Virus record (IMG/VR): IMGVR_UViG_3300001765_000049
Coordinates: 1 to 52,568 of that record
DNA: 52,568 nt
Strand: one strand, 5' to 3'
DNA from: a virus
Lineage: Duplodnaviria; Caudoviricetes
Under the pieces are notes generated by a model, which was not told the origin of the DNA, did no database searches, and saw only the letters and a list, made by a program, of their open reading frames with translations. Numbering within the stretch: the stretch's first letter is position 1; every line of letters starts with the position of its first letter. Below, piece after piece: positions 1 to 52,568 of the stretch. The translations under genes and the position numbers were made by a program.

Positions 1-1
1 T

Positions 2-406
2 GATGGGGGTAGTTTATGTTCAGGAGTGGTTGGCATGAAATTAGGCGTGAGAAATCAATATGTGGAATCAACAGATAAAATAAAAAAAGCATATACTGAA
101 AAAAAATTGGATAATGTTGAAGGTAATGCAATATCGTTAATTAGTGAGGAATTACCATTACATTTACTTGCGTTAAAAAATAATTTAAAGGTTTATGAAG
201 TTCTGCCTCCCGATTTAGTTAAGCTTCATGGTGTTAGAAAAGCTGGCAATGTACTTAAATATACGCATATGTGGTTTAATACAAAGTTTAATCCAACATA
301 TATTGAGGCGATGAAGAAAAAAATTAAAGAAGATTTCCCAAAATATTATTCATTAATTGAAAAATATGAGTCGGAAGTTTTAGGTAAAATAAAAATGGTG
401 GCATAA
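2..406 (+). CDS. Hypothetical protein, 5'-truncated by the window edge
   Basis: The frame is open from base 2 (DGGSLCSGVVGMKL...) to TAA at 406; the next gene starts 1 nt later. Confidence 0.6.
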   Translation, partial: DGGSLCSGVVGMKLGVRNQYVESTDKIKKAYTEKKLDNVEGNAISLISEELPLHLLALKNNLKVYEVLPPDLVKLHGVRKAGNVLKYTHMWFNTKFNPTYIEAMKKKIKEDFPKYYSLIEKYESEVLGKIKMVA

Positions 407-407
407 T

Positions 408-857
408 ATGATAATAAGTGGTTCATCAACAAGCAGATTATCTGAATTGCGTAAATATACTATAACTAATGTATTTACTCAGCAATATTGGGGTGGTGTG
501 ACCTTTAACAATAATAGCGATGATAATGGTGTTGATTTTACACAATCGACACCGGGCGTAAGGATTGTTTATTATCTTAATGGTATTAAATATATTGATA
601 GTATAAATGCAGGAGTTACGACCACTACATTTAGTTTAACACCGAATAATACGGGGAACTTTATCGACACCAACATATATCAAAATCCAAATAAAGAAAA
701 CATTGTTAGTAATCCAAAAATTTACGATGATGTATTTATAATAAGACAAGAATTATCGGCATTTGATAAAAATTTTAGATTGCAATACATGTCAAGTTTA
801 ATTGATGTTGTTACATATGCTGGCGGTAATTTCTTTAATATAGTTAATAATACTTAA
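408..857 (+). CDS. Putative virion structural protein
   Basis: 149 aa, T/N/G-rich beta-type composition, tightly packed in the structural operon. Confidence 0.5.
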   Translation: MIISGSSTSRLSELRKYTITNVFTQQYWGGVTFNNNSDDNGVDFTQSTPGVRIVYYLNGIKYIDSINAGVTTTTFSLTPNNTGNFIDTNIYQNPNKENIVSNPKIYDDVFIIRQELSAFDKNFRLQYMSSLIDVVTYAGGNFFNIVNNT

Positions 858-861
858 AAAT

Positions 862-1764
862 ATGGCAATAGGGACCTTTGGAGTTGTTAGACCAGCAGAT
901 GTTAGTATCAATGATATTAGCATGTACTATAATTATACTCCAAATAGAGAAACATCAAACAACACAATATTTTCATTAACCCCAACATCAAACTATCTAA
1001 CCGAGAATTTTCTTCCAGATACTGAACAAATAGTTGGAAATCAAAATCTTTTAGAGGGTTTATATAATTTAGTACTACCTGCTTCAACCTTTTTTGAATT
1101 AGGTATTTACACAATATATATTAAGCCGAAAACCACATCATTAGTCATCATGGATTGTAGTGTATTGTCTTCATTACCGAGCGTTAAGGGAATTGTAGTT
1201 AATATGAATGATTTACCCAGTGAGTTGCAGGGAAATAATGCTTTACAGGGTTATAGAATAGAATATATAAATTCTAACGGAACAAAACTAAGGAATGTTG
1301 TTAGATATGTTGTTACATCCAATAAAGTAGTTCCAATTAACGAAAATATTGGTAATACTAATCAGGTTTCTACAAGATACGCATTTAATGATTCCGGCAC
1401 ATTAATATTTCTACAACTAACTCCAAGTAGTTCAAGTGATGTTAAACCGAATGTAAATCCATTTATTGGTAATGTGGGACAAACAATTTTATTATCAAAT
1501 ACATATTTCACACCATTGGTAATAGAGGTCGAATTGGTGCAAAACACAATTGATACAATTGCAAATATTGTTGGTGGTCAACAGGTTAAAGATGTGCAGA
1601 ATGGAATACTAACATATTATGACGAAAACAATGTCATTACAAATCAATTTAATTTATTTGAAATTAAAGATGACGTTACCGATGTTCCACTATATGAGGT
1701 TAAAGAAAAGAGAACAAATATTGACACGACTCAAAATTTTGATAGTGTTATAAATGGTATCTAA
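862..1764 (+). CDS. Putative virion structural (baseplate/tail) protein
   Basis: 300 aa, starts MAIGTFG, N/T/V-rich, lies upstream of the large baseplate-like gene. Confidence 0.55.
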   Translation: MAIGTFGVVRPADVSINDISMYYNYTPNRETSNNTIFSLTPTSNYLTENFLPDTEQIVGNQNLLEGLYNLVLPASTFFELGIYTIYIKPKTTSLVIMDCSVLSSLPSVKGIVVNMNDLPSELQGNNALQGYRIEYINSNGTKLRNVVRYVVTSNKVVPINENIGNTNQVSTRYAFNDSGTLIFLQLTPSSSSDVKPNVNPFIGNVGQTILLSNTYFTPLVIEVELVQNTIDTIANIVGGQQVKDVQNGILTYYDENNVITNQFNLFEIKDDVTDVPLYEVKEKRTNIDTTQNFDSVINGI

Positions 1765-1785
1765 TTTTATAATTTTTTTAGTTAT

Positions 1786-1818
1786 AAAAAATCCCAATCT
1801 AACAATTGGGATTTTTTT
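1786..1818 (+). terminator. Rho-independent terminator
   Basis: Hairpin AAAAAATCCCAAT-ctaaca-ATTGGGATTTTTTT with T tract. Confidence 0.75.
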
Positions 1819-1826
1819 ATTTCATT

Positions 1827-1834
1827 GTATTTAT
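1827..1834 (+). promoter_or_regulatory. Putative phage late-promoter motif GTATTTAT
   Basis: Starts 25 nt upstream of the 1852 start; the same motif sits at similar spacing before more than 10 genes in the window. Confidence 0.6.
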
Positions 1835-1851
1835 ATTAAAATGTAAAGATT

Positions 1852-4800
1852 GTGGGAAAAGTAAAAGTAGTTGGTACAGGTCTTGACCAAAATTTAAATG
1901 GAACATATTTTAATAACACGGCTTCCGAAACCATATTTTCATTCGGAAGTTTTAGCGTTACCTCAAATTTTAACGGTAGGTCATTTATTGATTATACTGA
2001 TACCCTAAGTAGTTTTGTTCGTCCAGTTACTTTAGAAACTATGGGTATAACTGAGGTTCAATCCACAGTAATTCATGAATATCAAACAAATGCCATTTTA
2101 AATTTAAATAAATCTAATTTAAATACTTTTATTAGATTTGGTTCTGCATATGAATTCCTACGAAATTCAATTCAAAATATTATTTTAAAATATCCCGGAA
2201 GTTTATTTGGCGACTCGAATACTATTAGGGGAGGTAACAAAAGTTTTTATGATTTATCTGGCAATACTTCCAATAATACATATACATTTAAACTAGATGT
2301 GGCATTTATTACAAATGTATTTGGAATTGCATATAATTTTGGCAATACCACAGTAACTGTTGGAGAGGAAACAAAAAATCTCAATTTATCTTATGAGAAA
2401 TACGTTGTTTGGTCAAAATATGACCCTGAAAACGTATATCCAATAATTGGCTATACTGGTAACACTACAAGCAGGCAATATATTATGGTTCAAACCGAAG
2501 GCAATCCATTCTCATTTAATACTGGTAGTACTGGTTATGTTGATTTTCACATTAAGCCAAATAATTTGGTTTTTGAAGAATTCAGGGTAATGTTGAATGG
2601 ATATGAACAATATATTATGTCTAACAGAGTAAAAAATGCGGGGTTTGATTTCATGCTTAATAATCCCACACTTTTAGATGATGGCAGTATAACATATGTA
2701 AATACCACCATGTCTTGGGCAACAACCGATGGTTATAATATTGATATTAATAATTCTTCATATAATAAGTTTTTAAATTCGTTTTTAACGATTGGTACAA
2801 AATATGATTCAATTAAAACGGATTTAATTGCAAGATTTTTAACGCCAGCCTCATTAAAAACATATGACCTTACTCAAGAAGGTAAGATGACAAAACTTTT
2901 GAGAGTTTATGGTCAAGAATTCGACCAATTAAGAGAATTTATCGATTCGCTAGTTTATATTAATACTATAACATATAATAAAATTAATAATATTCCTGAC
3001 CAATTAATTAGTAATTTTGCTAGAACATTGGGGTGGAATTATTTTACATTAGTAAATGAATCAGAACTAGTTACAAGTGTTTTTAATACTAGCGATACTG
3101 AAAGAAATTTAAAATCAGATTTACTTCCTGCTGAGGTTAATATTGAATTGTGGAGACGTATTTTAATAAATGCTAATTATTTTTGGAAGTCAAAAGGTAC
3201 TAGAGAAGCAATTAAATCAATTTTCTTAATGATTGGTATTCCAGAACCATTCATTAATATAACTGAATATGTCTATACTGTTGACGGGAAAATTGACCCA
3301 AGAACTGCAGCTTTAAATTTCCCTGGATATACTGCAGCTTCATTGCCATATAATACCGATGGTTACCCTAAAGCACCTTTAGAGTCTAGTGCATTTTATT
3401 TTCAAATTGCAGGTGATAGTGATAGTGGTCAGGAATATATGAATATTTTCCGTAAAGCCGGATTTAATCTTACAAAAACCGTTGATAATAAGAAATCTTG
3501 GATGGAAGCGGGTGCAACAACTAGGGTTCATAGTACTACGCCCCAATATATTCAAGCTGATAGTAAATTGGTATTGAATACAAAAGAGGTTGATGTTGCA
3601 CTCGATACCGCACAAGGTATTGAATACGATGTATATAATTACATTAAGAAAGATTTTGGAGCTAATTCAAGTGGTTATACAATGCCTTTCACTTATGTAA
3701 ATATTTCGTTGGGGGTTAGTGCAAGTCAAAACACTTTTCCCTTACCATATAATAAAACGGAAGGTAATTTGGAAGTTCGTTTCAATGGTATATTACTAAA
3801 TGCACCAAGTGTTAGCGGAATAACCGATACTAATCAAGCTAATTATATAATTAATAACGATAATACGTTTACGTTGGTAGGTGTTACAGCACAATCAAAT
3901 GGCTATCGAAGGGATGTGATACAAGCCACCTTTATTTATAGTGGGTCAACTGCTAAACCAATGAGTGGTATATCAGTACAATATGTCGTTACTAGGGTTA
4001 AAGCAAAAATGAATGGCACATATATTCCATTGCCAAGCTACCCAAGTGGTGATGTTCAAGTAACAATAAATGGAATTGCACTTACAAAGGGTACGCCACA
4101 ATTTGCTGCTGATTATATCGTAGACCCTGCAAATACAAGTGGGTCAAGTCAAATAATCATTAGTAATCCGGATGTTATTGGATATCTTAATGTTAATCCG
4201 GATGTTCAGATTGCCTATGTATATGTTAGTGGCAGTACGCTTATTAATGCTAGAAGTGAGGTATATAGAATTGATAGTTTTAGCACTAGTAAGTTTTATT
4301 ATGATAGTACCGCAAATAAAAATATATTTAAATTAAATTATAAGGTAAATAATGCATCTGAAGTAAAAATATTAATTGATGGAATCGCATTAGAGCCTGG
4401 AACTGATTATAGTGTTAATTCACAAAATCCTTATGAAATTTTCATGCCTAAAGGTTTGCATTATGGTAGTGTTATCAGTGCATATTATTTAGTAGCACAA
4501 AGTGATTACTTTAACCCAATTGTTGCTAATGATTTCGGTATTGGAGACATAAGCAATTTATCATTTTTAGAGTTTATTGAATTAATTCAGAGAAAATTAA
4601 TTAATGCTAGAACTAGAAAGACGATATCTGATTTCAGAGGTGGTTGGTATCCAACATTGTTAAGTCTTTATATTAAATATTTAGAAAGAGGAACATTACC
4701 GGAAAGTAATCCATTACATTCTAATGGTTATACTTTTGAAAATCTTTATCCATTCCTGAGCAAGTACAATGCATTCTTTCAGAGATTTGTTGATGAATTA

Positions 4801-6492
4801 TTATCTGCAACAATAATATTGAATAAGAGTGGATTGCTTATTAGGAATACCGTTTTCACTAAACAAAAATTCATGTATAAAAGAGGTGTGAATGTTTTAG
4901 GTAACAACAGAACGCCTTTAAATTATTTTGGTGATGATGGTAGTATATTCTTAATTAATGAAGTTCCGGTAATTTCAGGTGAAACAACACCTGGAATTCT
5001 TGGGAGTATTAAGACTGGTGGTAGAAATATTCTAGGCTATAAAAATATTACTGAATATGGTATTGAATATAGAATTGCCAATGGATATTACGGGGGTTCA
5101 CTACCAATTGGATTGGAAAATCTTGGTATTTATGAAACCGTTGATATTGATGCGGATGGATATTATTCACATGTTTGGACTAAAATTGCTAAAATTGGTA
5201 ATTTACTTGTGGATAATTTTAACATTACAATTCCAAGTAGCGGATATTTAGAGTATAATACACCATATGAATACAGAATGTATGTTAAATCGGGTATATA
5301 TGGATTTACCGGTGATACATTACAAATTACAACAGCATCTGAGCCAATATTACCCAATAGTATTACAACAACATCATTTACAAATAAAACTAGTGGTGGT
5401 TTTACTACTGGTGGTAAAAATATTGTAGGTTATGGTGATATCGACTATTATTCAGTTCAATATAGAGTGAATGGTGATACAACTTGGCTATTACCATCAT
5501 CTCCATCAAATGGTCCATTAGCAGTAAATTATTTCACTAAAACCATAACTGAATTATTACCATTAACTAATTATGAATATCGTGCATATATGGTAATTAA
5601 TGGTGTCACTTATACTGGTGCAATATTAAATACTACTACACTTGCAGTGGCAACATATGTACCAACTTTAGAAACTAGTGGTGTTACTTCAATTACAATA
5701 TCTAGCGGAAGTGGTGGCGGTAATGTAACTTCTGATGGTGGTGCAAGTGTAACAGCACGTGGGGTAATTTGGGGAACGAGTCCAAATCCAACAATAGCAT
5801 TACCCACTAAGACAACTGATGGAAGTGGAACAGGTTCATTCTCAAGTAATATAACAGGTTTGGGTGATAATACAACATATTATGTTCGCGCCTATGCAAC
5901 AAACTCTGTTGGAACTGGATATGGTAATCAGGTTAGTTTTACCACATTGGTAATACCACCAGTTGAGGTATATTTAACGAATGCCTCATATAATGGTGTT
6001 TCAGGTGGAGAATACGATAGTCAATGGCAAGCACAAATTACAACAAGTAGACCATTAGTTGCGGGTGAGGGCTTTGATTTACATTATCAAACATGTGCAT
6101 TATCAGTAGTATCCGCACCAGAACCAACATTGAGTCATTATATTTGCGCTAATGCATACTTAATTAAATCTCCGGGAACAACAAAAGTTAATCGTTCATA
6201 TAGTAAAGTACCTGCAAATACTTTAGATAGCTCTTCATTGGATAAAATAGGAGTAATAAAAATTAACTCAACAAATTATGATTGTTATTTTGCGTATGCC
6301 GATGCGTGTAGCAGTAGTGGTTCTCATAGCTGTGTATATCATAACTGTTCAAACGTTTCGTTATCGTCAATAGATAATTGCTGTGGTGGCATTGAGTTTA
6401 ATTTAACTCTCGGAACTATTTCAGCAAACAATGATAATATCGAATTTTCTGGTTGTGGTGGTATAACTGGTGGCGGTGGACTATTTGAATAA
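1852..6492 (+). CDS. Large virion protein (baseplate wedge/tail-like) with C-terminal fibronectin type III modules and a Cys-rich tip
   Basis: 1546 aa. Has a baseplate/tail-protein-like motif (LWRRILINANYFWKSKGTREAI), repeated V-x-x-NG-I-x-L beta modules, and FN3-like modules ending YEYRMYV, YEYRAYM and TTYYVRAYATN. GTG start. Confidence 0.65.
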   Translation: MGKVKVVGTGLDQNLNGTYFNNTASETIFSFGSFSVTSNFNGRSFIDYTDTLSSFVRPVTLETMGITEVQSTVIHEYQTNAILNLNKSNLNTFIRFGSAYEFLRNSIQNIILKYPGSLFGDSNTIRGGNKSFYDLSGNTSNNTYTFKLDVAFITNVFGIAYNFGNTTVTVGEETKNLNLSYEKYVVWSKYDPENVYPIIGYTGNTTSRQYIMVQTEGNPFSFNTGSTGYVDFHIKPNNLVFEEFRVMLNGYEQYIMSNRVKNAGFDFMLNNPTLLDDGSITYVNTTMSWATTDGYNIDINNSSYNKFLNSFLTIGTKYDSIKTDLIARFLTPASLKTYDLTQEGKMTKLLRVYGQEFDQLREFIDSLVYINTITYNKINNIPDQLISNFARTLGWNYFTLVNESELVTSVFNTSDTERNLKSDLLPAEVNIELWRRILINANYFWKSKGTREAIKSIFLMIGIPEPFINITEYVYTVDGKIDPRTAALNFPGYTAASLPYNTDGYPKAPLESSAFYFQIAGDSDSGQEYMNIFRKAGFNLTKTVDNKKSWMEAGATTRVHSTTPQYIQADSKLVLNTKEVDVALDTAQGIEYDVYNYIKKDFGANSSGYTMPFTYVNISLGVSASQNTFPLPYNKTEGNLEVRFNGILLNAPSVSGITDTNQANYIINNDNTFTLVGVTAQSNGYRRDVIQATFIYSGSTAKPMSGISVQYVVTRVKAKMNGTYIPLPSYPSGDVQVTINGIALTKGTPQFAADYIVDPANTSGSSQIIISNPDVIGYLNVNPDVQIAYVYVSGSTLINARSEVYRIDSFSTSKFYYDSTANKNIFKLNYKVNNASEVKILIDGIALEPGTDYSVNSQNPYEIFMPKGLHYGSVISAYYLVAQSDYFNPIVANDFGIGDISNLSFLEFIELIQRKLINARTRKTISDFRGGWYPTLLSLYIKYLERGTLPESNPLHSNGYTFENLYPFLSKYNAFFQRFVDELLSATIILNKSGLLIRNTVFTKQKFMYKRGVNVLGNNRTPLNYFGDDGSIFLINEVPVISGETTPGILGSIKTGGRNILGYKNITEYGIEYRIANGYYGGSLPIGLENLGIYETVDIDADGYYSHVWTKIAKIGNLLVDNFNITIPSSGYLEYNTPYEYRMYVKSGIYGFTGDTLQITTASEPILPNSITTTSFTNKTSGGFTTGGKNIVGYGDIDYYSVQYRVNGDTTWLLPSSPSNGPLAVNYFTKTITELLPLTNYEYRAYMVINGVTYTGAILNTTTLAVATYVPTLETSGVTSITISSGSGGGNVTSDGGASVTARGVIWGTSPNPTIALPTKTTDGSGTGSFSSNITGLGDNTTYYVRAYATNSVGTGYGNQVSFTTLVIPPVEVYLTNASYNGVSGGEYDSQWQAQITTSRPLVAGEGFDLHYQTCALSVVSAPEPTLSHYICANAYLIKSPGTTKVNRSYSKVPANTLDSSSLDKIGVIKINSTNYDCYFAYADACSSSGSHSCVYHNCSNVSLSSIDNCCGGIEFNLTLGTISANNDNIEFSGCGGITGGGGLFE

Positions 6493-6505
6493 AATAAAAT
6501 TAATT

Positions 6506-6513
6506 GTATTTAT
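6506..6513 (+). promoter_or_regulatory. Putative late-promoter motif GTATTTAT
   Basis: Starts 24 nt upstream of ATG 6530. Confidence 0.6.
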
Positions 6514-6529
6514 AACAAAGAATAATTAA

Positions 6530-7819
6530 ATGGCATTCATTGAAAAAAAAGACCCAGTAATTTTAAATATTAAATTAACCTCAAAAGGTAGGAAACAACT
6601 ATCGACAGGTAATTTAACCTTTAGTTATTTTGCTATTGGTGATAGTGAAATTGATTATAAATTCAATGCTAGTACTGGTCTTGACCCATATAAATCGAAT
6701 ATATTAAGACCTGCTGATGTTAATCCAGATTTTCTTTCATTCGTTCCCATGAATTTAGATGGTAACCCATATAATCCAATTTCATTATCTCCTTCATCAT
6801 ATCAAGTTACAAATACTGCGGGGTCGATTGGATTTTTTACAAGTGGTGGGACATCTTTTATTACTGATAGTAACCACGTTAAACAACCTAGCGTGATGGT
6901 TAAAATGAGTGGTGTTACTGGTGGTAAAACACTAAGACTTTGGAAGTCGCCATCATATGGTATTAGTGCTGTTGAACCAGCAATTGGCGATTATTTGCTA
7001 GTTAGATGGACATTAAGCGAAAATACCACAGGATTTACAATCAATACTAGTAATCCAACACCATATTTATGGTATAGAATTAATGGTAAAACGGGTACTT
7101 TAGGCGCAAATACTCTTAGTGTTACTGTGGATAGAAATTTACCAAATTTTAGTGGTTATACACTTACCAATGTTAATGCGGGTGCATTAGTTTATTATAA
7201 TTATATTAATTATAGTGGCGATACAATATTTATTGATAATTCAACTGATTATATTGATGAAAGTGTATTAGCATTTCAGGAAAATAGTCAATGTCCTACA
7301 ATAGTGTATCCATTTTGGAATATGTCAATTATTTTTACCGAAGAAATTGCAGGTGTATTAACCGGAACTTCATATAGAAAATATAATCAATTTAATAGTA
7401 TTGCATATGGTGGGTTTGTTTCATATATACAAAATCAAGCACCAATTCATAAAAAATTGGGGGTTATTCACTATACAAATTCGTCACCCGCTAATGTTTA
7501 TGCAGAGGGATTTTACTTAAACACACCGAAATTAGAGATACCAACATTAATGTGGCATAAGTCTTCAACAAAGAAAATTGGCGTTACATTAAGTGCATAT
7601 GGAAGTCCACAAATGGTTACGGGAGTTACGTCTTCACTCAATGCGGAATATTATGATTTAGCTGATTCAGATGGTAATGTTGTTGGTAAAGTATTTACAG
7701 ATTTGAAAATATTTGTAATTGAAGACCAAGAATTATTATTTGCAATGTCTTATAAATCAAATAGGTCATGGACACTTCCAACATACTTAGTCTATGCTAA
7801 TGATAGTGGTTGTGTTTAA
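6530..7819 (+). CDS. Virion structural protein (tail-fibre/baseplate associated)
   Basis: The N-terminal KLTSKGRKQL...FAIGDSEIDY motif is typical of tail-collar/baseplate proteins. Confidence 0.6.
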   Translation: MAFIEKKDPVILNIKLTSKGRKQLSTGNLTFSYFAIGDSEIDYKFNASTGLDPYKSNILRPADVNPDFLSFVPMNLDGNPYNPISLSPSSYQVTNTAGSIGFFTSGGTSFITDSNHVKQPSVMVKMSGVTGGKTLRLWKSPSYGISAVEPAIGDYLLVRWTLSENTTGFTINTSNPTPYLWYRINGKTGTLGANTLSVTVDRNLPNFSGYTLTNVNAGALVYYNYINYSGDTIFIDNSTDYIDESVLAFQENSQCPTIVYPFWNMSIIFTEEIAGVLTGTSYRKYNQFNSIAYGGFVSYIQNQAPIHKKLGVIHYTNSSPANVYAEGFYLNTPKLEIPTLMWHKSSTKKIGVTLSAYGSPQMVTGVTSSLNAEYYDLADSDGNVVGKVFTDLKIFVIEDQELLFAMSYKSNRSWTLPTYLVYANDSGCV

Positions 7820-7833
7820 AAAAATATAAAATT

Positions 7834-8583
7834 ATGGCAACAGGTTATACAGCATTTATTACATACATTTTAGTACCATCCGGTCTTACAAGTGGCTATG
7901 GTTATAGCGAAGCAATTCATTGTAATTATATTGAAACACTATCATTACAGAATAATCCCTATATTCAGAAAATCAATATAAATTTTCCAGAGATTAGTGA
8001 TTTTAAATTTTTAAGCACAGGGATAACTACGGGAACTGGTTTTACCGCTAATAAAATATACGCTTTAGTTCAATTAGTTAGTGGTCTGACAGATAGTACT
8101 ACAACAATTACCCCATTATCGCAAAATTGGAAAATGTTTGATATTACTAGCCAAATTCCTGGTCATGTTTCGGGTGTTGCAATAACTCCAGCAGAATTAG
8201 TTAGTACTGTATTTAGTATACCACTATTAAATTATACTGGTTTTACCACATATAATTTAAGTTATCTTACTTATCCAAATGCATTGGTAGGTGATGATAG
8301 CAAATTATGTTTTGGCGATGAAACATACTTCATGGGTAATGTTACAAGCAATATATATGCAGATGTATATACTACTAATCTTTCAATCATGTTACCATTA
8401 AATCAATTTAATTCATCTACCAATCCCACGTGGACAGCTATGACAACCAAACCGCCAGTAGCTATTACCGAAATTGGTATATACGATGCTGACATGAATT
8501 TAGTTGGAATTGGTAAACTAAATGACCCGCTAATCAAGGATGCAACAATCTCAAGAACTATTCTATTTGCAATAGATTTTTAA
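7834..8583 (+). CDS. Virion structural protein (tail-collar-like C-terminus)
   Basis: C-terminal ITEIGIYDADMNLVGIGKLNDPLIK motif. ATG 7834 is preferred over the track's TTG at 7810. Confidence 0.6.
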   Translation: MATGYTAFITYILVPSGLTSGYGYSEAIHCNYIETLSLQNNPYIQKININFPEISDFKFLSTGITTGTGFTANKIYALVQLVSGLTDSTTTITPLSQNWKMFDITSQIPGHVSGVAITPAELVSTVFSIPLLNYTGFTTYNLSYLTYPNALVGDDSKLCFGDETYFMGNVTSNIYADVYTTNLSIMLPLNQFNSSTNPTWTAMTTKPPVAITEIGIYDADMNLVGIGKLNDPLIKDATISRTILFAIDF

Positions 8584-8630
8584 TTTATTCGAAATAATCA
8601 TAAAATTTTATATTTTTTTATAATTTCTTA

Positions 8631-8638
8631 GTATTTAT
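8631..8638 (+). promoter_or_regulatory. Putative late-promoter motif GTATTTAT
   Basis: In the intergenic region upstream of 8671. Confidence 0.5.
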
Positions 8639-8670
8639 TATAAATATTAAAGAAAATTATAAAAAAATAT

Positions 8671-8889
8671 ATGAAAGAATTACTTACGCTTAGTGAAACA
8701 AAGCCGAAATCTATTATAATCGAAGGTGATTTACATAATAGTTTTAAATTATTGTGCAAGGGAAAGAGCATGAAAATCGGTGGGGTTATTGAAGACCTAA
8801 TTAAATTATATCTACGTGACCCAAAATACATCCAAAAAATGATTGATGAAATGAAAGACGAGAAATTGGTCTTTAAACAACTTAAATAA
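8671..8889 (+). CDS. Small putative ribbon-helix-helix DNA-binding protein
   Basis: KSIIIEGDLHNSFKLLCKGKSMKIGGVIEDLIKLYL fits a strand-helix-helix pattern. Confidence 0.5.
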   Translation: MKELLTLSETKPKSIIIEGDLHNSFKLLCKGKSMKIGGVIEDLIKLYLRDPKYIQKMIDEMKDEKLVFKQLK

Positions 8890-8891
8890 TT

Positions 8892-9503
8892 ATGGAAAAA
8901 TATATATGGTCATTAGACATAAGCACCACTAATATTGGATTTGCATTATGGGATATTAATGGTAAGCTAATCGAACTAAAACATTTAGAACTGAAAACCG
9001 CAAAAGATGTTGATGTGGAAAACAGAGATATTCATAAAGCCGAGATATTCAGACAATATGTAATAGATTTCAAAGAAAGAATTCTTAATGAACTCAACGG
9101 TGAAATCATACACATAATTGTGGAAGAACCACTTGGCGGTAGTAATAATTCAAACACCGTATCACTTTTATATGGATTTAACGGTATTTGCAGATACATA
9201 TTATTTACCGTCTTTGATAAATTTCCAATTAAAATTAGTGTATATGATAGTCGAAAGTTATTCTGCACCGAATTGGTTAAGACTACTAAGGTTAAAGGTG
9301 AGTTGAAAGAAACACTTTCATTCCCCAAAGAATATATTAAAGAAAAAAAATTGTATATTTGGGAAAAGGTTTGTAAATTAGAACCCCAGATTGAATGGTT
9401 TTATAAGAAGAATTCAACCGAGCCACGTGACATGTGTTTTGATATGTCTGATAGCTATGCCGTGGGATTCGCAGGACTTAAGCAATTGGGCATTATTAAA
9501 TGA
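8892..9503 (+). CDS. ruvC: RuvC-like Holliday junction resolvase
   Basis: RNase H-fold acidic motifs SLDISTTNIG, IIVEEP and FDMSDSYAV. Confidence 0.7.
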   Translation: MEKYIWSLDISTTNIGFALWDINGKLIELKHLELKTAKDVDVENRDIHKAEIFRQYVIDFKERILNELNGEIIHIIVEEPLGGSNNSNTVSLLYGFNGICRYILFTVFDKFPIKISVYDSRKLFCTELVKTTKVKGELKETLSFPKEYIKEKKLYIWEKVCKLEPQIEWFYKKNSTEPRDMCFDMSDSYAVGFAGLKQLGIIK

Positions 9504-9808
9504 AATACATATATTTAATTCAATCACTAGAAGAAGGCTATTATAAAATAGGTGTTTCTAAGAATCCTACCAAAAGACTGCAGCAATTACAGACGGGAAA
9601 TTCATCCGTGTTAAAACTCATTGATACGTATAAGACTGAACACGCTGATATTGTCGAGAAGGCATTACAGAGGGGTTATAAGCATTTACATAAAGAGGGT
9701 GAATGGTTTAATTTATCATTAGAAGAAGAGCAGGGTTTTAATAAAAACTGTAAAAGAATAGAGGATAACATTATCTTTTTAAGAAAAAATAATAATGTAT
9801 TTATATAA
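9500..9808 (+). CDS. GIY-YIG superfamily nuclease (T5orf172-like)
   Basis: YIYLI...YYKIGVSKNPTKRLQQLQTGN...E...GEWF motifs. Confidence 0.8.
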   Translation: MKYIYLIQSLEEGYYKIGVSKNPTKRLQQLQTGNSSVLKLIDTYKTEHADIVEKALQRGYKHLHKEGEWFNLSLEEEQGFNKNCKRIEDNIIFLRKNNNVFI

Positions 9809-9836
9809 ACCTCTTGTCTTTATAAGATATTTATTA

Positions 9837-9844
9837 TAAGTTTG
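9837..9844 (+). promoter_or_regulatory. Bacteroidota housekeeping promoter -7 element (TAAGTTTG)
   Basis: Matches TAnnTTTG, with a TTG about 23 nt upstream; lies before 9884. Confidence 0.55.
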
Positions 9845-9883
9845 ACAAAAATTTAAAATAATATTAACTAAATTTATTAATAC

Positions 9884-11332
9884 ATGAAAATAGGACGAAT
9901 TGAAAAAGCAATTGAAATTATTAATTATGCAATTCTTAATAATATATCTGTTAAAGAAGCCTCAGTTAAAAATGGATATGCTGACACATACGTAAAAAAT
10001 GTTAAAGCCGATGTCTATGATTTATATGAAAATGGATTATTAAAGAACGAACTCTTTGAATTATTTAAAGAAGCATACGACAAATATGCCACTATAAAAC
10101 ATTCCGACAATAAAGACGATGTAAAAATCGTAAATGAAATTAAAAAAATAGAAGTCCCACAAGAAGAATCCCTAACATTTTATGAAGACAACAATGAAGC
10201 ATTTGTTGAATGGGTTAGCGGTTCAAATTACCCACCAGACCATATAAAAACAGTTCCGGAACTACTTAGAGCAACTGATGTAGACACCAATATCTGGAGA
10301 GTTAAAGACCAACTAGTGAATAAATGGGATATGACAAGTAAAGTAAATGGTTTTCCCGTTACCGTTCAAAATTATCAGGTGAAAGTTCGTTTAGAGAAAA
10401 ATGTTGTTGTTGCCGAAGCAAAATCTGCCAGCGAAATTTTTATTGAAATGACTAAAAATTATCAAGCACCTACAGTACATATTAAACCCCGTGATTTTTT
10501 CACATTTAAAGAAAATAATCTTTTAGAAATTTCAATCTTTGACCTACATATAGGTAAACTTGCATGGGCAGGTGAAACATTCGAAAATTACGATACTAAA
10601 ATTGCACGTACAAGATTTCTTGATGCAGTCGAAACCCTAATTCATAGAGCAGGTGGGTTTCAATTCTCTCGCATATTATTCCCCATTGGAAACGACTTTT
10701 TTAATTCGGACAACATATTTAATACAACTACTAAAGGGACTCAACAAGATGAAGACCTTAGATGGCAAAAGACATATACCGTTGGAGTAAGATTGCTTAT
10801 TGACGCAATTAATTTACTAAAACAAACTGGAGTTCCTGTTGATGTATTGGTTATTCCGGGAAATCATGATTTTGAACGCAGTTTTTATATGGGTGCACAT
10901 TTAGAAGCATGGTTTAATAATGATTCGATGGTAAATGTTAATAACGGTGCATCACCGAGAAAATATTATAGACATGGTGAGGTATTATTAGGTTTCACTC
11001 ACGGTAGTGAAGAAAAAGAAGCATCGCTTCCACTTATTATGGCTACCGATATCGAATCAAAACCTATGTGGAGTGATACAACGTATCATGAATGGCACTT
11101 AGGTCACATTCATAGAAAAAGAAATGTAAAATATACGGTTTTAGATAAAGCCAAAACATTAAATGAAGATTTAGGGGTAACAGTTAGATACCTCTCAAGT
11201 CTTACCGGTACAGAAGAATGGCATCATAAGAAAGGTTTTGTTGGTCAAATTAAAGCAGCTGATGGTTTTATTTGGAATGACAAACTTGGATTATTGGCAC
11301 ATTTAAACTCAAATTTAAAAATAAATCAATAA
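9884..11332 (+). CDS. Calcineurin-like metallophosphoesterase with an N-terminal extension
   Basis: Motifs DLHIG, GNDFFN, GNHD, THG and GHIH. Confidence 0.8.
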   Translation: MKIGRIEKAIEIINYAILNNISVKEASVKNGYADTYVKNVKADVYDLYENGLLKNELFELFKEAYDKYATIKHSDNKDDVKIVNEIKKIEVPQEESLTFYEDNNEAFVEWVSGSNYPPDHIKTVPELLRATDVDTNIWRVKDQLVNKWDMTSKVNGFPVTVQNYQVKVRLEKNVVVAEAKSASEIFIEMTKNYQAPTVHIKPRDFFTFKENNLLEISIFDLHIGKLAWAGETFENYDTKIARTRFLDAVETLIHRAGGFQFSRILFPIGNDFFNSDNIFNTTTKGTQQDEDLRWQKTYTVGVRLLIDAINLLKQTGVPVDVLVIPGNHDFERSFYMGAHLEAWFNNDSMVNVNNGASPRKYYRHGEVLLGFTHGSEEKEASLPLIMATDIESKPMWSDTTYHEWHLGHIHRKRNVKYTVLDKAKTLNEDLGVTVRYLSSLTGTEEWHHKKGFVGQIKAADGFIWNDKLGLLAHLNSNLKINQ

Positions 11333-11335
11333 AAT

Positions 11336-11878
11336 ATGGCAAAAAGTTTAGTTAGTTTAGCGAAGGGGAACAGTAAAAAGGCTGTCGCACAACCCCCAAA
11401 ACCTGTGGTTAAGAAGGTAACAACTCCAGAAGAAGATAGAGATATAAAAGCAAAAGCAACGATTGGAAAACTTCTTCAAGACATCCCCTTAAATGGGAAT
11501 CCGGTTAAGAATGAAGAACTCATGGAACTTGAACCCGAAACGAAGTCAAGTAGTAACAATACTGAATGGCTTCAAGAACAAGTGGCATTATTAGCTAGTG
11601 AAAATGAAAATTTGAAAATTGCTTTAAGTACATCAAAAGATGATTATTCTAAAATTTTGACCGAAATTCAACGTTTAAAGGGAAATGTAACTACTACTGT
11701 TGATGATGGTCAATTAGCCACTAAGATTACTACAGTTTTTCATGAATTGCAATCCAATTATATACAAAACCCAGGATTCACACAATTTGGAACACCTAAT
11801 TTTGTAATTGTGCCCGCAGCTTTCTTAAATCGATTGATTATGTATTTTCCATTCTTACAGAATGAAAAGAGATTCTAG
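11336..11878 (+). CDS. Hypothetical coiled-coil protein
   Basis: 180 aa with a central heptad-like segment. Confidence 0.6.
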   Translation: MAKSLVSLAKGNSKKAVAQPPKPVVKKVTTPEEDRDIKAKATIGKLLQDIPLNGNPVKNEELMELEPETKSSSNNTEWLQEQVALLASENENLKIALSTSKDDYSKILTEIQRLKGNVTTTVDDGQLATKITTVFHELQSNYIQNPGFTQFGTPNFVIVPAAFLNRLIMYFPFLQNEKRF

Positions 11879-11900
11879 TTGATTTTTAGATATTTAACTG

Positions 11901-11936
11901 AAAATTGCTCAAAACGTTTTGTTTTTGAGCAATTTT
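11901..11936 (+). terminator. Inverted repeat/terminator overlapping the upstream part of the primase promoter
   Basis: AAAATTGCTCAAAA-cgttttgt-TTTTGAGCAATTTT. Confidence 0.6.
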
Positions 11937-11940
11937 CTTT

Positions 11941-11948
11941 TACATTTG
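11941..11948 (+). promoter_or_regulatory. Bacteroidota -7 promoter element (TACATTTG)
   Basis: TAnnTTTG ending 4 nt before the primase ATG, which implies a leaderless or near-leaderless mRNA. Confidence 0.45.
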
Positions 11949-11952
11949 TTTC

Positions 11953-13050
11953 ATGATTAGAGGACAAGAATTTCACGCAATTATTGAGAACGTCTTTGGA
12001 GAGGTTAATGGCTTACATACCAGTGAGCAGTTGCAGGTGAATTGTCCACACTGCCAAGAAAGGGAAGGATTACCTTATCCGGATGGTAAGTTTAATTTAG
12101 AAATCAATACTTCCAAACGAATGTTCAGATGTTGGAAGTGTGATGAACCACAATTTAGCGGTTCTCTAGGTAAACTTATTCGTAGATTTGGTAGCAGTAT
12201 TGACTATGACCTATATAAATCATATGCAGATATTTATGGGGCATATTCTGATTATGACGATGAATATGATTATGAGGAAAAAGAAGAAATTGCGGTAAAA
12301 CTTCCAGATGAAATGATATTGTTTTCTCAAATGGAAGGAACTAATAAAGAACATTTTGAAGCATATAATTATTTAATAAATGAAAGAAAAATATCAAGAG
12401 ATATTATTTTAAAATATCGGCTTGGTTTTTGCATTACTGGAAAGTATGCCAAAAGAATTATTGTTCCGTCATACGATAGAAATGGCGAAGTCAATTATTT
12501 TATTGGGAGATATTATGGAGAAGACAAAAAAATTAGAAAGAAATTGCCATATCTTAATCCAAATGCGGATAAAGATAAAATTATTTTTAATGAGGGTCTT
12601 ATAAATTGGGATTCTACTGTATACCTTGTTGAAGGTGGATTTGATATGTTAAGTTTTCCTGTTAACACCATTCCGATGTTAGGGAAAACAATATCGACCA
12701 CATTATTTTATAGACTGAAAGAAATGAAACCAAATGTGGTTGTATTGTTAGACCCTGACGCATATAAAAACGCTATAGAACTTTTTTATAAGTTACATAC
12801 AATTTATGTGGATTGTGAAGAAAGGGTTATGATAGTTAAATTACCCACCAATGATGACATTGATGAACTAAGAAGAAATCAGGGTCACGGTGCTGTTATA
12901 AAAGCATTGTATGGTGCAAGGGGTTTAACTGTCGATGATTACTTTATAAATAAGTTGTGTAAACCCTATGAAAATAATAGAGCAGGAAGATATAGTTCTA
13001 ATTCAAAATATTTTGAATGGAAACCATCAAGCGGAGGAACTATTTTTTGA
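11953..13050 (+). CDS. DNA primase (Zn-binding domain plus TOPRIM)
   Basis: CPHC...CWKC zinc ribbon; RIIVP; TOPRIM motifs VEGGFD, LLDPDA and DIDE. Confidence 0.85.
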   Translation: MIRGQEFHAIIENVFGEVNGLHTSEQLQVNCPHCQEREGLPYPDGKFNLEINTSKRMFRCWKCDEPQFSGSLGKLIRRFGSSIDYDLYKSYADIYGAYSDYDDEYDYEEKEEIAVKLPDEMILFSQMEGTNKEHFEAYNYLINERKISRDIILKYRLGFCITGKYAKRIIVPSYDRNGEVNYFIGRYYGEDKKIRKKLPYLNPNADKDKIIFNEGLINWDSTVYLVEGGFDMLSFPVNTIPMLGKTISTTLFYRLKEMKPNVVVLLDPDAYKNAIELFYKLHTIYVDCEERVMIVKLPTNDDIDELRRNQGHGAVIKALYGARGLTVDDYFINKLCKPYENNRAGRYSSNSKYFEWKPSSGGTIF

Positions 13051-13573
13051 AAAATATAAGAAAATAGTAAAAGACTTTTTAAGAACCAAATTTACCAAAT
13101 ATTCTACTGATGATATTGATGATTGTGTTTCAATAATACTTATCAAAGTATTTTATAGTCTCAATAAATACAATCCGGAAAAATCAAGTGTTAAAACGTG
13201 GGTTCTTACAATTGCGAAACACGTTATGATTGACACGTGGAGAAAAAATTCTACATATTCAGCATCAAGTACAACCCATTCTTCATATGATTATAACGTA
13301 TCTCCTTTTGATAATGTTAGCAATTGCTTGGCATATACTAATACAGGTACGTATTGTTCTTCAAATAGTTTTGAAAATTCTAATGCAATTTCATATCTAT
13401 CCACACAATTATCTCCGACAGATTTCACATTACTCGATATGAAGTATGTACAAGGTTATAATTATAACGAAATTGGAAGTGAGTTTCAAATTAGTAGCAG
13501 TACCGTTAGCAATAAAATTAACTACATAAAAACCAAATTAAAAAAGAACATTCTGGAAGACGTATTTGATTAA
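12968..13573 (+). CDS. ECF-type (group 4) RNA polymerase sigma factor
   Basis: Region 2 (DIDD...IKVFYSLNKYNPEKSSVKTWVLTIAKH) and region 4 HTH (GYNYNEIGSEFQISSSTVSNKI). Overlaps the primase 3' end by 83 nt. Confidence 0.85.
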   Translation: MKIIEQEDIVLIQNILNGNHQAEELFFEKYKKIVKDFLRTKFTKYSTDDIDDCVSIILIKVFYSLNKYNPEKSSVKTWVLTIAKHVMIDTWRKNSTYSASSTTHSSYDYNVSPFDNVSNCLAYTNTGTYCSSNSFENSNAISYLSTQLSPTDFTLLDMKYVQGYNYNEIGSEFQISSSTVSNKINYIKTKLKKNILEDVFD

Positions 13574-13591
13574 ATAATGAAAAATTTGCTT

Positions 13592-13619
13592 TATCTTTGT
13601 CGACTCAAAACGTATTTAT
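13592..13619 (+). promoter_or_regulatory. Tandem promoter elements: TATCTTTG (host type) and GTATTTAT (late type)
   Basis: TATCTTTG at 13592-13599 and GTATTTAT at 13612-13619, upstream of ATG 13635. Confidence 0.5.
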
Positions 13620-13634
13620 TATAAATAATTGTTT

Positions 13635-14891
13635 ATGGGCAATAAAATGCTAGATATTATCCACGAAGAATTCAAAAGATTTGTCGCTGAATCCCAAGAA
13701 GACGGTGAAACTGGTTATTATATAAGCAGTGGTTCTGGTGGTAAAAAATACACTCTTAGATATAAATATTTTGATGATAATGGATATCCTAGAGATAATC
13801 ACGTTGCAACATATGGTCAAGACCTTGAAATAGCTAAAGAACTAGCAAAAAAACAATTAGGGTACGTTCCAAATGTAAAGGTTTCTTCTGTTGGTAAAAT
13901 AACCAAACAATTAACGTATCAGCATATGCCCAATGGTCAATATCAGGGTTCGTTATTCAGCGATGTACCAACACAATATCTTTCATGGTGGGTAGACAAA
14001 TATAAAGACACCCCATCATACCAAAAAATTATTGCTGATATTCTGCCATATCTTGAAGAAAAAACTAGGGAAGAAATTGCCAACTACGATACAATAACAT
14101 TTGGAAAATATAGTGGTACTAAAATGACTGCAATGCCATCTGATTATCTATCATGGCTAATGAAAAATGGTAGTAGTCCTATTATTCGTGGGGCATCTGA
14201 ATTGGAATTACAAAGACGTGGCGAAATTGTTGATGGAAAAACTAAAACCGAACTCGATAGGGAAGAACTTGAGAAAAAAAGGGGCGAACAAAAGGCAGGT
14301 TCTCAATTTGTTGGTAATGTTAGTGAAAAAATCGAACTAGCTGTACAGGTTGTGAATGAGGTTTCTTTTGATAGTCAATGGGGTACAACCTATATCACCA
14401 GATTTTTAGATGAAAATGGAAATTCTATAATTTATAAGGGTAAACAGTTTATTGAAACCCCTACTAAACAAGAAGTGATAACCCATGCTTATGAAATACT
14501 AAATGGAAATATTATCGAAATACCAAATCCATACGAAGGACTAGCTGGAAATGAATTAAAGAAAAGTGTTGGAAAAAATAAAATGTATGAAATGGGTGGT
14601 GAAGATAACCATGATGGCACTATGAGATTTCATACTTGGAACGGAGATTATAGTGAGGAAGGAAAGCAAGTACTTCAAATGGTTAAAGACTTATCCAATG
14701 CTGGAAAACTGCCAAAATCAGATTATGTTGATAAGAATGGAAAATTCTATGACTTCGACTATTCTGAGAAAATTTCTAATTTCCAAAAGGGCGATTGGAT
14801 TCTATTGGCGGCTACGATTTCCGGACAAAATGATTATAAGGGTGAGAAACAAACCATAATACAAAGACCAAAATTTATAAAGAAGCTATAA
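13635..14891 (+). CDS. Mosaic protein: IIHEE-type leader, two DUF3820/ExoX-C-like repeats and an interrupted OB-fold-like domain
   Basis: Repeats MPNGQYQG...VPTQYLSW and ITFGKYSG...MPSDYLSW; C-terminal SQFVG...DENGNSIIYKG // KGDWILLAATI...YKGEKQTIIQRPK. Confidence 0.6.
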   Translation: MGNKMLDIIHEEFKRFVAESQEDGETGYYISSGSGGKKYTLRYKYFDDNGYPRDNHVATYGQDLEIAKELAKKQLGYVPNVKVSSVGKITKQLTYQHMPNGQYQGSLFSDVPTQYLSWWVDKYKDTPSYQKIIADILPYLEEKTREEIANYDTITFGKYSGTKMTAMPSDYLSWLMKNGSSPIIRGASELELQRRGEIVDGKTKTELDREELEKKRGEQKAGSQFVGNVSEKIELAVQVVNEVSFDSQWGTTYITRFLDENGNSIIYKGKQFIETPTKQEVITHAYEILNGNIIEIPNPYEGLAGNELKKSVGKNKMYEMGGEDNHDGTMRFHTWNGDYSEEGKQVLQMVKDLSNAGKLPKSDYVDKNGKFYDFDYSEKISNFQKGDWILLAATISGQNDYKGEKQTIIQRPKFIKKL

Positions 14892-14894
14892 AAG

Positions 14895-14922
14895 AAAAGG
14901 TGTCGAATTCGACACCTTTTTT
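14895..14922. terminator. Bidirectional terminator between convergent genes
   Basis: Perfect 26-bp palindrome AAAAGGTGTCGAATTCGACACCTTTT. Confidence 0.8.
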
Positions 14923-14940
14923 ATTTACGGGACTTCAATA

Positions 14941-15357
14941 TTACTTAATCTCGATTGTTTTCTTTTTTGGATTTTTTTTAGCTTCGAGTTTTGGGAAAAT
15001 TATTGTTAAGATACCATCTGACATTGAGGATGTGATATTTTCAACATCAACATTATCCGGCAATATAAACGACCTTTCATATTTACCGAAATACGTTTGT
15101 TTACGATTGTATTTAATGTCATTGGTTTCTTTACGTTCCGCTTTAATGAGTAGCATATCGTTTTCAATTGTAATGCTAATATTTTCCTTCGGAACGCCAG
15201 CCAATAGCATTTCAACAATATACTCTTTATCGTTTTCAATTACATCGTGAATGGGCGTTTTAGAACCCGATTTATCGACAACTGAGATATCGAAAAACTC
15301 ATTAAATAAAGTATCAAATAATTTGACGGTTGCATAATTAAAACTTGTAGATGACAT
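14941..15357 (-). CDS. Hsp20/alpha-crystallin small heat-shock protein
   Basis: DVIENDKEYIVEMLLAGVPKENISI...YFGKYERSFILPDNVD...DGILTIIFPK. Confidence 0.9.
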   Translation of the reverse strand: MSSTSFNYATVKLFDTLFNEFFDISVVDKSGSKTPIHDVIENDKEYIVEMLLAGVPKENISITIENDMLLIKAERKETNDIKYNRKQTYFGKYERSFILPDNVDVENITSSMSDGILTIIFPKLEAKKNPKKKTIEIK

Positions 15358-15506
15358 AATATAAATTTTTAAATATAGTTATTTTTCTCTACATATATCG
15401 AAAACCGTACCACTCAGTATTTAATGACAACCTGGCAGTATTATTTTAGAATTTTGAATAATTTTGTCAGTTTCTAAAAACCCTTGCATTATATGGTGGT
15501 TTTAGA

Positions 15507-15514
15507 TATATTTG
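15507..15514 (+). promoter_or_regulatory. Bacteroidota -7 promoter element (TATATTTG)
   Basis: TTGC at 15484 plus TATATTTG, upstream of 15546. Confidence 0.6.
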
Positions 15515-15545
15515 TAAAAAATAATTTTATTTAAAAAAATAATGA

Positions 15546-18500
15546 ATGATTTCCAAAATAGCGCACATTGCAGATATCCATATCCGTAAAGCACCGACCC
15601 GTAATGACGAATATGAATTAGTATTTAAGAACCTCATAGAATCGCTAGATGTTGAAAAACCCGATAGAATTGTTATTCCCGGTGATTTGGTTCACGATTA
15701 TCTTGATTTACAGGGCGAACAATTAATACTAGCTTCGAATTTCCTCAATGATTTGAGTAAAATTGCACCGGTTAGAGTAACTAGAGGTAATCATGATTGT
15801 CGTAAAAAGAATCTTAAAAGGGTCGATAGTGTTAAGGCTATTGTAGAAACCCTCCACAATCCAAATGTGTTATACTATGATAAAACTGATGTCATTTATG
15901 ATGAAAATATTGCATGGTTTGTTTGGCATCATGGAGAAAAAAATAATAATCCTTGGAAAACCAAAGAAGGAAAAATATACGAGAAATTAAGAAGTACTTC
16001 AGTAACTAAGGATGAAAATGGTAATTGGAGTGTTCCAGAATACGTTGCTATTGATTTATTCCACGACCCTATCACTGGTTGTAAATCAACAACTGGTTTT
16101 GAAATGAAGAGTAATTCTTATTATAAGATTAGTGAGTTTAAAGGTGATTATTCGTTTTTCGGAGACATACATAAGCATCAATATCTTGATAAAAAGGAAA
16201 CCAAAGCATATTGTGGCTCATTAATAGCACAAGATTTTTCAGAGGGTGATGATAGCTTTCATGGATATATTATGTGGGATATTAGTGAAGGATGGCATAA
16301 AGACGTACCGATTCACAACGACTATTCATTTAAAAATGTTAGAATAACACCATTTACAGACTTTGATGATTTGGATATTGATATTGAAAATCCAACCAAA
16401 TTCATGAAGGTAAGATTTGTTTGGGGCACACTACCGCAAACAAGGAATAAAGATAGTGAAAGGAAATTAGCAGAATACTTTAAATCTAAATATGGTAAAA
16501 TAGTTATTTCACATAAAAACGAGTTCATCGAAAGTGAAAAAATTGATGTGAACGAAAATATTACATTGGAAAACATTACCGATTCTGCGGTTCAGCAAGA
16601 AATATTTAAGGAATATTTAGAAAAAATTGGGACTAACGAACAACTCATTAAAGATATTATTTTACTTGATGAAGAAATTAGTGCAGGATTAGTACTTGAC
16701 GACATATCAAATATCGAATGGAACATCATTAAATTTGGTGGTCGCAATTTCATGTCATATGAGCAGCTCGATATAGATTGGCGTGATATGGATGGTTTAT
16801 TTCAAATAAGTGGTGTTAATACTGCCGGAAAAACAACCATCATGAAGATAATTACATATATTTTATTTGGGAATACTTTAGAAACTGAAAGTAGAATGAA
16901 ATATGGTGATAAACGTTTTATTAATAATAGAAACGGTGCAAGTTTTTGTGATGCGTATCTCGTACTTGAAGCCAATGGAGAATACTATGGTATTAAGAAA
17001 AAAACTGAAATTAGTAAGACTAAAGCCGGAGAAATTAATGGCGCACCAACAACTTTAAGTCATTACCTTTTAAGCAGTCCTGATGAAGAAATGAGTGATA
17101 GTAATTCGTTTGAGAAACTAGATGAAGACAGACGTGAGAAAACACAACGAAAAATTAATTCAATTATTGGAAGTTATGATAATTTCATGAGGATTGTAAT
17201 GACTACCTCAGATACACTAAACCGTATTCTATCCAATGATATGGCTGTTTTTATTGACTCACTACTCTACGATAGTGGATTGGATATTTTCGATAAGAAA
17301 CTCGATGGTCTAAAAGAATATCAGAAGAAAGCCAATGAATTGAATCGAGTTACTTGTAATGTGGAAAAAACCACAAGCGATATTAATGCGTTAACCCAAG
17401 GGATAACAACGCTTCAAATCGATATTGCTACATATGAAAATACAATTCTTCCGGAAGTTCAAAATAAAATTCAAACCGGTAGAACTTATGTGGAAACCTT
17501 AACTAAGAAATTATTCAAAATAGACCCCGAAATCTACGATTTGAACGTAGCTGATGTTAAAGATGATATTGGTACTCACCAAGTAGCCATAACTGAAATA
17601 AAGGCACGTGAGACGGTTTTAAAGGATAGTATTAAACCATTGAAGAAAATATATGACGACAAGAGATTAAAAGAGTTAATCGATAAAAGAGATTCACATA
17701 AAACTGAAGAATATAATCACAAACTATCGATTAAAGAATGGGAACGAAAATATGGCGAAACCGAACATCAGGTTGAAATAATTAATGGTCAAATTTTTAG
17801 ATTAAAACAAGACGGTGCTAAATTAAAGAAGGAAATTACCGATTTAAAAAATAGTAAAGTCTGTACTCAGTGTGGGCAAGTAATTGATAAAAAGGAACAT
17901 CAGGACCATATTAATAAAACGGTTATTGAAAAAGAAACTGAAATGTATGGCATTGGTGACCAAATAAGCAAATTAAATTTAGACATTACTTCAACTCATA
18001 ATGTTACTTTAGTATCATATACTACCGAAATCGGCACAATTAAAGAAAGAATTGAAGCAGCTTCACTTGAAATGGAAGGCGTTTTAAAAGAAATTGGTGT
18101 AATTACAAACGATAAGAATGATGTTGATAAGCGTAAAGAACTTCAGACTGAATTAGATAATATTCCAATGAAAATTCAAAATGAAGAATTGCAAATAACA
18201 ATACTTCAACAAAAAATTGATAGCTACGATAATAGTATTAAACAAATTATTGAAAATCAGAAAATTGAGAAGGGTATAGTTGCCGCCAAAGAAAAAATTC
18301 TTATATTGGAGGATAGTGAACAAAAACATAAAGAATTAATTTTTGGTAAAAAGAGCGAAATAGTTGAATATGAAAAAGCTATAAGACATGGTGAAGCATT
18401 AATCAAAGCATTTAAAGAACAGGAATATCGTGATAGCGTTATGAATCTTTATAAAAAATGTGTTCATAGGGATGGTATTCCAAGGCAGATATTAGTTAAT

Positions 18501-18914
18501 TACATTATTCCAAAAATTAATTTAACCTTAGAGAAAATATTATCAGTTGTCCCATTTAAAGTTTGGCTGGATTTAGATGATTTGAGACCGAAGCTAATCT
18601 ATAATAATAGACCACAATCTGTTATTGATTGTATTAGTGCTAGTGGAAAAGAAAGAACATTCTCCAGTGTGGTACTAAAATTTGCACTTAATCAAATAAA
18701 TGTGAAAGCAAAACCAACGATGTTCTTACTTGATGAAGTAATGGGAAAATTGGATTTGGAAGGCAGTGTGGAAGAATTCGTTGAAATATTACAAATGATA
18801 AAGGGTGGTATGAAGAAAGTTTTGGTTATTGAACAAGTCCATGAAATTAATCCTGACTATCTTATCAATGTCGAATTAGATGAAAATGGAATTTCATCAA
18901 TGGTTATAGAATAA
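15546..18914 (+). CDS. Fused SbcD/Mre11 nuclease and SbcC/Rad50 ATPase (T4 gp47-gp46-like)
   Basis: N-terminal DIH, GD, GNHD and GDIH; Walker A GVNTAGKTT; zinc hook CTQC within the coiled coil; signature ASGKE; Walker B FLLDE. Confidence 0.9.
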   Translation: MISKIAHIADIHIRKAPTRNDEYELVFKNLIESLDVEKPDRIVIPGDLVHDYLDLQGEQLILASNFLNDLSKIAPVRVTRGNHDCRKKNLKRVDSVKAIVETLHNPNVLYYDKTDVIYDENIAWFVWHHGEKNNNPWKTKEGKIYEKLRSTSVTKDENGNWSVPEYVAIDLFHDPITGCKSTTGFEMKSNSYYKISEFKGDYSFFGDIHKHQYLDKKETKAYCGSLIAQDFSEGDDSFHGYIMWDISEGWHKDVPIHNDYSFKNVRITPFTDFDDLDIDIENPTKFMKVRFVWGTLPQTRNKDSERKLAEYFKSKYGKIVISHKNEFIESEKIDVNENITLENITDSAVQQEIFKEYLEKIGTNEQLIKDIILLDEEISAGLVLDDISNIEWNIIKFGGRNFMSYEQLDIDWRDMDGLFQISGVNTAGKTTIMKIITYILFGNTLETESRMKYGDKRFINNRNGASFCDAYLVLEANGEYYGIKKKTEISKTKAGEINGAPTTLSHYLLSSPDEEMSDSNSFEKLDEDRREKTQRKINSIIGSYDNFMRIVMTTSDTLNRILSNDMAVFIDSLLYDSGLDIFDKKLDGLKEYQKKANELNRVTCNVEKTTSDINALTQGITTLQIDIATYENTILPEVQNKIQTGRTYVETLTKKLFKIDPEIYDLNVADVKDDIGTHQVAITEIKARETVLKDSIKPLKKIYDDKRLKELIDKRDSHKTEEYNHKLSIKEWERKYGETEHQVEIINGQIFRLKQDGAKLKKEITDLKNSKVCTQCGQVIDKKEHQDHINKTVIEKETEMYGIGDQISKLNLDITSTHNVTLVSYTTEIGTIKERIEAASLEMEGVLKEIGVITNDKNDVDKRKELQTELDNIPMKIQNEELQITILQQKIDSYDNSIKQIIENQKIEKGIVAAKEKILILEDSEQKHKELIFGKKSEIVEYEKAIRHGEALIKAFKEQEYRDSVMNLYKKCVHRDGIPRQILVNYIIPKINLTLEKILSVVPFKVWLDLDDLRPKLIYNNRPQSVIDCISASGKERTFSSVVLKFALNQINVKAKPTMFLLDEVMGKLDLEGSVEEFVEILQMIKGGMKKVLVIEQVHEINPDYLINVELDENGISSMVIE

Positions 18915-18948
18915 ATTTATAACTATTTATGTGTAAATATTGAATACT

Positions 18949-20100
18949 ATGGATTTAAAAGAATACGACAAATTACGACAGAAGATAAGCGTTAAGGACT
19001 TTGAGGGCAACAATAAGGGATTGGATAAATGGCTATATGGGTTCTCCTTTGTAGGAAACATCGGTTCAATATTTTTTGCATATTTTCTAGTATTTCCAGC
19101 ATTACTAAGAGCAATATCAATTAATTTGGTTGATGGTTTTTTGGGAACGGCACTAGCATTTTTATTTACAAATACATTTTTGATTATTTTCGAAATTATT
19201 AAAAGGTACTTAATTAAAAATTTCTCAAGCGATTATGTTGCAAATAATAAGAAATTAAGTCCGGCAATTTTTGGTTGGTTTGCATTTGCATCGGCAATCG
19301 TTCTATTAAGTTTTTATCTATCTGTTGTTGGGTCAAAAAATCTTGCAACCACAAGCACAGTTAAAAATGAAATTGCTGTAACGCAAGTCGATGTTAAAAA
19401 AGACAGTCTTTCAGTAATTTATGAAAGAAAAAAAATGATATATGAGAATGATAATCAGTCATTAAGAAACGTTAATAATGAATTGCGTAATACTTTGGCA
19501 CAAACTCCAATCAACTATGTAAGTGCTAGGAAAGATTATCAAACAAGTATTGATAAAAATAGTGAATCGATTGAAAATAACCAGAATGAAATTTCTAAGA
19601 TTGATGAACAGCTTAAATTAAGAATTAACGAATTAAAATTAAAACTTAGCGACACTAAATCCGGAAATGCAACTGAAGATACGAAAAATATTATACTATT
19701 TGTTATTATAGCAATTTTTGTTGAAGTAATGATTATTGGTGGAGTTTACTTCAGGGAATGGTTCGAGTATAATTTATTTCTTATCAATCAGCAGAAATTC
19801 GATAAAATTTATTTGAGAAAAGATAGATACAAATCATTGCTGATGTTCGTATATAATGGCGGTAAGTCACTTCCTGGAGATAAGGTCATTAGTGGATTAG
19901 ATTTAAAGGCAATCGTTGCTGAAAAAACAACAATTCCAAATTCAAATAAATTTGTTGAAGAGTTCTTGCATGATATGGATAGTTTAGGTATATTTACAAC
20001 AACTGGTAAAAGAAGACTAATTGCTTCAACATATAATGAAGCGGTCACTATTATTGAAAATTATGATGATGCATTCAGAGTACTTGAAAATATGAAATAA
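18949..20100 (+). CDS. Multi-pass membrane protein with a large coiled-coil domain
   Basis: Three N-terminal hydrophobic helices, a coiled coil, then a fourth helix (IILFVIIAIFVEVMIIGGVYF). Preceded by CTATTTAT at 18923. Confidence 0.7.
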   Translation: MDLKEYDKLRQKISVKDFEGNNKGLDKWLYGFSFVGNIGSIFFAYFLVFPALLRAISINLVDGFLGTALAFLFTNTFLIIFEIIKRYLIKNFSSDYVANNKKLSPAIFGWFAFASAIVLLSFYLSVVGSKNLATTSTVKNEIAVTQVDVKKDSLSVIYERKKMIYENDNQSLRNVNNELRNTLAQTPINYVSARKDYQTSIDKNSESIENNQNEISKIDEQLKLRINELKLKLSDTKSGNATEDTKNIILFVIIAIFVEVMIIGGVYFREWFEYNLFLINQQKFDKIYLRKDRYKSLLMFVYNGGKSLPGDKVISGLDLKAIVAEKTTIPNSNKFVEEFLHDMDSLGIFTTTGKRRLIASTYNEAVTIIENYDDAFRVLENMK

Positions 20101-20101
20101 T

Positions 20102-20266
20102 ATGGGAGACGAAAAAGATATTGCTAAAATTCTCAAAGATGCACTGACAATTGTCGACAAATTGGCGACACTTGACATCACAGATAAAGATGACCATGAA
20201 GAACTAGAAGAATTGATTGAAAAAGCACAGAAATTAAGTAAAAATAGATTATGGAAATTAAAATAA
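20102..20266 (+). CDS. Small hypothetical protein (54 aa, below the track cutoff)
   Basis: MGDEKDIAKILKDAL...RLWKLK exactly fills the gap between its neighbours. Confidence 0.6.
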   Translation: MGDEKDIAKILKDALTIVDKLATLDITDKDDHEELEELIEKAQKLSKNRLWKLK

Positions 20267-20276
20267 ATGTAAAATT

Positions 20277-20792
20277 ATGAAATTAGGTCCTTATTCAATA
20301 AGAGTAGATGGTCGAAAGTTTGAACCAAATAAATGGGATTTACGATTCATGAGAATCGCTGACTTAGAGGTGGCACAATGGTCAAAAGACCGTTCAAGTC
20401 GAGTTGGTGCGGTAATTGTGAAGGATAGAGAAATTGTAACGTCTGGTTTTAATGGTATGCCAAGAGGGATTAATGATAACATTGAAGCACGACATGAAAG
20501 ACCGGAAAAATATCATTGGTTTAAACATGCTGAAGAAAATGCAATTGTTAATGCAGCTCGTCAGGGTAAAAGTACGTTGGGATGTGATATGTATATTAAT
20601 TGGTATCCCTGTGATGCTTGTGCAGGAATTATTGTTAATTCTGGCATTAAGAAAATATTTTGTGACCAAGAACCCGAATGGGAACACGAAAAATGGGGTG
20701 AGGGTTTTAAAAGAGCCAAAACAATATTAAATGAGGGTGGTGTAGAGGTAGTATTTATGAATTATGATGCGCATAGACAAGGAAACCTATAA
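20277..20792 (+). CDS. dCMP deaminase (deoxycytidylate deaminase family)
   Basis: SKD...VGAVIV...GFNG; zinc motifs HAEENAI and PCDAC. Confidence 0.9.
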   Translation: MKLGPYSIRVDGRKFEPNKWDLRFMRIADLEVAQWSKDRSSRVGAVIVKDREIVTSGFNGMPRGINDNIEARHERPEKYHWFKHAEENAIVNAARQGKSTLGCDMYINWYPCDACAGIIVNSGIKKIFCDQEPEWEHEKWGEGFKRAKTILNEGGVEVVFMNYDAHRQGNL

Positions 20793-21372
20793 AATAGGGG
20801 AAGTTAATAGATATAAAACTCAAAACCCTAAGACTCAAATCATAATGGGTACGAGTTTGAGGAAAGATAGTAATCATATTTTAAGACTTCAACATAAAGA
20901 ATATGGGAAGACGAAAAAATGGAATACTTATACAATAAGTAGAACTGGTATAGTATATGAACACTATGACCCAAAATTTCATACAGATTTTCTAGGAATT
21001 AAAGAGGTTGATAAGAATTCAATATCGATTGTTTTAGAAAACATGGGCGCATTATTTAAAACCACTGATGGTAAATACGTTAACTGGCTTAATGAAGTTT
21101 GTGACGAAAATCAAATCATTGAGAGAGAATGGCTTGGTTATCATTTTTGGGAAAAAATAAGTGAGGAACAGATGAAAAGCACAATTTTATTAAATAAATT
21201 TCTTTGTGGGAAATTTAATATTCCAAAATCAGTGATAGATTTTCATCATCACCATAAAGACAGTATTAAATTCAGGGGTGTTGTTTTTAGAAGTAACTAC
21301 ATTCAAGATAGTAGTGATATTAATCCGTTATTCGATATAGAAAATTTTAATAAACTGTTACACAACAAATAA
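20764..21372 (+). CDS. Amidase_2-like protein, probably catalytically inactive
   Basis: Aligns along its length with the amidase at 25767 but lacks the HHT, IGVE and TH residues. Confidence 0.65.
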   Translation: MMRIDKETYKIGEVNRYKTQNPKTQIIMGTSLRKDSNHILRLQHKEYGKTKKWNTYTISRTGIVYEHYDPKFHTDFLGIKEVDKNSISIVLENMGALFKTTDGKYVNWLNEVCDENQIIEREWLGYHFWEKISEEQMKSTILLNKFLCGKFNIPKSVIDFHHHHKDSIKFRGVVFRSNYIQDSSDINPLFDIENFNKLLHNK

Positions 21373-21398
21373 ATTCAGTATTTATATGAAAAAATAGT

Positions 21399-21944
21399 AT
21401 GAGCAGCAATATTAATGATAAAAACAGTCCAAATCAAATGCGTGTTTTCATGAAAAGAATGCGTGAAGGCGATAATACCAAAGGCTATATTGTCGAAGGT
21501 GAGAAAACTTATAAGAAAGACATGAGTATGCGTGATTTACTTAAATTAACACGCACATTGAATGAAGAATTTAATGGTGAAGCAGATAATGATTCAATGA
21601 ACGATGTTTATGAAGATAAAAAATTAGATTCTGACCAAAAACGAGAAGAAGATAGTATTCGTGCATTGTTTGAAAACGATAAAGTGGCTGTAACTCCAAG
21701 CGAATTAATTGTTAAATATAAAAACGATAATGATTGGTACGTAATTTTTGGGGGTATTATTGATGGTATGATTAAGTTTTCATATACAGTTACTCCGGAT
21801 GAAAAAACTAGTGAGGTTACTGTTGACAAATATAGTGATGGCGTAAATATCGATAATCCGGATGTCGATAATATTATAAAAAAGTTAGAGTCTTATTATA
21901 GTACTTTCTATAGATATTGGAAAGAAAACATTCTACAATCATGA
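21399..21944 (+). CDS. Hypothetical protein, possibly head-associated
   Basis: Preceded by GTATTTAT at 21378; contains IVE and LNEE motifs. Confidence 0.6.
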   Translation: MSSNINDKNSPNQMRVFMKRMREGDNTKGYIVEGEKTYKKDMSMRDLLKLTRTLNEEFNGEADNDSMNDVYEDKKLDSDQKREEDSIRALFENDKVAVTPSELIVKYKNDNDWYVIFGGIIDGMIKFSYTVTPDEKTSEVTVDKYSDGVNIDNPDVDNIIKKLESYYSTFYRYWKENILQS

Positions 21945-22732
21945 GCGCAATATTAAAAGCAATTTGGGATTATTTAAAAATAAATAATCGTTGGGCAATT
22001 GCCCTAGTAATTATTCTCCTATTACTTGGTGGTTTAATTATAGATTTTCAGTTAAATAAAATTGCTAATCTTAAAGAAGAAGTAATAACTGAAGTTAACT
22101 TGAAGAATGCATTGATTGATAAAGTCAATGTATATCAAAACAAAGAAAAGGAATGGGTTACTGAGAAACTTACTATCCAAGAAAGTGTTAAGAATCTTGA
22201 AAAAATGTACGGACAGTTAACCAATTCTCAAAAAGAATTAATAAATAGGGTTAAAGAAGTTGAAAAGAACGGTGATATTATTGCCGCAGCACTTATTGAA
22301 ACTAATATTGAAATCGGTAAATTAAGACCCCCAAAGGTCGAAGTAAATGATAGTGCAATAACATTCAGCGATTCAACTAAAAATCTAGATTATATTATTG
22401 AAATTGGTCATGTTAAACCTATTAATTTGGGCATAGTACCTACATTGGCATTTAATAAATTCAAAATGCCGAACAAGCAATTCATTGAGTTTCACTGGAA
22501 AGATGAAAAAAAACTTGGATATCCAATTTCATTTAGCGTATCAAACTCAAATGATTATTTTAAAACTACCGATATTAGTAGTTATGCAATACCTGAGCTA
22601 AAGAAAAAGGATATTAACCCAAATGGTTGGAATAAAATTACAACTTGGACAGTTAAGAATAGCAAAACAATTATATATGTTGGTGTAGGTGCAGCGGGTG
22701 GCATTGCAGCATATAAGTTATTAGCTAAATAA
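21941..22732 (+). CDS. Membrane-anchored coiled-coil protein, spanin-like candidate
   Basis: N-terminal TM helix, long coiled coil, beta-rich segment and a C-terminal hydrophobic helix. ATGA overlap with the upstream gene. Confidence 0.5.
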   Translation: MSAILKAIWDYLKINNRWAIALVIILLLLGGLIIDFQLNKIANLKEEVITEVNLKNALIDKVNVYQNKEKEWVTEKLTIQESVKNLEKMYGQLTNSQKELINRVKEVEKNGDIIAAALIETNIEIGKLRPPKVEVNDSAITFSDSTKNLDYIIEIGHVKPINLGIVPTLAFNKFKMPNKQFIEFHWKDEKKLGYPISFSVSNSNDYFKTTDISSYAIPELKKKDINPNGWNKITTWTVKNSKTIIYVGVGAAGGIAAYKLLAK

Positions 22733-22745
22733 TTTCGCCACAATG

Positions 22746-22797
22746 AAAAATAAAAAGAACGCATGTCGAATATGATATGCGTTCTTTTTATTTTTTT
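22746..22797 (+). terminator. Rho-independent terminator
   Basis: AAAAATAAAAAGAACGCATGTC-gaatat-GATATGCGTTCTTTTTATTTTT. Confidence 0.8.
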
Positions 22798-22836
22798 GAG
22801 TTATTCAAGTATTTATTATCAATAAGTAAGCATAAT

Positions 22837-23043
22837 ATGAACGAGATTGAAGTTAAACGAATTGTCGATGACGAAATTAAGAAATTCGTTGCGGATAGTC
22901 TTGATAAAGAAATAAAGAAAGTTCTTCATAATACTAATAGTGCTTCAAGGGATGAATTAATTTCAACAATAAAAAATTCTATGGAAGCCGTATATAAAGT
23001 ATTGTGGCAAAAGCGTGACTTCTGGAAGTCGGACATTAAATAA
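22837..23043 (+). CDS. Small hypothetical protein
   Basis: Start MNEIEVKR at 22837 follows GTATTTAT at 22809. The track's longer start lies inside the terminator. Confidence 0.6.
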   Translation: MNEIEVKRIVDDEIKKFVADSLDKEIKKVLHNTNSASRDELISTIKNSMEAVYKVLWQKRDFWKSDIK

Positions 23044-23052
23044 TTAATATAA

Positions 23053-25323
23053 ATGGCAGAATTTAAACCAACTAATAAAGAGGCGATTAGCCCCCAATCT
23101 AAAAGTTTTGAAAAAAATTTTAGTAGGACTATGACACAAAATAATGTTCATTTAACTGAGGAAATGTTAAATGAAAAAGAACAATCTTTAAAGAAAAAGA
23201 TTTTTAGTTTGGCTAAGATGGAAGCATTGGTATTTTCAGACCCAAAACTTTCAGCAGTTTATAATGAGATGTCTGAAAATGGTGAAGAAAAATATGGTTA
23301 CCATTATAATGAAACCATTCAAAATATGATATTTAACGACTATGTTTTAAATAGTCCAAAATACTTACAGAAATATAAAATGGCAATTCCAAAGGAAAAG
23401 AAAAGAAGAGATAAGAGTGGAATTAATCAGTTAAAAAATGCAGGAGAAAAACACATGCAAACAAGAAACGTTGAACCGAAACCCACGAAGGTAAATGAAG
23501 GGGGTGAGGAAGTAACTAAAGTGCAATTCTTAGTTAACGAAACCGACCCTGAAAATCAGGATGTTTTTGCATATTTTCCGGAAGAACCATATAATGAAAA
23601 ATATAATAGTGGCTATTCACATGTTGGTCAACATACTGGTGTACATCCCGAATATGCAGCTGAAAGCAGACCTGCAACCCCCGAAGAATATGCTCCATTG
23701 AAAGCCGAACTTGAGGGTCAGGGATATAATCTTGAAGTTCTTAATGATATGAATGAAATGACTGGTACTGGCGGTGGTGCGGGTGCAGCATTTAGTGGTA
23801 GTGGTCAATATACTGCACCATTGGGATACGGTAAAAAGGTTGATGAAACTACAGATAGTAGTTCTTCAGGTGCATATGCCGGACCAGCAGCTTGGGGTGG
23901 TGGTGACTTAATGAAAGGTAGCACATCTAAAAAACCGATTATGCCCGGAGCAAAAGCAATACAGGAAAGTAATTACTTGACTGAAAGCGATGGTTTTGAA
24001 AAATATATTAATATGTTGAATGAACAGAGTGAAGAAGATTTTATTAAAGATAATAGCGATGCCTATAGTTTAGATGGTATGGGTAAAGATAATGAAGATA
24101 TAATTGTTAAAGATATAAAAACCGGAAAACTAGATACTCCAAATATTAAAGAAGAAACACAAACTATGATACAACCAAATGGAACTTCAATGTCAAATAA
24201 AATGCAACCAACTGGTGACCAGCCTGGTGGATTAAACATGGGTATGCAAGCAGGTGGTGGTATGAATGAAAATAAAAGTATTGACGAATCCTTTAGCTTG
24301 TTAGAGGAAATAAATAACGAATTGAATGCATTTTCAATTCATCACGATAAATTAAAAAGAATGGCAGAAGATAGAAAACCATCAGCATTAGTCTTGAAAG
24401 ACAGATTGGGCGATGAAAACAAAGTTAACTTCAAGAAAGACTTACAACATAGTGGGACTAAAGAAGTGATTGACGTTGAAAAAGAATTACAGTGGAAAGA
24501 CCAACAGACTGAAATCGGTAAAGACCCATATAAATTAGGTCAGGATATCGAAAACAAAGCACTTAAAGTAGGTGATATGAAGTCCGGAGAAGCACTTAAA
24601 AATGTTGGTGACAGTGCCAATGACGAAGGTGATGAAATTCCAAAACGTAACTTAACCAAAGAAGAACAAGATGAAGTTAATCTTTATCGTAAAGGTTTGG
24701 GTGATTATGTTTATGATAATGAAGTTGGTAAGAAATTCGAAGACCGTATGAAGGCAGATATGGGCGATAACTTATATAAGCAACGACAGGATAAATTAGC
24801 ATTCAATGCTAAAGCCCCTATGTACAATAAGGAAGCACAGCCAGTACAAGATACCGCAGTTGATAAGGTTCAATTTGATAAGGAAGAGAGCGGTTGGAAT
24901 GATAGAATGGGTCTTAATGAATCACAGGTTAGTGGTAAGTATTTCGATAACCTTGGTAAGAAAAGAATCATTGGATTCAATTTAAATGAGGTTAAGGAAT
25001 TAAGTGGACCAACTAAACAATCCGGATTATATGAAGTAAATCTTGAGGGACTTGGAAATACATTCACAAACATTGAAAGAAATAATGGAAGCCAATTGAG
25101 CATTAATGAGAGCACAGTTAGAGCAATTAATAAATTTAAATTCTTCACCAATGGTAAAGAAGTATTTGCACAGAAAAATGCTGTTCAAGTTTTAAGTGAA
25201 TCTGAACATAAGGTTGAAAAACCCGTAATGAATGAACAGATGAATAAAATGAAGCATTTGCTTGGCTATAAACCAAATAACTTCACCAATACGGATAACG
25301 TAAAGAAAAACAGAGGATTCTAA
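23053..25323 (+). CDS. Large acidic modular protein, probable internal head/prohead-processed protein
   Basis: 756 aa with many [ILMV]-x-E motifs at module junctions, Gly/Ser-rich repeats and C-terminal MNEQMNKMKHLLGY. Confidence 0.55.
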   Translation: MAEFKPTNKEAISPQSKSFEKNFSRTMTQNNVHLTEEMLNEKEQSLKKKIFSLAKMEALVFSDPKLSAVYNEMSENGEEKYGYHYNETIQNMIFNDYVLNSPKYLQKYKMAIPKEKKRRDKSGINQLKNAGEKHMQTRNVEPKPTKVNEGGEEVTKVQFLVNETDPENQDVFAYFPEEPYNEKYNSGYSHVGQHTGVHPEYAAESRPATPEEYAPLKAELEGQGYNLEVLNDMNEMTGTGGGAGAAFSGSGQYTAPLGYGKKVDETTDSSSSGAYAGPAAWGGGDLMKGSTSKKPIMPGAKAIQESNYLTESDGFEKYINMLNEQSEEDFIKDNSDAYSLDGMGKDNEDIIVKDIKTGKLDTPNIKEETQTMIQPNGTSMSNKMQPTGDQPGGLNMGMQAGGGMNENKSIDESFSLLEEINNELNAFSIHHDKLKRMAEDRKPSALVLKDRLGDENKVNFKKDLQHSGTKEVIDVEKELQWKDQQTEIGKDPYKLGQDIENKALKVGDMKSGEALKNVGDSANDEGDEIPKRNLTKEEQDEVNLYRKGLGDYVYDNEVGKKFEDRMKADMGDNLYKQRQDKLAFNAKAPMYNKEAQPVQDTAVDKVQFDKEESGWNDRMGLNESQVSGKYFDNLGKKRIIGFNLNEVKELSGPTKQSGLYEVNLEGLGNTFTNIERNNGSQLSINESTVRAINKFKFFTNGKEVFAQKNAVQVLSESEHKVEKPVMNEQMNKMKHLLGYKPNNFTNTDNVKKNRGF

Positions 25324-25324
25324 A

Positions 25325-25681
25325 ATGATTACTTTAGAGCAATTTGAAGCAGCTTATAACAAACATTTACCTAGTGGGTGGATTAAGTTTGCATATAAAT
25401 ATTTTTCTCAGAAAACTGAAAAGAAAGACATGTCGGTAAGAACTAGCATGATTTATGCATTACTCAGTGTTTTTCTTCTAGGATTTCTAGGTACGATATT
25501 TAATGCACCTAAAGCATTGATTGCCGGAACAACATACACATTTTCAATACTTTTAGCATTGCTAGTACTGTATATATTTAGTGCAGTATTTTTAAACAAT
25601 CTAAGGCTTAAAAAGATAATGAAGGAACTAGGTATTAATAAGGTGGAATATAATAAATTAGTTGACGAATTGTATAGCTAA
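25325..25681 (+). CDS. Two-TM membrane protein
   Basis: Two hydrophobic helices followed by a basic tail. Confidence 0.6.
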   Translation: MITLEQFEAAYNKHLPSGWIKFAYKYFSQKTEKKDMSVRTSMIYALLSVFLLGFLGTIFNAPKALIAGTTYTFSILLALLVLYIFSAVFLNNLRLKKIMKELGINKVEYNKLVDELYS

Positions 25682-25707
25682 TCTACCAAAATTTTGTTAT
25701 TTTTGTG

Positions 25708-25737
25708 AAGGGTATTATGATTAATACCCTTTTTTTT
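25708..25737 (+). terminator. Rho-independent terminator
   Basis: AAGGGTATTA-tgat-TAATACCCTTTTTTTT. Confidence 0.75.
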
Positions 25738-25766
25738 ATGTAAAGTATTTATGATAAATATGTAAT

Positions 25767-26519
25767 ATGATTAGTCTATATAAATATTCGTTAGGGTTGC
25801 TTAATGATAGCACTACCTATTCACAAAATTTGAAGAATGAAGAAGCTGAACTTCTTGTAAGCAAATTAAATTTGAATGAATTAATTCAGGTCGATTTTCC
25901 GGAAGACCAATATTTTAAAGAGCAAACAGATAAGAAACAAATTGTTATCCACCATACTGTCAGTGGACAAGGTACTGATGGCGATATCGATTGGTGGAGA
26001 AGTACTTCTGATAGAATCGGAACATCCATAATTATCGATTGGAAAGGCGCAATGTATCAATGCTTTAGCACAAAATATTGGTCACATCATCTTGGTACTC
26101 ACGCACCTAATAATAAAGCATTGAATATGGCAAGTATTGGTGTTGAAATTGATGCTTGGGGAGCTTTAATTAAATTTAATAATGCTTGGTATCCGGCAAA
26201 ATGGGATATTGTATCGAAACAAAATGTACCTAATATTAAAGCAGGTGCAATAAAAAATGTTCAGGAATATCCGAATGGTTTCAGAGGATTTTATGGTTAT
26301 GAAAAATATAGTGATGCGCAAATTGAATCCCTACGAAAACTCTTAATTTTTTGGAATGAAAAATTCGGCATAACACTTAATTATAATGAAGATATGTGGG
26401 ACCTTTCAACTAAGGCATTAAGCGGTACTCCTGGCGTTTGGACTCACGTAAGTTATCGAACAGATAAAAGCGATTGCCATCCACAACCAGAATTAATCAA
26501 TATGCTAAAAACTCTATAA
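25767..26519 (+). CDS. N-acetylmuramoyl-L-alanine amidase (Amidase_2), endolysin candidate
   Basis: QIVIHHT, SIGVEI, YSDAQIESL, GVWTH and KSDCHP. Preceded by GTATTTAT at 25745. Confidence 0.85.
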   Translation: MISLYKYSLGLLNDSTTYSQNLKNEEAELLVSKLNLNELIQVDFPEDQYFKEQTDKKQIVIHHTVSGQGTDGDIDWWRSTSDRIGTSIIIDWKGAMYQCFSTKYWSHHLGTHAPNNKALNMASIGVEIDAWGALIKFNNAWYPAKWDIVSKQNVPNIKAGAIKNVQEYPNGFRGFYGYEKYSDAQIESLRKLLIFWNEKFGITLNYNEDMWDLSTKALSGTPGVWTHVSYRTDKSDCHPQPELINMLKTL

Positions 26520-26953
26520 TGCCCGTAACACAAAAATATATAATCGTTAAAGACAGGGTTGAAATCTACAAGGACTTTACATTTAATCTTCTATATTATA
26601 TAATTGATTTCTATTTAGATAATAAAACTTTAAGTGATGATGTCGATATTAAGAATCATTATAATTGGTGCTTTAATAAGGTTTGTGTAGAATTTAAATT
26701 AGAGGGAATTGACTTTAGTAAAAATGCTCCATTAAAAGAATATTTTTATCAATTTTATTATTATCAATTTTATAAAATGGATATTGTAAAAGTAAATCAC
26801 GATAGTTCAACACAATTTTATGAAAAATTTTGGGGAAATATTTTTGAAATCGATAAACAAAAAAATAAAAATGTTATTAATACGTTAATTGAAATCTACA
26901 TAATATTCGATGCTTCAATTAATCAAGAGAAAAATATTTTAGAAATCGTCTAA
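26519..26953 (+). CDS. Hypothetical protein
   Basis: Its ATG overlaps the amidase stop (TAATG). Confidence 0.6.
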   Translation: MPVTQKYIIVKDRVEIYKDFTFNLLYYIIDFYLDNKTLSDDVDIKNHYNWCFNKVCVEFKLEGIDFSKNAPLKEYFYQFYYYQFYKMDIVKVNHDSSTQFYEKFWGNIFEIDKQKNKNVINTLIEIYIIFDASINQEKNILEIV

Positions 26954-27030
26954 AAACTCTTGCAGTGAGTATTTAATAATTGTATATTTACAAAACATTA
27001 AAATAATTTTATTTAAAACCAAAATTTAGC

Positions 27031-27312
27031 ATGGCAAATTTAAAACTCGACCTCTTAAACAAATTGAGGAACGACAAGTATTATGAAGAATTAGAATTAG
27101 TCCGTCTCGCACAAGACCCTAACACAAACTATAAAGAAAAAATTGATGCAATGGCATTGAGACTTGAAAAATTAGCTATTTTAAACGCAGAAATGGGTTT
27201 AGTTGAGCAGTATTTTCAAGAACCAGTAACACCTCAAACTGAAGCACCTCAAGCGGGAGCGCCAGTTCCACAAGCAACAGTGGTACATCAGGGTCAGACC
27301 CACGGAGAATAA
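27031..27312 (+). CDS. Hypothetical protein
   Basis: 93-aa ORF following a TTGC...TATATTTA promoter-like element at 26960-26990. Confidence 0.65.
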   Translation: MANLKLDLLNKLRNDKYYEELELVRLAQDPNTNYKEKIDAMALRLEKLAILNAEMGLVEQYFQEPVTPQTEAPQAGAPVPQATVVHQGQTHGE

Positions 27313-27315
27313 GAA

Positions 27316-27513
27316 ATGGATTTGATAACTGAAATATATCAGTTTTTATTTATTGCTTCTATAATTTTTATGGTCTATATCGTTAGTGATTTGACCATAA
27401 AAATTTATGGGAGATTCTCATTAAAAAATGAAACTCGCTTTATTTTATCCACGGCAGAAAAGATAATGTTGTGGATATCATTGGCGATATTTTTCGCATA
27501 TATAATATCATAA
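27316..27513 (+). CDS. Small two-TM membrane protein
   Basis: 65 aa with two hydrophobic helices. Confidence 0.6.
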   Translation: MDLITEIYQFLFIASIIFMVYIVSDLTIKIYGRFSLKNETRFILSTAEKIMLWISLAIFFAYIIS

Positions 27514-28023
27514 ATGAAAGAAATTGAAGCAATATTAAATCCAATTACCGGTTATTTATCATCAATTAATCGAAATACTGTTAATGGATATTATGAATTG
27601 GAGATTGGAATACCCAAAAATTGGGTTTTTAATCAGAATAATGAAGTGGGTGTTGAAATAATTTCAGAAAATGATGCCGGAAAATTATTAAAAATTTATC
27701 CCCAAAAAAATTCGGTGGTTATTGACGATTTAATTCTTTTTGTTCATATCATAATCAATACCAATGAAAAAATCGCTACCAAAGAAAAAGAGTTTGCTGA
27801 TAAAATGGAAGAAATGAAAAAATCTTTGGAAAGACAAGCAAGCGATTTCTATAAGGAACTTGATGAATTAAAGGATAATTCATTTAAAAAACTTAACGAC
27901 AGATTTACCAGTGAGTTAAATTCTGAAATTAAAAAAACTAGAAAGCGTAGAACAACTAAAGCGAAGCAAGTCGATTTAGTGGAATTTAATTCACCTAGTA
28001 CTCCAATAGTTGAACGTGATTAA
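27514..28023 (+). CDS. Hypothetical protein with a C-terminal coiled coil
   Basis: 169 aa, abuts the upstream stop codon. Confidence 0.6.
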   Translation: MKEIEAILNPITGYLSSINRNTVNGYYELEIGIPKNWVFNQNNEVGVEIISENDAGKLLKIYPQKNSVVIDDLILFVHIIINTNEKIATKEKEFADKMEEMKKSLERQASDFYKELDELKDNSFKKLNDRFTSELNSEIKKTRKRRTTKAKQVDLVEFNSPSTPIVERD

Positions 28024-28028
28024 AGACT

Positions 28029-28376
28029 ATGAGTGTCGATAAAAAAATATTATCTATTGATGCAGATGACGATGATGTTGACTACAAGTCATTTGTAAAG
28101 TATATTGGCGAAGATACCGACAGGACGAAAAATGTAATTGCCAAAGATTTTAATCAGTTTGGTGATGATTTACTCGCTGAAATAGATGCTAAGAATATCA
28201 AAAGAAATATAAGGAAAGAAAAACAAATAGTTTACATATTAAAGCATGATGAAAACTCGTATTCTCACCATGCTCTAAATTCATATAGCTTCGAAGATAT
28301 TAACAATATATACAACGAATTAAGAGAAAAAAGAAGTGTGGTTAAAAAGTTAATACATTTCATTTTTAACCTCTAA
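28029..28376 (+). CDS. Hypothetical protein
   Basis: 115 aa, in the same operon. Confidence 0.6.
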   Translation: MSVDKKILSIDADDDDVDYKSFVKYIGEDTDRTKNVIAKDFNQFGDDLLAEIDAKNIKRNIRKEKQIVYILKHDENSYSHHALNSYSFEDINNIYNELREKRSVVKKLIHFIFNL

Positions 28377-28692
28377 GGTCATCTTCAATTTTAGCATCAT
28401 TTGGAGCATTCTTTTCGTTTGTGGTTGTAGTCGAATCACTATTTTTAGTACCGAAATTATTCTTGAACCCCAATAATGTTAATACGAAACCAAGTAATTC
28501 CAAGAATAATATGTGGTCAACTTCTTGTTTATTCCACATAATGATTAAACTCAAAGTAACCATTGCGAACAACAATATGAGACCTATAAAAGCAGAAAAT
28601 TTAGTTATGCTATATTTTGGAGAATTTTTATCCCTTAAAATATCATAAAATACCCTACGTAGAGGATGCCTGTGAATTTTTTTATCTTCCAT
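28366..28692 (-). CDS. Two-TM membrane protein, holin-like candidate
   Basis: YSITKFSAF followed by two TM helices and a charged tail. Start MEDKK lies 24 nt downstream of a minus-strand GTATTTAT (28709-28716). Confidence 0.55.
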   Translation of the reverse strand: MEDKKIHRHPLRRVFYDILRDKNSPKYSITKFSAFIGLILLFAMVTLSLIIMWNKQEVDHILFLELLGFVLTLLGFKNNFGTKNSDSTTTTNEKNAPNDAKIEDDLRG

Positions 28693-28708
28693 TTGTTTGT
28701 TTTTTAAT

Positions 28709-28726
28709 ATAAATACCCTATATTTG
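28709..28726. promoter_or_regulatory. Adjacent divergent promoter elements: late motif (-) and TATATTTG (+)
   Basis: ATAAATAC at 28709-28716 and TATATTTG at 28719-28726. Confidence 0.5.
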
Positions 28727-28758
28727 TCCATAAGTTAATCTAAAAATAATTAAATAAT

Positions 28759-29550
28759 ATGGCACTATTCGAAGACGTTTTTAACAAGGTAAGCATATAT
28801 GATATGCTATTTTTCAATATTAAAGCAGTATTGGAATACCCAACCCTACATGATTTAGAAGAAAAAAATCCGACATTGTTTAAACGTTGGAAGCACATTT
28901 CTAAAAGTAAACATGATGTCGATTTTGATGTAAAAAATAAGGCTGCACTCGAAAACGTATATTTAGATAATGCAATCTATCATCCGGAGTTCAGTCGTAT
29001 CGTTGCAATTACATACGCAACACTTTATAGCGAAAACAATACGCTTAAAAGATTTTTCAAAAAAATTGCTAATGAAGATGAATACATTGTGATTTCAACT
29101 TTCATGGATGTTCTTCATCAGTTATCTAGTGAGGGTGTAAAATCTACCCCGCAATATTTTCCTATGCTCTGCGGGCATAATGTAATTAATAATGATTTAC
29201 CACTTTTACTTAAACGTTTTATTCTCCATAGAAGTAAATTTGAGGTAAATAAGCAAGTACCGCTCATTTTAAAAATGGGATTAAACGCCAAGCCTTGGGA
29301 ATCAACCGTTATCGATACTATCAATGTTTGGAAATTTAATGGAAATAACTATGAAAGTCTAATGCTCATTTCCGATTTTCTACAACTAAAAAAGAGTGTT
29401 GAATTAGATACTCTTTCAGAATTATCTAAAAATTATTGGGATGTCGTATTTGCCGAAAATAAGGAGAAGGCAATGGAATATGTATCATTACAATCAGCCA
29501 CCCAAACCAATTTAGTAATACAACTCGTGAACGAATTGAGATTGTTGTAA
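28759..29550 (+). CDS. PolB-type 3'-5' exonuclease-like protein with a degenerate active site
   Basis: PEFSRIVAIT, LCGHNVINNDLP, KPWE and IDT..W resemble the stand-alone PolB exonuclease family; ExoI DIE is replaced by NIK. Confidence 0.65.
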   Translation: MALFEDVFNKVSIYDMLFFNIKAVLEYPTLHDLEEKNPTLFKRWKHISKSKHDVDFDVKNKAALENVYLDNAIYHPEFSRIVAITYATLYSENNTLKRFFKKIANEDEYIVISTFMDVLHQLSSEGVKSTPQYFPMLCGHNVINNDLPLLLKRFILHRSKFEVNKQVPLILKMGLNAKPWESTVIDTINVWKFNGNNYESLMLISDFLQLKKSVELDTLSELSKNYWDVVFAENKEKAMEYVSLQSATQTNLVIQLVNELRLL

Positions 29551-29576
29551 TAATCATAATCTTTATAAATATAAAT

Positions 29577-29605
29577 GGCAAGTCTGACGATTTGCCTTTT
29601 TTTTT
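29577..29605 (+). terminator. Rho-independent terminator
   Basis: GGCAAGTC-tgac-GATTTGCC followed by a T tract; GTATTTAT follows immediately at 29606. Confidence 0.7.
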
Positions 29606-29627
29606 GTATTTATATTAAAATAGTTAT

Positions 29628-30557
29628 ATGAAACGTGCATTACTCATAAGCGGAGGCGGTAGTTGGGGTGCATTTGGCGGTGGAACACTAGCTAGATTAA
29701 ATCGTTCATACAATACTGTTGTTGGAGTATCTACAGGTAGTCTATTAGCACCGTTAGCAGCTTTAAATGAGTGGGAGTTATTGAAGGAAGGATACACTAA
29801 CGTATCAAATAGTGATATATTTGATAATTACTGGTATATGCAAACCCCTCTATCAAAATCTGGTAGACTAAGGAAATTACCAATTATAATATCACTTATA
29901 TTAGGTGATAAATCTATATGCACATCGAATGCGCTTAGAAATACAATAGACAAATTTTTTCCGGAATATTATTTCATTGAGTTAAATAGGCAACATAAAG
30001 AAATTTTAGTTGGAACTCAGAATTATTTTCAAGTTCCATCAAAAATTCATTATTTTAGTTCTGCAAATGAAAAGTATGAGGATTTCAAAGATTGGATGTG
30101 GTGCAGTGCCAATTTTCCATTTTTTACAAGTTTGGTGAAGAAAAGTTGGAAGGATTACAACGGTAACTATCATGTTGGTTTATGGAGTGACGGTGGTATA
30201 ACGGATTTAGTGGGGTTAGACCAACTAATGTATAAGGATTATAAAGAAATTGATATCGTACTACATCGCACAAAAAATATTGAAAAATATGAAGGTAATA
30301 AAATTAACAATTTGGTTGAGAATGTTACCACGAGTATAAATGCAATGAGATATGATATTGAATTCGAGTATTTTTTTGAAAAAATAAAGAATTTAAATGT
30401 TGGTGGGTCGAAAGTGACTATTTATTGGCTACCTAGAAAATTAAGTAAAAATTCTATGGTTTTTAATCAAGAAGAAATGACGAAATGGTGGGAAGAGGGA
30501 TATGAAACCGCATTAGATGAAAATCGTATTCAGGTATTCGGACCAATCAAATCATAA
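29628..30557 (+). CDS. Patatin-like phospholipase
   Basis: SGGGSWG oxyanion motif, GVSTG nucleophile elbow, DGG motif. Confidence 0.9.
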   Translation: MKRALLISGGGSWGAFGGGTLARLNRSYNTVVGVSTGSLLAPLAALNEWELLKEGYTNVSNSDIFDNYWYMQTPLSKSGRLRKLPIIISLILGDKSICTSNALRNTIDKFFPEYYFIELNRQHKEILVGTQNYFQVPSKIHYFSSANEKYEDFKDWMWCSANFPFFTSLVKKSWKDYNGNYHVGLWSDGGITDLVGLDQLMYKDYKEIDIVLHRTKNIEKYEGNKINNLVENVTTSINAMRYDIEFEYFFEKIKNLNVGGSKVTIYWLPRKLSKNSMVFNQEEMTKWWEEGYETALDENRIQVFGPIKS

Positions 30558-30743
30558 CCAATATGGATAATCCTTATTGATTTTAAGTCTTATTATCTCT
30601 TTTAGGTTCTCAGGTAGATATTCATATAGATATGTGTTAAAACCATCCCAAAATTGAAAATAAGACAATAGTTTAATCTTAACGTCTGGCGTTAATTCTT
30701 CCCAAAGTTTTTTTGCTTCAATATCTTCATTAATATTTCCCAT
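30552..30743 (-). CDS. Small hypothetical protein
   Basis: 63 aa; minus-strand GTATTTAT at 30749-30756. Confidence 0.55.
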   Translation of the reverse strand: MGNINEDIEAKKLWEELTPDVKIKLLSYFQFWDGFNTYLYEYLPENLKEIIRLKINKDYPYWL

Positions 30744-30770
30744 CCTAAATAAATACTTTGGATGATGAAT

Positions 30771-31082
30771 TTACATCCAAGTCAATTTATTTGCAAATTC
30801 TCCATCAATAAATTCGACATCATAATATTCATCAAATTCGCTCTCCGGCATATATGCTCGTTTTACTCGACCATCACCGTAGAGAAGATAATCATTCATA
30901 TCAATTATTGTATTGAAGAAAATATACATTCCTTCTCCGGATGCATCTGGGCGATAAATAAAAATAAACGAATCCTTCCAATCCATATTCTCAATTTCGG
31001 ATGAAAAATTTAGAAGAACTCCGATAGTTTTACTACTATCGGAATATTCTTCATTATGAATTGTTTTAATATGTGTTCTCAT
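30771..31082 (-). CDS. Hypothetical protein
   Basis: Probable start MRTHIK at 31082, downstream of the M23 gene stop. Confidence 0.55.
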   Translation of the reverse strand: MRTHIKTIHNEEYSDSSKTIGVLLNFSSEIENMDWKDSFIFIYRPDASGEGMYIFFNTIIDMNDYLLYGDGRVKRAYMPESEFDEYYDVEFIDGEFANKLTWM

Positions 31083-31101
31083 AGTTTTTTTATCAAAGAT
31101 A

Positions 31102-31989
31102 TTATTTAATATCGTTATTGGCAATTAAATCATCAATTAGATATGAATAAAAATAACCTAATGGGTCAACAAATTTACCATTTAGATGAACTTCGTAGTG
31201 TAAATGCGGTCCAGTAGATAATCCAGTGCTACCCACAGTACCAATTAATTGACCCTTTTTAACATATTGACCTTTCTTCACATTAATAGAACCTAAATGG
31301 GCATATAGTGTTTCATATCCATACGAATGTTTAATAACTACACGATTACCATATCCAAACCTTGAATATAAAAGACCTTCGACTCTACCACTAGCAGAAG
31401 CAAAAACTTGTGTTCCACGCTTCGCAGATATGTCTATGCCTTCATGAAATATGGGTTTGTGATATATTGGATGATTTCTCCAACCAAATCCGGAAGTAAT
31501 ATTAATAAAATCCTTGGTTTTAATTGGTGAAATAGTTGGATAATAATTTAAAACATTTTTATTATTCTTTATAATTTCAGATTTTTCATTCAATTTTGTT
31601 AATTGATATGAAACTAATTCCGAAATATATAGACTCTTTCTATCAATGTTATTCATTATAGAATCATATTGAACGCTATAGTAATCAATGCTATCATTTT
31701 TATAACCATTGAAATCTAGGGTATCTACAGGAATCCCTAATAATTGAGAATAAATTCGATTATCGGTTTCATTAACCTTTTGCATTTTACTTTCAATTTC
31801 ATATAATCTATCACTAGCTTTTTTCAAAGATGCTCTCAATTCTCCGTTCTCATGTAGTAACGATGAAATTCTACTTTCAAAATCAAACGAAGAACTCGAT
31901 TGACTTGTAAAAATACTCGACCCATTAGTGACAATAAATACGATAATCACTAATATCGCTACTTTTACAGACTGTTTTACATTTTTCAT
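31102..31989 (-). CDS. M23 family metallopeptidase (peptidoglycan endopeptidase) with an N-terminal anchor and coiled coil
   Basis: HEGID, YAHL and STGPHLHYEV motifs. Confidence 0.9.
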   Translation of the reverse strand: MKNVKQSVKVAILVIIVFIVTNGSSIFTSQSSSSFDFESRISSLLHENGELRASLKKASDRLYEIESKMQKVNETDNRIYSQLLGIPVDTLDFNGYKNDSIDYYSVQYDSIMNNIDRKSLYISELVSYQLTKLNEKSEIIKNNKNVLNYYPTISPIKTKDFINITSGFGWRNHPIYHKPIFHEGIDISAKRGTQVFASASGRVEGLLYSRFGYGNRVVIKHSYGYETLYAHLGSINVKKGQYVKKGQLIGTVGSTGLSTGPHLHYEVHLNGKFVDPLGYFYSYLIDDLIANNDIK

Positions 31990-32239
31990 AATATTTGTAT
32001 TAAATAAGGTTATTACCCACTGAAAATCAAATGGTTATACCATTGATTTTAGATTTTTTTTATAAATAAGTGGGGTATTTAAACTAAAATTCCCAGAAAT
32101 GTGAGTTTTTCTGGGTTTTGAGGAATTTTGGTTGATTTTTATATCCAAAATTTCAAGTATAGGAATTTTTTGTCGATTAATTTTCTTAATCATATTATAT
32201 AAATACTAAAAAGTTTAAAATTTGTTAAAACATTGATAA

Positions 32240-32611
32240 TCACCACGTTCTCTCGATTTGGAAAAATTCGATAAGAAAGTTCCATTCTTCAAGAGATAAT
32301 CCCATTTTTTTTCTTGTGCGTCTAATTTTTAATTTCTCTAAAGTCCGTGCAATAAATATAATAATTACACATCCAAATAGCACAAAAAATATTCCTTTAA
32401 AAATATTGAAGAACATATCTGCTTTTGAAGTTGGCATATTAATAAATGAATATAATAAAAAGCCAACAAATAATATTACAAATATAGGTAAAATTGCGTA
32501 TCTTCCAACTAAAAACCATATACCAAATACTTTCCTTGATATCCACGGACTTTTAAATTTATGAAGTTCTATCGCATAATCATTTAATTCCTTAGTGGTG
32601 AATGCTCTCAT
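32240..32611 (-). CDS. Two-TM membrane protein
   Basis: Hydrophobic helices; minus-strand GTATTTAT at 32623-32630; same layout as 25325-25681. Confidence 0.6.
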   Translation of the reverse strand: MRAFTTKELNDYAIELHKFKSPWISRKVFGIWFLVGRYAILPIFVILFVGFLLYSFINMPTSKADMFFNIFKGIFFVLFGCVIIIFIARTLEKLKIRRTRKKMGLSLEEWNFLIEFFQIERTW

Positions 32612-32632
32612 AATTTTTTATTATAAATACTT

Positions 32633-33382
32633 TTATATTGACATTTTCTTATCATTGGGTAATCCATCATATTTAATTAACAATCTTTTCAATATTTTTT
32701 CCGGATAAAATAAAAATATATGTGATTCACCAATCCTAGTAAAGCCACATTTGGCAGCTACAGAAAATAATTTATATTCATTAATTTCTGTATCGGTACG
32801 TAAAATAAGTTTATTTAAGCCGTAATATTCAATTGCTGGAATCGTATCATAGCTATTAAAATCACCAATTTTAGTTCTTACTTTAACATTTTTCTGTTTA
32901 AAATAAAATTCCGCATCTATTTTATTATCTTGAATTGGTTTCACCAATGCAACTATTATAACATTAGAACTATAGAAATCTCTATAAATAGTTTCGATAA
33001 ATTCTTCGGTTATTTGAAGTTTCCGATAATCTGGATGAATAACTAGTCCTTGGATGAAAACAATTTTATCGTATGGTCTAATATCCAAATCTTTATCGGA
33101 TATAATTTTTTCAAATTCGCTAAAAATATTCTCATATCTATGCTCGTGAATTAATTTCTCTGTATTTATTTTTAATAATTTAGCCAATCCAAAATTCCAA
33201 ACGGAGAATCCATATTCACCGATTATTAATGGTGGTAAATTTTCGGAAATTCTTAATTCTGAAATTGTTCCATTATATTCTGTTATAATGTTATCATTTT
33301 CATTAATCAAGTTAAAATTTTTACGATACCCCTGAGTTTTAAATGTGATATTATTCAAAACTTTCCACATAATATTATTCAT
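32633..33382 (-). CDS. Hypothetical protein, possible GNAT-like fold
   Basis: IVFIQGLVIHPDYRKLQI resembles GNAT motif A; CGFTRIG resembles motif B. Confidence 0.45.
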   Translation of the reverse strand: MNNIMWKVLNNITFKTQGYRKNFNLINENDNIITEYNGTISELRISENLPPLIIGEYGFSVWNFGLAKLLKINTEKLIHEHRYENIFSEFEKIISDKDLDIRPYDKIVFIQGLVIHPDYRKLQITEEFIETIYRDFYSSNVIIVALVKPIQDNKIDAEFYFKQKNVKVRTKIGDFNSYDTIPAIEYYGLNKLILRTDTEINEYKLFSVAAKCGFTRIGESHIFLFYPEKILKRLLIKYDGLPNDKKMSI

Positions 33383-33411
33383 CCTAGTAAATTTAGTCGA
33401 AATATAAGTTC

Positions 33412-33798
33412 TTATAATAACTCGTGTGATTTATTCATTTTATCCAATAATGACGCATAATATCCCTTTACTTCATCCTTATGTAAATAATCTTTTGGGT
33501 CAAAATTTTCATCAATATGGTCTTTCCAATATAATTGAATGTTGAATGCAATTAATGTGTCGATGAATTCGTTTAATGTCGGAGGATAGGATAATCGTAT
33601 GTAAACATCATCATTTCTCAGTATATAGAAATCTGAATAAACATCAAATTCGATATTATCGCCATTGGTGTATTTAGTTTTATAAGATTTCCACCCATCA
33701 AATAATGTTAATAGTAGGTCAAAATCAAATGGTTGGGTGAGAAATTCCCTGAACTTCTCAGTCCCAACCGTGTTTATAAATGGTGTTACCTTTATCAT
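33412..33798 (-). CDS. Hypothetical protein
   Basis: 128 aa, ATGA-coupled to the upstream gene. Confidence 0.6.
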   Translation of the reverse strand: MIKVTPFINTVGTEKFREFLTQPFDFDLLLTLFDGWKSYKTKYTNGDNIEFDVYSDFYILRNDDVYIRLSYPPTLNEFIDTLIAFNIQLYWKDHIDENFDPKDYLHKDEVKGYYASLLDKMNKSHELL

Positions 33799-34778
33799 TT
33801 TATCTTATTTAACTCAATACTACCACTAGCTGTAACATATGTACCATGTATTTTTAATTCAATAGTTCCGGCATCAATAGGATTACCCATATTGCCATCC
33901 CAATACTGAATTTTTATTCCATCATCTGTCTTTTCATAAGCAGTTGCGTATGTTCCACAGAGTATTGGGAGTCGGATTTCTTCATTTTTTCCTAGGTATT
34001 CTTTAATAAACTCATAATTTAAATTTTCTTTCTTAACAATCTTACCTAGTCTGTTTTTTGGTTCAAAATATGAAGCAATATATGTATCGCTGCTATTGGG
34101 TGTGAATACTACTAAGCAATCGAAAAATTCTCTTCCTTCTTCGGGTATCCAAGTAATTGTGCTAAAATTAATAATAACAGAACTTCTATCTACACGATTA
34201 ACAGAACCAAAATTTGGATAACCATAACCGGTAGCCATTTTCGTAACATGCCAAAATTCAGATATACCCGTAGTTTCATTATGATATCCTATTAATTTCC
34301 CATCATCACCCCTAAATTCACCAATCTTAGTAAGCCAATAATCAGTGCGTACTTCAGAGGCAATCTTCCACCCATCGTCATCCCTTCGATATAAATTCAA
34401 CTTTCTTTCATCCATTTGATAAACATATGGTTCATATGTCATTACAAAGAGTTTACCATTTGCAACAAATGAAAAATGATAGTTAGTGAAAAGGATAAGG
34501 TCTTTAATTTCCTTAACTTCATTAACTGTTATGATTCCTTTTTCTTGTGAAATCCTTATGAATTCATCGATTGTTCCGGCTTCAATATTATTAAGGACTG
34601 CATGGAATTCATCAGTGCCATAGGTATCAATAAATTTTTGGGTAATGCTACCAATAGTTTTACGACCTTCACCAAAGTTTTCGATTTGGGAACATTGCTT
34701 ATCATAATAAAATGGTGCTTGACTAAATGCAGTCAAGGAAAGCATTAAAACCAGCAGTGAAATTAAAATCTTTTTCAT
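33795..34778 (-). CDS. Secreted/periplasmic protein with a Sec signal peptide
   Basis: MKKILISLLVLMLSLTAFS|Q: signal peptide followed by Gln, a common pattern in Bacteroidota. Confidence 0.7.
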   Translation of the reverse strand: MKKILISLLVLMLSLTAFSQAPFYYDKQCSQIENFGEGRKTIGSITQKFIDTYGTDEFHAVLNNIEAGTIDEFIRISQEKGIITVNEVKEIKDLILFTNYHFSFVANGKLFVMTYEPYVYQMDERKLNLYRRDDDGWKIASEVRTDYWLTKIGEFRGDDGKLIGYHNETTGISEFWHVTKMATGYGYPNFGSVNRVDRSSVIINFSTITWIPEEGREFFDCLVVFTPNSSDTYIASYFEPKNRLGKIVKKENLNYEFIKEYLGKNEEIRLPILCGTYATAYEKTDDGIKIQYWDGNMGNPIDAGTIELKIHGTYVTASGSIELNKIK

Positions 34779-34801
34779 ATCATTATTTTTAATTATGCTA
34801 G

Positions 34802-34831
34802 TTATACGGAATTGACAAATGAAATGTTACA
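34802..34831 (-). promoter_or_regulatory. ECF-type promoter TGTAAC-N17-CGTATAA
   Basis: The + strand reads TTATACG...GTTACA; upstream of 34778. Confidence 0.7.
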
Positions 34832-34844
34832 AAAATAGTAGAGT

Positions 34845-35069
34845 TTATTCGTCAACTAATTTCAATTCTGCAACAGCTATAACCATAACATTTTTGGGGA
34901 GTTTTTTATTTTTATGTTCATCCTTAATCAGGGATGTTGATATATAGTCCGAAAAAATGTCTCCCACATTGGTTGGATTTCTATCTTTTACTTCAAAAAG
35001 CGTTTCTTCTGTATCGGAATCTATAAACTTTATGTTGATTCTCGGTGTTTCTTTTACGTATCTACTCAT
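34845..35069 (-). CDS. Hypothetical protein
   Basis: Probable start MSRYVKE; the track extends the ORF to 35111. Confidence 0.55.
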   Translation of the reverse strand: MSRYVKETPRINIKFIDSDTEETLFEVKDRNPTNVGDIFSDYISTSLIKDEHKNKKLPKNVMVIAVAELKLVDE

Positions 35070-35322
35070 TTTCTTTGTTATTTTCTTTATAATTATTTTC
35101 ACTGAAATCATTTAATTGACTAACAAATTTAAATACATCAAATAATAAAACTTTGATAGTCCAAATAATAATAACCCATTGGAAATATGTTATGTAAATA
35201 TTTGTTGGAGGATATAAAACAGATTTCCAGGCAAAATTTATAAAAATTCCAATAAGAAGTGCTTCCATAAAAAAATATATCATTATTGGCACAATATAAA
35301 ACATACTTTTAAAAAAATTCAT
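35062..35322 (-). CDS. Two-TM membrane protein
   Basis: 86 aa with two hydrophobic segments. Confidence 0.6.
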   Translation of the reverse strand: MNFFKSMFYIVPIMIYFFMEALLIGIFINFAWKSVLYPPTNIYITYFQWVIIIWTIKVLLFDVFKFVSQLNDFSENNYKENNKENE

Positions 35323-35323
35323 A

Positions 35324-35842
35324 TTATCTATTATTAATTTTTAAACCCATTTCTTTCATTTTAAGCAATGCTTCTGCGTTGCCCATTGCATCATCTATCG
35401 GATGATGCGAGTGCTTTGTAGTACGAAGTTTCTTCCACCCTGCCCACATATCCATTTGCATTCCGCAGTATAAGTCACCAATTCTACGTGAAGACCATCC
35501 GAAGGGATTCTTCCCAAGATATGTGAGAAAATACCAATTAATCCAAGATGCATCATATCCATTGTTATCTGAAATAAGAATTGGTCTGCCTTTAGAATTA
35601 TCTTTTAGCCAAGCATCAAAGTCAGTCATTACTTTCTTGGGGTCATCAAAAGTTTCGTGCGTTGCTCTACTGAATCCACTTACAGCAAGTGCTTCGGGTA
35701 CATATATGGGTGAAATTGGTCTTGTTTTTCCATAAAAGGTCTTATCGAGTTCCGGAGTTACCATAACCACCCCAAAGCACACCATACTGTGCGTACCCAA
35801 TAAACCACCATCCGATTCTACATCAACTACAAATAAACTCAT
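35324..35842 (-). CDS. DEDDh 3'-5' exonuclease (RNase AS/DUF5051-like)
   Basis: VDVESDG, DNNGYD and HHPIDDA motifs. Confidence 0.85.
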   Translation of the reverse strand: MSLFVVDVESDGGLLGTHSMVCFGVVMVTPELDKTFYGKTRPISPIYVPEALAVSGFSRATHETFDDPKKVMTDFDAWLKDNSKGRPILISDNNGYDASWINWYFLTYLGKNPFGWSSRRIGDLYCGMQMDMWAGWKKLRTTKHSHHPIDDAMGNAEALLKMKEMGLKINNR

Positions 35843-36126
35843 ATTGCGTTTTCTTTAATACATTTTTCGATTTCTTCTCTCGTCCATAGGTTTCCTATTG
35901 GAAAATCTTTCTTTTCACGAGTACTGATTCCAATAAATGGTCTATGATATTTCCTTACACAATCATTAATGAAATCAATTAAACTGAAAATATCTTCATC
36001 TGGAGATACGTAGAATTCGTAGCCAAGCATTGCAGGACCACCACATTTAATGTCAGTTGAATCGTTTCTTTCGCATGAAACGTCCACATATATTGCATCA
36101 CAAACTTCAATAATTTTAGTTTTCAT
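35839..36126 (-). CDS. Hypothetical protein
   Basis: 95 aa, overlaps both neighbours. Confidence 0.55.
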   Translation of the reverse strand: MKTKIIEVCDAIYVDVSCERNDSTDIKCGGPAMLGYEFYVSPDEDIFSLIDFINDCVRKYHRPFIGISTREKKDFPIGNLWTREEIEKCIKENAI

Positions 36127-36619
36127 TATTTAAAAGATTTAAAATTTTATCTTTAATACCACATTGTTTAATGCCTTCACTGACACGTGGAGTTATAACA
36201 AAATGTTCCGGACTTATCCACTGGCTTAAATCTAAGTCATCAATAGCGACCCAATTAGTTAAAGTGTGCTCGGCAACATATTTGTTAATCTCGTATGCAC
36301 GACATTCCTCTAGTTGTTGTAGACTATAAAATATATGACCCCATGAAGAAGCCGTAGTATCAGAAACAATTGCATTTACAGCATTCCATTTGAAAATTTC
36401 ATTCATCTGTTCGATGGTGTAATTCAATTTCCAATCACTTGATAGGATAATTTTTGCACCACTGAGATTATCAAGAATTGAATTGAAAACCTTAACGCAT
36501 TTTTCATCGAAACGATAACAATTTAAAGCAGGATGCCACTTCTTTCTATTGGTATTGAATTGATATGATGTAGCTAGTACACCATCAATATCGAGAAATA
36601 TGTGAGGACTATTGTTCAT
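36116..36619 (-). CDS. HAD-superfamily phosphatase (Swiss-Army-Knife RNA-repair-like)
   Basis: FLDIDGVL, IILSSDWK, R..EI and WVAIDD. Confidence 0.85.
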   Translation of the reverse strand: MNNSPHIFLDIDGVLATSYQFNTNRKKWHPALNCYRFDEKCVKVFNSILDNLSGAKIILSSDWKLNYTIEQMNEIFKWNAVNAIVSDTTASSWGHIFYSLQQLEECRAYEINKYVAEHTLTNWVAIDDLDLSQWISPEHFVITPRVSEGIKQCGIKDKILNLLNNEN

Positions 36620-36640
36620 TTAACGCTTAATTTGTAAGTC

Positions 36641-37228
36641 TTATAAACCACTAAAATTGAACTCTAATGAATCTTTTGCAGTGGTTATGTCGTGCACTTC
36701 ATCAAGTTCTTTCCATAGTTCTTCAAGTACGTCTTGGTTTAGACTATCCTTATACCAAACCAATGCCATTTGGAAGATAGGCTTACGATAGGCATATTCA
36801 TTAACGTATTTTTTATACATTGAACTACCCTCAGATTTACTATAGCTTGCATTTGCGAGCATGTCGTGCATTTTCAATATAATTGCCCGATAATCTTTTA
36901 CGGTTTTACCCATAGTAAGCAAGTGTTTCATCAGACGGTTCTCTGCCGGAACATCGGTTACAGCTAATGTAATATCCGCAACGTCCTTACCACAAACATC
37001 ACAAATATTATTGTAGGTCTGTTTAGCATCTTCCATGAGGTCGTGGGTATATGATGCAGCTTGTGTATTATAGGCATCCCTAATATTTTTAAAGACTGCA
37101 CTATATTTATGAACGTTATTTCTTACCATATTAATATGAAGAAAATAACTTTGACCACCGTATTCACAGTTGGCATCGTCATAGCACTTACGTGCATAAT
37201 TTTTAATTATTTCTATTTTATCAACCAT
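36641..37228 (-). CDS. HD-domain protein, small alarmone (p)ppGpp hydrolase-like
   Basis: YFLH, HDLMED, VTD and LKMHDMLAN match the RelA/SpoT hydrolase (HD_4) pattern. Confidence 0.75.
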   Translation of the reverse strand: MVDKIEIIKNYARKCYDDANCEYGGQSYFLHINMVRNNVHKYSAVFKNIRDAYNTQAASYTHDLMEDAKQTYNNICDVCGKDVADITLAVTDVPAENRLMKHLLTMGKTVKDYRAIILKMHDMLANASYSKSEGSSMYKKYVNEYAYRKPIFQMALVWYKDSLNQDVLEELWKELDEVHDITTAKDSLEFNFSGL

Positions 37229-37433
37229 TTTCCTTTTGATTTAATTCATTTAGAAGTTCGGTATATTCATCAAGTTTACCCTTTGCTTTTACTAGGTCTT
37301 CTTCAAGCCAAGTGATTTCATCTTGGAGTATTTTAATTTTCTTCTTTTTATCTGTAAGAACTTCAAGTAGGCTGTAATAAACCTTATCAGCACCATCGTA
37401 ATTTGCTTGTAAATAATCTCTAATATTTCCCAT
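37221..37433 (-). CDS. Small coiled-coil hypothetical protein
   Basis: 70 aa, overlap-coupled to both neighbours. Confidence 0.55.
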   Translation of the reverse strand: MGNIRDYLQANYDGADKVYYSLLEVLTDKKKKIKILQDEITWLEEDLVKAKGKLDEYTELLNELNQKENG

Positions 37434-38008
37434 TATATAGATTTTTTATAAATTTTAACGTTTTCAAATTTACCACTCCAAAGTTTATCACCATTATATA
37501 ATGATTTATCGCCTTTGGTCTGTAGGAAGTCAATACTTTTCGTATATCTACTATTCTTAGCATCCCTAGCAACCCACCATCCGTTAATTTCTTTGTATGG
37601 ACTTTCAATCCAAATGGTATCACCGTATTTAATTTTACCTTTATATAAATTGGTTCTATCATAAACTAATTTACTTTTGCGATAATCGTTATCTAGCATT
37701 TCCTGGCTGATAGCTACCCAACGGTGCTGACTTGCTTTATGTGGATTAATTCTAGACCTATCACCGGTAATTGTTGGACTATCATCACACTGTCTTTTTT
37801 CAGCGTGATAAATAGTACCCCATACATCATCGTATAGTAATTCGAATTCGGGTTTTGGGGTAACGACTTCCGTAATAACGGGATTTGGAATAACAGTAAG
37901 AATTGTCGATTCTGTAGATTTTTCGAATGATTTAGCATGACCCCCGCTTATCATAGCCATTGAAACTAATGATACTATAATCAATGTAATTAATTTGGAT
38001 ATCTTCAT
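37433..38008 (-). CDS. Exported 3D-domain (MltA/RlpA-like) peptidoglycan-processing protein
   Basis: Signal peptide; TIYH...QCDDSPTITG, WVAISQ, VARD and SIDFL fit the Asp-Asp-Asp pattern. Confidence 0.7.
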   Translation of the reverse strand: MKISKLITLIIVSLVSMAMISGGHAKSFEKSTESTILTVIPNPVITEVVTPKPEFELLYDDVWGTIYHAEKRQCDDSPTITGDRSRINPHKASQHRWVAISQEMLDNDYRKSKLVYDRTNLYKGKIKYGDTIWIESPYKEINGWWVARDAKNSRYTKSIDFLQTKGDKSLYNGDKLWSGKFENVKIYKKSI

Positions 38009-38031
38009 ATTTCAGTTATTATATTTTGCAA

Positions 38032-38060
38032 TTATACGAATAATTTTTTAATTTGTTACA
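38032..38060 (-). promoter_or_regulatory. ECF-type promoter TGTAAC-N16-CGTATAA
   Basis: The + strand reads TTATACG (38032)...GTTACA (38055); upstream of 38008. Confidence 0.7.
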
Positions 38061-38120
38061 AATTTTAACGTATTTTTACGTAGGAATAAATACTTTTGTT
38101 GCAAAATAAATAAATATAGG

Positions 38121-38156
38121 TATATTTGTAACAATTTAAATCTAGGTTTCGTATAA
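38121..38156 (+). promoter_or_regulatory. Host-type TATATTTG overlapping an ECF-type TGTAAC-N17-CGTATAA promoter
   Basis: TATATTTGTAACAATTTAAATCTAGGTTTCGTATAA, upstream of 38169. Confidence 0.7.
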
Positions 38157-38168
38157 TGAGAAAAATTT

Positions 38169-38417
38169 ATGAAAAGCGATAATAAAATTATGGAAATAAT
38201 TAAAGTAAGTGGATTCCTCATTACATCAGATGAAGACCCATCCGTAGGTATTTTCAAAGTAGAGTGGGTATTAAAAAACGATTTTTACTTTGATAATAAA
38301 GAAGAACTTGAAGAATTCCGCAAAGACCTAGAAAAGACTTTCGAGAAGTATTGTGGTATTGTTAAAGTCGAAACTTTCGAAGAAAGACAAAAACTAATTG
38401 ATAGCGAATCTTACTAA
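38169..38417 (+). CDS. Small hypothetical protein
   Basis: 82 aa, contains DPSVGI. Confidence 0.6.
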   Translation: MKSDNKIMEIIKVSGFLITSDEDPSVGIFKVEWVLKNDFYFDNKEELEEFRKDLEKTFEKYCGIVKVETFEERQKLIDSESY

Positions 38418-38463
38418 AATGATTTTTTTTGATGAGGGAACGTATTTATGATAAAATATTAAT

Positions 38464-39465
38464 ATGGGAACAAAATATGCGTCAAAAGAATTACAAAATG
38501 AAATTGTTTCTTTATACGAAACAAAATCGGAAAATGATATTGCTATCATGTATGATAGAACACAATCGGGAGTTAATTTAATATTAAGAAGAAATGGAAT
38601 TATTAAGTTAAAGAAAAGTAGATTGAATATGAGCCGCCTTGCGCTTAATGTTGATTATTTTAAAAAGATTGACTCCAATGATAAAGCATATTGGTTGGGT
38701 TTTATTTGTGCAGATGGTTGTATTAATAAAAGTAATAATAAGGTATCTTTAATTTCAAAAGATTTGGATGTTATTATTGGATTTAAAGAAGCTATTGGTG
38801 CTGAACACGCTATTAGTAAAAGGGTGCATTTTGATAAACGAACAAATAAAACGTATACTGCATATAGCATTCAAATTGGAAATGAAATATTCACGTCACA
38901 TTTAATTAATTTAGGTGTCACTTCGGATAAAACAAATGTATTGGAATTTCCAAAAATTGATGAAAAATATTATTCGTATTTTATTGCAGGTTTATTTGAT
39001 GGAGATGGGTCGGTTTCGTGGAAAGGGAAATATAAAAATCGTTTAACAATTAACCTAATATCAACACAAGAAATTCTAAAATTCATTTCAGAATACATTG
39101 AAGTAAATTTAAATATAACTCCAAAATATTGTTGTAGCGTCACCAAGAACAAACCAAATGTTTGGAAAATGCATTTATATTCTGATGCACATAGATTTTT
39201 AGAATTTATATATTCTGACAATAATTTCAAATATTATTTGAAGCGAAAATATGATATGTTTTTAAATAACACCATTAATCGAGAAAATGTTCGACATTTT
39301 AGAAAAGTGCTTCAATATGATATTAACATGAATTTGATTAAAACTTGGAATAGCAAAAAAGAAATTAGTGATACATTATTGTGTTCAGAATCAAACTTAA
39401 ATAAATACTTAAAAAATGGTAGTAAAAGAGGAACATTTAGAAATCACATCTGGAAATATGAATAA
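38464..39465 (+). mobile_element. Free-standing LAGLIDADG homing endonuclease with a C-terminal NUMOD1-like domain
   Basis: Two motifs, YWLGFICADG and FIAGLFDGDG; C-terminal KVLQYDINMNLIKTWNS; has its own GTATTTAT motif at 38442. Confidence 0.85.
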
Positions 39466-40042
39466 TAACAATACTTTTAATAATTGCCTGTTTTTGGATT
39501 GTGACGGTGTACTCAATTATGGGTTGTTTTACGAAGAAAGATATAAGCAACTAACTAAGTATAACGACATTCCATTCTACAAGACGGTAAAGAAGTACTT
39601 ACGTAAACTACTTAAGTCTAAAGAACTTTCAAGACTTGATTACTATAAGAGTCAAATGTGTCCAATGCGTATGCAATTACTCAATGAATTCTGTGCCGAA
39701 ACCAATAGCGCAGTGGTGCTCAGTGCAAGTATGCGTAGTGGTTGGACTGTTGAAGACCTTCAGAAAATATTTAATTATTGTGGTGCGACATTTACTATAA
39801 TAGGAAAGACTGGTCACAGTGAGGAAAGAATTAGAGGCGTTGAAATTTATAGTTGGTTAAAAGATAACTGCAAGACATGGTTTGGTGTTGATTATTATGA
39901 TTTCAGTCGGTACATTATATTTGATGATGATGGCGATTTTTTAATTTGGCAACAATCTAATTTTTTCCAATGTGACAATTATGTTGGTCTTACTCCAACA
40001 ATAACATATAGAGCTAAACGATATTTAAATAGTTTAAGATAG
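39458..40042 (+). CDS. HAD-superfamily phosphatase (Swiss-Army-Knife RNA-repair-like), second paralog
   Basis: FLDCDGVL, VVLSASMR, RGVEI and YIIFDDDGD. ATG 39458 overlaps the endonuclease stop. Confidence 0.85.
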   Translation: MNNNNTFNNCLFLDCDGVLNYGLFYEERYKQLTKYNDIPFYKTVKKYLRKLLKSKELSRLDYYKSQMCPMRMQLLNEFCAETNSAVVLSASMRSGWTVEDLQKIFNYCGATFTIIGKTGHSEERIRGVEIYSWLKDNCKTWFGVDYYDFSRYIIFDDDGDFLIWQQSNFFQCDNYVGLTPTITYRAKRYLNSLR

Positions 40043-40148
40043 GTTGTCGATGATTAATTTACAAAAAAATAATCTATTATGGACAAAGGTTTGAAATTTA
40101 AATTTTTAGTCTTTAATAATAATGGTAATAAATGTTAACATTTTAGTT

Positions 40149-40382
40149 ATGAAAGATAAATATCACTATCTAATAATAGGCGTATTAATTATTTTTCTTA
40201 TTTTTATTGTTTTCTTAGCTAGGAAAGGCAATAAACTAGCTGCAGCTGAACGTGAAAGGCAAATATTAGAATGTGATTCTAGTCGCATTAAAGGATATAA
40301 TCAGGGAATGATTGACGGCTACAAAGAAGGTTTCTGCGATGGCTTATATCTATATAGTGAACCCGATACAACAAATAAATAA
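40149..40382 (+). CDS. Small single-TM protein with GY-x-x-G repeats
   Basis: TM helix followed by GYNQGMIDGYKEGFCDG. Confidence 0.55.
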   Translation: MKDKYHYLIIGVLIIFLIFIVFLARKGNKLAAAERERQILECDSSRIKGYNQGMIDGYKEGFCDGLYLYSEPDTTNK

Positions 40383-40391
40383 TAATAATAT

Positions 40392-41276
40392 ATGACAGAC
40401 GTTGAATTGATTGGTAAAATCTTAGTATCAAAAAAACCTTCAGATATTTTTCCGGATGATTGGAAAAAAACATATTTACAATACAGTAAATTGATTCATC
40501 CCGATGCTTGTAGTCAAGCAAAGGCTTCGGAAGCAATGGCAAAATTGAATTATTACAAAGATATCGTTGAAAATGGTATTGGATATGTTGATGAAACCGG
40601 ACCATTCCGGGTTTTTGAAAAGAAAATAGTGTATACTGTTAACGATACCAATCGTAAACTAATCACAAAGTCCGTTAATAACTACAAAATATTAATGTCA
40701 AAGTCTGACAAAGCGTCAGTAGTATTTCATCGTTATCTGCCAGAAAGCATGAAGCTGGAAAATGACCGACTTATAATTTATTTGAAAGACCGTGCAGTTC
40801 CACTCACAAATCAGAAATTGTCACAAAATCACGTTAACTGGCTGTTCAGTAGGATGTTCGAGTTTACCTTGTGGCTTAGAAACATTGGGTATTCTCACTT
40901 GGGATTAAACCCCACAACAGTCTTTGTAGTGCCTGAAACTCACGGTATTATACTGATTTCGTTCTATCATATGACTCCATTGGATAAGAAAGCCGAAACC
41001 ATTAGTGCTAAATATAAAATGTGGTATCCAACTACATTATTTACAAAAAAAATCGCCACGCAAGATATTGATTTGGAATTATGTAAGAAGATTGCACTAT
41101 ATTTGTTAGGTGATAGGTCAGGAGCAGGTACTAAGTTGAAGGTTAATAAAGATGTGAACCAGGAAATGCTAACATTTCTTTTGACTAAGCATCAAAATGA
41201 AGTTGAGGAATACGCTCAGTACAGAGAATTATTAAAAAAGAACTTTGAGAAAAAATTTTATCCGCTAAATTTGTAA
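40392..41276 (+). CDS. J-domain-like (HPD) protein fused to a degenerate kinase-like domain
   Basis: KTYLQYSKLIHPD...EAMAKLN; catalytic-loop-like YSHLGLNPTTVFV lacks the Asp. Confidence 0.65.
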   Translation: MTDVELIGKILVSKKPSDIFPDDWKKTYLQYSKLIHPDACSQAKASEAMAKLNYYKDIVENGIGYVDETGPFRVFEKKIVYTVNDTNRKLITKSVNNYKILMSKSDKASVVFHRYLPESMKLENDRLIIYLKDRAVPLTNQKLSQNHVNWLFSRMFEFTLWLRNIGYSHLGLNPTTVFVVPETHGIILISFYHMTPLDKKAETISAKYKMWYPTTLFTKKIATQDIDLELCKKIALYLLGDRSGAGTKLKVNKDVNQEMLTFLLTKHQNEVEEYAQYRELLKKNFEKKFYPLNL

Positions 41277-41301
41277 CATTATAGAAATAAATTGCGTATA
41301 A
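41272..41301 (+). promoter_or_regulatory. ECF-type promoter TGTAAC-N17-CGTATAA
   Basis: Upstream of 41347. Confidence 0.7.
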
Positions 41302-41346
41302 TTGCATTCTGAATATAATTAGTATTAACAATTAAATTTTAAAATT

Positions 41347-41550
41347 ATGGGAAAAGACACCTTTTCAAAGCCACAGACGTTCGAAGAAATGGTTGAGGCA
41401 CAGGAAACTCAGGAAGCTGCTGTTTCTACACCTGAAGTAACACAGGAAGTTGTTGCAGATACAGAACCCACTCAAGAGGGTGATAAACCATGTGATTGCA
41501 GTGAGCCTTGTGCTGACAATTGCGATTGCACAACTCCAAAAGCCGAATAA
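41347..41550 (+). CDS. Small acidic peptide with a C-terminal five-Cys cluster
   Basis: 67 aa, E/T/A-rich, ending PCDCSEPCADNCDCTTPKAE. Confidence 0.65.
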   Translation: MGKDTFSKPQTFEEMVEAQETQEAAVSTPEVTQEVVADTEPTQEGDKPCDCSEPCADNCDCTTPKAE

Positions 41551-41552
41551 TC

Positions 41553-42473
41553 ATGGGATACAGTGGTTGGTCTGATGATGCATATACCAATCTTACTTCA
41601 AGTAAGAAATATGCCAGTAAAAGTGCTGATGAAATCTTTGCGAAGACTATCAACAGCGATATGGACCCAATTAACCTTGGAATTAGAGAATCACGTGACA
41701 GTGATGCTCACCCAACATCGTTAGCTGTAATGGTTTTTCTTGATGTAACAGGTAGTATGGGTAGAATTCCCCATACAATCGCACAGGAGAAACTCGGTGC
41801 ATTGATGAACACCATCATTAATAATGGTGTCGAACATCCTCAAATCCTTTTCGGAGCAATCGGTGACCATCGCACCGATAAATTTCCACTCCAAATTGGT
41901 CAATTCGAAGCAGGTACTGATGAACTTGACAAATGGCTAACTAGCGTTCATATTGAAGGTAATGGTGGTGGGCAACGTAAAGAAAGTTATCTTCTTGCAT
42001 GGCTTGCCGCAGGTCGCCACACTAGTATCGATTGTTTTGAGAAACGTAATGAAAAAGGTTTCCTTTTTACAATTGGTGACGAAGCAAGTTGGGATAGTCT
42101 TGATGTCAAAACACTGAAAGAACTACTTGGTTATGCAGAGGCACAGCTAGTTACCGACCAACAGATTTTGGACGAAGCACAGAGACTTTATAATGTATAC
42201 CATATACATATCAATGAGGGTAGTTACCGTGACGATGACGAAATTTTGGGTTATTGGAAAAGAATGCTCGGAGAAAGACTCATTGTGTTGAATGACTACA
42301 ATGCGGTTTGTGAAACCATTGCAACCCTTATTGCGGTACAGCATGGTGTTGACATGGCATCCGTTGTAAGCAAATTCAGTGCATCAATCGCAGGAGCAGT
42401 CTCAACAGCACTCGCAGTAGTTGGTGCAACAGCACTCGCTAATACACCTGACGAAGGAACGTTAAAACTTTAA
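41553..42473 (+). CDS. von Willebrand factor A (vWA) domain protein
   Basis: MIDAS motif LDVTGSM, AIGD, GGGQRKESY and FTIGDE. The likely start is MGYSGWS at 41553. Confidence 0.8.
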   Translation: MGYSGWSDDAYTNLTSSKKYASKSADEIFAKTINSDMDPINLGIRESRDSDAHPTSLAVMVFLDVTGSMGRIPHTIAQEKLGALMNTIINNGVEHPQILFGAIGDHRTDKFPLQIGQFEAGTDELDKWLTSVHIEGNGGGQRKESYLLAWLAAGRHTSIDCFEKRNEKGFLFTIGDEASWDSLDVKTLKELLGYAEAQLVTDQQILDEAQRLYNVYHIHINEGSYRDDDEILGYWKRMLGERLIVLNDYNAVCETIATLIAVQHGVDMASVVSKFSASIAGAVSTALAVVGATALANTPDEGTLKL

Positions 42474-42491
42474 TAGAGACATATTTGAGAC

Positions 42492-42526
42492 AAAAGGGAC
42501 ATGTTGAAAAATATGTCCCTTTTTTT
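42492..42526 (+). terminator. Rho-independent terminator
   Basis: AAAAGGGACATGTT-gaa-AAATATGTCCCTTTTTTT; the T tract runs into the next promoter. Confidence 0.75.
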
Positions 42527-42554
42527 GTAACATTAATTTTAATTATCCGTATAA
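42526..42554 (+). promoter_or_regulatory. ECF-type promoter TGTAAC-N16-CGTATAA
   Basis: Upstream of 42574. Confidence 0.7.
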
Positions 42555-42573
42555 TCGGGAAAAATATTAACAT

Positions 42574-43722
42574 ATGGCAAAGATAAAAATAATTCTCGGA
42601 CTTGGCTTCGGGGATGAAGGTAAGGGTTCAACTGTTAATTCGTTATGTGGCAATGTTGATGACACCTTAGTTATAAGATTCAACGGGGGGCATCAAGTTG
42701 GACATACTGTTGTCCATAATAATATCCACCACGCATTTTCAAATTATGGTTCAGGTACACTTAGAGGTGTTGCAACCTATTGGAGTGAATACTGTACTGT
42801 AAATCCAGTTGCGGTAATTCGTGAGGGCGAAGCACTTAAGAAATTTGGTATAGACCCCATTGTTTATTACAATGCAAACGCAATGGTGACTACACCTTTC
42901 GACATTTCGCACAATAGAAGTTCTGAAATACAAATTAATCACGGTAGTGTGGGTGTGGGTTTCGGTGCAACCATTCAAAGAAATGAAGACCACTATCACC
43001 TATATGTAAGGGACTTACAATTTCCAAAAATCAGGGATGAAAAACTCCGGTTATTAATGAATAATTATTATAATTATAATTTTGAACCCGAAGAACCACA
43101 TCAAAATGCCTATACGAGATTATTATATGATGAATTCATAAAATCTTGCGATTTATTTGTCAAAACCCACGAAATTGTTAATGACCTTGAAGGTACTGGA
43201 GCACTTAGTGCTGATAAAGATTTGATTTTCGAAGGTGGACAGGGCATTTTACTTGACCAAGACTATGGGTTCTTTCCACATGTTACAAGAAGTAATACCA
43301 CTTCAAAAAATGCATTGAAAATCATACGTAATAATGGTTTGGAAACCGATGACATCAAAACATATTATGTTAGTCGTGCATATCAAACCCGTCATGGGAA
43401 TGGCTACATGAGTAATGTGGGTATGGATACTTCATACATCAAAGAAAACCCCAAAGAAACCAATGTTATGGGTTTTCAAGGTGAGTTCCGGAAAACCGTA
43501 CTTGATTTGGATTTAATGAGTTATGCATTATCTTGCGATAATCATCATAATAAATTATCTACTAAATACCTAGTACTTACTTGTTGCGACCAAATTCCGG
43601 AACAAGTTCCAATTACAATGAGCAGTAATTTGCATTTAATGTCACCAAAAGAAATTGCAGAACGATTAGGTTTACGAATAATTAGTAGTAAATCTGAAAA
43701 GGGATTTTTATATTGTTTTTAA
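42574..43722 (+). CDS. purA: Divergent adenylosuccinate synthetase (PurA) family protein
   Basis: GFGDEGKG, RFNGGHQVGHT, FEGGQGILLD, FPHVTRSNT and YQTRHGNG; lacks the canonical GxTTGRxR loop. Confidence 0.8.
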   Translation: MAKIKIILGLGFGDEGKGSTVNSLCGNVDDTLVIRFNGGHQVGHTVVHNNIHHAFSNYGSGTLRGVATYWSEYCTVNPVAVIREGEALKKFGIDPIVYYNANAMVTTPFDISHNRSSEIQINHGSVGVGFGATIQRNEDHYHLYVRDLQFPKIRDEKLRLLMNNYYNYNFEPEEPHQNAYTRLLYDEFIKSCDLFVKTHEIVNDLEGTGALSADKDLIFEGGQGILLDQDYGFFPHVTRSNTTSKNALKIIRNNGLETDDIKTYYVSRAYQTRHGNGYMSNVGMDTSYIKENPKETNVMGFQGEFRKTVLDLDLMSYALSCDNHHNKLSTKYLVLTCCDQIPEQVPITMSSNLHLMSPKEIAERLGLRIISSKSEKGFLYCF

Positions 43723-43735
43723 TTAAATTTATTAA

Positions 43736-43743
43736 TATATTTG
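43736..43743 (+). promoter_or_regulatory. Bacteroidota -7 element TATATTTG
   Basis: Upstream of 43760. Confidence 0.5.
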
Positions 43744-43759
43744 TTAAAAATTTATTCTT

Positions 43760-44077
43760 ATGTCAACTTTATTCGATGATGACTACAAAGACCATGCACG
43801 TACATATGGCACTCCAGATAGTCGAATGTTAAAAGAAGTTATTGATGCTGGTTTCAAACCCATTGCAATCACTGTAATGATATGTGAAGAAACATTTGTT
43901 TTTAGAAGTGATAAGGAAGCTAATGATGCTTGGGAAGTCTTTAAAAACGAAGGTTGGTGGTATGGTTTATCTGCATTTGATGAAAGTCGTGAGCAATATG
44001 TTAAAGAATTGTATGGTGGTGATGAAGATAGTGCACCACTTGTATATTGGCTGGATAAAAACTTTGAACCTAAATAA
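43760..44077 (+). CDS. Hypothetical protein
   Basis: 105-aa acidic ORF. Confidence 0.6.
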   Translation: MSTLFDDDYKDHARTYGTPDSRMLKEVIDAGFKPIAITVMICEETFVFRSDKEANDAWEVFKNEGWWYGLSAFDESREQYVKELYGGDEDSAPLVYWLDKNFEPK

Positions 44078-44329
44078 ATGGAAAATTTAAATAAACCAAA
44101 GTATGGTATTTTAGATAATGGATTATTCGGTGTTCGAATAATATCAGGTATTGTAACAGGTATTAGGTATACAGAAGATAAACCCGTATATGAAATATCA
44201 TTTGGTAAAGATAAGTGGTGGACAACTGAAATTACTGATAATTTGGAAGATGTTTTCAACGCATTAAAAATAACATCATTAGATAGAGTCGCTAAGACTC
44301 ATGGTTTATCAATTAAATTTGGAAAATAA
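44078..44329 (+). CDS. Hypothetical protein
   Basis: 83 aa, translationally coupled to neighbours. Confidence 0.6.
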   Translation: MENLNKPKYGILDNGLFGVRIISGIVTGIRYTEDKPVYEISFGKDKWWTTEITDNLEDVFNALKITSLDRVAKTHGLSIKFGK

Positions 44330-45132
44330 TGAAATTCCTAATACAAAAAATCAACGGTGAAATCAGACATGATTTTGCATTTACCTTGCTTGAATCAATC
44401 AGATTTAAGAAGTGGTTAAGTCCAGAGGATAAAATCGTGGTTAAATTCGCAAATACCTATGAGATAACCGACCCCGATATGATTTATCCTAATCCTTTCA
44501 AAGATTATCATAAAGACTATGTGCCTGTGGGTAGTGTGGATTTTGTTACCGACTTTCTAATGTATTTCTATGGCATAACTCCGAAACCCATTAATGTTCC
44601 TTCACTATTATTTCCATATGCAAATAGAAAGATAATTAATACCTATACAGAATGCCCACCACCTTTTGGAAAAGTATTTGTTAAATCTAATGATAAAATT
44701 AAATCATTTACTGAAATAATTGGTGCGGACTATGACCTTAAACCCGGAAATTATCAAATTAGTGACCTAATTGATATTGAAAGCGAATGGCGTGCATTTG
44801 TTTATCAAGATAAACTCGTTGGGTTACAAAATTATAGTGGTGATTTCACAATGTTTCCGGACGTATCACAAATAAATCAAATGATTATAGCGTATAAAAA
44901 TGCACCTGTTGCATATACTTTAGACGTTGGAGTTTTTGACGAAAAGACGTTTGTAATTGAGGTTCACAATTTTTTTAGTTGCGGACTATATGGTTTTGCT
45001 AACCATGCAATATATCCGCACATGCTTTATAAGTGGTTTAAAGAATACCTGAAATTAATGGGTAAAGAATTCTGGGAAAACTATAAGCATGAATCTTTAC
45101 CAAACATAAAAGAATATTTGAAAAAAGGTTAA
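44329..45132 (+). CDS. ATP-grasp domain protein (DUF4343/R2K-like)
   Basis: PVGSVDF, VFVKS, SEWRAFV, YTLDVG and VIEVHNFFSCGLYG. Confidence 0.8.
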   Translation: MKFLIQKINGEIRHDFAFTLLESIRFKKWLSPEDKIVVKFANTYEITDPDMIYPNPFKDYHKDYVPVGSVDFVTDFLMYFYGITPKPINVPSLLFPYANRKIINTYTECPPPFGKVFVKSNDKIKSFTEIIGADYDLKPGNYQISDLIDIESEWRAFVYQDKLVGLQNYSGDFTMFPDVSQINQMIIAYKNAPVAYTLDVGVFDEKTFVIEVHNFFSCGLYGFANHAIYPHMLYKWFKEYLKLMGKEFWENYKHESLPNIKEYLKKG

Positions 45133-45294
45133 ATGCATAATATGAAAATCGTTAAGATAAAAATAACTTGGAGTAGTTTTCCAAATGATATTATTGAAGA
45201 TGTTGATATAAGAGTACCTTTAGGCTTATCCGAAAACGATGAGAACCAATATATTCAAAGGGAAATTGAAGATAAATATGAATTTATGTATTAA
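45133..45294 (+). CDS. Small hypothetical protein (53 aa, below the track cutoff)
   Basis: ATG directly follows the upstream TAA; MHNMKIVKIKITW...EFMY. Confidence 0.5.
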   Translation: MHNMKIVKIKITWSSFPNDIIEDVDIRVPLGLSENDENQYIQREIEDKYEFMY

Positions 45295-45297
45295 TTT

Positions 45298-45327
45298 TGT
45301 AACATTATTAGAATTGAATACGTATAA
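45298..45327 (+). promoter_or_regulatory. ECF-type promoter TGTAAC-N17-CGTATAA
   Basis: Upstream of 45345. Confidence 0.7.
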
Positions 45328-45344
45328 TCAACAAATATATAATT

Positions 45345-45719
45345 ATGGCAAGTATTGAAATTAATGGGGTAACATACCAAGGCAGTTCGATTACAATGAA
45401 AGGTAATCAAATTATCGTTAATGGTAAGAACGTCACTCCCGATGGAAAAGAAATAAACATTTTGGTTGAAGGTAACATTAATGAAGTCCAGATTGATAAT
45501 TGTAATAAATTATTGATTAACGGCAATGTGAATACTCTCAAATCCGGAAGTGGCGATGTTAATTGTAATACGGTCACCGGTAATATCCAAACCGGAAGTG
45601 GTGATGTTGAATGCAGTGATGTTGGTGGTAGCATTCAAACCGGAAGTGGTGATGTTAACGCAGGTAATATTATTGGTGGTGTTCGAACAGGTAGTGGAGA
45701 TATTAAATATAAAAAATAA
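45345..45719 (+). CDS. Small beta-solenoid repeat protein (DUF4097-like)
   Basis: Four [ST]GSGD[VI] repeats with a 16-aa period. Confidence 0.7.
   Translation: MASIEINGVTYQGSSITMKGNQIIVNGKNVTPDGKEINILVEGNINEVQIDNCNKLLINGNVNTLKSGSGDVNCNTVTGNIQTGSGDVECSDVGGSIQTGSGDVNAGNIIGGVRTGSGDIKYKK
45543..45704 (+). repeat. Coding tandem repeat, 48-nt period, 4 copies
   Basis: CCGGAAGTGG(C/T)GATGTT-like units starting at 45543, 45591, 45639 and 45687. Confidence 0.75.
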
Positions 45720-45724
45720 ATAAA

Positions 45725-45997
45725 ATGGCAACTGCAAAAGAAAAAGCAACCGAATTAATCGGTAAATTTAAAATAGCTACTTCCTATAGATATCAGGAAT
45801 ATGCGGGTGCTAATTCAACATTATTTGAACACGATATCGAGGAACTTAAAAATTGTGCATTAATTTCAGTTAGCGAAGTGATTGATGAACTCGAAGAACA
45901 AAAACAATATATTGATGATAACTTTTTGTTTGATTGGAATAATAAAGTTATTAAGTTTTGGGAAGACGTTAAAAACGAATTAAACAATATAAAATAA
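45725..45997 (+). CDS. Hypothetical protein
   Basis: MATAKEKATELI...CALISVSEVI...FWEDVKNEL, 90 aa. Confidence 0.65.
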   Translation: MATAKEKATELIGKFKIATSYRYQEYAGANSTLFEHDIEELKNCALISVSEVIDELEEQKQYIDDNFLFDWNNKVIKFWEDVKNELNNIK

Positions 45998-46002
45998 TAA
46001 CT

Positions 46003-47130
46003 ATGGACACTAAAATTTTTCCGGTTCTTTTCAAGAAAACCAGTACGGGTGCAATACAGGAATGGCAAGTTGGCGTTTATGATGTCGATGGAATTGCTAC
46101 CATTATAAATGATTACGGTCAGGTTGGTGGTAAAATTCAGCAAAGTAAGGAGCAGGTTCTTGAAGGTAAGAATATTGGTAAAGCAAATGAAACATCTGCA
46201 TTTGCACAAGCATTTGCACAAGCTAAAGGTCGTTGGGAAAAACAGTTAAAGAAAGGTTACGTGGAATCCATCGAAGATGCACAACAGGGTAAAACCGATG
46301 CTATCATTGAAGGTGGCGTATTCCCGATGCTTGCACACAAATTCAGTGAACAGGGACACAAGATTAAATATCCTGCACTGGCACAGCCAAAGTTGGATGG
46401 ACACCGTTGTACTTCACAAAATGAAAATGGTGAAACAACATTGTGGTCAAGAACCAGAAAACCAATTTTGAGTGTGCCACATATTGCAGAAGCACTTGGT
46501 AATCCTGTTATTCTTAACAGATTTGATGGCGAATTATATAACCACAAATACCACAATAATTTCGAAGAACTTAGTTCAAAAATTCGTCAGGAAAAACCAG
46601 TTGAAGGATATGAGGAAGTTCAATACCATGTATATGATTTTCCGAATCCTACGTTAACAAACATGGAACGTTATAAGACCTTGGAAGCAATGCGAGAGCA
46701 TTATGAAGGCACACCTATTCATATTGTTGAAACCATTGTGGTTAATAACGAAGATGAACTCATGGAAGCCTTTGAACACTTTCTTGCAGAAGGTTTTGAA
46801 GGTTGTATGGTAAGAAATGCTGATGGTAAATACGTTTATAAACGTTCGTATGACTTACAAAAAATCAAAGAGTTTGATGACAGTGAGTTTAAAATCGTTG
46901 GTGTAAAGGTTGGTACAAAAGGGAGTATGGCAGGTAAGGCAGTGTTTACTTGTGAGAATGGTGACACCACATTCGATGTTAAATTAAAAGGTAATATGGA
47001 TGAACTCACCAAGTATGCTAATGACCCATCATTGGTAATCGGTAAAATTCTTACAGTTAAATATCAGGGAATGACCAAATATGGTCAGCCAAGATTTCCG
47101 GTAGGTTTAAGATTCAGGGAGGATTTATAA
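46003..47130 (+). CDS. ATP-dependent DNA ligase with an N-terminal WGR-like extension
   Basis: Motif I QPKLDGHR, III FDGELY, IIIa YHVYD, IV EGCMVR, V QKIK; OB domain ending PRFPV. Confidence 0.9.
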   Translation: MDTKIFPVLFKKTSTGAIQEWQVGVYDVDGIATIINDYGQVGGKIQQSKEQVLEGKNIGKANETSAFAQAFAQAKGRWEKQLKKGYVESIEDAQQGKTDAIIEGGVFPMLAHKFSEQGHKIKYPALAQPKLDGHRCTSQNENGETTLWSRTRKPILSVPHIAEALGNPVILNRFDGELYNHKYHNNFEELSSKIRQEKPVEGYEEVQYHVYDFPNPTLTNMERYKTLEAMREHYEGTPIHIVETIVVNNEDELMEAFEHFLAEGFEGCMVRNADGKYVYKRSYDLQKIKEFDDSEFKIVGVKVGTKGSMAGKAVFTCENGDTTFDVKLKGNMDELTKYANDPSLVIGKILTVKYQGMTKYGQPRFPVGLRFREDL

Positions 47131-47131
47131 T

Positions 47132-47329
47132 ATGGAAGACAATACGGTTAGAAAACTAAAAACTAGAATTGATGCATTAGAACTAATGCAAGTAAATTCT
47201 AATTACGAGAATTGGATGCAACTTCAACAAACAGTTGAAACTCTTAAGGTCCAACTTAAAAACCATTTGATATGGTTAAATAATAATTCCAAGCCACGTA
47301 AATTGGTTAATGATAATTATTCAAAATAA
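47132..47329 (+). CDS. Small hypothetical protein
   Basis: 65-aa helical ORF. Confidence 0.5.
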   Translation: MEDNTVRKLKTRIDALELMQVNSNYENWMQLQQTVETLKVQLKNHLIWLNNNSKPRKLVNDNYSK

Positions 47330-47354
47330 ATTAATATTAAAAGAAGGAGTTGAA

Positions 47355-52568: not shown

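Follow-up and report, generated by a model that had tools for sequence, protein, structure and literature searches.

A giant-phage copy of a widespread J-domain pseudokinase, vWA and PurA-like gene module that probably performs a nucleotide reaction during infection

The window, i.e., the whole 52,568-nucleotide stretch of DNA that was analysed, contains every ORF that had been described between positions 40392 and 45132, all on the plus strand and co-oriented (Table 1). The gene cluster proposed by the first-pass annotation is thus real: its products are a pseudokinase with a J-like (HPD) domain, an acidic peptide of 67 aa, a MIDAS vWA protein, a diverged homologue of PurA and an ATP-grasp of the R2K clade. 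The reading of the cluster as one system was borne out in part, for three of these genes, as described below. The listed ORF of the vWA gene opens with a TTG at 41520, and the protein is counted here from the ATG at 41553.

Table 1. Positions of genes and transcription signals in and around the cluster
Feature	Position	Strand	Support
HAD phosphatase (HAD_SAK_2)	39416..40042	+	PF18143 6e-15
J-like domain + pseudokinase, 294 aa	40392..41276	+	
Phage promoter-like motif GTAACA-N18-(C)GTATAAT, 5' of peptide gene	41273..41302	+	1 of 6 exact matches in window
Acidic protein, 67 aa	41347..41550	+	
vWA-fold protein with MIDAS, 306 aa from ATG	41553..42473	+	
Intrinsic-terminator-like hairpin, 14-bp stem, then T-run, between vWA and PurA-like genes	42492..42526	+	
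Phage promoter-like motif GTAACA-N17-(C)GTATAAT, 5' of PurA-like gene	42527..42555	+	
PurA-family ligase, remodelled substrate site	42574..43722	+	PF00709 3.1e-40
Two small ORFs, 105 aa and 83 aa	43760..44077 and 44078..44329	+	
R2K-clade ATP-grasp	44329..45132	+	PF18299 1.3e-19, PF14243 1.7e-14
Next copy of the phage promoter-like motif	45299..45328	+	

The promoter-like motif GTAACA-N16-19-TATAAT occurs six times in the window, against 0.19 copies expected by chance, and all six copies read CGTATAAT. Seven promoters had been counted previously; six were found, and the placement of two of them inside the cluster was confirmed. The copy before the peptide gene was found at the same position in 7 of 28 relatives, and 17 of the 31 close viral loci have an exact copy just 3' of the vWA gene. 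The hairpin that follows the vWA gene folds as RNA at -18.5 kcal/mol (z = -5.0), and none of 200 shuffled sequences matched it. Because a terminator and a promoter lie between the vWA and PurA-like genes, these two genes would not be read as one transcript in this phage. The link to the ATP-grasp had been considered weak on account of a separate promoter in front of it, and no distinct promoter was found there. The interval from the PurA-like gene to the ATP-grasp is free of the phage promoter motif in this phage and in all of 24 relatives, and therefore the two genes are probably co-transcribed. The next copy of the motif marks the downstream end of this transcription unit. The two small ORFs inside the unit are variable among relatives, with homologues in 8/31 and 1/31 close viral loci, and family searches with them, including Pfam, returned no match.

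The first protein of the cluster gave an AF2 model with a mean pLDDT of 95.6, and a Foldseek search with this model matched protein-kinase chains, at least 500 of them at E ≤ 0.001. These included CHK1, PERK, PKA and CK1, each with an E of about 1e-6, and the DnaJ-PKA chimeras 8fe5 and 4wb7. It also matches phrog_3043 'kinase' (2.6e-6). The position of the HRD aspartate is occupied by Gly171, which is at least 90% conserved among homologues, in a catalytic loop that reads H169-L-G171-L-N-P-T-T; the catalytic-loop asparagine is replaced by Thr/Ser, and DFG by SFY. A kinase fold is present and the catalytic residues are absent, so that the protein is, to judge from these positions, a pseudokinase. 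A J-like domain (helix II, HPD, helix III) spans about residues 24–61, with the HPD at 36–38 and the flanking helices at 24–35 and 45–61 in the model. Across 40 aligned homologues the tripeptide is invariant at P37 and D38 and conserved to at least 90% at H36. The window protein scored 12.9 bits against the Pfam DnaJ gathering score of 27.8 (PF00226; E 0.12), and weak DnaJ matches were obtained from 27 of the 40 family members, the best at 2.3e-5. DnaJ-domain proteins have been reported in jumbo phages (PMC7824862).

The AF2 model of the vWA protein has a pLDDT of 90.5, with the last 14 residues disordered. Foldseek gave 237 matches at E ≤ 0.001, headed by the integrin beta I-like domain and including vWF A domains; phrog_2971 was matched at 1.3e-45, and a Pfam search gave no match. 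The MIDAS motif DVTGS (D64-V-T66-G-S68) fits the DxSxS pattern, and DxTGS or DxSGS was present in 139 of 142 diverse family representatives, 135 of which begin with MG.

The neighbourhood of the three genes for the pseudokinase, the vWA protein and the PurA-like protein recurs in many bacterial and phage genomes, as the first-pass annotation had stated; the genes were found to co-occur well beyond this phage, so that the lack of co-occurrence named there as a ground for refutation did not apply. The PurA-like gene directly follows the vWA gene in 31/31 close viral loci, in 61/64 more distant viral loci and in 73/80 bacterial loci, mostly of Bacteroidota, and the same adjacency was found in Mycobacterium phage I3, Rhizobium phage RHph_TM30 and Vibrio phage phiKT1024. 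The pseudokinase gene lies directly upstream of the pair in 29/31, 20/64 and 71/80 of these loci, respectively; in phage I3 it is gp270, with the HPD present. By tblastn, 219 phage records contain the vWA protein and 236 the PurA-like protein. The family comprises 2193 clusters (50% identity, E ≤ 0.001), and it was found in at least 534 viral and 388 genome stretches. The flanks of the module vary from genus to genus. These results show that the J-pseudokinase, vWA and PurA-like genes form a widespread three-gene unit with conserved order across bacteria and several phage lineages, and among the genes of the cluster only these three do so. Its invariant core is the MIDAS vWA protein followed by the remodelled PurA-family enzyme. 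Other first genes take the place of the pseudokinase in many phages, and therefore the pseudokinase cannot be essential to the chemistry. The pseudokinase precedes the core in this phage lineage and in Bacteroidota. A published description of the module was looked for and none was found, in agreement with the earlier statement that no function has been assigned to it.

Three further genes, which encode the acidic peptide, the HAD phosphatase and the R2K ATP-grasp, have been added in this phage clade only. The peptide contains 17 D+E, 4 K+R and 5 Cys, and its stop codon lies 2 nt 5' of the vWA ATG. A small acidic ORF occupies this place in 28/28 close viral loci, always with an MG start and with a common N-terminus MG...SFEEM. 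The Cys cluster is found in just 8 of 29 copies, the positional homologue occurs only in this phage clade, and the bacterial cassettes have no room for such a gene. The proposal that a Cys peptide is part of the system is therefore not supported. Of the 31 close viral loci, 21 have a homologue of the HAD phosphatase 5' of the pseudokinase gene, with just 31% identity in two cases, and none of 80 bacterial loci has one. The ATP-grasp scored 71 bits against the PF18299 gathering score of 26.2 and follows the PurA-like gene in 24/31 close and 2/64 distant viral loci. It is absent from all 80 bacterial loci and is not an adjacent gene in the cultured Mycobacterium, Rhizobium and Vibrio phage lineages, and its inclusion in the system could not be upheld.

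The PurA-like protein passed the PF00709 gathering score (138.7 bits against 27), and its closest solved relatives are bacterial PurA enzymes (1.5e-21). It fell short of the NCBIfam PurA equivalog cut-offs, with 121.2 bits against 402 for NF002223 and 93.8 against 395.55 for TIGR00184. Residues were mapped onto PurA by hhalign, and those of PurA are given in E. coli numbering. The catalytic residues of PurA are Asp13, His41 and Gln224. The aligned residues D14, H44 and Q223 occur without exception in the 38 family members compared. The P-loop GDEGKG is kept, as are the equivalents of Asp13, for which a catalytic role has been stated (PMC12884076), Lys16, His41, Gln224, Thr239 and the guanine-binding Asp333. 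The enzyme thus appears, from its aligned residues, to have kept what is needed for phosphoryl transfer and guanine recognition. The substrate side is different. Arg303, which binds aspartate and the IMP 2'-OH (PMC8342488), is replaced in the family together with Arg305 (aspartate/2'-OH), Thr129, Arg131, Arg143 and Lys331, so that part of the IMP 5'-phosphate clamp (Thr129, Arg143) is lost. Residues R136, H274, N297, Q302 and C337 are family-specific and invariant, and a C-terminal segment of about 45 residues is missing. The PurA loop TTGRRRR aligns, at low confidence, with N..QG.FR; the argument for a changed aspartate loop rests on the single conserved basic residue of the family where PurA has four arginines. 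Because Arg303, Arg305 and part of the phosphate clamp are replaced, we infer that the enzyme uses another nucleotide, a nucleophile that is not free L-aspartate, or both.

In the tree the module enzymes formed a clade of their own, separate from both canonical PurA and PurZ (FastTree support 97), and canonical PurA (544–564 bits) was also present in 5/5 module-bearing genomes tested. The PurA-like enzyme is thus a paralogue distinct from both housekeeping PurA and PurZ. The earlier view that the homologue is not a plain enzyme of the AMP pathway holds on the equivalog score, the remodelled aspartate loop and the canonical PurA alongside.

In some bacteria the module sits in NrtR/NAMPT NAD-salvage operons. 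In Pedobacter and Mucilaginibacter its operon also contains NrtR together with a PRPP-synthetase-like and a NAMPT-family gene; some module operons contain an ADP-ribosylglycohydrolase, and NADAR, PnuC-NadR or PncB adjoins the module in some genomes. Of 80 genome loci, 9 have a Pfam-confirmed NAD-related gene no more than 6 kb away, and of 64 distant viral loci, 3 have a NAMPT/PncB-like gene no more than 7 kb away; NADAR is upstream of the module in Vibrio phage phiKT1024. Such a neighbour is missing from the other 71 genome and 61 viral loci, and no NAD-related gene was found within 6 kb in the window or its close relatives. The NAD link is therefore a minority signal, and the module may have a role in NAD recovery.

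We consider that positions 40392–43722 carry the jumbo-phage copy of an unnamed module in which a remodelled PurA performs non-canonical purine chemistry for the upkeep of adenylate/NAD pools in infection, and we put the probability of this reading at about 0.45. The reaction would be a GTP-dependent amination of purine C6 with a non-canonical substrate pair: the enzyme would bind a guanine nucleotide and with it phosphorylate a purine nucleotide at the 6-oxo group, and the product would be of the adenine type (amidine). With the PurA-like enzyme as the catalytic core, the vWA protein and the pseudokinase would be non-catalytic partners, the former binding an acidic ligand at its metal site, in this phage perhaps the co-translated acidic peptide, and the latter recruiting host DnaK through its HPD. 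Adenine-nucleotide or NAD-linked pools might thereby be kept usable during infection. This pool-keeping role is suggested because the module is embedded in operons with NrtR, PRPP-synthetase-like, NAMPT and ADP-ribosylglycohydrolase genes, and because NADAR, PnuC-NadR or PncB adjoins it elsewhere. A part in host takeover or counter-defence, as proposed at first, would also be conceivable. A bolder and rather unlikely version is that the enzyme performs a GTP-driven C6 amination of a 6-oxopurine nucleotide by a non-aspartate nucleophile and, together with the vWA protein, forms a new pathway for adenylate/NAD-linked pools. The nucleophile would be ammonia, an amino acid other than aspartate, or the N-terminus of a protein or peptide, and the product an adenine-type or N6-modified nucleotide. 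If this is true, the chemistry has not yet been described, and it would serve hundreds of large phages, as well as many bacteria, in restoring or guarding pools of adenylate or NAD-linked compounds that are under attack.

The fold and the conserved catalytic residues could also be explained by a plain auxiliary metabolic gene, in which a diverged adenylosuccinate synthetase boosts AMP for phage replication and the vWA protein and pseudokinase are unrelated or regulatory neighbours. The match to PF00709, the bacterial PurA enzymes as best solved relatives and the kept catalytic and guanine-binding residues agree with this. However, the low equivalog score, the unconserved aspartate/2'-OH arginines, Thr129 and Arg143, the lost C-terminus and the canonical PurA retained by the module bacteria argue against it, and the tight vWA linkage across phyla and phage lineages is not expected of a stand-alone gene; we regard it as quite improbable. 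The PHROG and RefSeq label of the protein, '2-aminooxy adenylosuccinate synthetase' (phrog_1211), would make it a PurZ-type enzyme that supplies the 2-aminoadenine (Z) precursor for the phage genome. This candidate was rejected as next to impossible, being contradicted by the kept Asp13, which is Ser in 147/147 phage PurZ sequences (PMC12884076), by the PurZ score (NF038379, 28.6 bits against a cut-off of 300) and by the tree, in which the protein groups with the module clade and not with phiVC8 PurZ. None of its 22 PDB matches at E ≤ 0.001 is a PurZ structure, and the module is also present in ordinary bacterial chromosomes.

The patchy distribution, the variable flanks and the phage clade nested among Bacteroidota sequences in a quick tree would suit a TerY-P-type cassette of bacterial conflict (defence) that phages had captured for superinfection exclusion or as a decoy, with the PurA-like protein as a nucleotide-pool effector. 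The pairing of a vWA protein with a kinase fold resembles the TerY-P triad, a reported stand-alone defence system (PMC11090510). We nevertheless judge this unlikely: no PADLOC model matched any of the proteins, the cassette lacks a PP2C phosphatase and has a catalytically dead kinase, at least 534 viral stretches contain the module, lytic jumbo phages included, and some genomes carry it in NAD-salvage operons and not in defence islands. The loss of the two arginines that bind the aspartate carboxylate would also fit a protein- or peptide-directed ligase, whose site takes a protein N-terminal amine to give a purine-nucleotide-tagged protein, with DnaK helping in loading. The candidate acceptor would be the near-invariant Gly2 of the vWA partner or of the phage acidic peptide, as the MG starts of both families would allow. 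Such a reaction is without precedent in the PurA family, and an N-terminal MG may only reflect translation or folding constraints; this proposal is very improbable.

Compared with known systems, the module, like the TerY-P triad (TerY vWA, PP2C phosphatase, Ser/Thr kinase), is a compact mobile cassette with a MIDAS vWA gene beside a kinase-fold gene (PMC11090510), but it has no phosphatase, its kinase is dead and bears a J-like domain, and its third gene belongs to the PurA family; the TerY/TerF models in Pfam and PADLOC did not match the module proteins. The NrtR, PRPP-synthetase-like and NAMPT families of the Pedobacter and Mucilaginibacter operons are common to NARP1 and NARP2 as these pathways are published, although the abstracts on NARP1 do not name an adenylosuccinate synthetase. 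As a further difference from the NARP pathways (NARP1, NARP2 and NARP3), a NAPRTase-family gene is absent from this phage clade (0/5 related jumbo genomes, three of them complete). The ATP-grasp is by score a member of the R2K clade (R2K.2), a family predicted to act as peptide/protein ligase in phage-host conflicts (PMC4431377), and its association with the module is confined to this phage clade. With the DnaJ family the pseudokinase has in common helix II, the HPD with its invariant P and D and near-invariant H, and helix III, but here the J-like domain is fused to a pseudokinase and there is no Zn-finger/CTD client-binding region. The PurA-like enzyme belongs to the same fold family as PurA (EC 6.3.4.4; PF00709; E. 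coli 1ADE and related), but its gene is always paired with a vWA gene. Like PurZ and PurZ0, it is a phage-borne PurA paralogue with changed substrate use, shorter than bacterial PurA; however, PurZ is accompanied by DatZ/MazZ (PMC8342488), whereas the gene described here travels with those for the vWA protein and the pseudokinase.

The 52.6-kb window (G+C approximately 31%), a fragment from an IMG/VR virus record, has an estimated completeness of 16%, and its relatives are jumbo phages of 325–349 kb. The first-pass annotation had described a J-domain pseudokinase, a Cys peptide, a vWA protein, a PurA-like enzyme and an ATP-grasp protein as one candidate system, and all of the items that it had observed were present where it had placed them. 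The cluster showed no megablast match in the phage collection, and the pseudokinase, peptide, vWA and small-ORF products had no match in Pfam or NCBIfam. The surroundings form a nucleic-acid repair neighbourhood with two HAD_SAK_2 phosphatases, an ATP-dependent DNA ligase, an RNA ligase and a Thg1-like enzyme for nucleotide addition to 5′ ends (36116-36619 on the minus strand; 39416-40042, 46003-47130, 48975-49973 and 50785-51624 on the plus strand). A LAGLIDADG homing endonuclease gene with a NUMOD1 domain (38464-39465, +) lies immediately 5′ of the HAD gene, flanked by divergent promoter motif copies (38031 and 38128). A further motif copy sits 5′ of the gene for a 124-aa protein with repeated TGSGD(V/I) motifs (45345-45719, +), which matches phrog_3163 (2.6e-37), a family with no assigned function. 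DNA near-identical to 40392-45132 is present in three metagenome runs of microbial mats, each from a different study, with no RNA run among those listed; the shared sampled words amount to 0.99, 0.96 and 0.61, and the 0.99 run may itself be the source.

Genes of the cluster, promoter motif copies and hairpin in the window
Feature	Position	Strand	Remarks
HAD_SAK_2 phosphatase	39416-40042	+	
Small membrane ORF	between HAD and pseudokinase genes	+	
J-like pseudokinase, 294 aa	40392-41276	+	
Acidic ORF, 67 aa	41347-41550	+	stop 2 nt 5′ of vWA ATG
vWA protein, 306 aa	41553-42473	+	counted from ATG at 41553
PurA homologue, 382 aa	42574-43722	+	PF00709, 3.1e-40
Two small ORFs	between PurA-like and ATP-grasp genes	+	
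R2K_2 ATP-grasp	44329-45132	+	PF18299, 1.3e-19
Promoter motif	38031	-	
Promoter motif	38128	+	
Promoter motif	41273		5′ of peptide gene
Promoter motif	42527		5′ of PurA-like gene
Promoter motif	45299		3′ of ATP-grasp unit
Promoter motif	51629		
Hairpin, 14-bp stem and T-run	42492-42526		between vWA gene and 42527 motif; -18.5 kcal/mol, z = -5.0

The 294-aa protein was modelled from an alignment of 40 homologues with a mean pLDDT of 95.6. In Foldseek, the protein-kinase chains matched at E ≤ 0.001 numbered at least 500, with 8fe5 and 4wb7, two structures of DnaJ-PKA fusions, among the highest-ranking. In the catalytic loop, H-L-G-L-N-P-T-T, Gly takes the position of the HRD Asp, and SFY stands in place of DFG. 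An HPD motif is placed between helices 24–35 and 45–61; across the 40 aligned homologues, P37 and D38 never vary, and H36 is kept in at least 90%. The Pfam DnaJ model matched this protein weakly (12.9 bits), and weak matches were obtained for 27 of the 40 family members (best E, 2.3e-5). From the HPD and its helices, these DnaJ matches and the kinase fold without catalytic residues, we conclude that the protein is a fusion of a J-like domain and a pseudokinase. The model of the 306-aa protein (pLDDT 90.5, except for a disordered 14-residue tail) matched 237 chains at E ≤ 0.001, including integrin beta I-like, integrin I and vWF A domains, and the protein carries the MIDAS-type motif D64-V-T-G-S68. 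DxTGS or DxSGS was found in 139 of 142 full-length vWA representatives, no pair of which is more than 50% identical. A Met-Gly start is shared by 135 of these 142 (family representatives P0121-P0270; 41553-41560 in the window) and by the acidic peptides; this start might point to an N-terminal glycine that is free and functionally important. When the complex of the pseudokinase, the PurA-like enzyme and the vWA protein was predicted, the vWA protein scored 0.66 as a partner, versus 0.59 in the control with the PurA-like chain replaced; these scores count neither for nor against binding.

Among 1.84 billion representatives, the vWA profile detected 2193 clusters (50% identity) with a threshold of E ≤ 0.001 and 861 with E ≤ 1e-30. 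The family, which includes about 200 well-known Bixzunavirus mycobacteriophages, spreads over at least 534 viral stretches and 388 stretches in species-representative genomes, the latter retrieved with one peptide pattern. By tblastn, 219 phage records contained the vWA protein and 236 the PurA-like protein; Mycobacterium phages account for about 200 in either set. Of the 31 close viral loci (vWA identity, 65–78%), all 31 have the PurA-like gene, 29 the pseudokinase, 24 the ATP-grasp gene and 21 the HAD gene; relatives at this identity say little about functional linkage. The best 80 of the 388 genome loci, mostly from Bacteroidota, had the PurA-like gene directly downstream of the vWA gene in 73 cases and the pseudokinase gene directly upstream in 71, bearing out the bacterial J/kinase-vWA-PurA neighbourhood that the first-pass annotation had mentioned. 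The genes flanking the bacterial module vary by genus. In 64 distant viral loci (40–63% identity), the PurA-like gene adjoined the vWA gene in 61 and the pseudokinase was present in 20. A helical protein of about 110–125 aa replaces the pseudokinase directly 5′ of the vWA gene in 37 of these 64 loci and in 2 of the best 80 genome loci. Examples, in the viral loci labelled L165, L169, L191 and L120, are L165:6621-6998, L169:6630-7001, L191:6570-6944 and L120:5648-5998; the motif shared by these helical proteins is FLxSLxRNNxKIRxDRAxAIAED. The order is kinase (with HPD), vWA, small gene and PurA-like in Mycobacterium phage I3; Met/Gly-rich protein, small gene, vWA and PurA-like in Rhizobium phage RHph_TM30; and Met/Gly-rich protein, vWA, small gene and PurA-like in Vibrio phage phiKT1024. 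The Met/Gly-rich proteins are 237–263 aa long. These linkage counts across bacteria and phages indicate that the module has an invariant core, the vWA/PurA-like pair, and an interchangeable first gene. An extra 0.8–1.6 kb between the two core genes, at the terminator/promoter junction, was observed in the viral loci L010, L011, L014, L018-L021 and L152-L158; mobile-gene insertion would be expected at this site.

In 28 of 28 close loci, a small acidic ORF lies immediately 5′ of the vWA gene; its copies begin alike (MG...SFEEM) and end in a Glu/Thr-rich tail. The Cys cluster is found in only 8 of 29 copies, representing four distinct sequences, and the peptide, HAD and ATP-grasp genes are all absent from the best 80 of the 388 genome loci. 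The Cys peptide, proposed earlier as a part of the system, was therefore not retained. Six copies of the motif GTAACA-N16-19-(C)GTATAAT were counted in the window, versus 0.19 expected; two copies lie inside the cluster (41273 and 42527) as had been claimed, and the claimed total of seven was not reproduced. The sigma-70 scan gave 37 sites, versus 36.2 in shuffles, and thus no excess. Of 31 relatives, 17 have the GTAACA motif after the vWA gene; between the PurA-like and ATP-grasp genes it occurs in none of 24. The motif sites, the hairpin and the lack of a motif before the ATP-grasp gene suggest two likely transcription units, peptide-vWA and PurA-like/small ORFs/ATP-grasp, so that the ATP-grasp protein is probably co-expressed with the PurA-like enzyme in this phage. 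Outside this phage clade, the ATP-grasp gene is without linkage to the module: the R2K_2 gene of RHph_TM30 is 17 kb away from the PurA-like gene, and phiKT1024 and I3 have none.

In a Pedobacter/Mucilaginibacter operon, Pfam identified NrtR (Nudix and NrtR_WHD), PRPP-synthetase-like and NAMPT-family genes, followed by the pseudokinase, vWA and PurA-like genes; only the Mucilaginibacter operon has an ADP-ribosylglycohydrolase gene between the NAMPT-family and pseudokinase genes. Other module loci lie near NrtR, NADAR, PnuC and NadR, or PncB. An NAD-related neighbour within 6 kb was present in 9 of the best 80 genome loci (about seven separate lineages, as judged by eye from the list) and absent from 71. 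A Pfam-confirmed NADAR gene is located upstream of the module in phiKT1024, and a NAMPT/PncB-like gene lies within 7 kb in 3 of the 64 distant viral loci. No NAD-related gene was found within 6 kb in the window or its close relatives, and no NAPRTase-family gene in five related jumbo genomes; Nudix genes exist in the phage clade, but distant from the module. The NAD link of the module is thus real but a minority signal, and it indicates a physiological context rather than the reaction. In RHph_TM30 (L139:4540-6867), the module is preceded by genes for a HAD hydrolase, for PRTase_3 (a ComF-like phosphoribosyltransferase) and for a Nudix protein annotated as a cytidyltransferase, a set reminiscent of predicted nucleoside-metabolite pathways. 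In a quick IQ-TREE analysis of 101 vWA sequences with a midpoint root, the 25 distinct viral rows formed one clade (SH-aLRT 100), nested in a supported group (95) with Cytophagales, Sphingobacteriales, Hymenobacter and Saprospiraceae; Dyadobacter, Niastella and Prevotella fell outside this group. This topology is compatible with the module having been captured from a Bacteroidota host, and also with a Bacteroidota host for this phage.

The best solved relatives of the PurA-like protein were bacterial PurA (1.5e-21), and its score against the NCBIfam PurA equivalog was 121 bits, with a cut-off of 402. Residues were mapped in E. coli numbering by profile-profile alignment of 6 canonical PurA and 38 family members. 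Asp13, Lys16, His41, Gln224, Thr239 and Asp333 are retained in the family. The changed positions are Asn38 (Gln), Thr129 (Val/Cys), Arg131 (Val), Arg143 (variable), Val273 (invariant His), Thr301 (invariant Gln) and Lys331 (invariant Cys). Arg303 is variable and Arg305 is Phe in a loop aligned with low confidence; in any register of this loop, a single conserved basic residue in the family stands against four arginines in PurA. Arg303 of PurA contacts both aspartate and the IMP 2′-OH (PMC8342488). The C-terminal approximately 45 residues of PurA are absent from the family, and a separate canonical PurA (544–564 bits) was found in 5 of 5 module-bearing Bacteroidota genomes tested; we regard a plain PurA as quite unlikely. 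In a FastTree analysis of 48 rows, with small sampling and some long branches, 41 module-linked enzymes lay on one side of a branch with support of 97, and the six canonical PurA and phiVC8 PurZ on the other. No PurZ structure was among the 22 structure matches. According to PMC12884076, Ser replaces Asp13 in 147 of 147 phage PurZ sequences, whereas the protein studied here keeps Asp. Because of this Asp, the score against NCBIfam PurZ (28.6 bits; cut-off, 300) and the tree placement apart from phiVC8 PurZ, the PurZ reading was rejected as scarcely credible.

Building on the folds, motifs, PurA paralogy and linkage that the data demonstrate, we propose a mechanism for the whole module. The PurA-like enzyme would carry out the first half-reaction of PurA, in which the 6-oxo group of a purine is phosphorylated at the expense of GTP, and would finish the reaction with a different nucleotide and/or nucleophile. 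The metal site of the vWA protein would hold an acidic ligand, and the HPD domain would recruit DnaK. We give this combined mechanism a probability of about 0.45. PADLOC models matched none of eight proteins, and a defence-type cassette appears unlikely; a ligase directed at proteins is very unlikely. The altered PurA-type reaction is our preferred reading.

The first-pass annotation knew of no assigned function, and likewise no published account of the module was found in the literature searched. We found no paper joining a phage adenylosuccinate synthetase with vWA, or NrtR with adenylosuccinate, nothing relevant on von Willebrand proteins or pseudokinases together with adenylosuccinate, and no functional study of mycobacteriophage adenylosuccinate genes; the two phage papers with 'PurA-like' genes were genome announcements. 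The papers naming NARP1 contain no occurrence of 'adenylosuccinate synthetase', and a jumbo-phage survey (PMC7824862) mentions neither PurA nor adenylosuccinate. Of the 481 phage PF00709 homologues counted in PMC12884076, 147 are assigned as PurZ/PurZ0; the remainder are undiscussed in the section consulted, and supplementary trees place about 330 non-PurZ phage homologues. Solving the reaction could uncover a new nucleotide, a new protein modification, or a new phage or bacterial handling of nucleotide or NAD depletion. It would also assign a function to genes called 'PurA-like', '2-aminooxy adenylosuccinate synthetase' and 'kinase' in hundreds of phage records. Since cloned phages of the laboratory hosts M. 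smegmatis, Vibrio and Rhizobium carry the module, the question is directly testable. PurZ is the precedent that a re-tooled PurA paralogue can found a wholly new phage nucleotide pathway. The module enzyme represents a second PurA clade, which is larger and more widespread, with a differently remodelled substrate site and with non-enzymatic partners.
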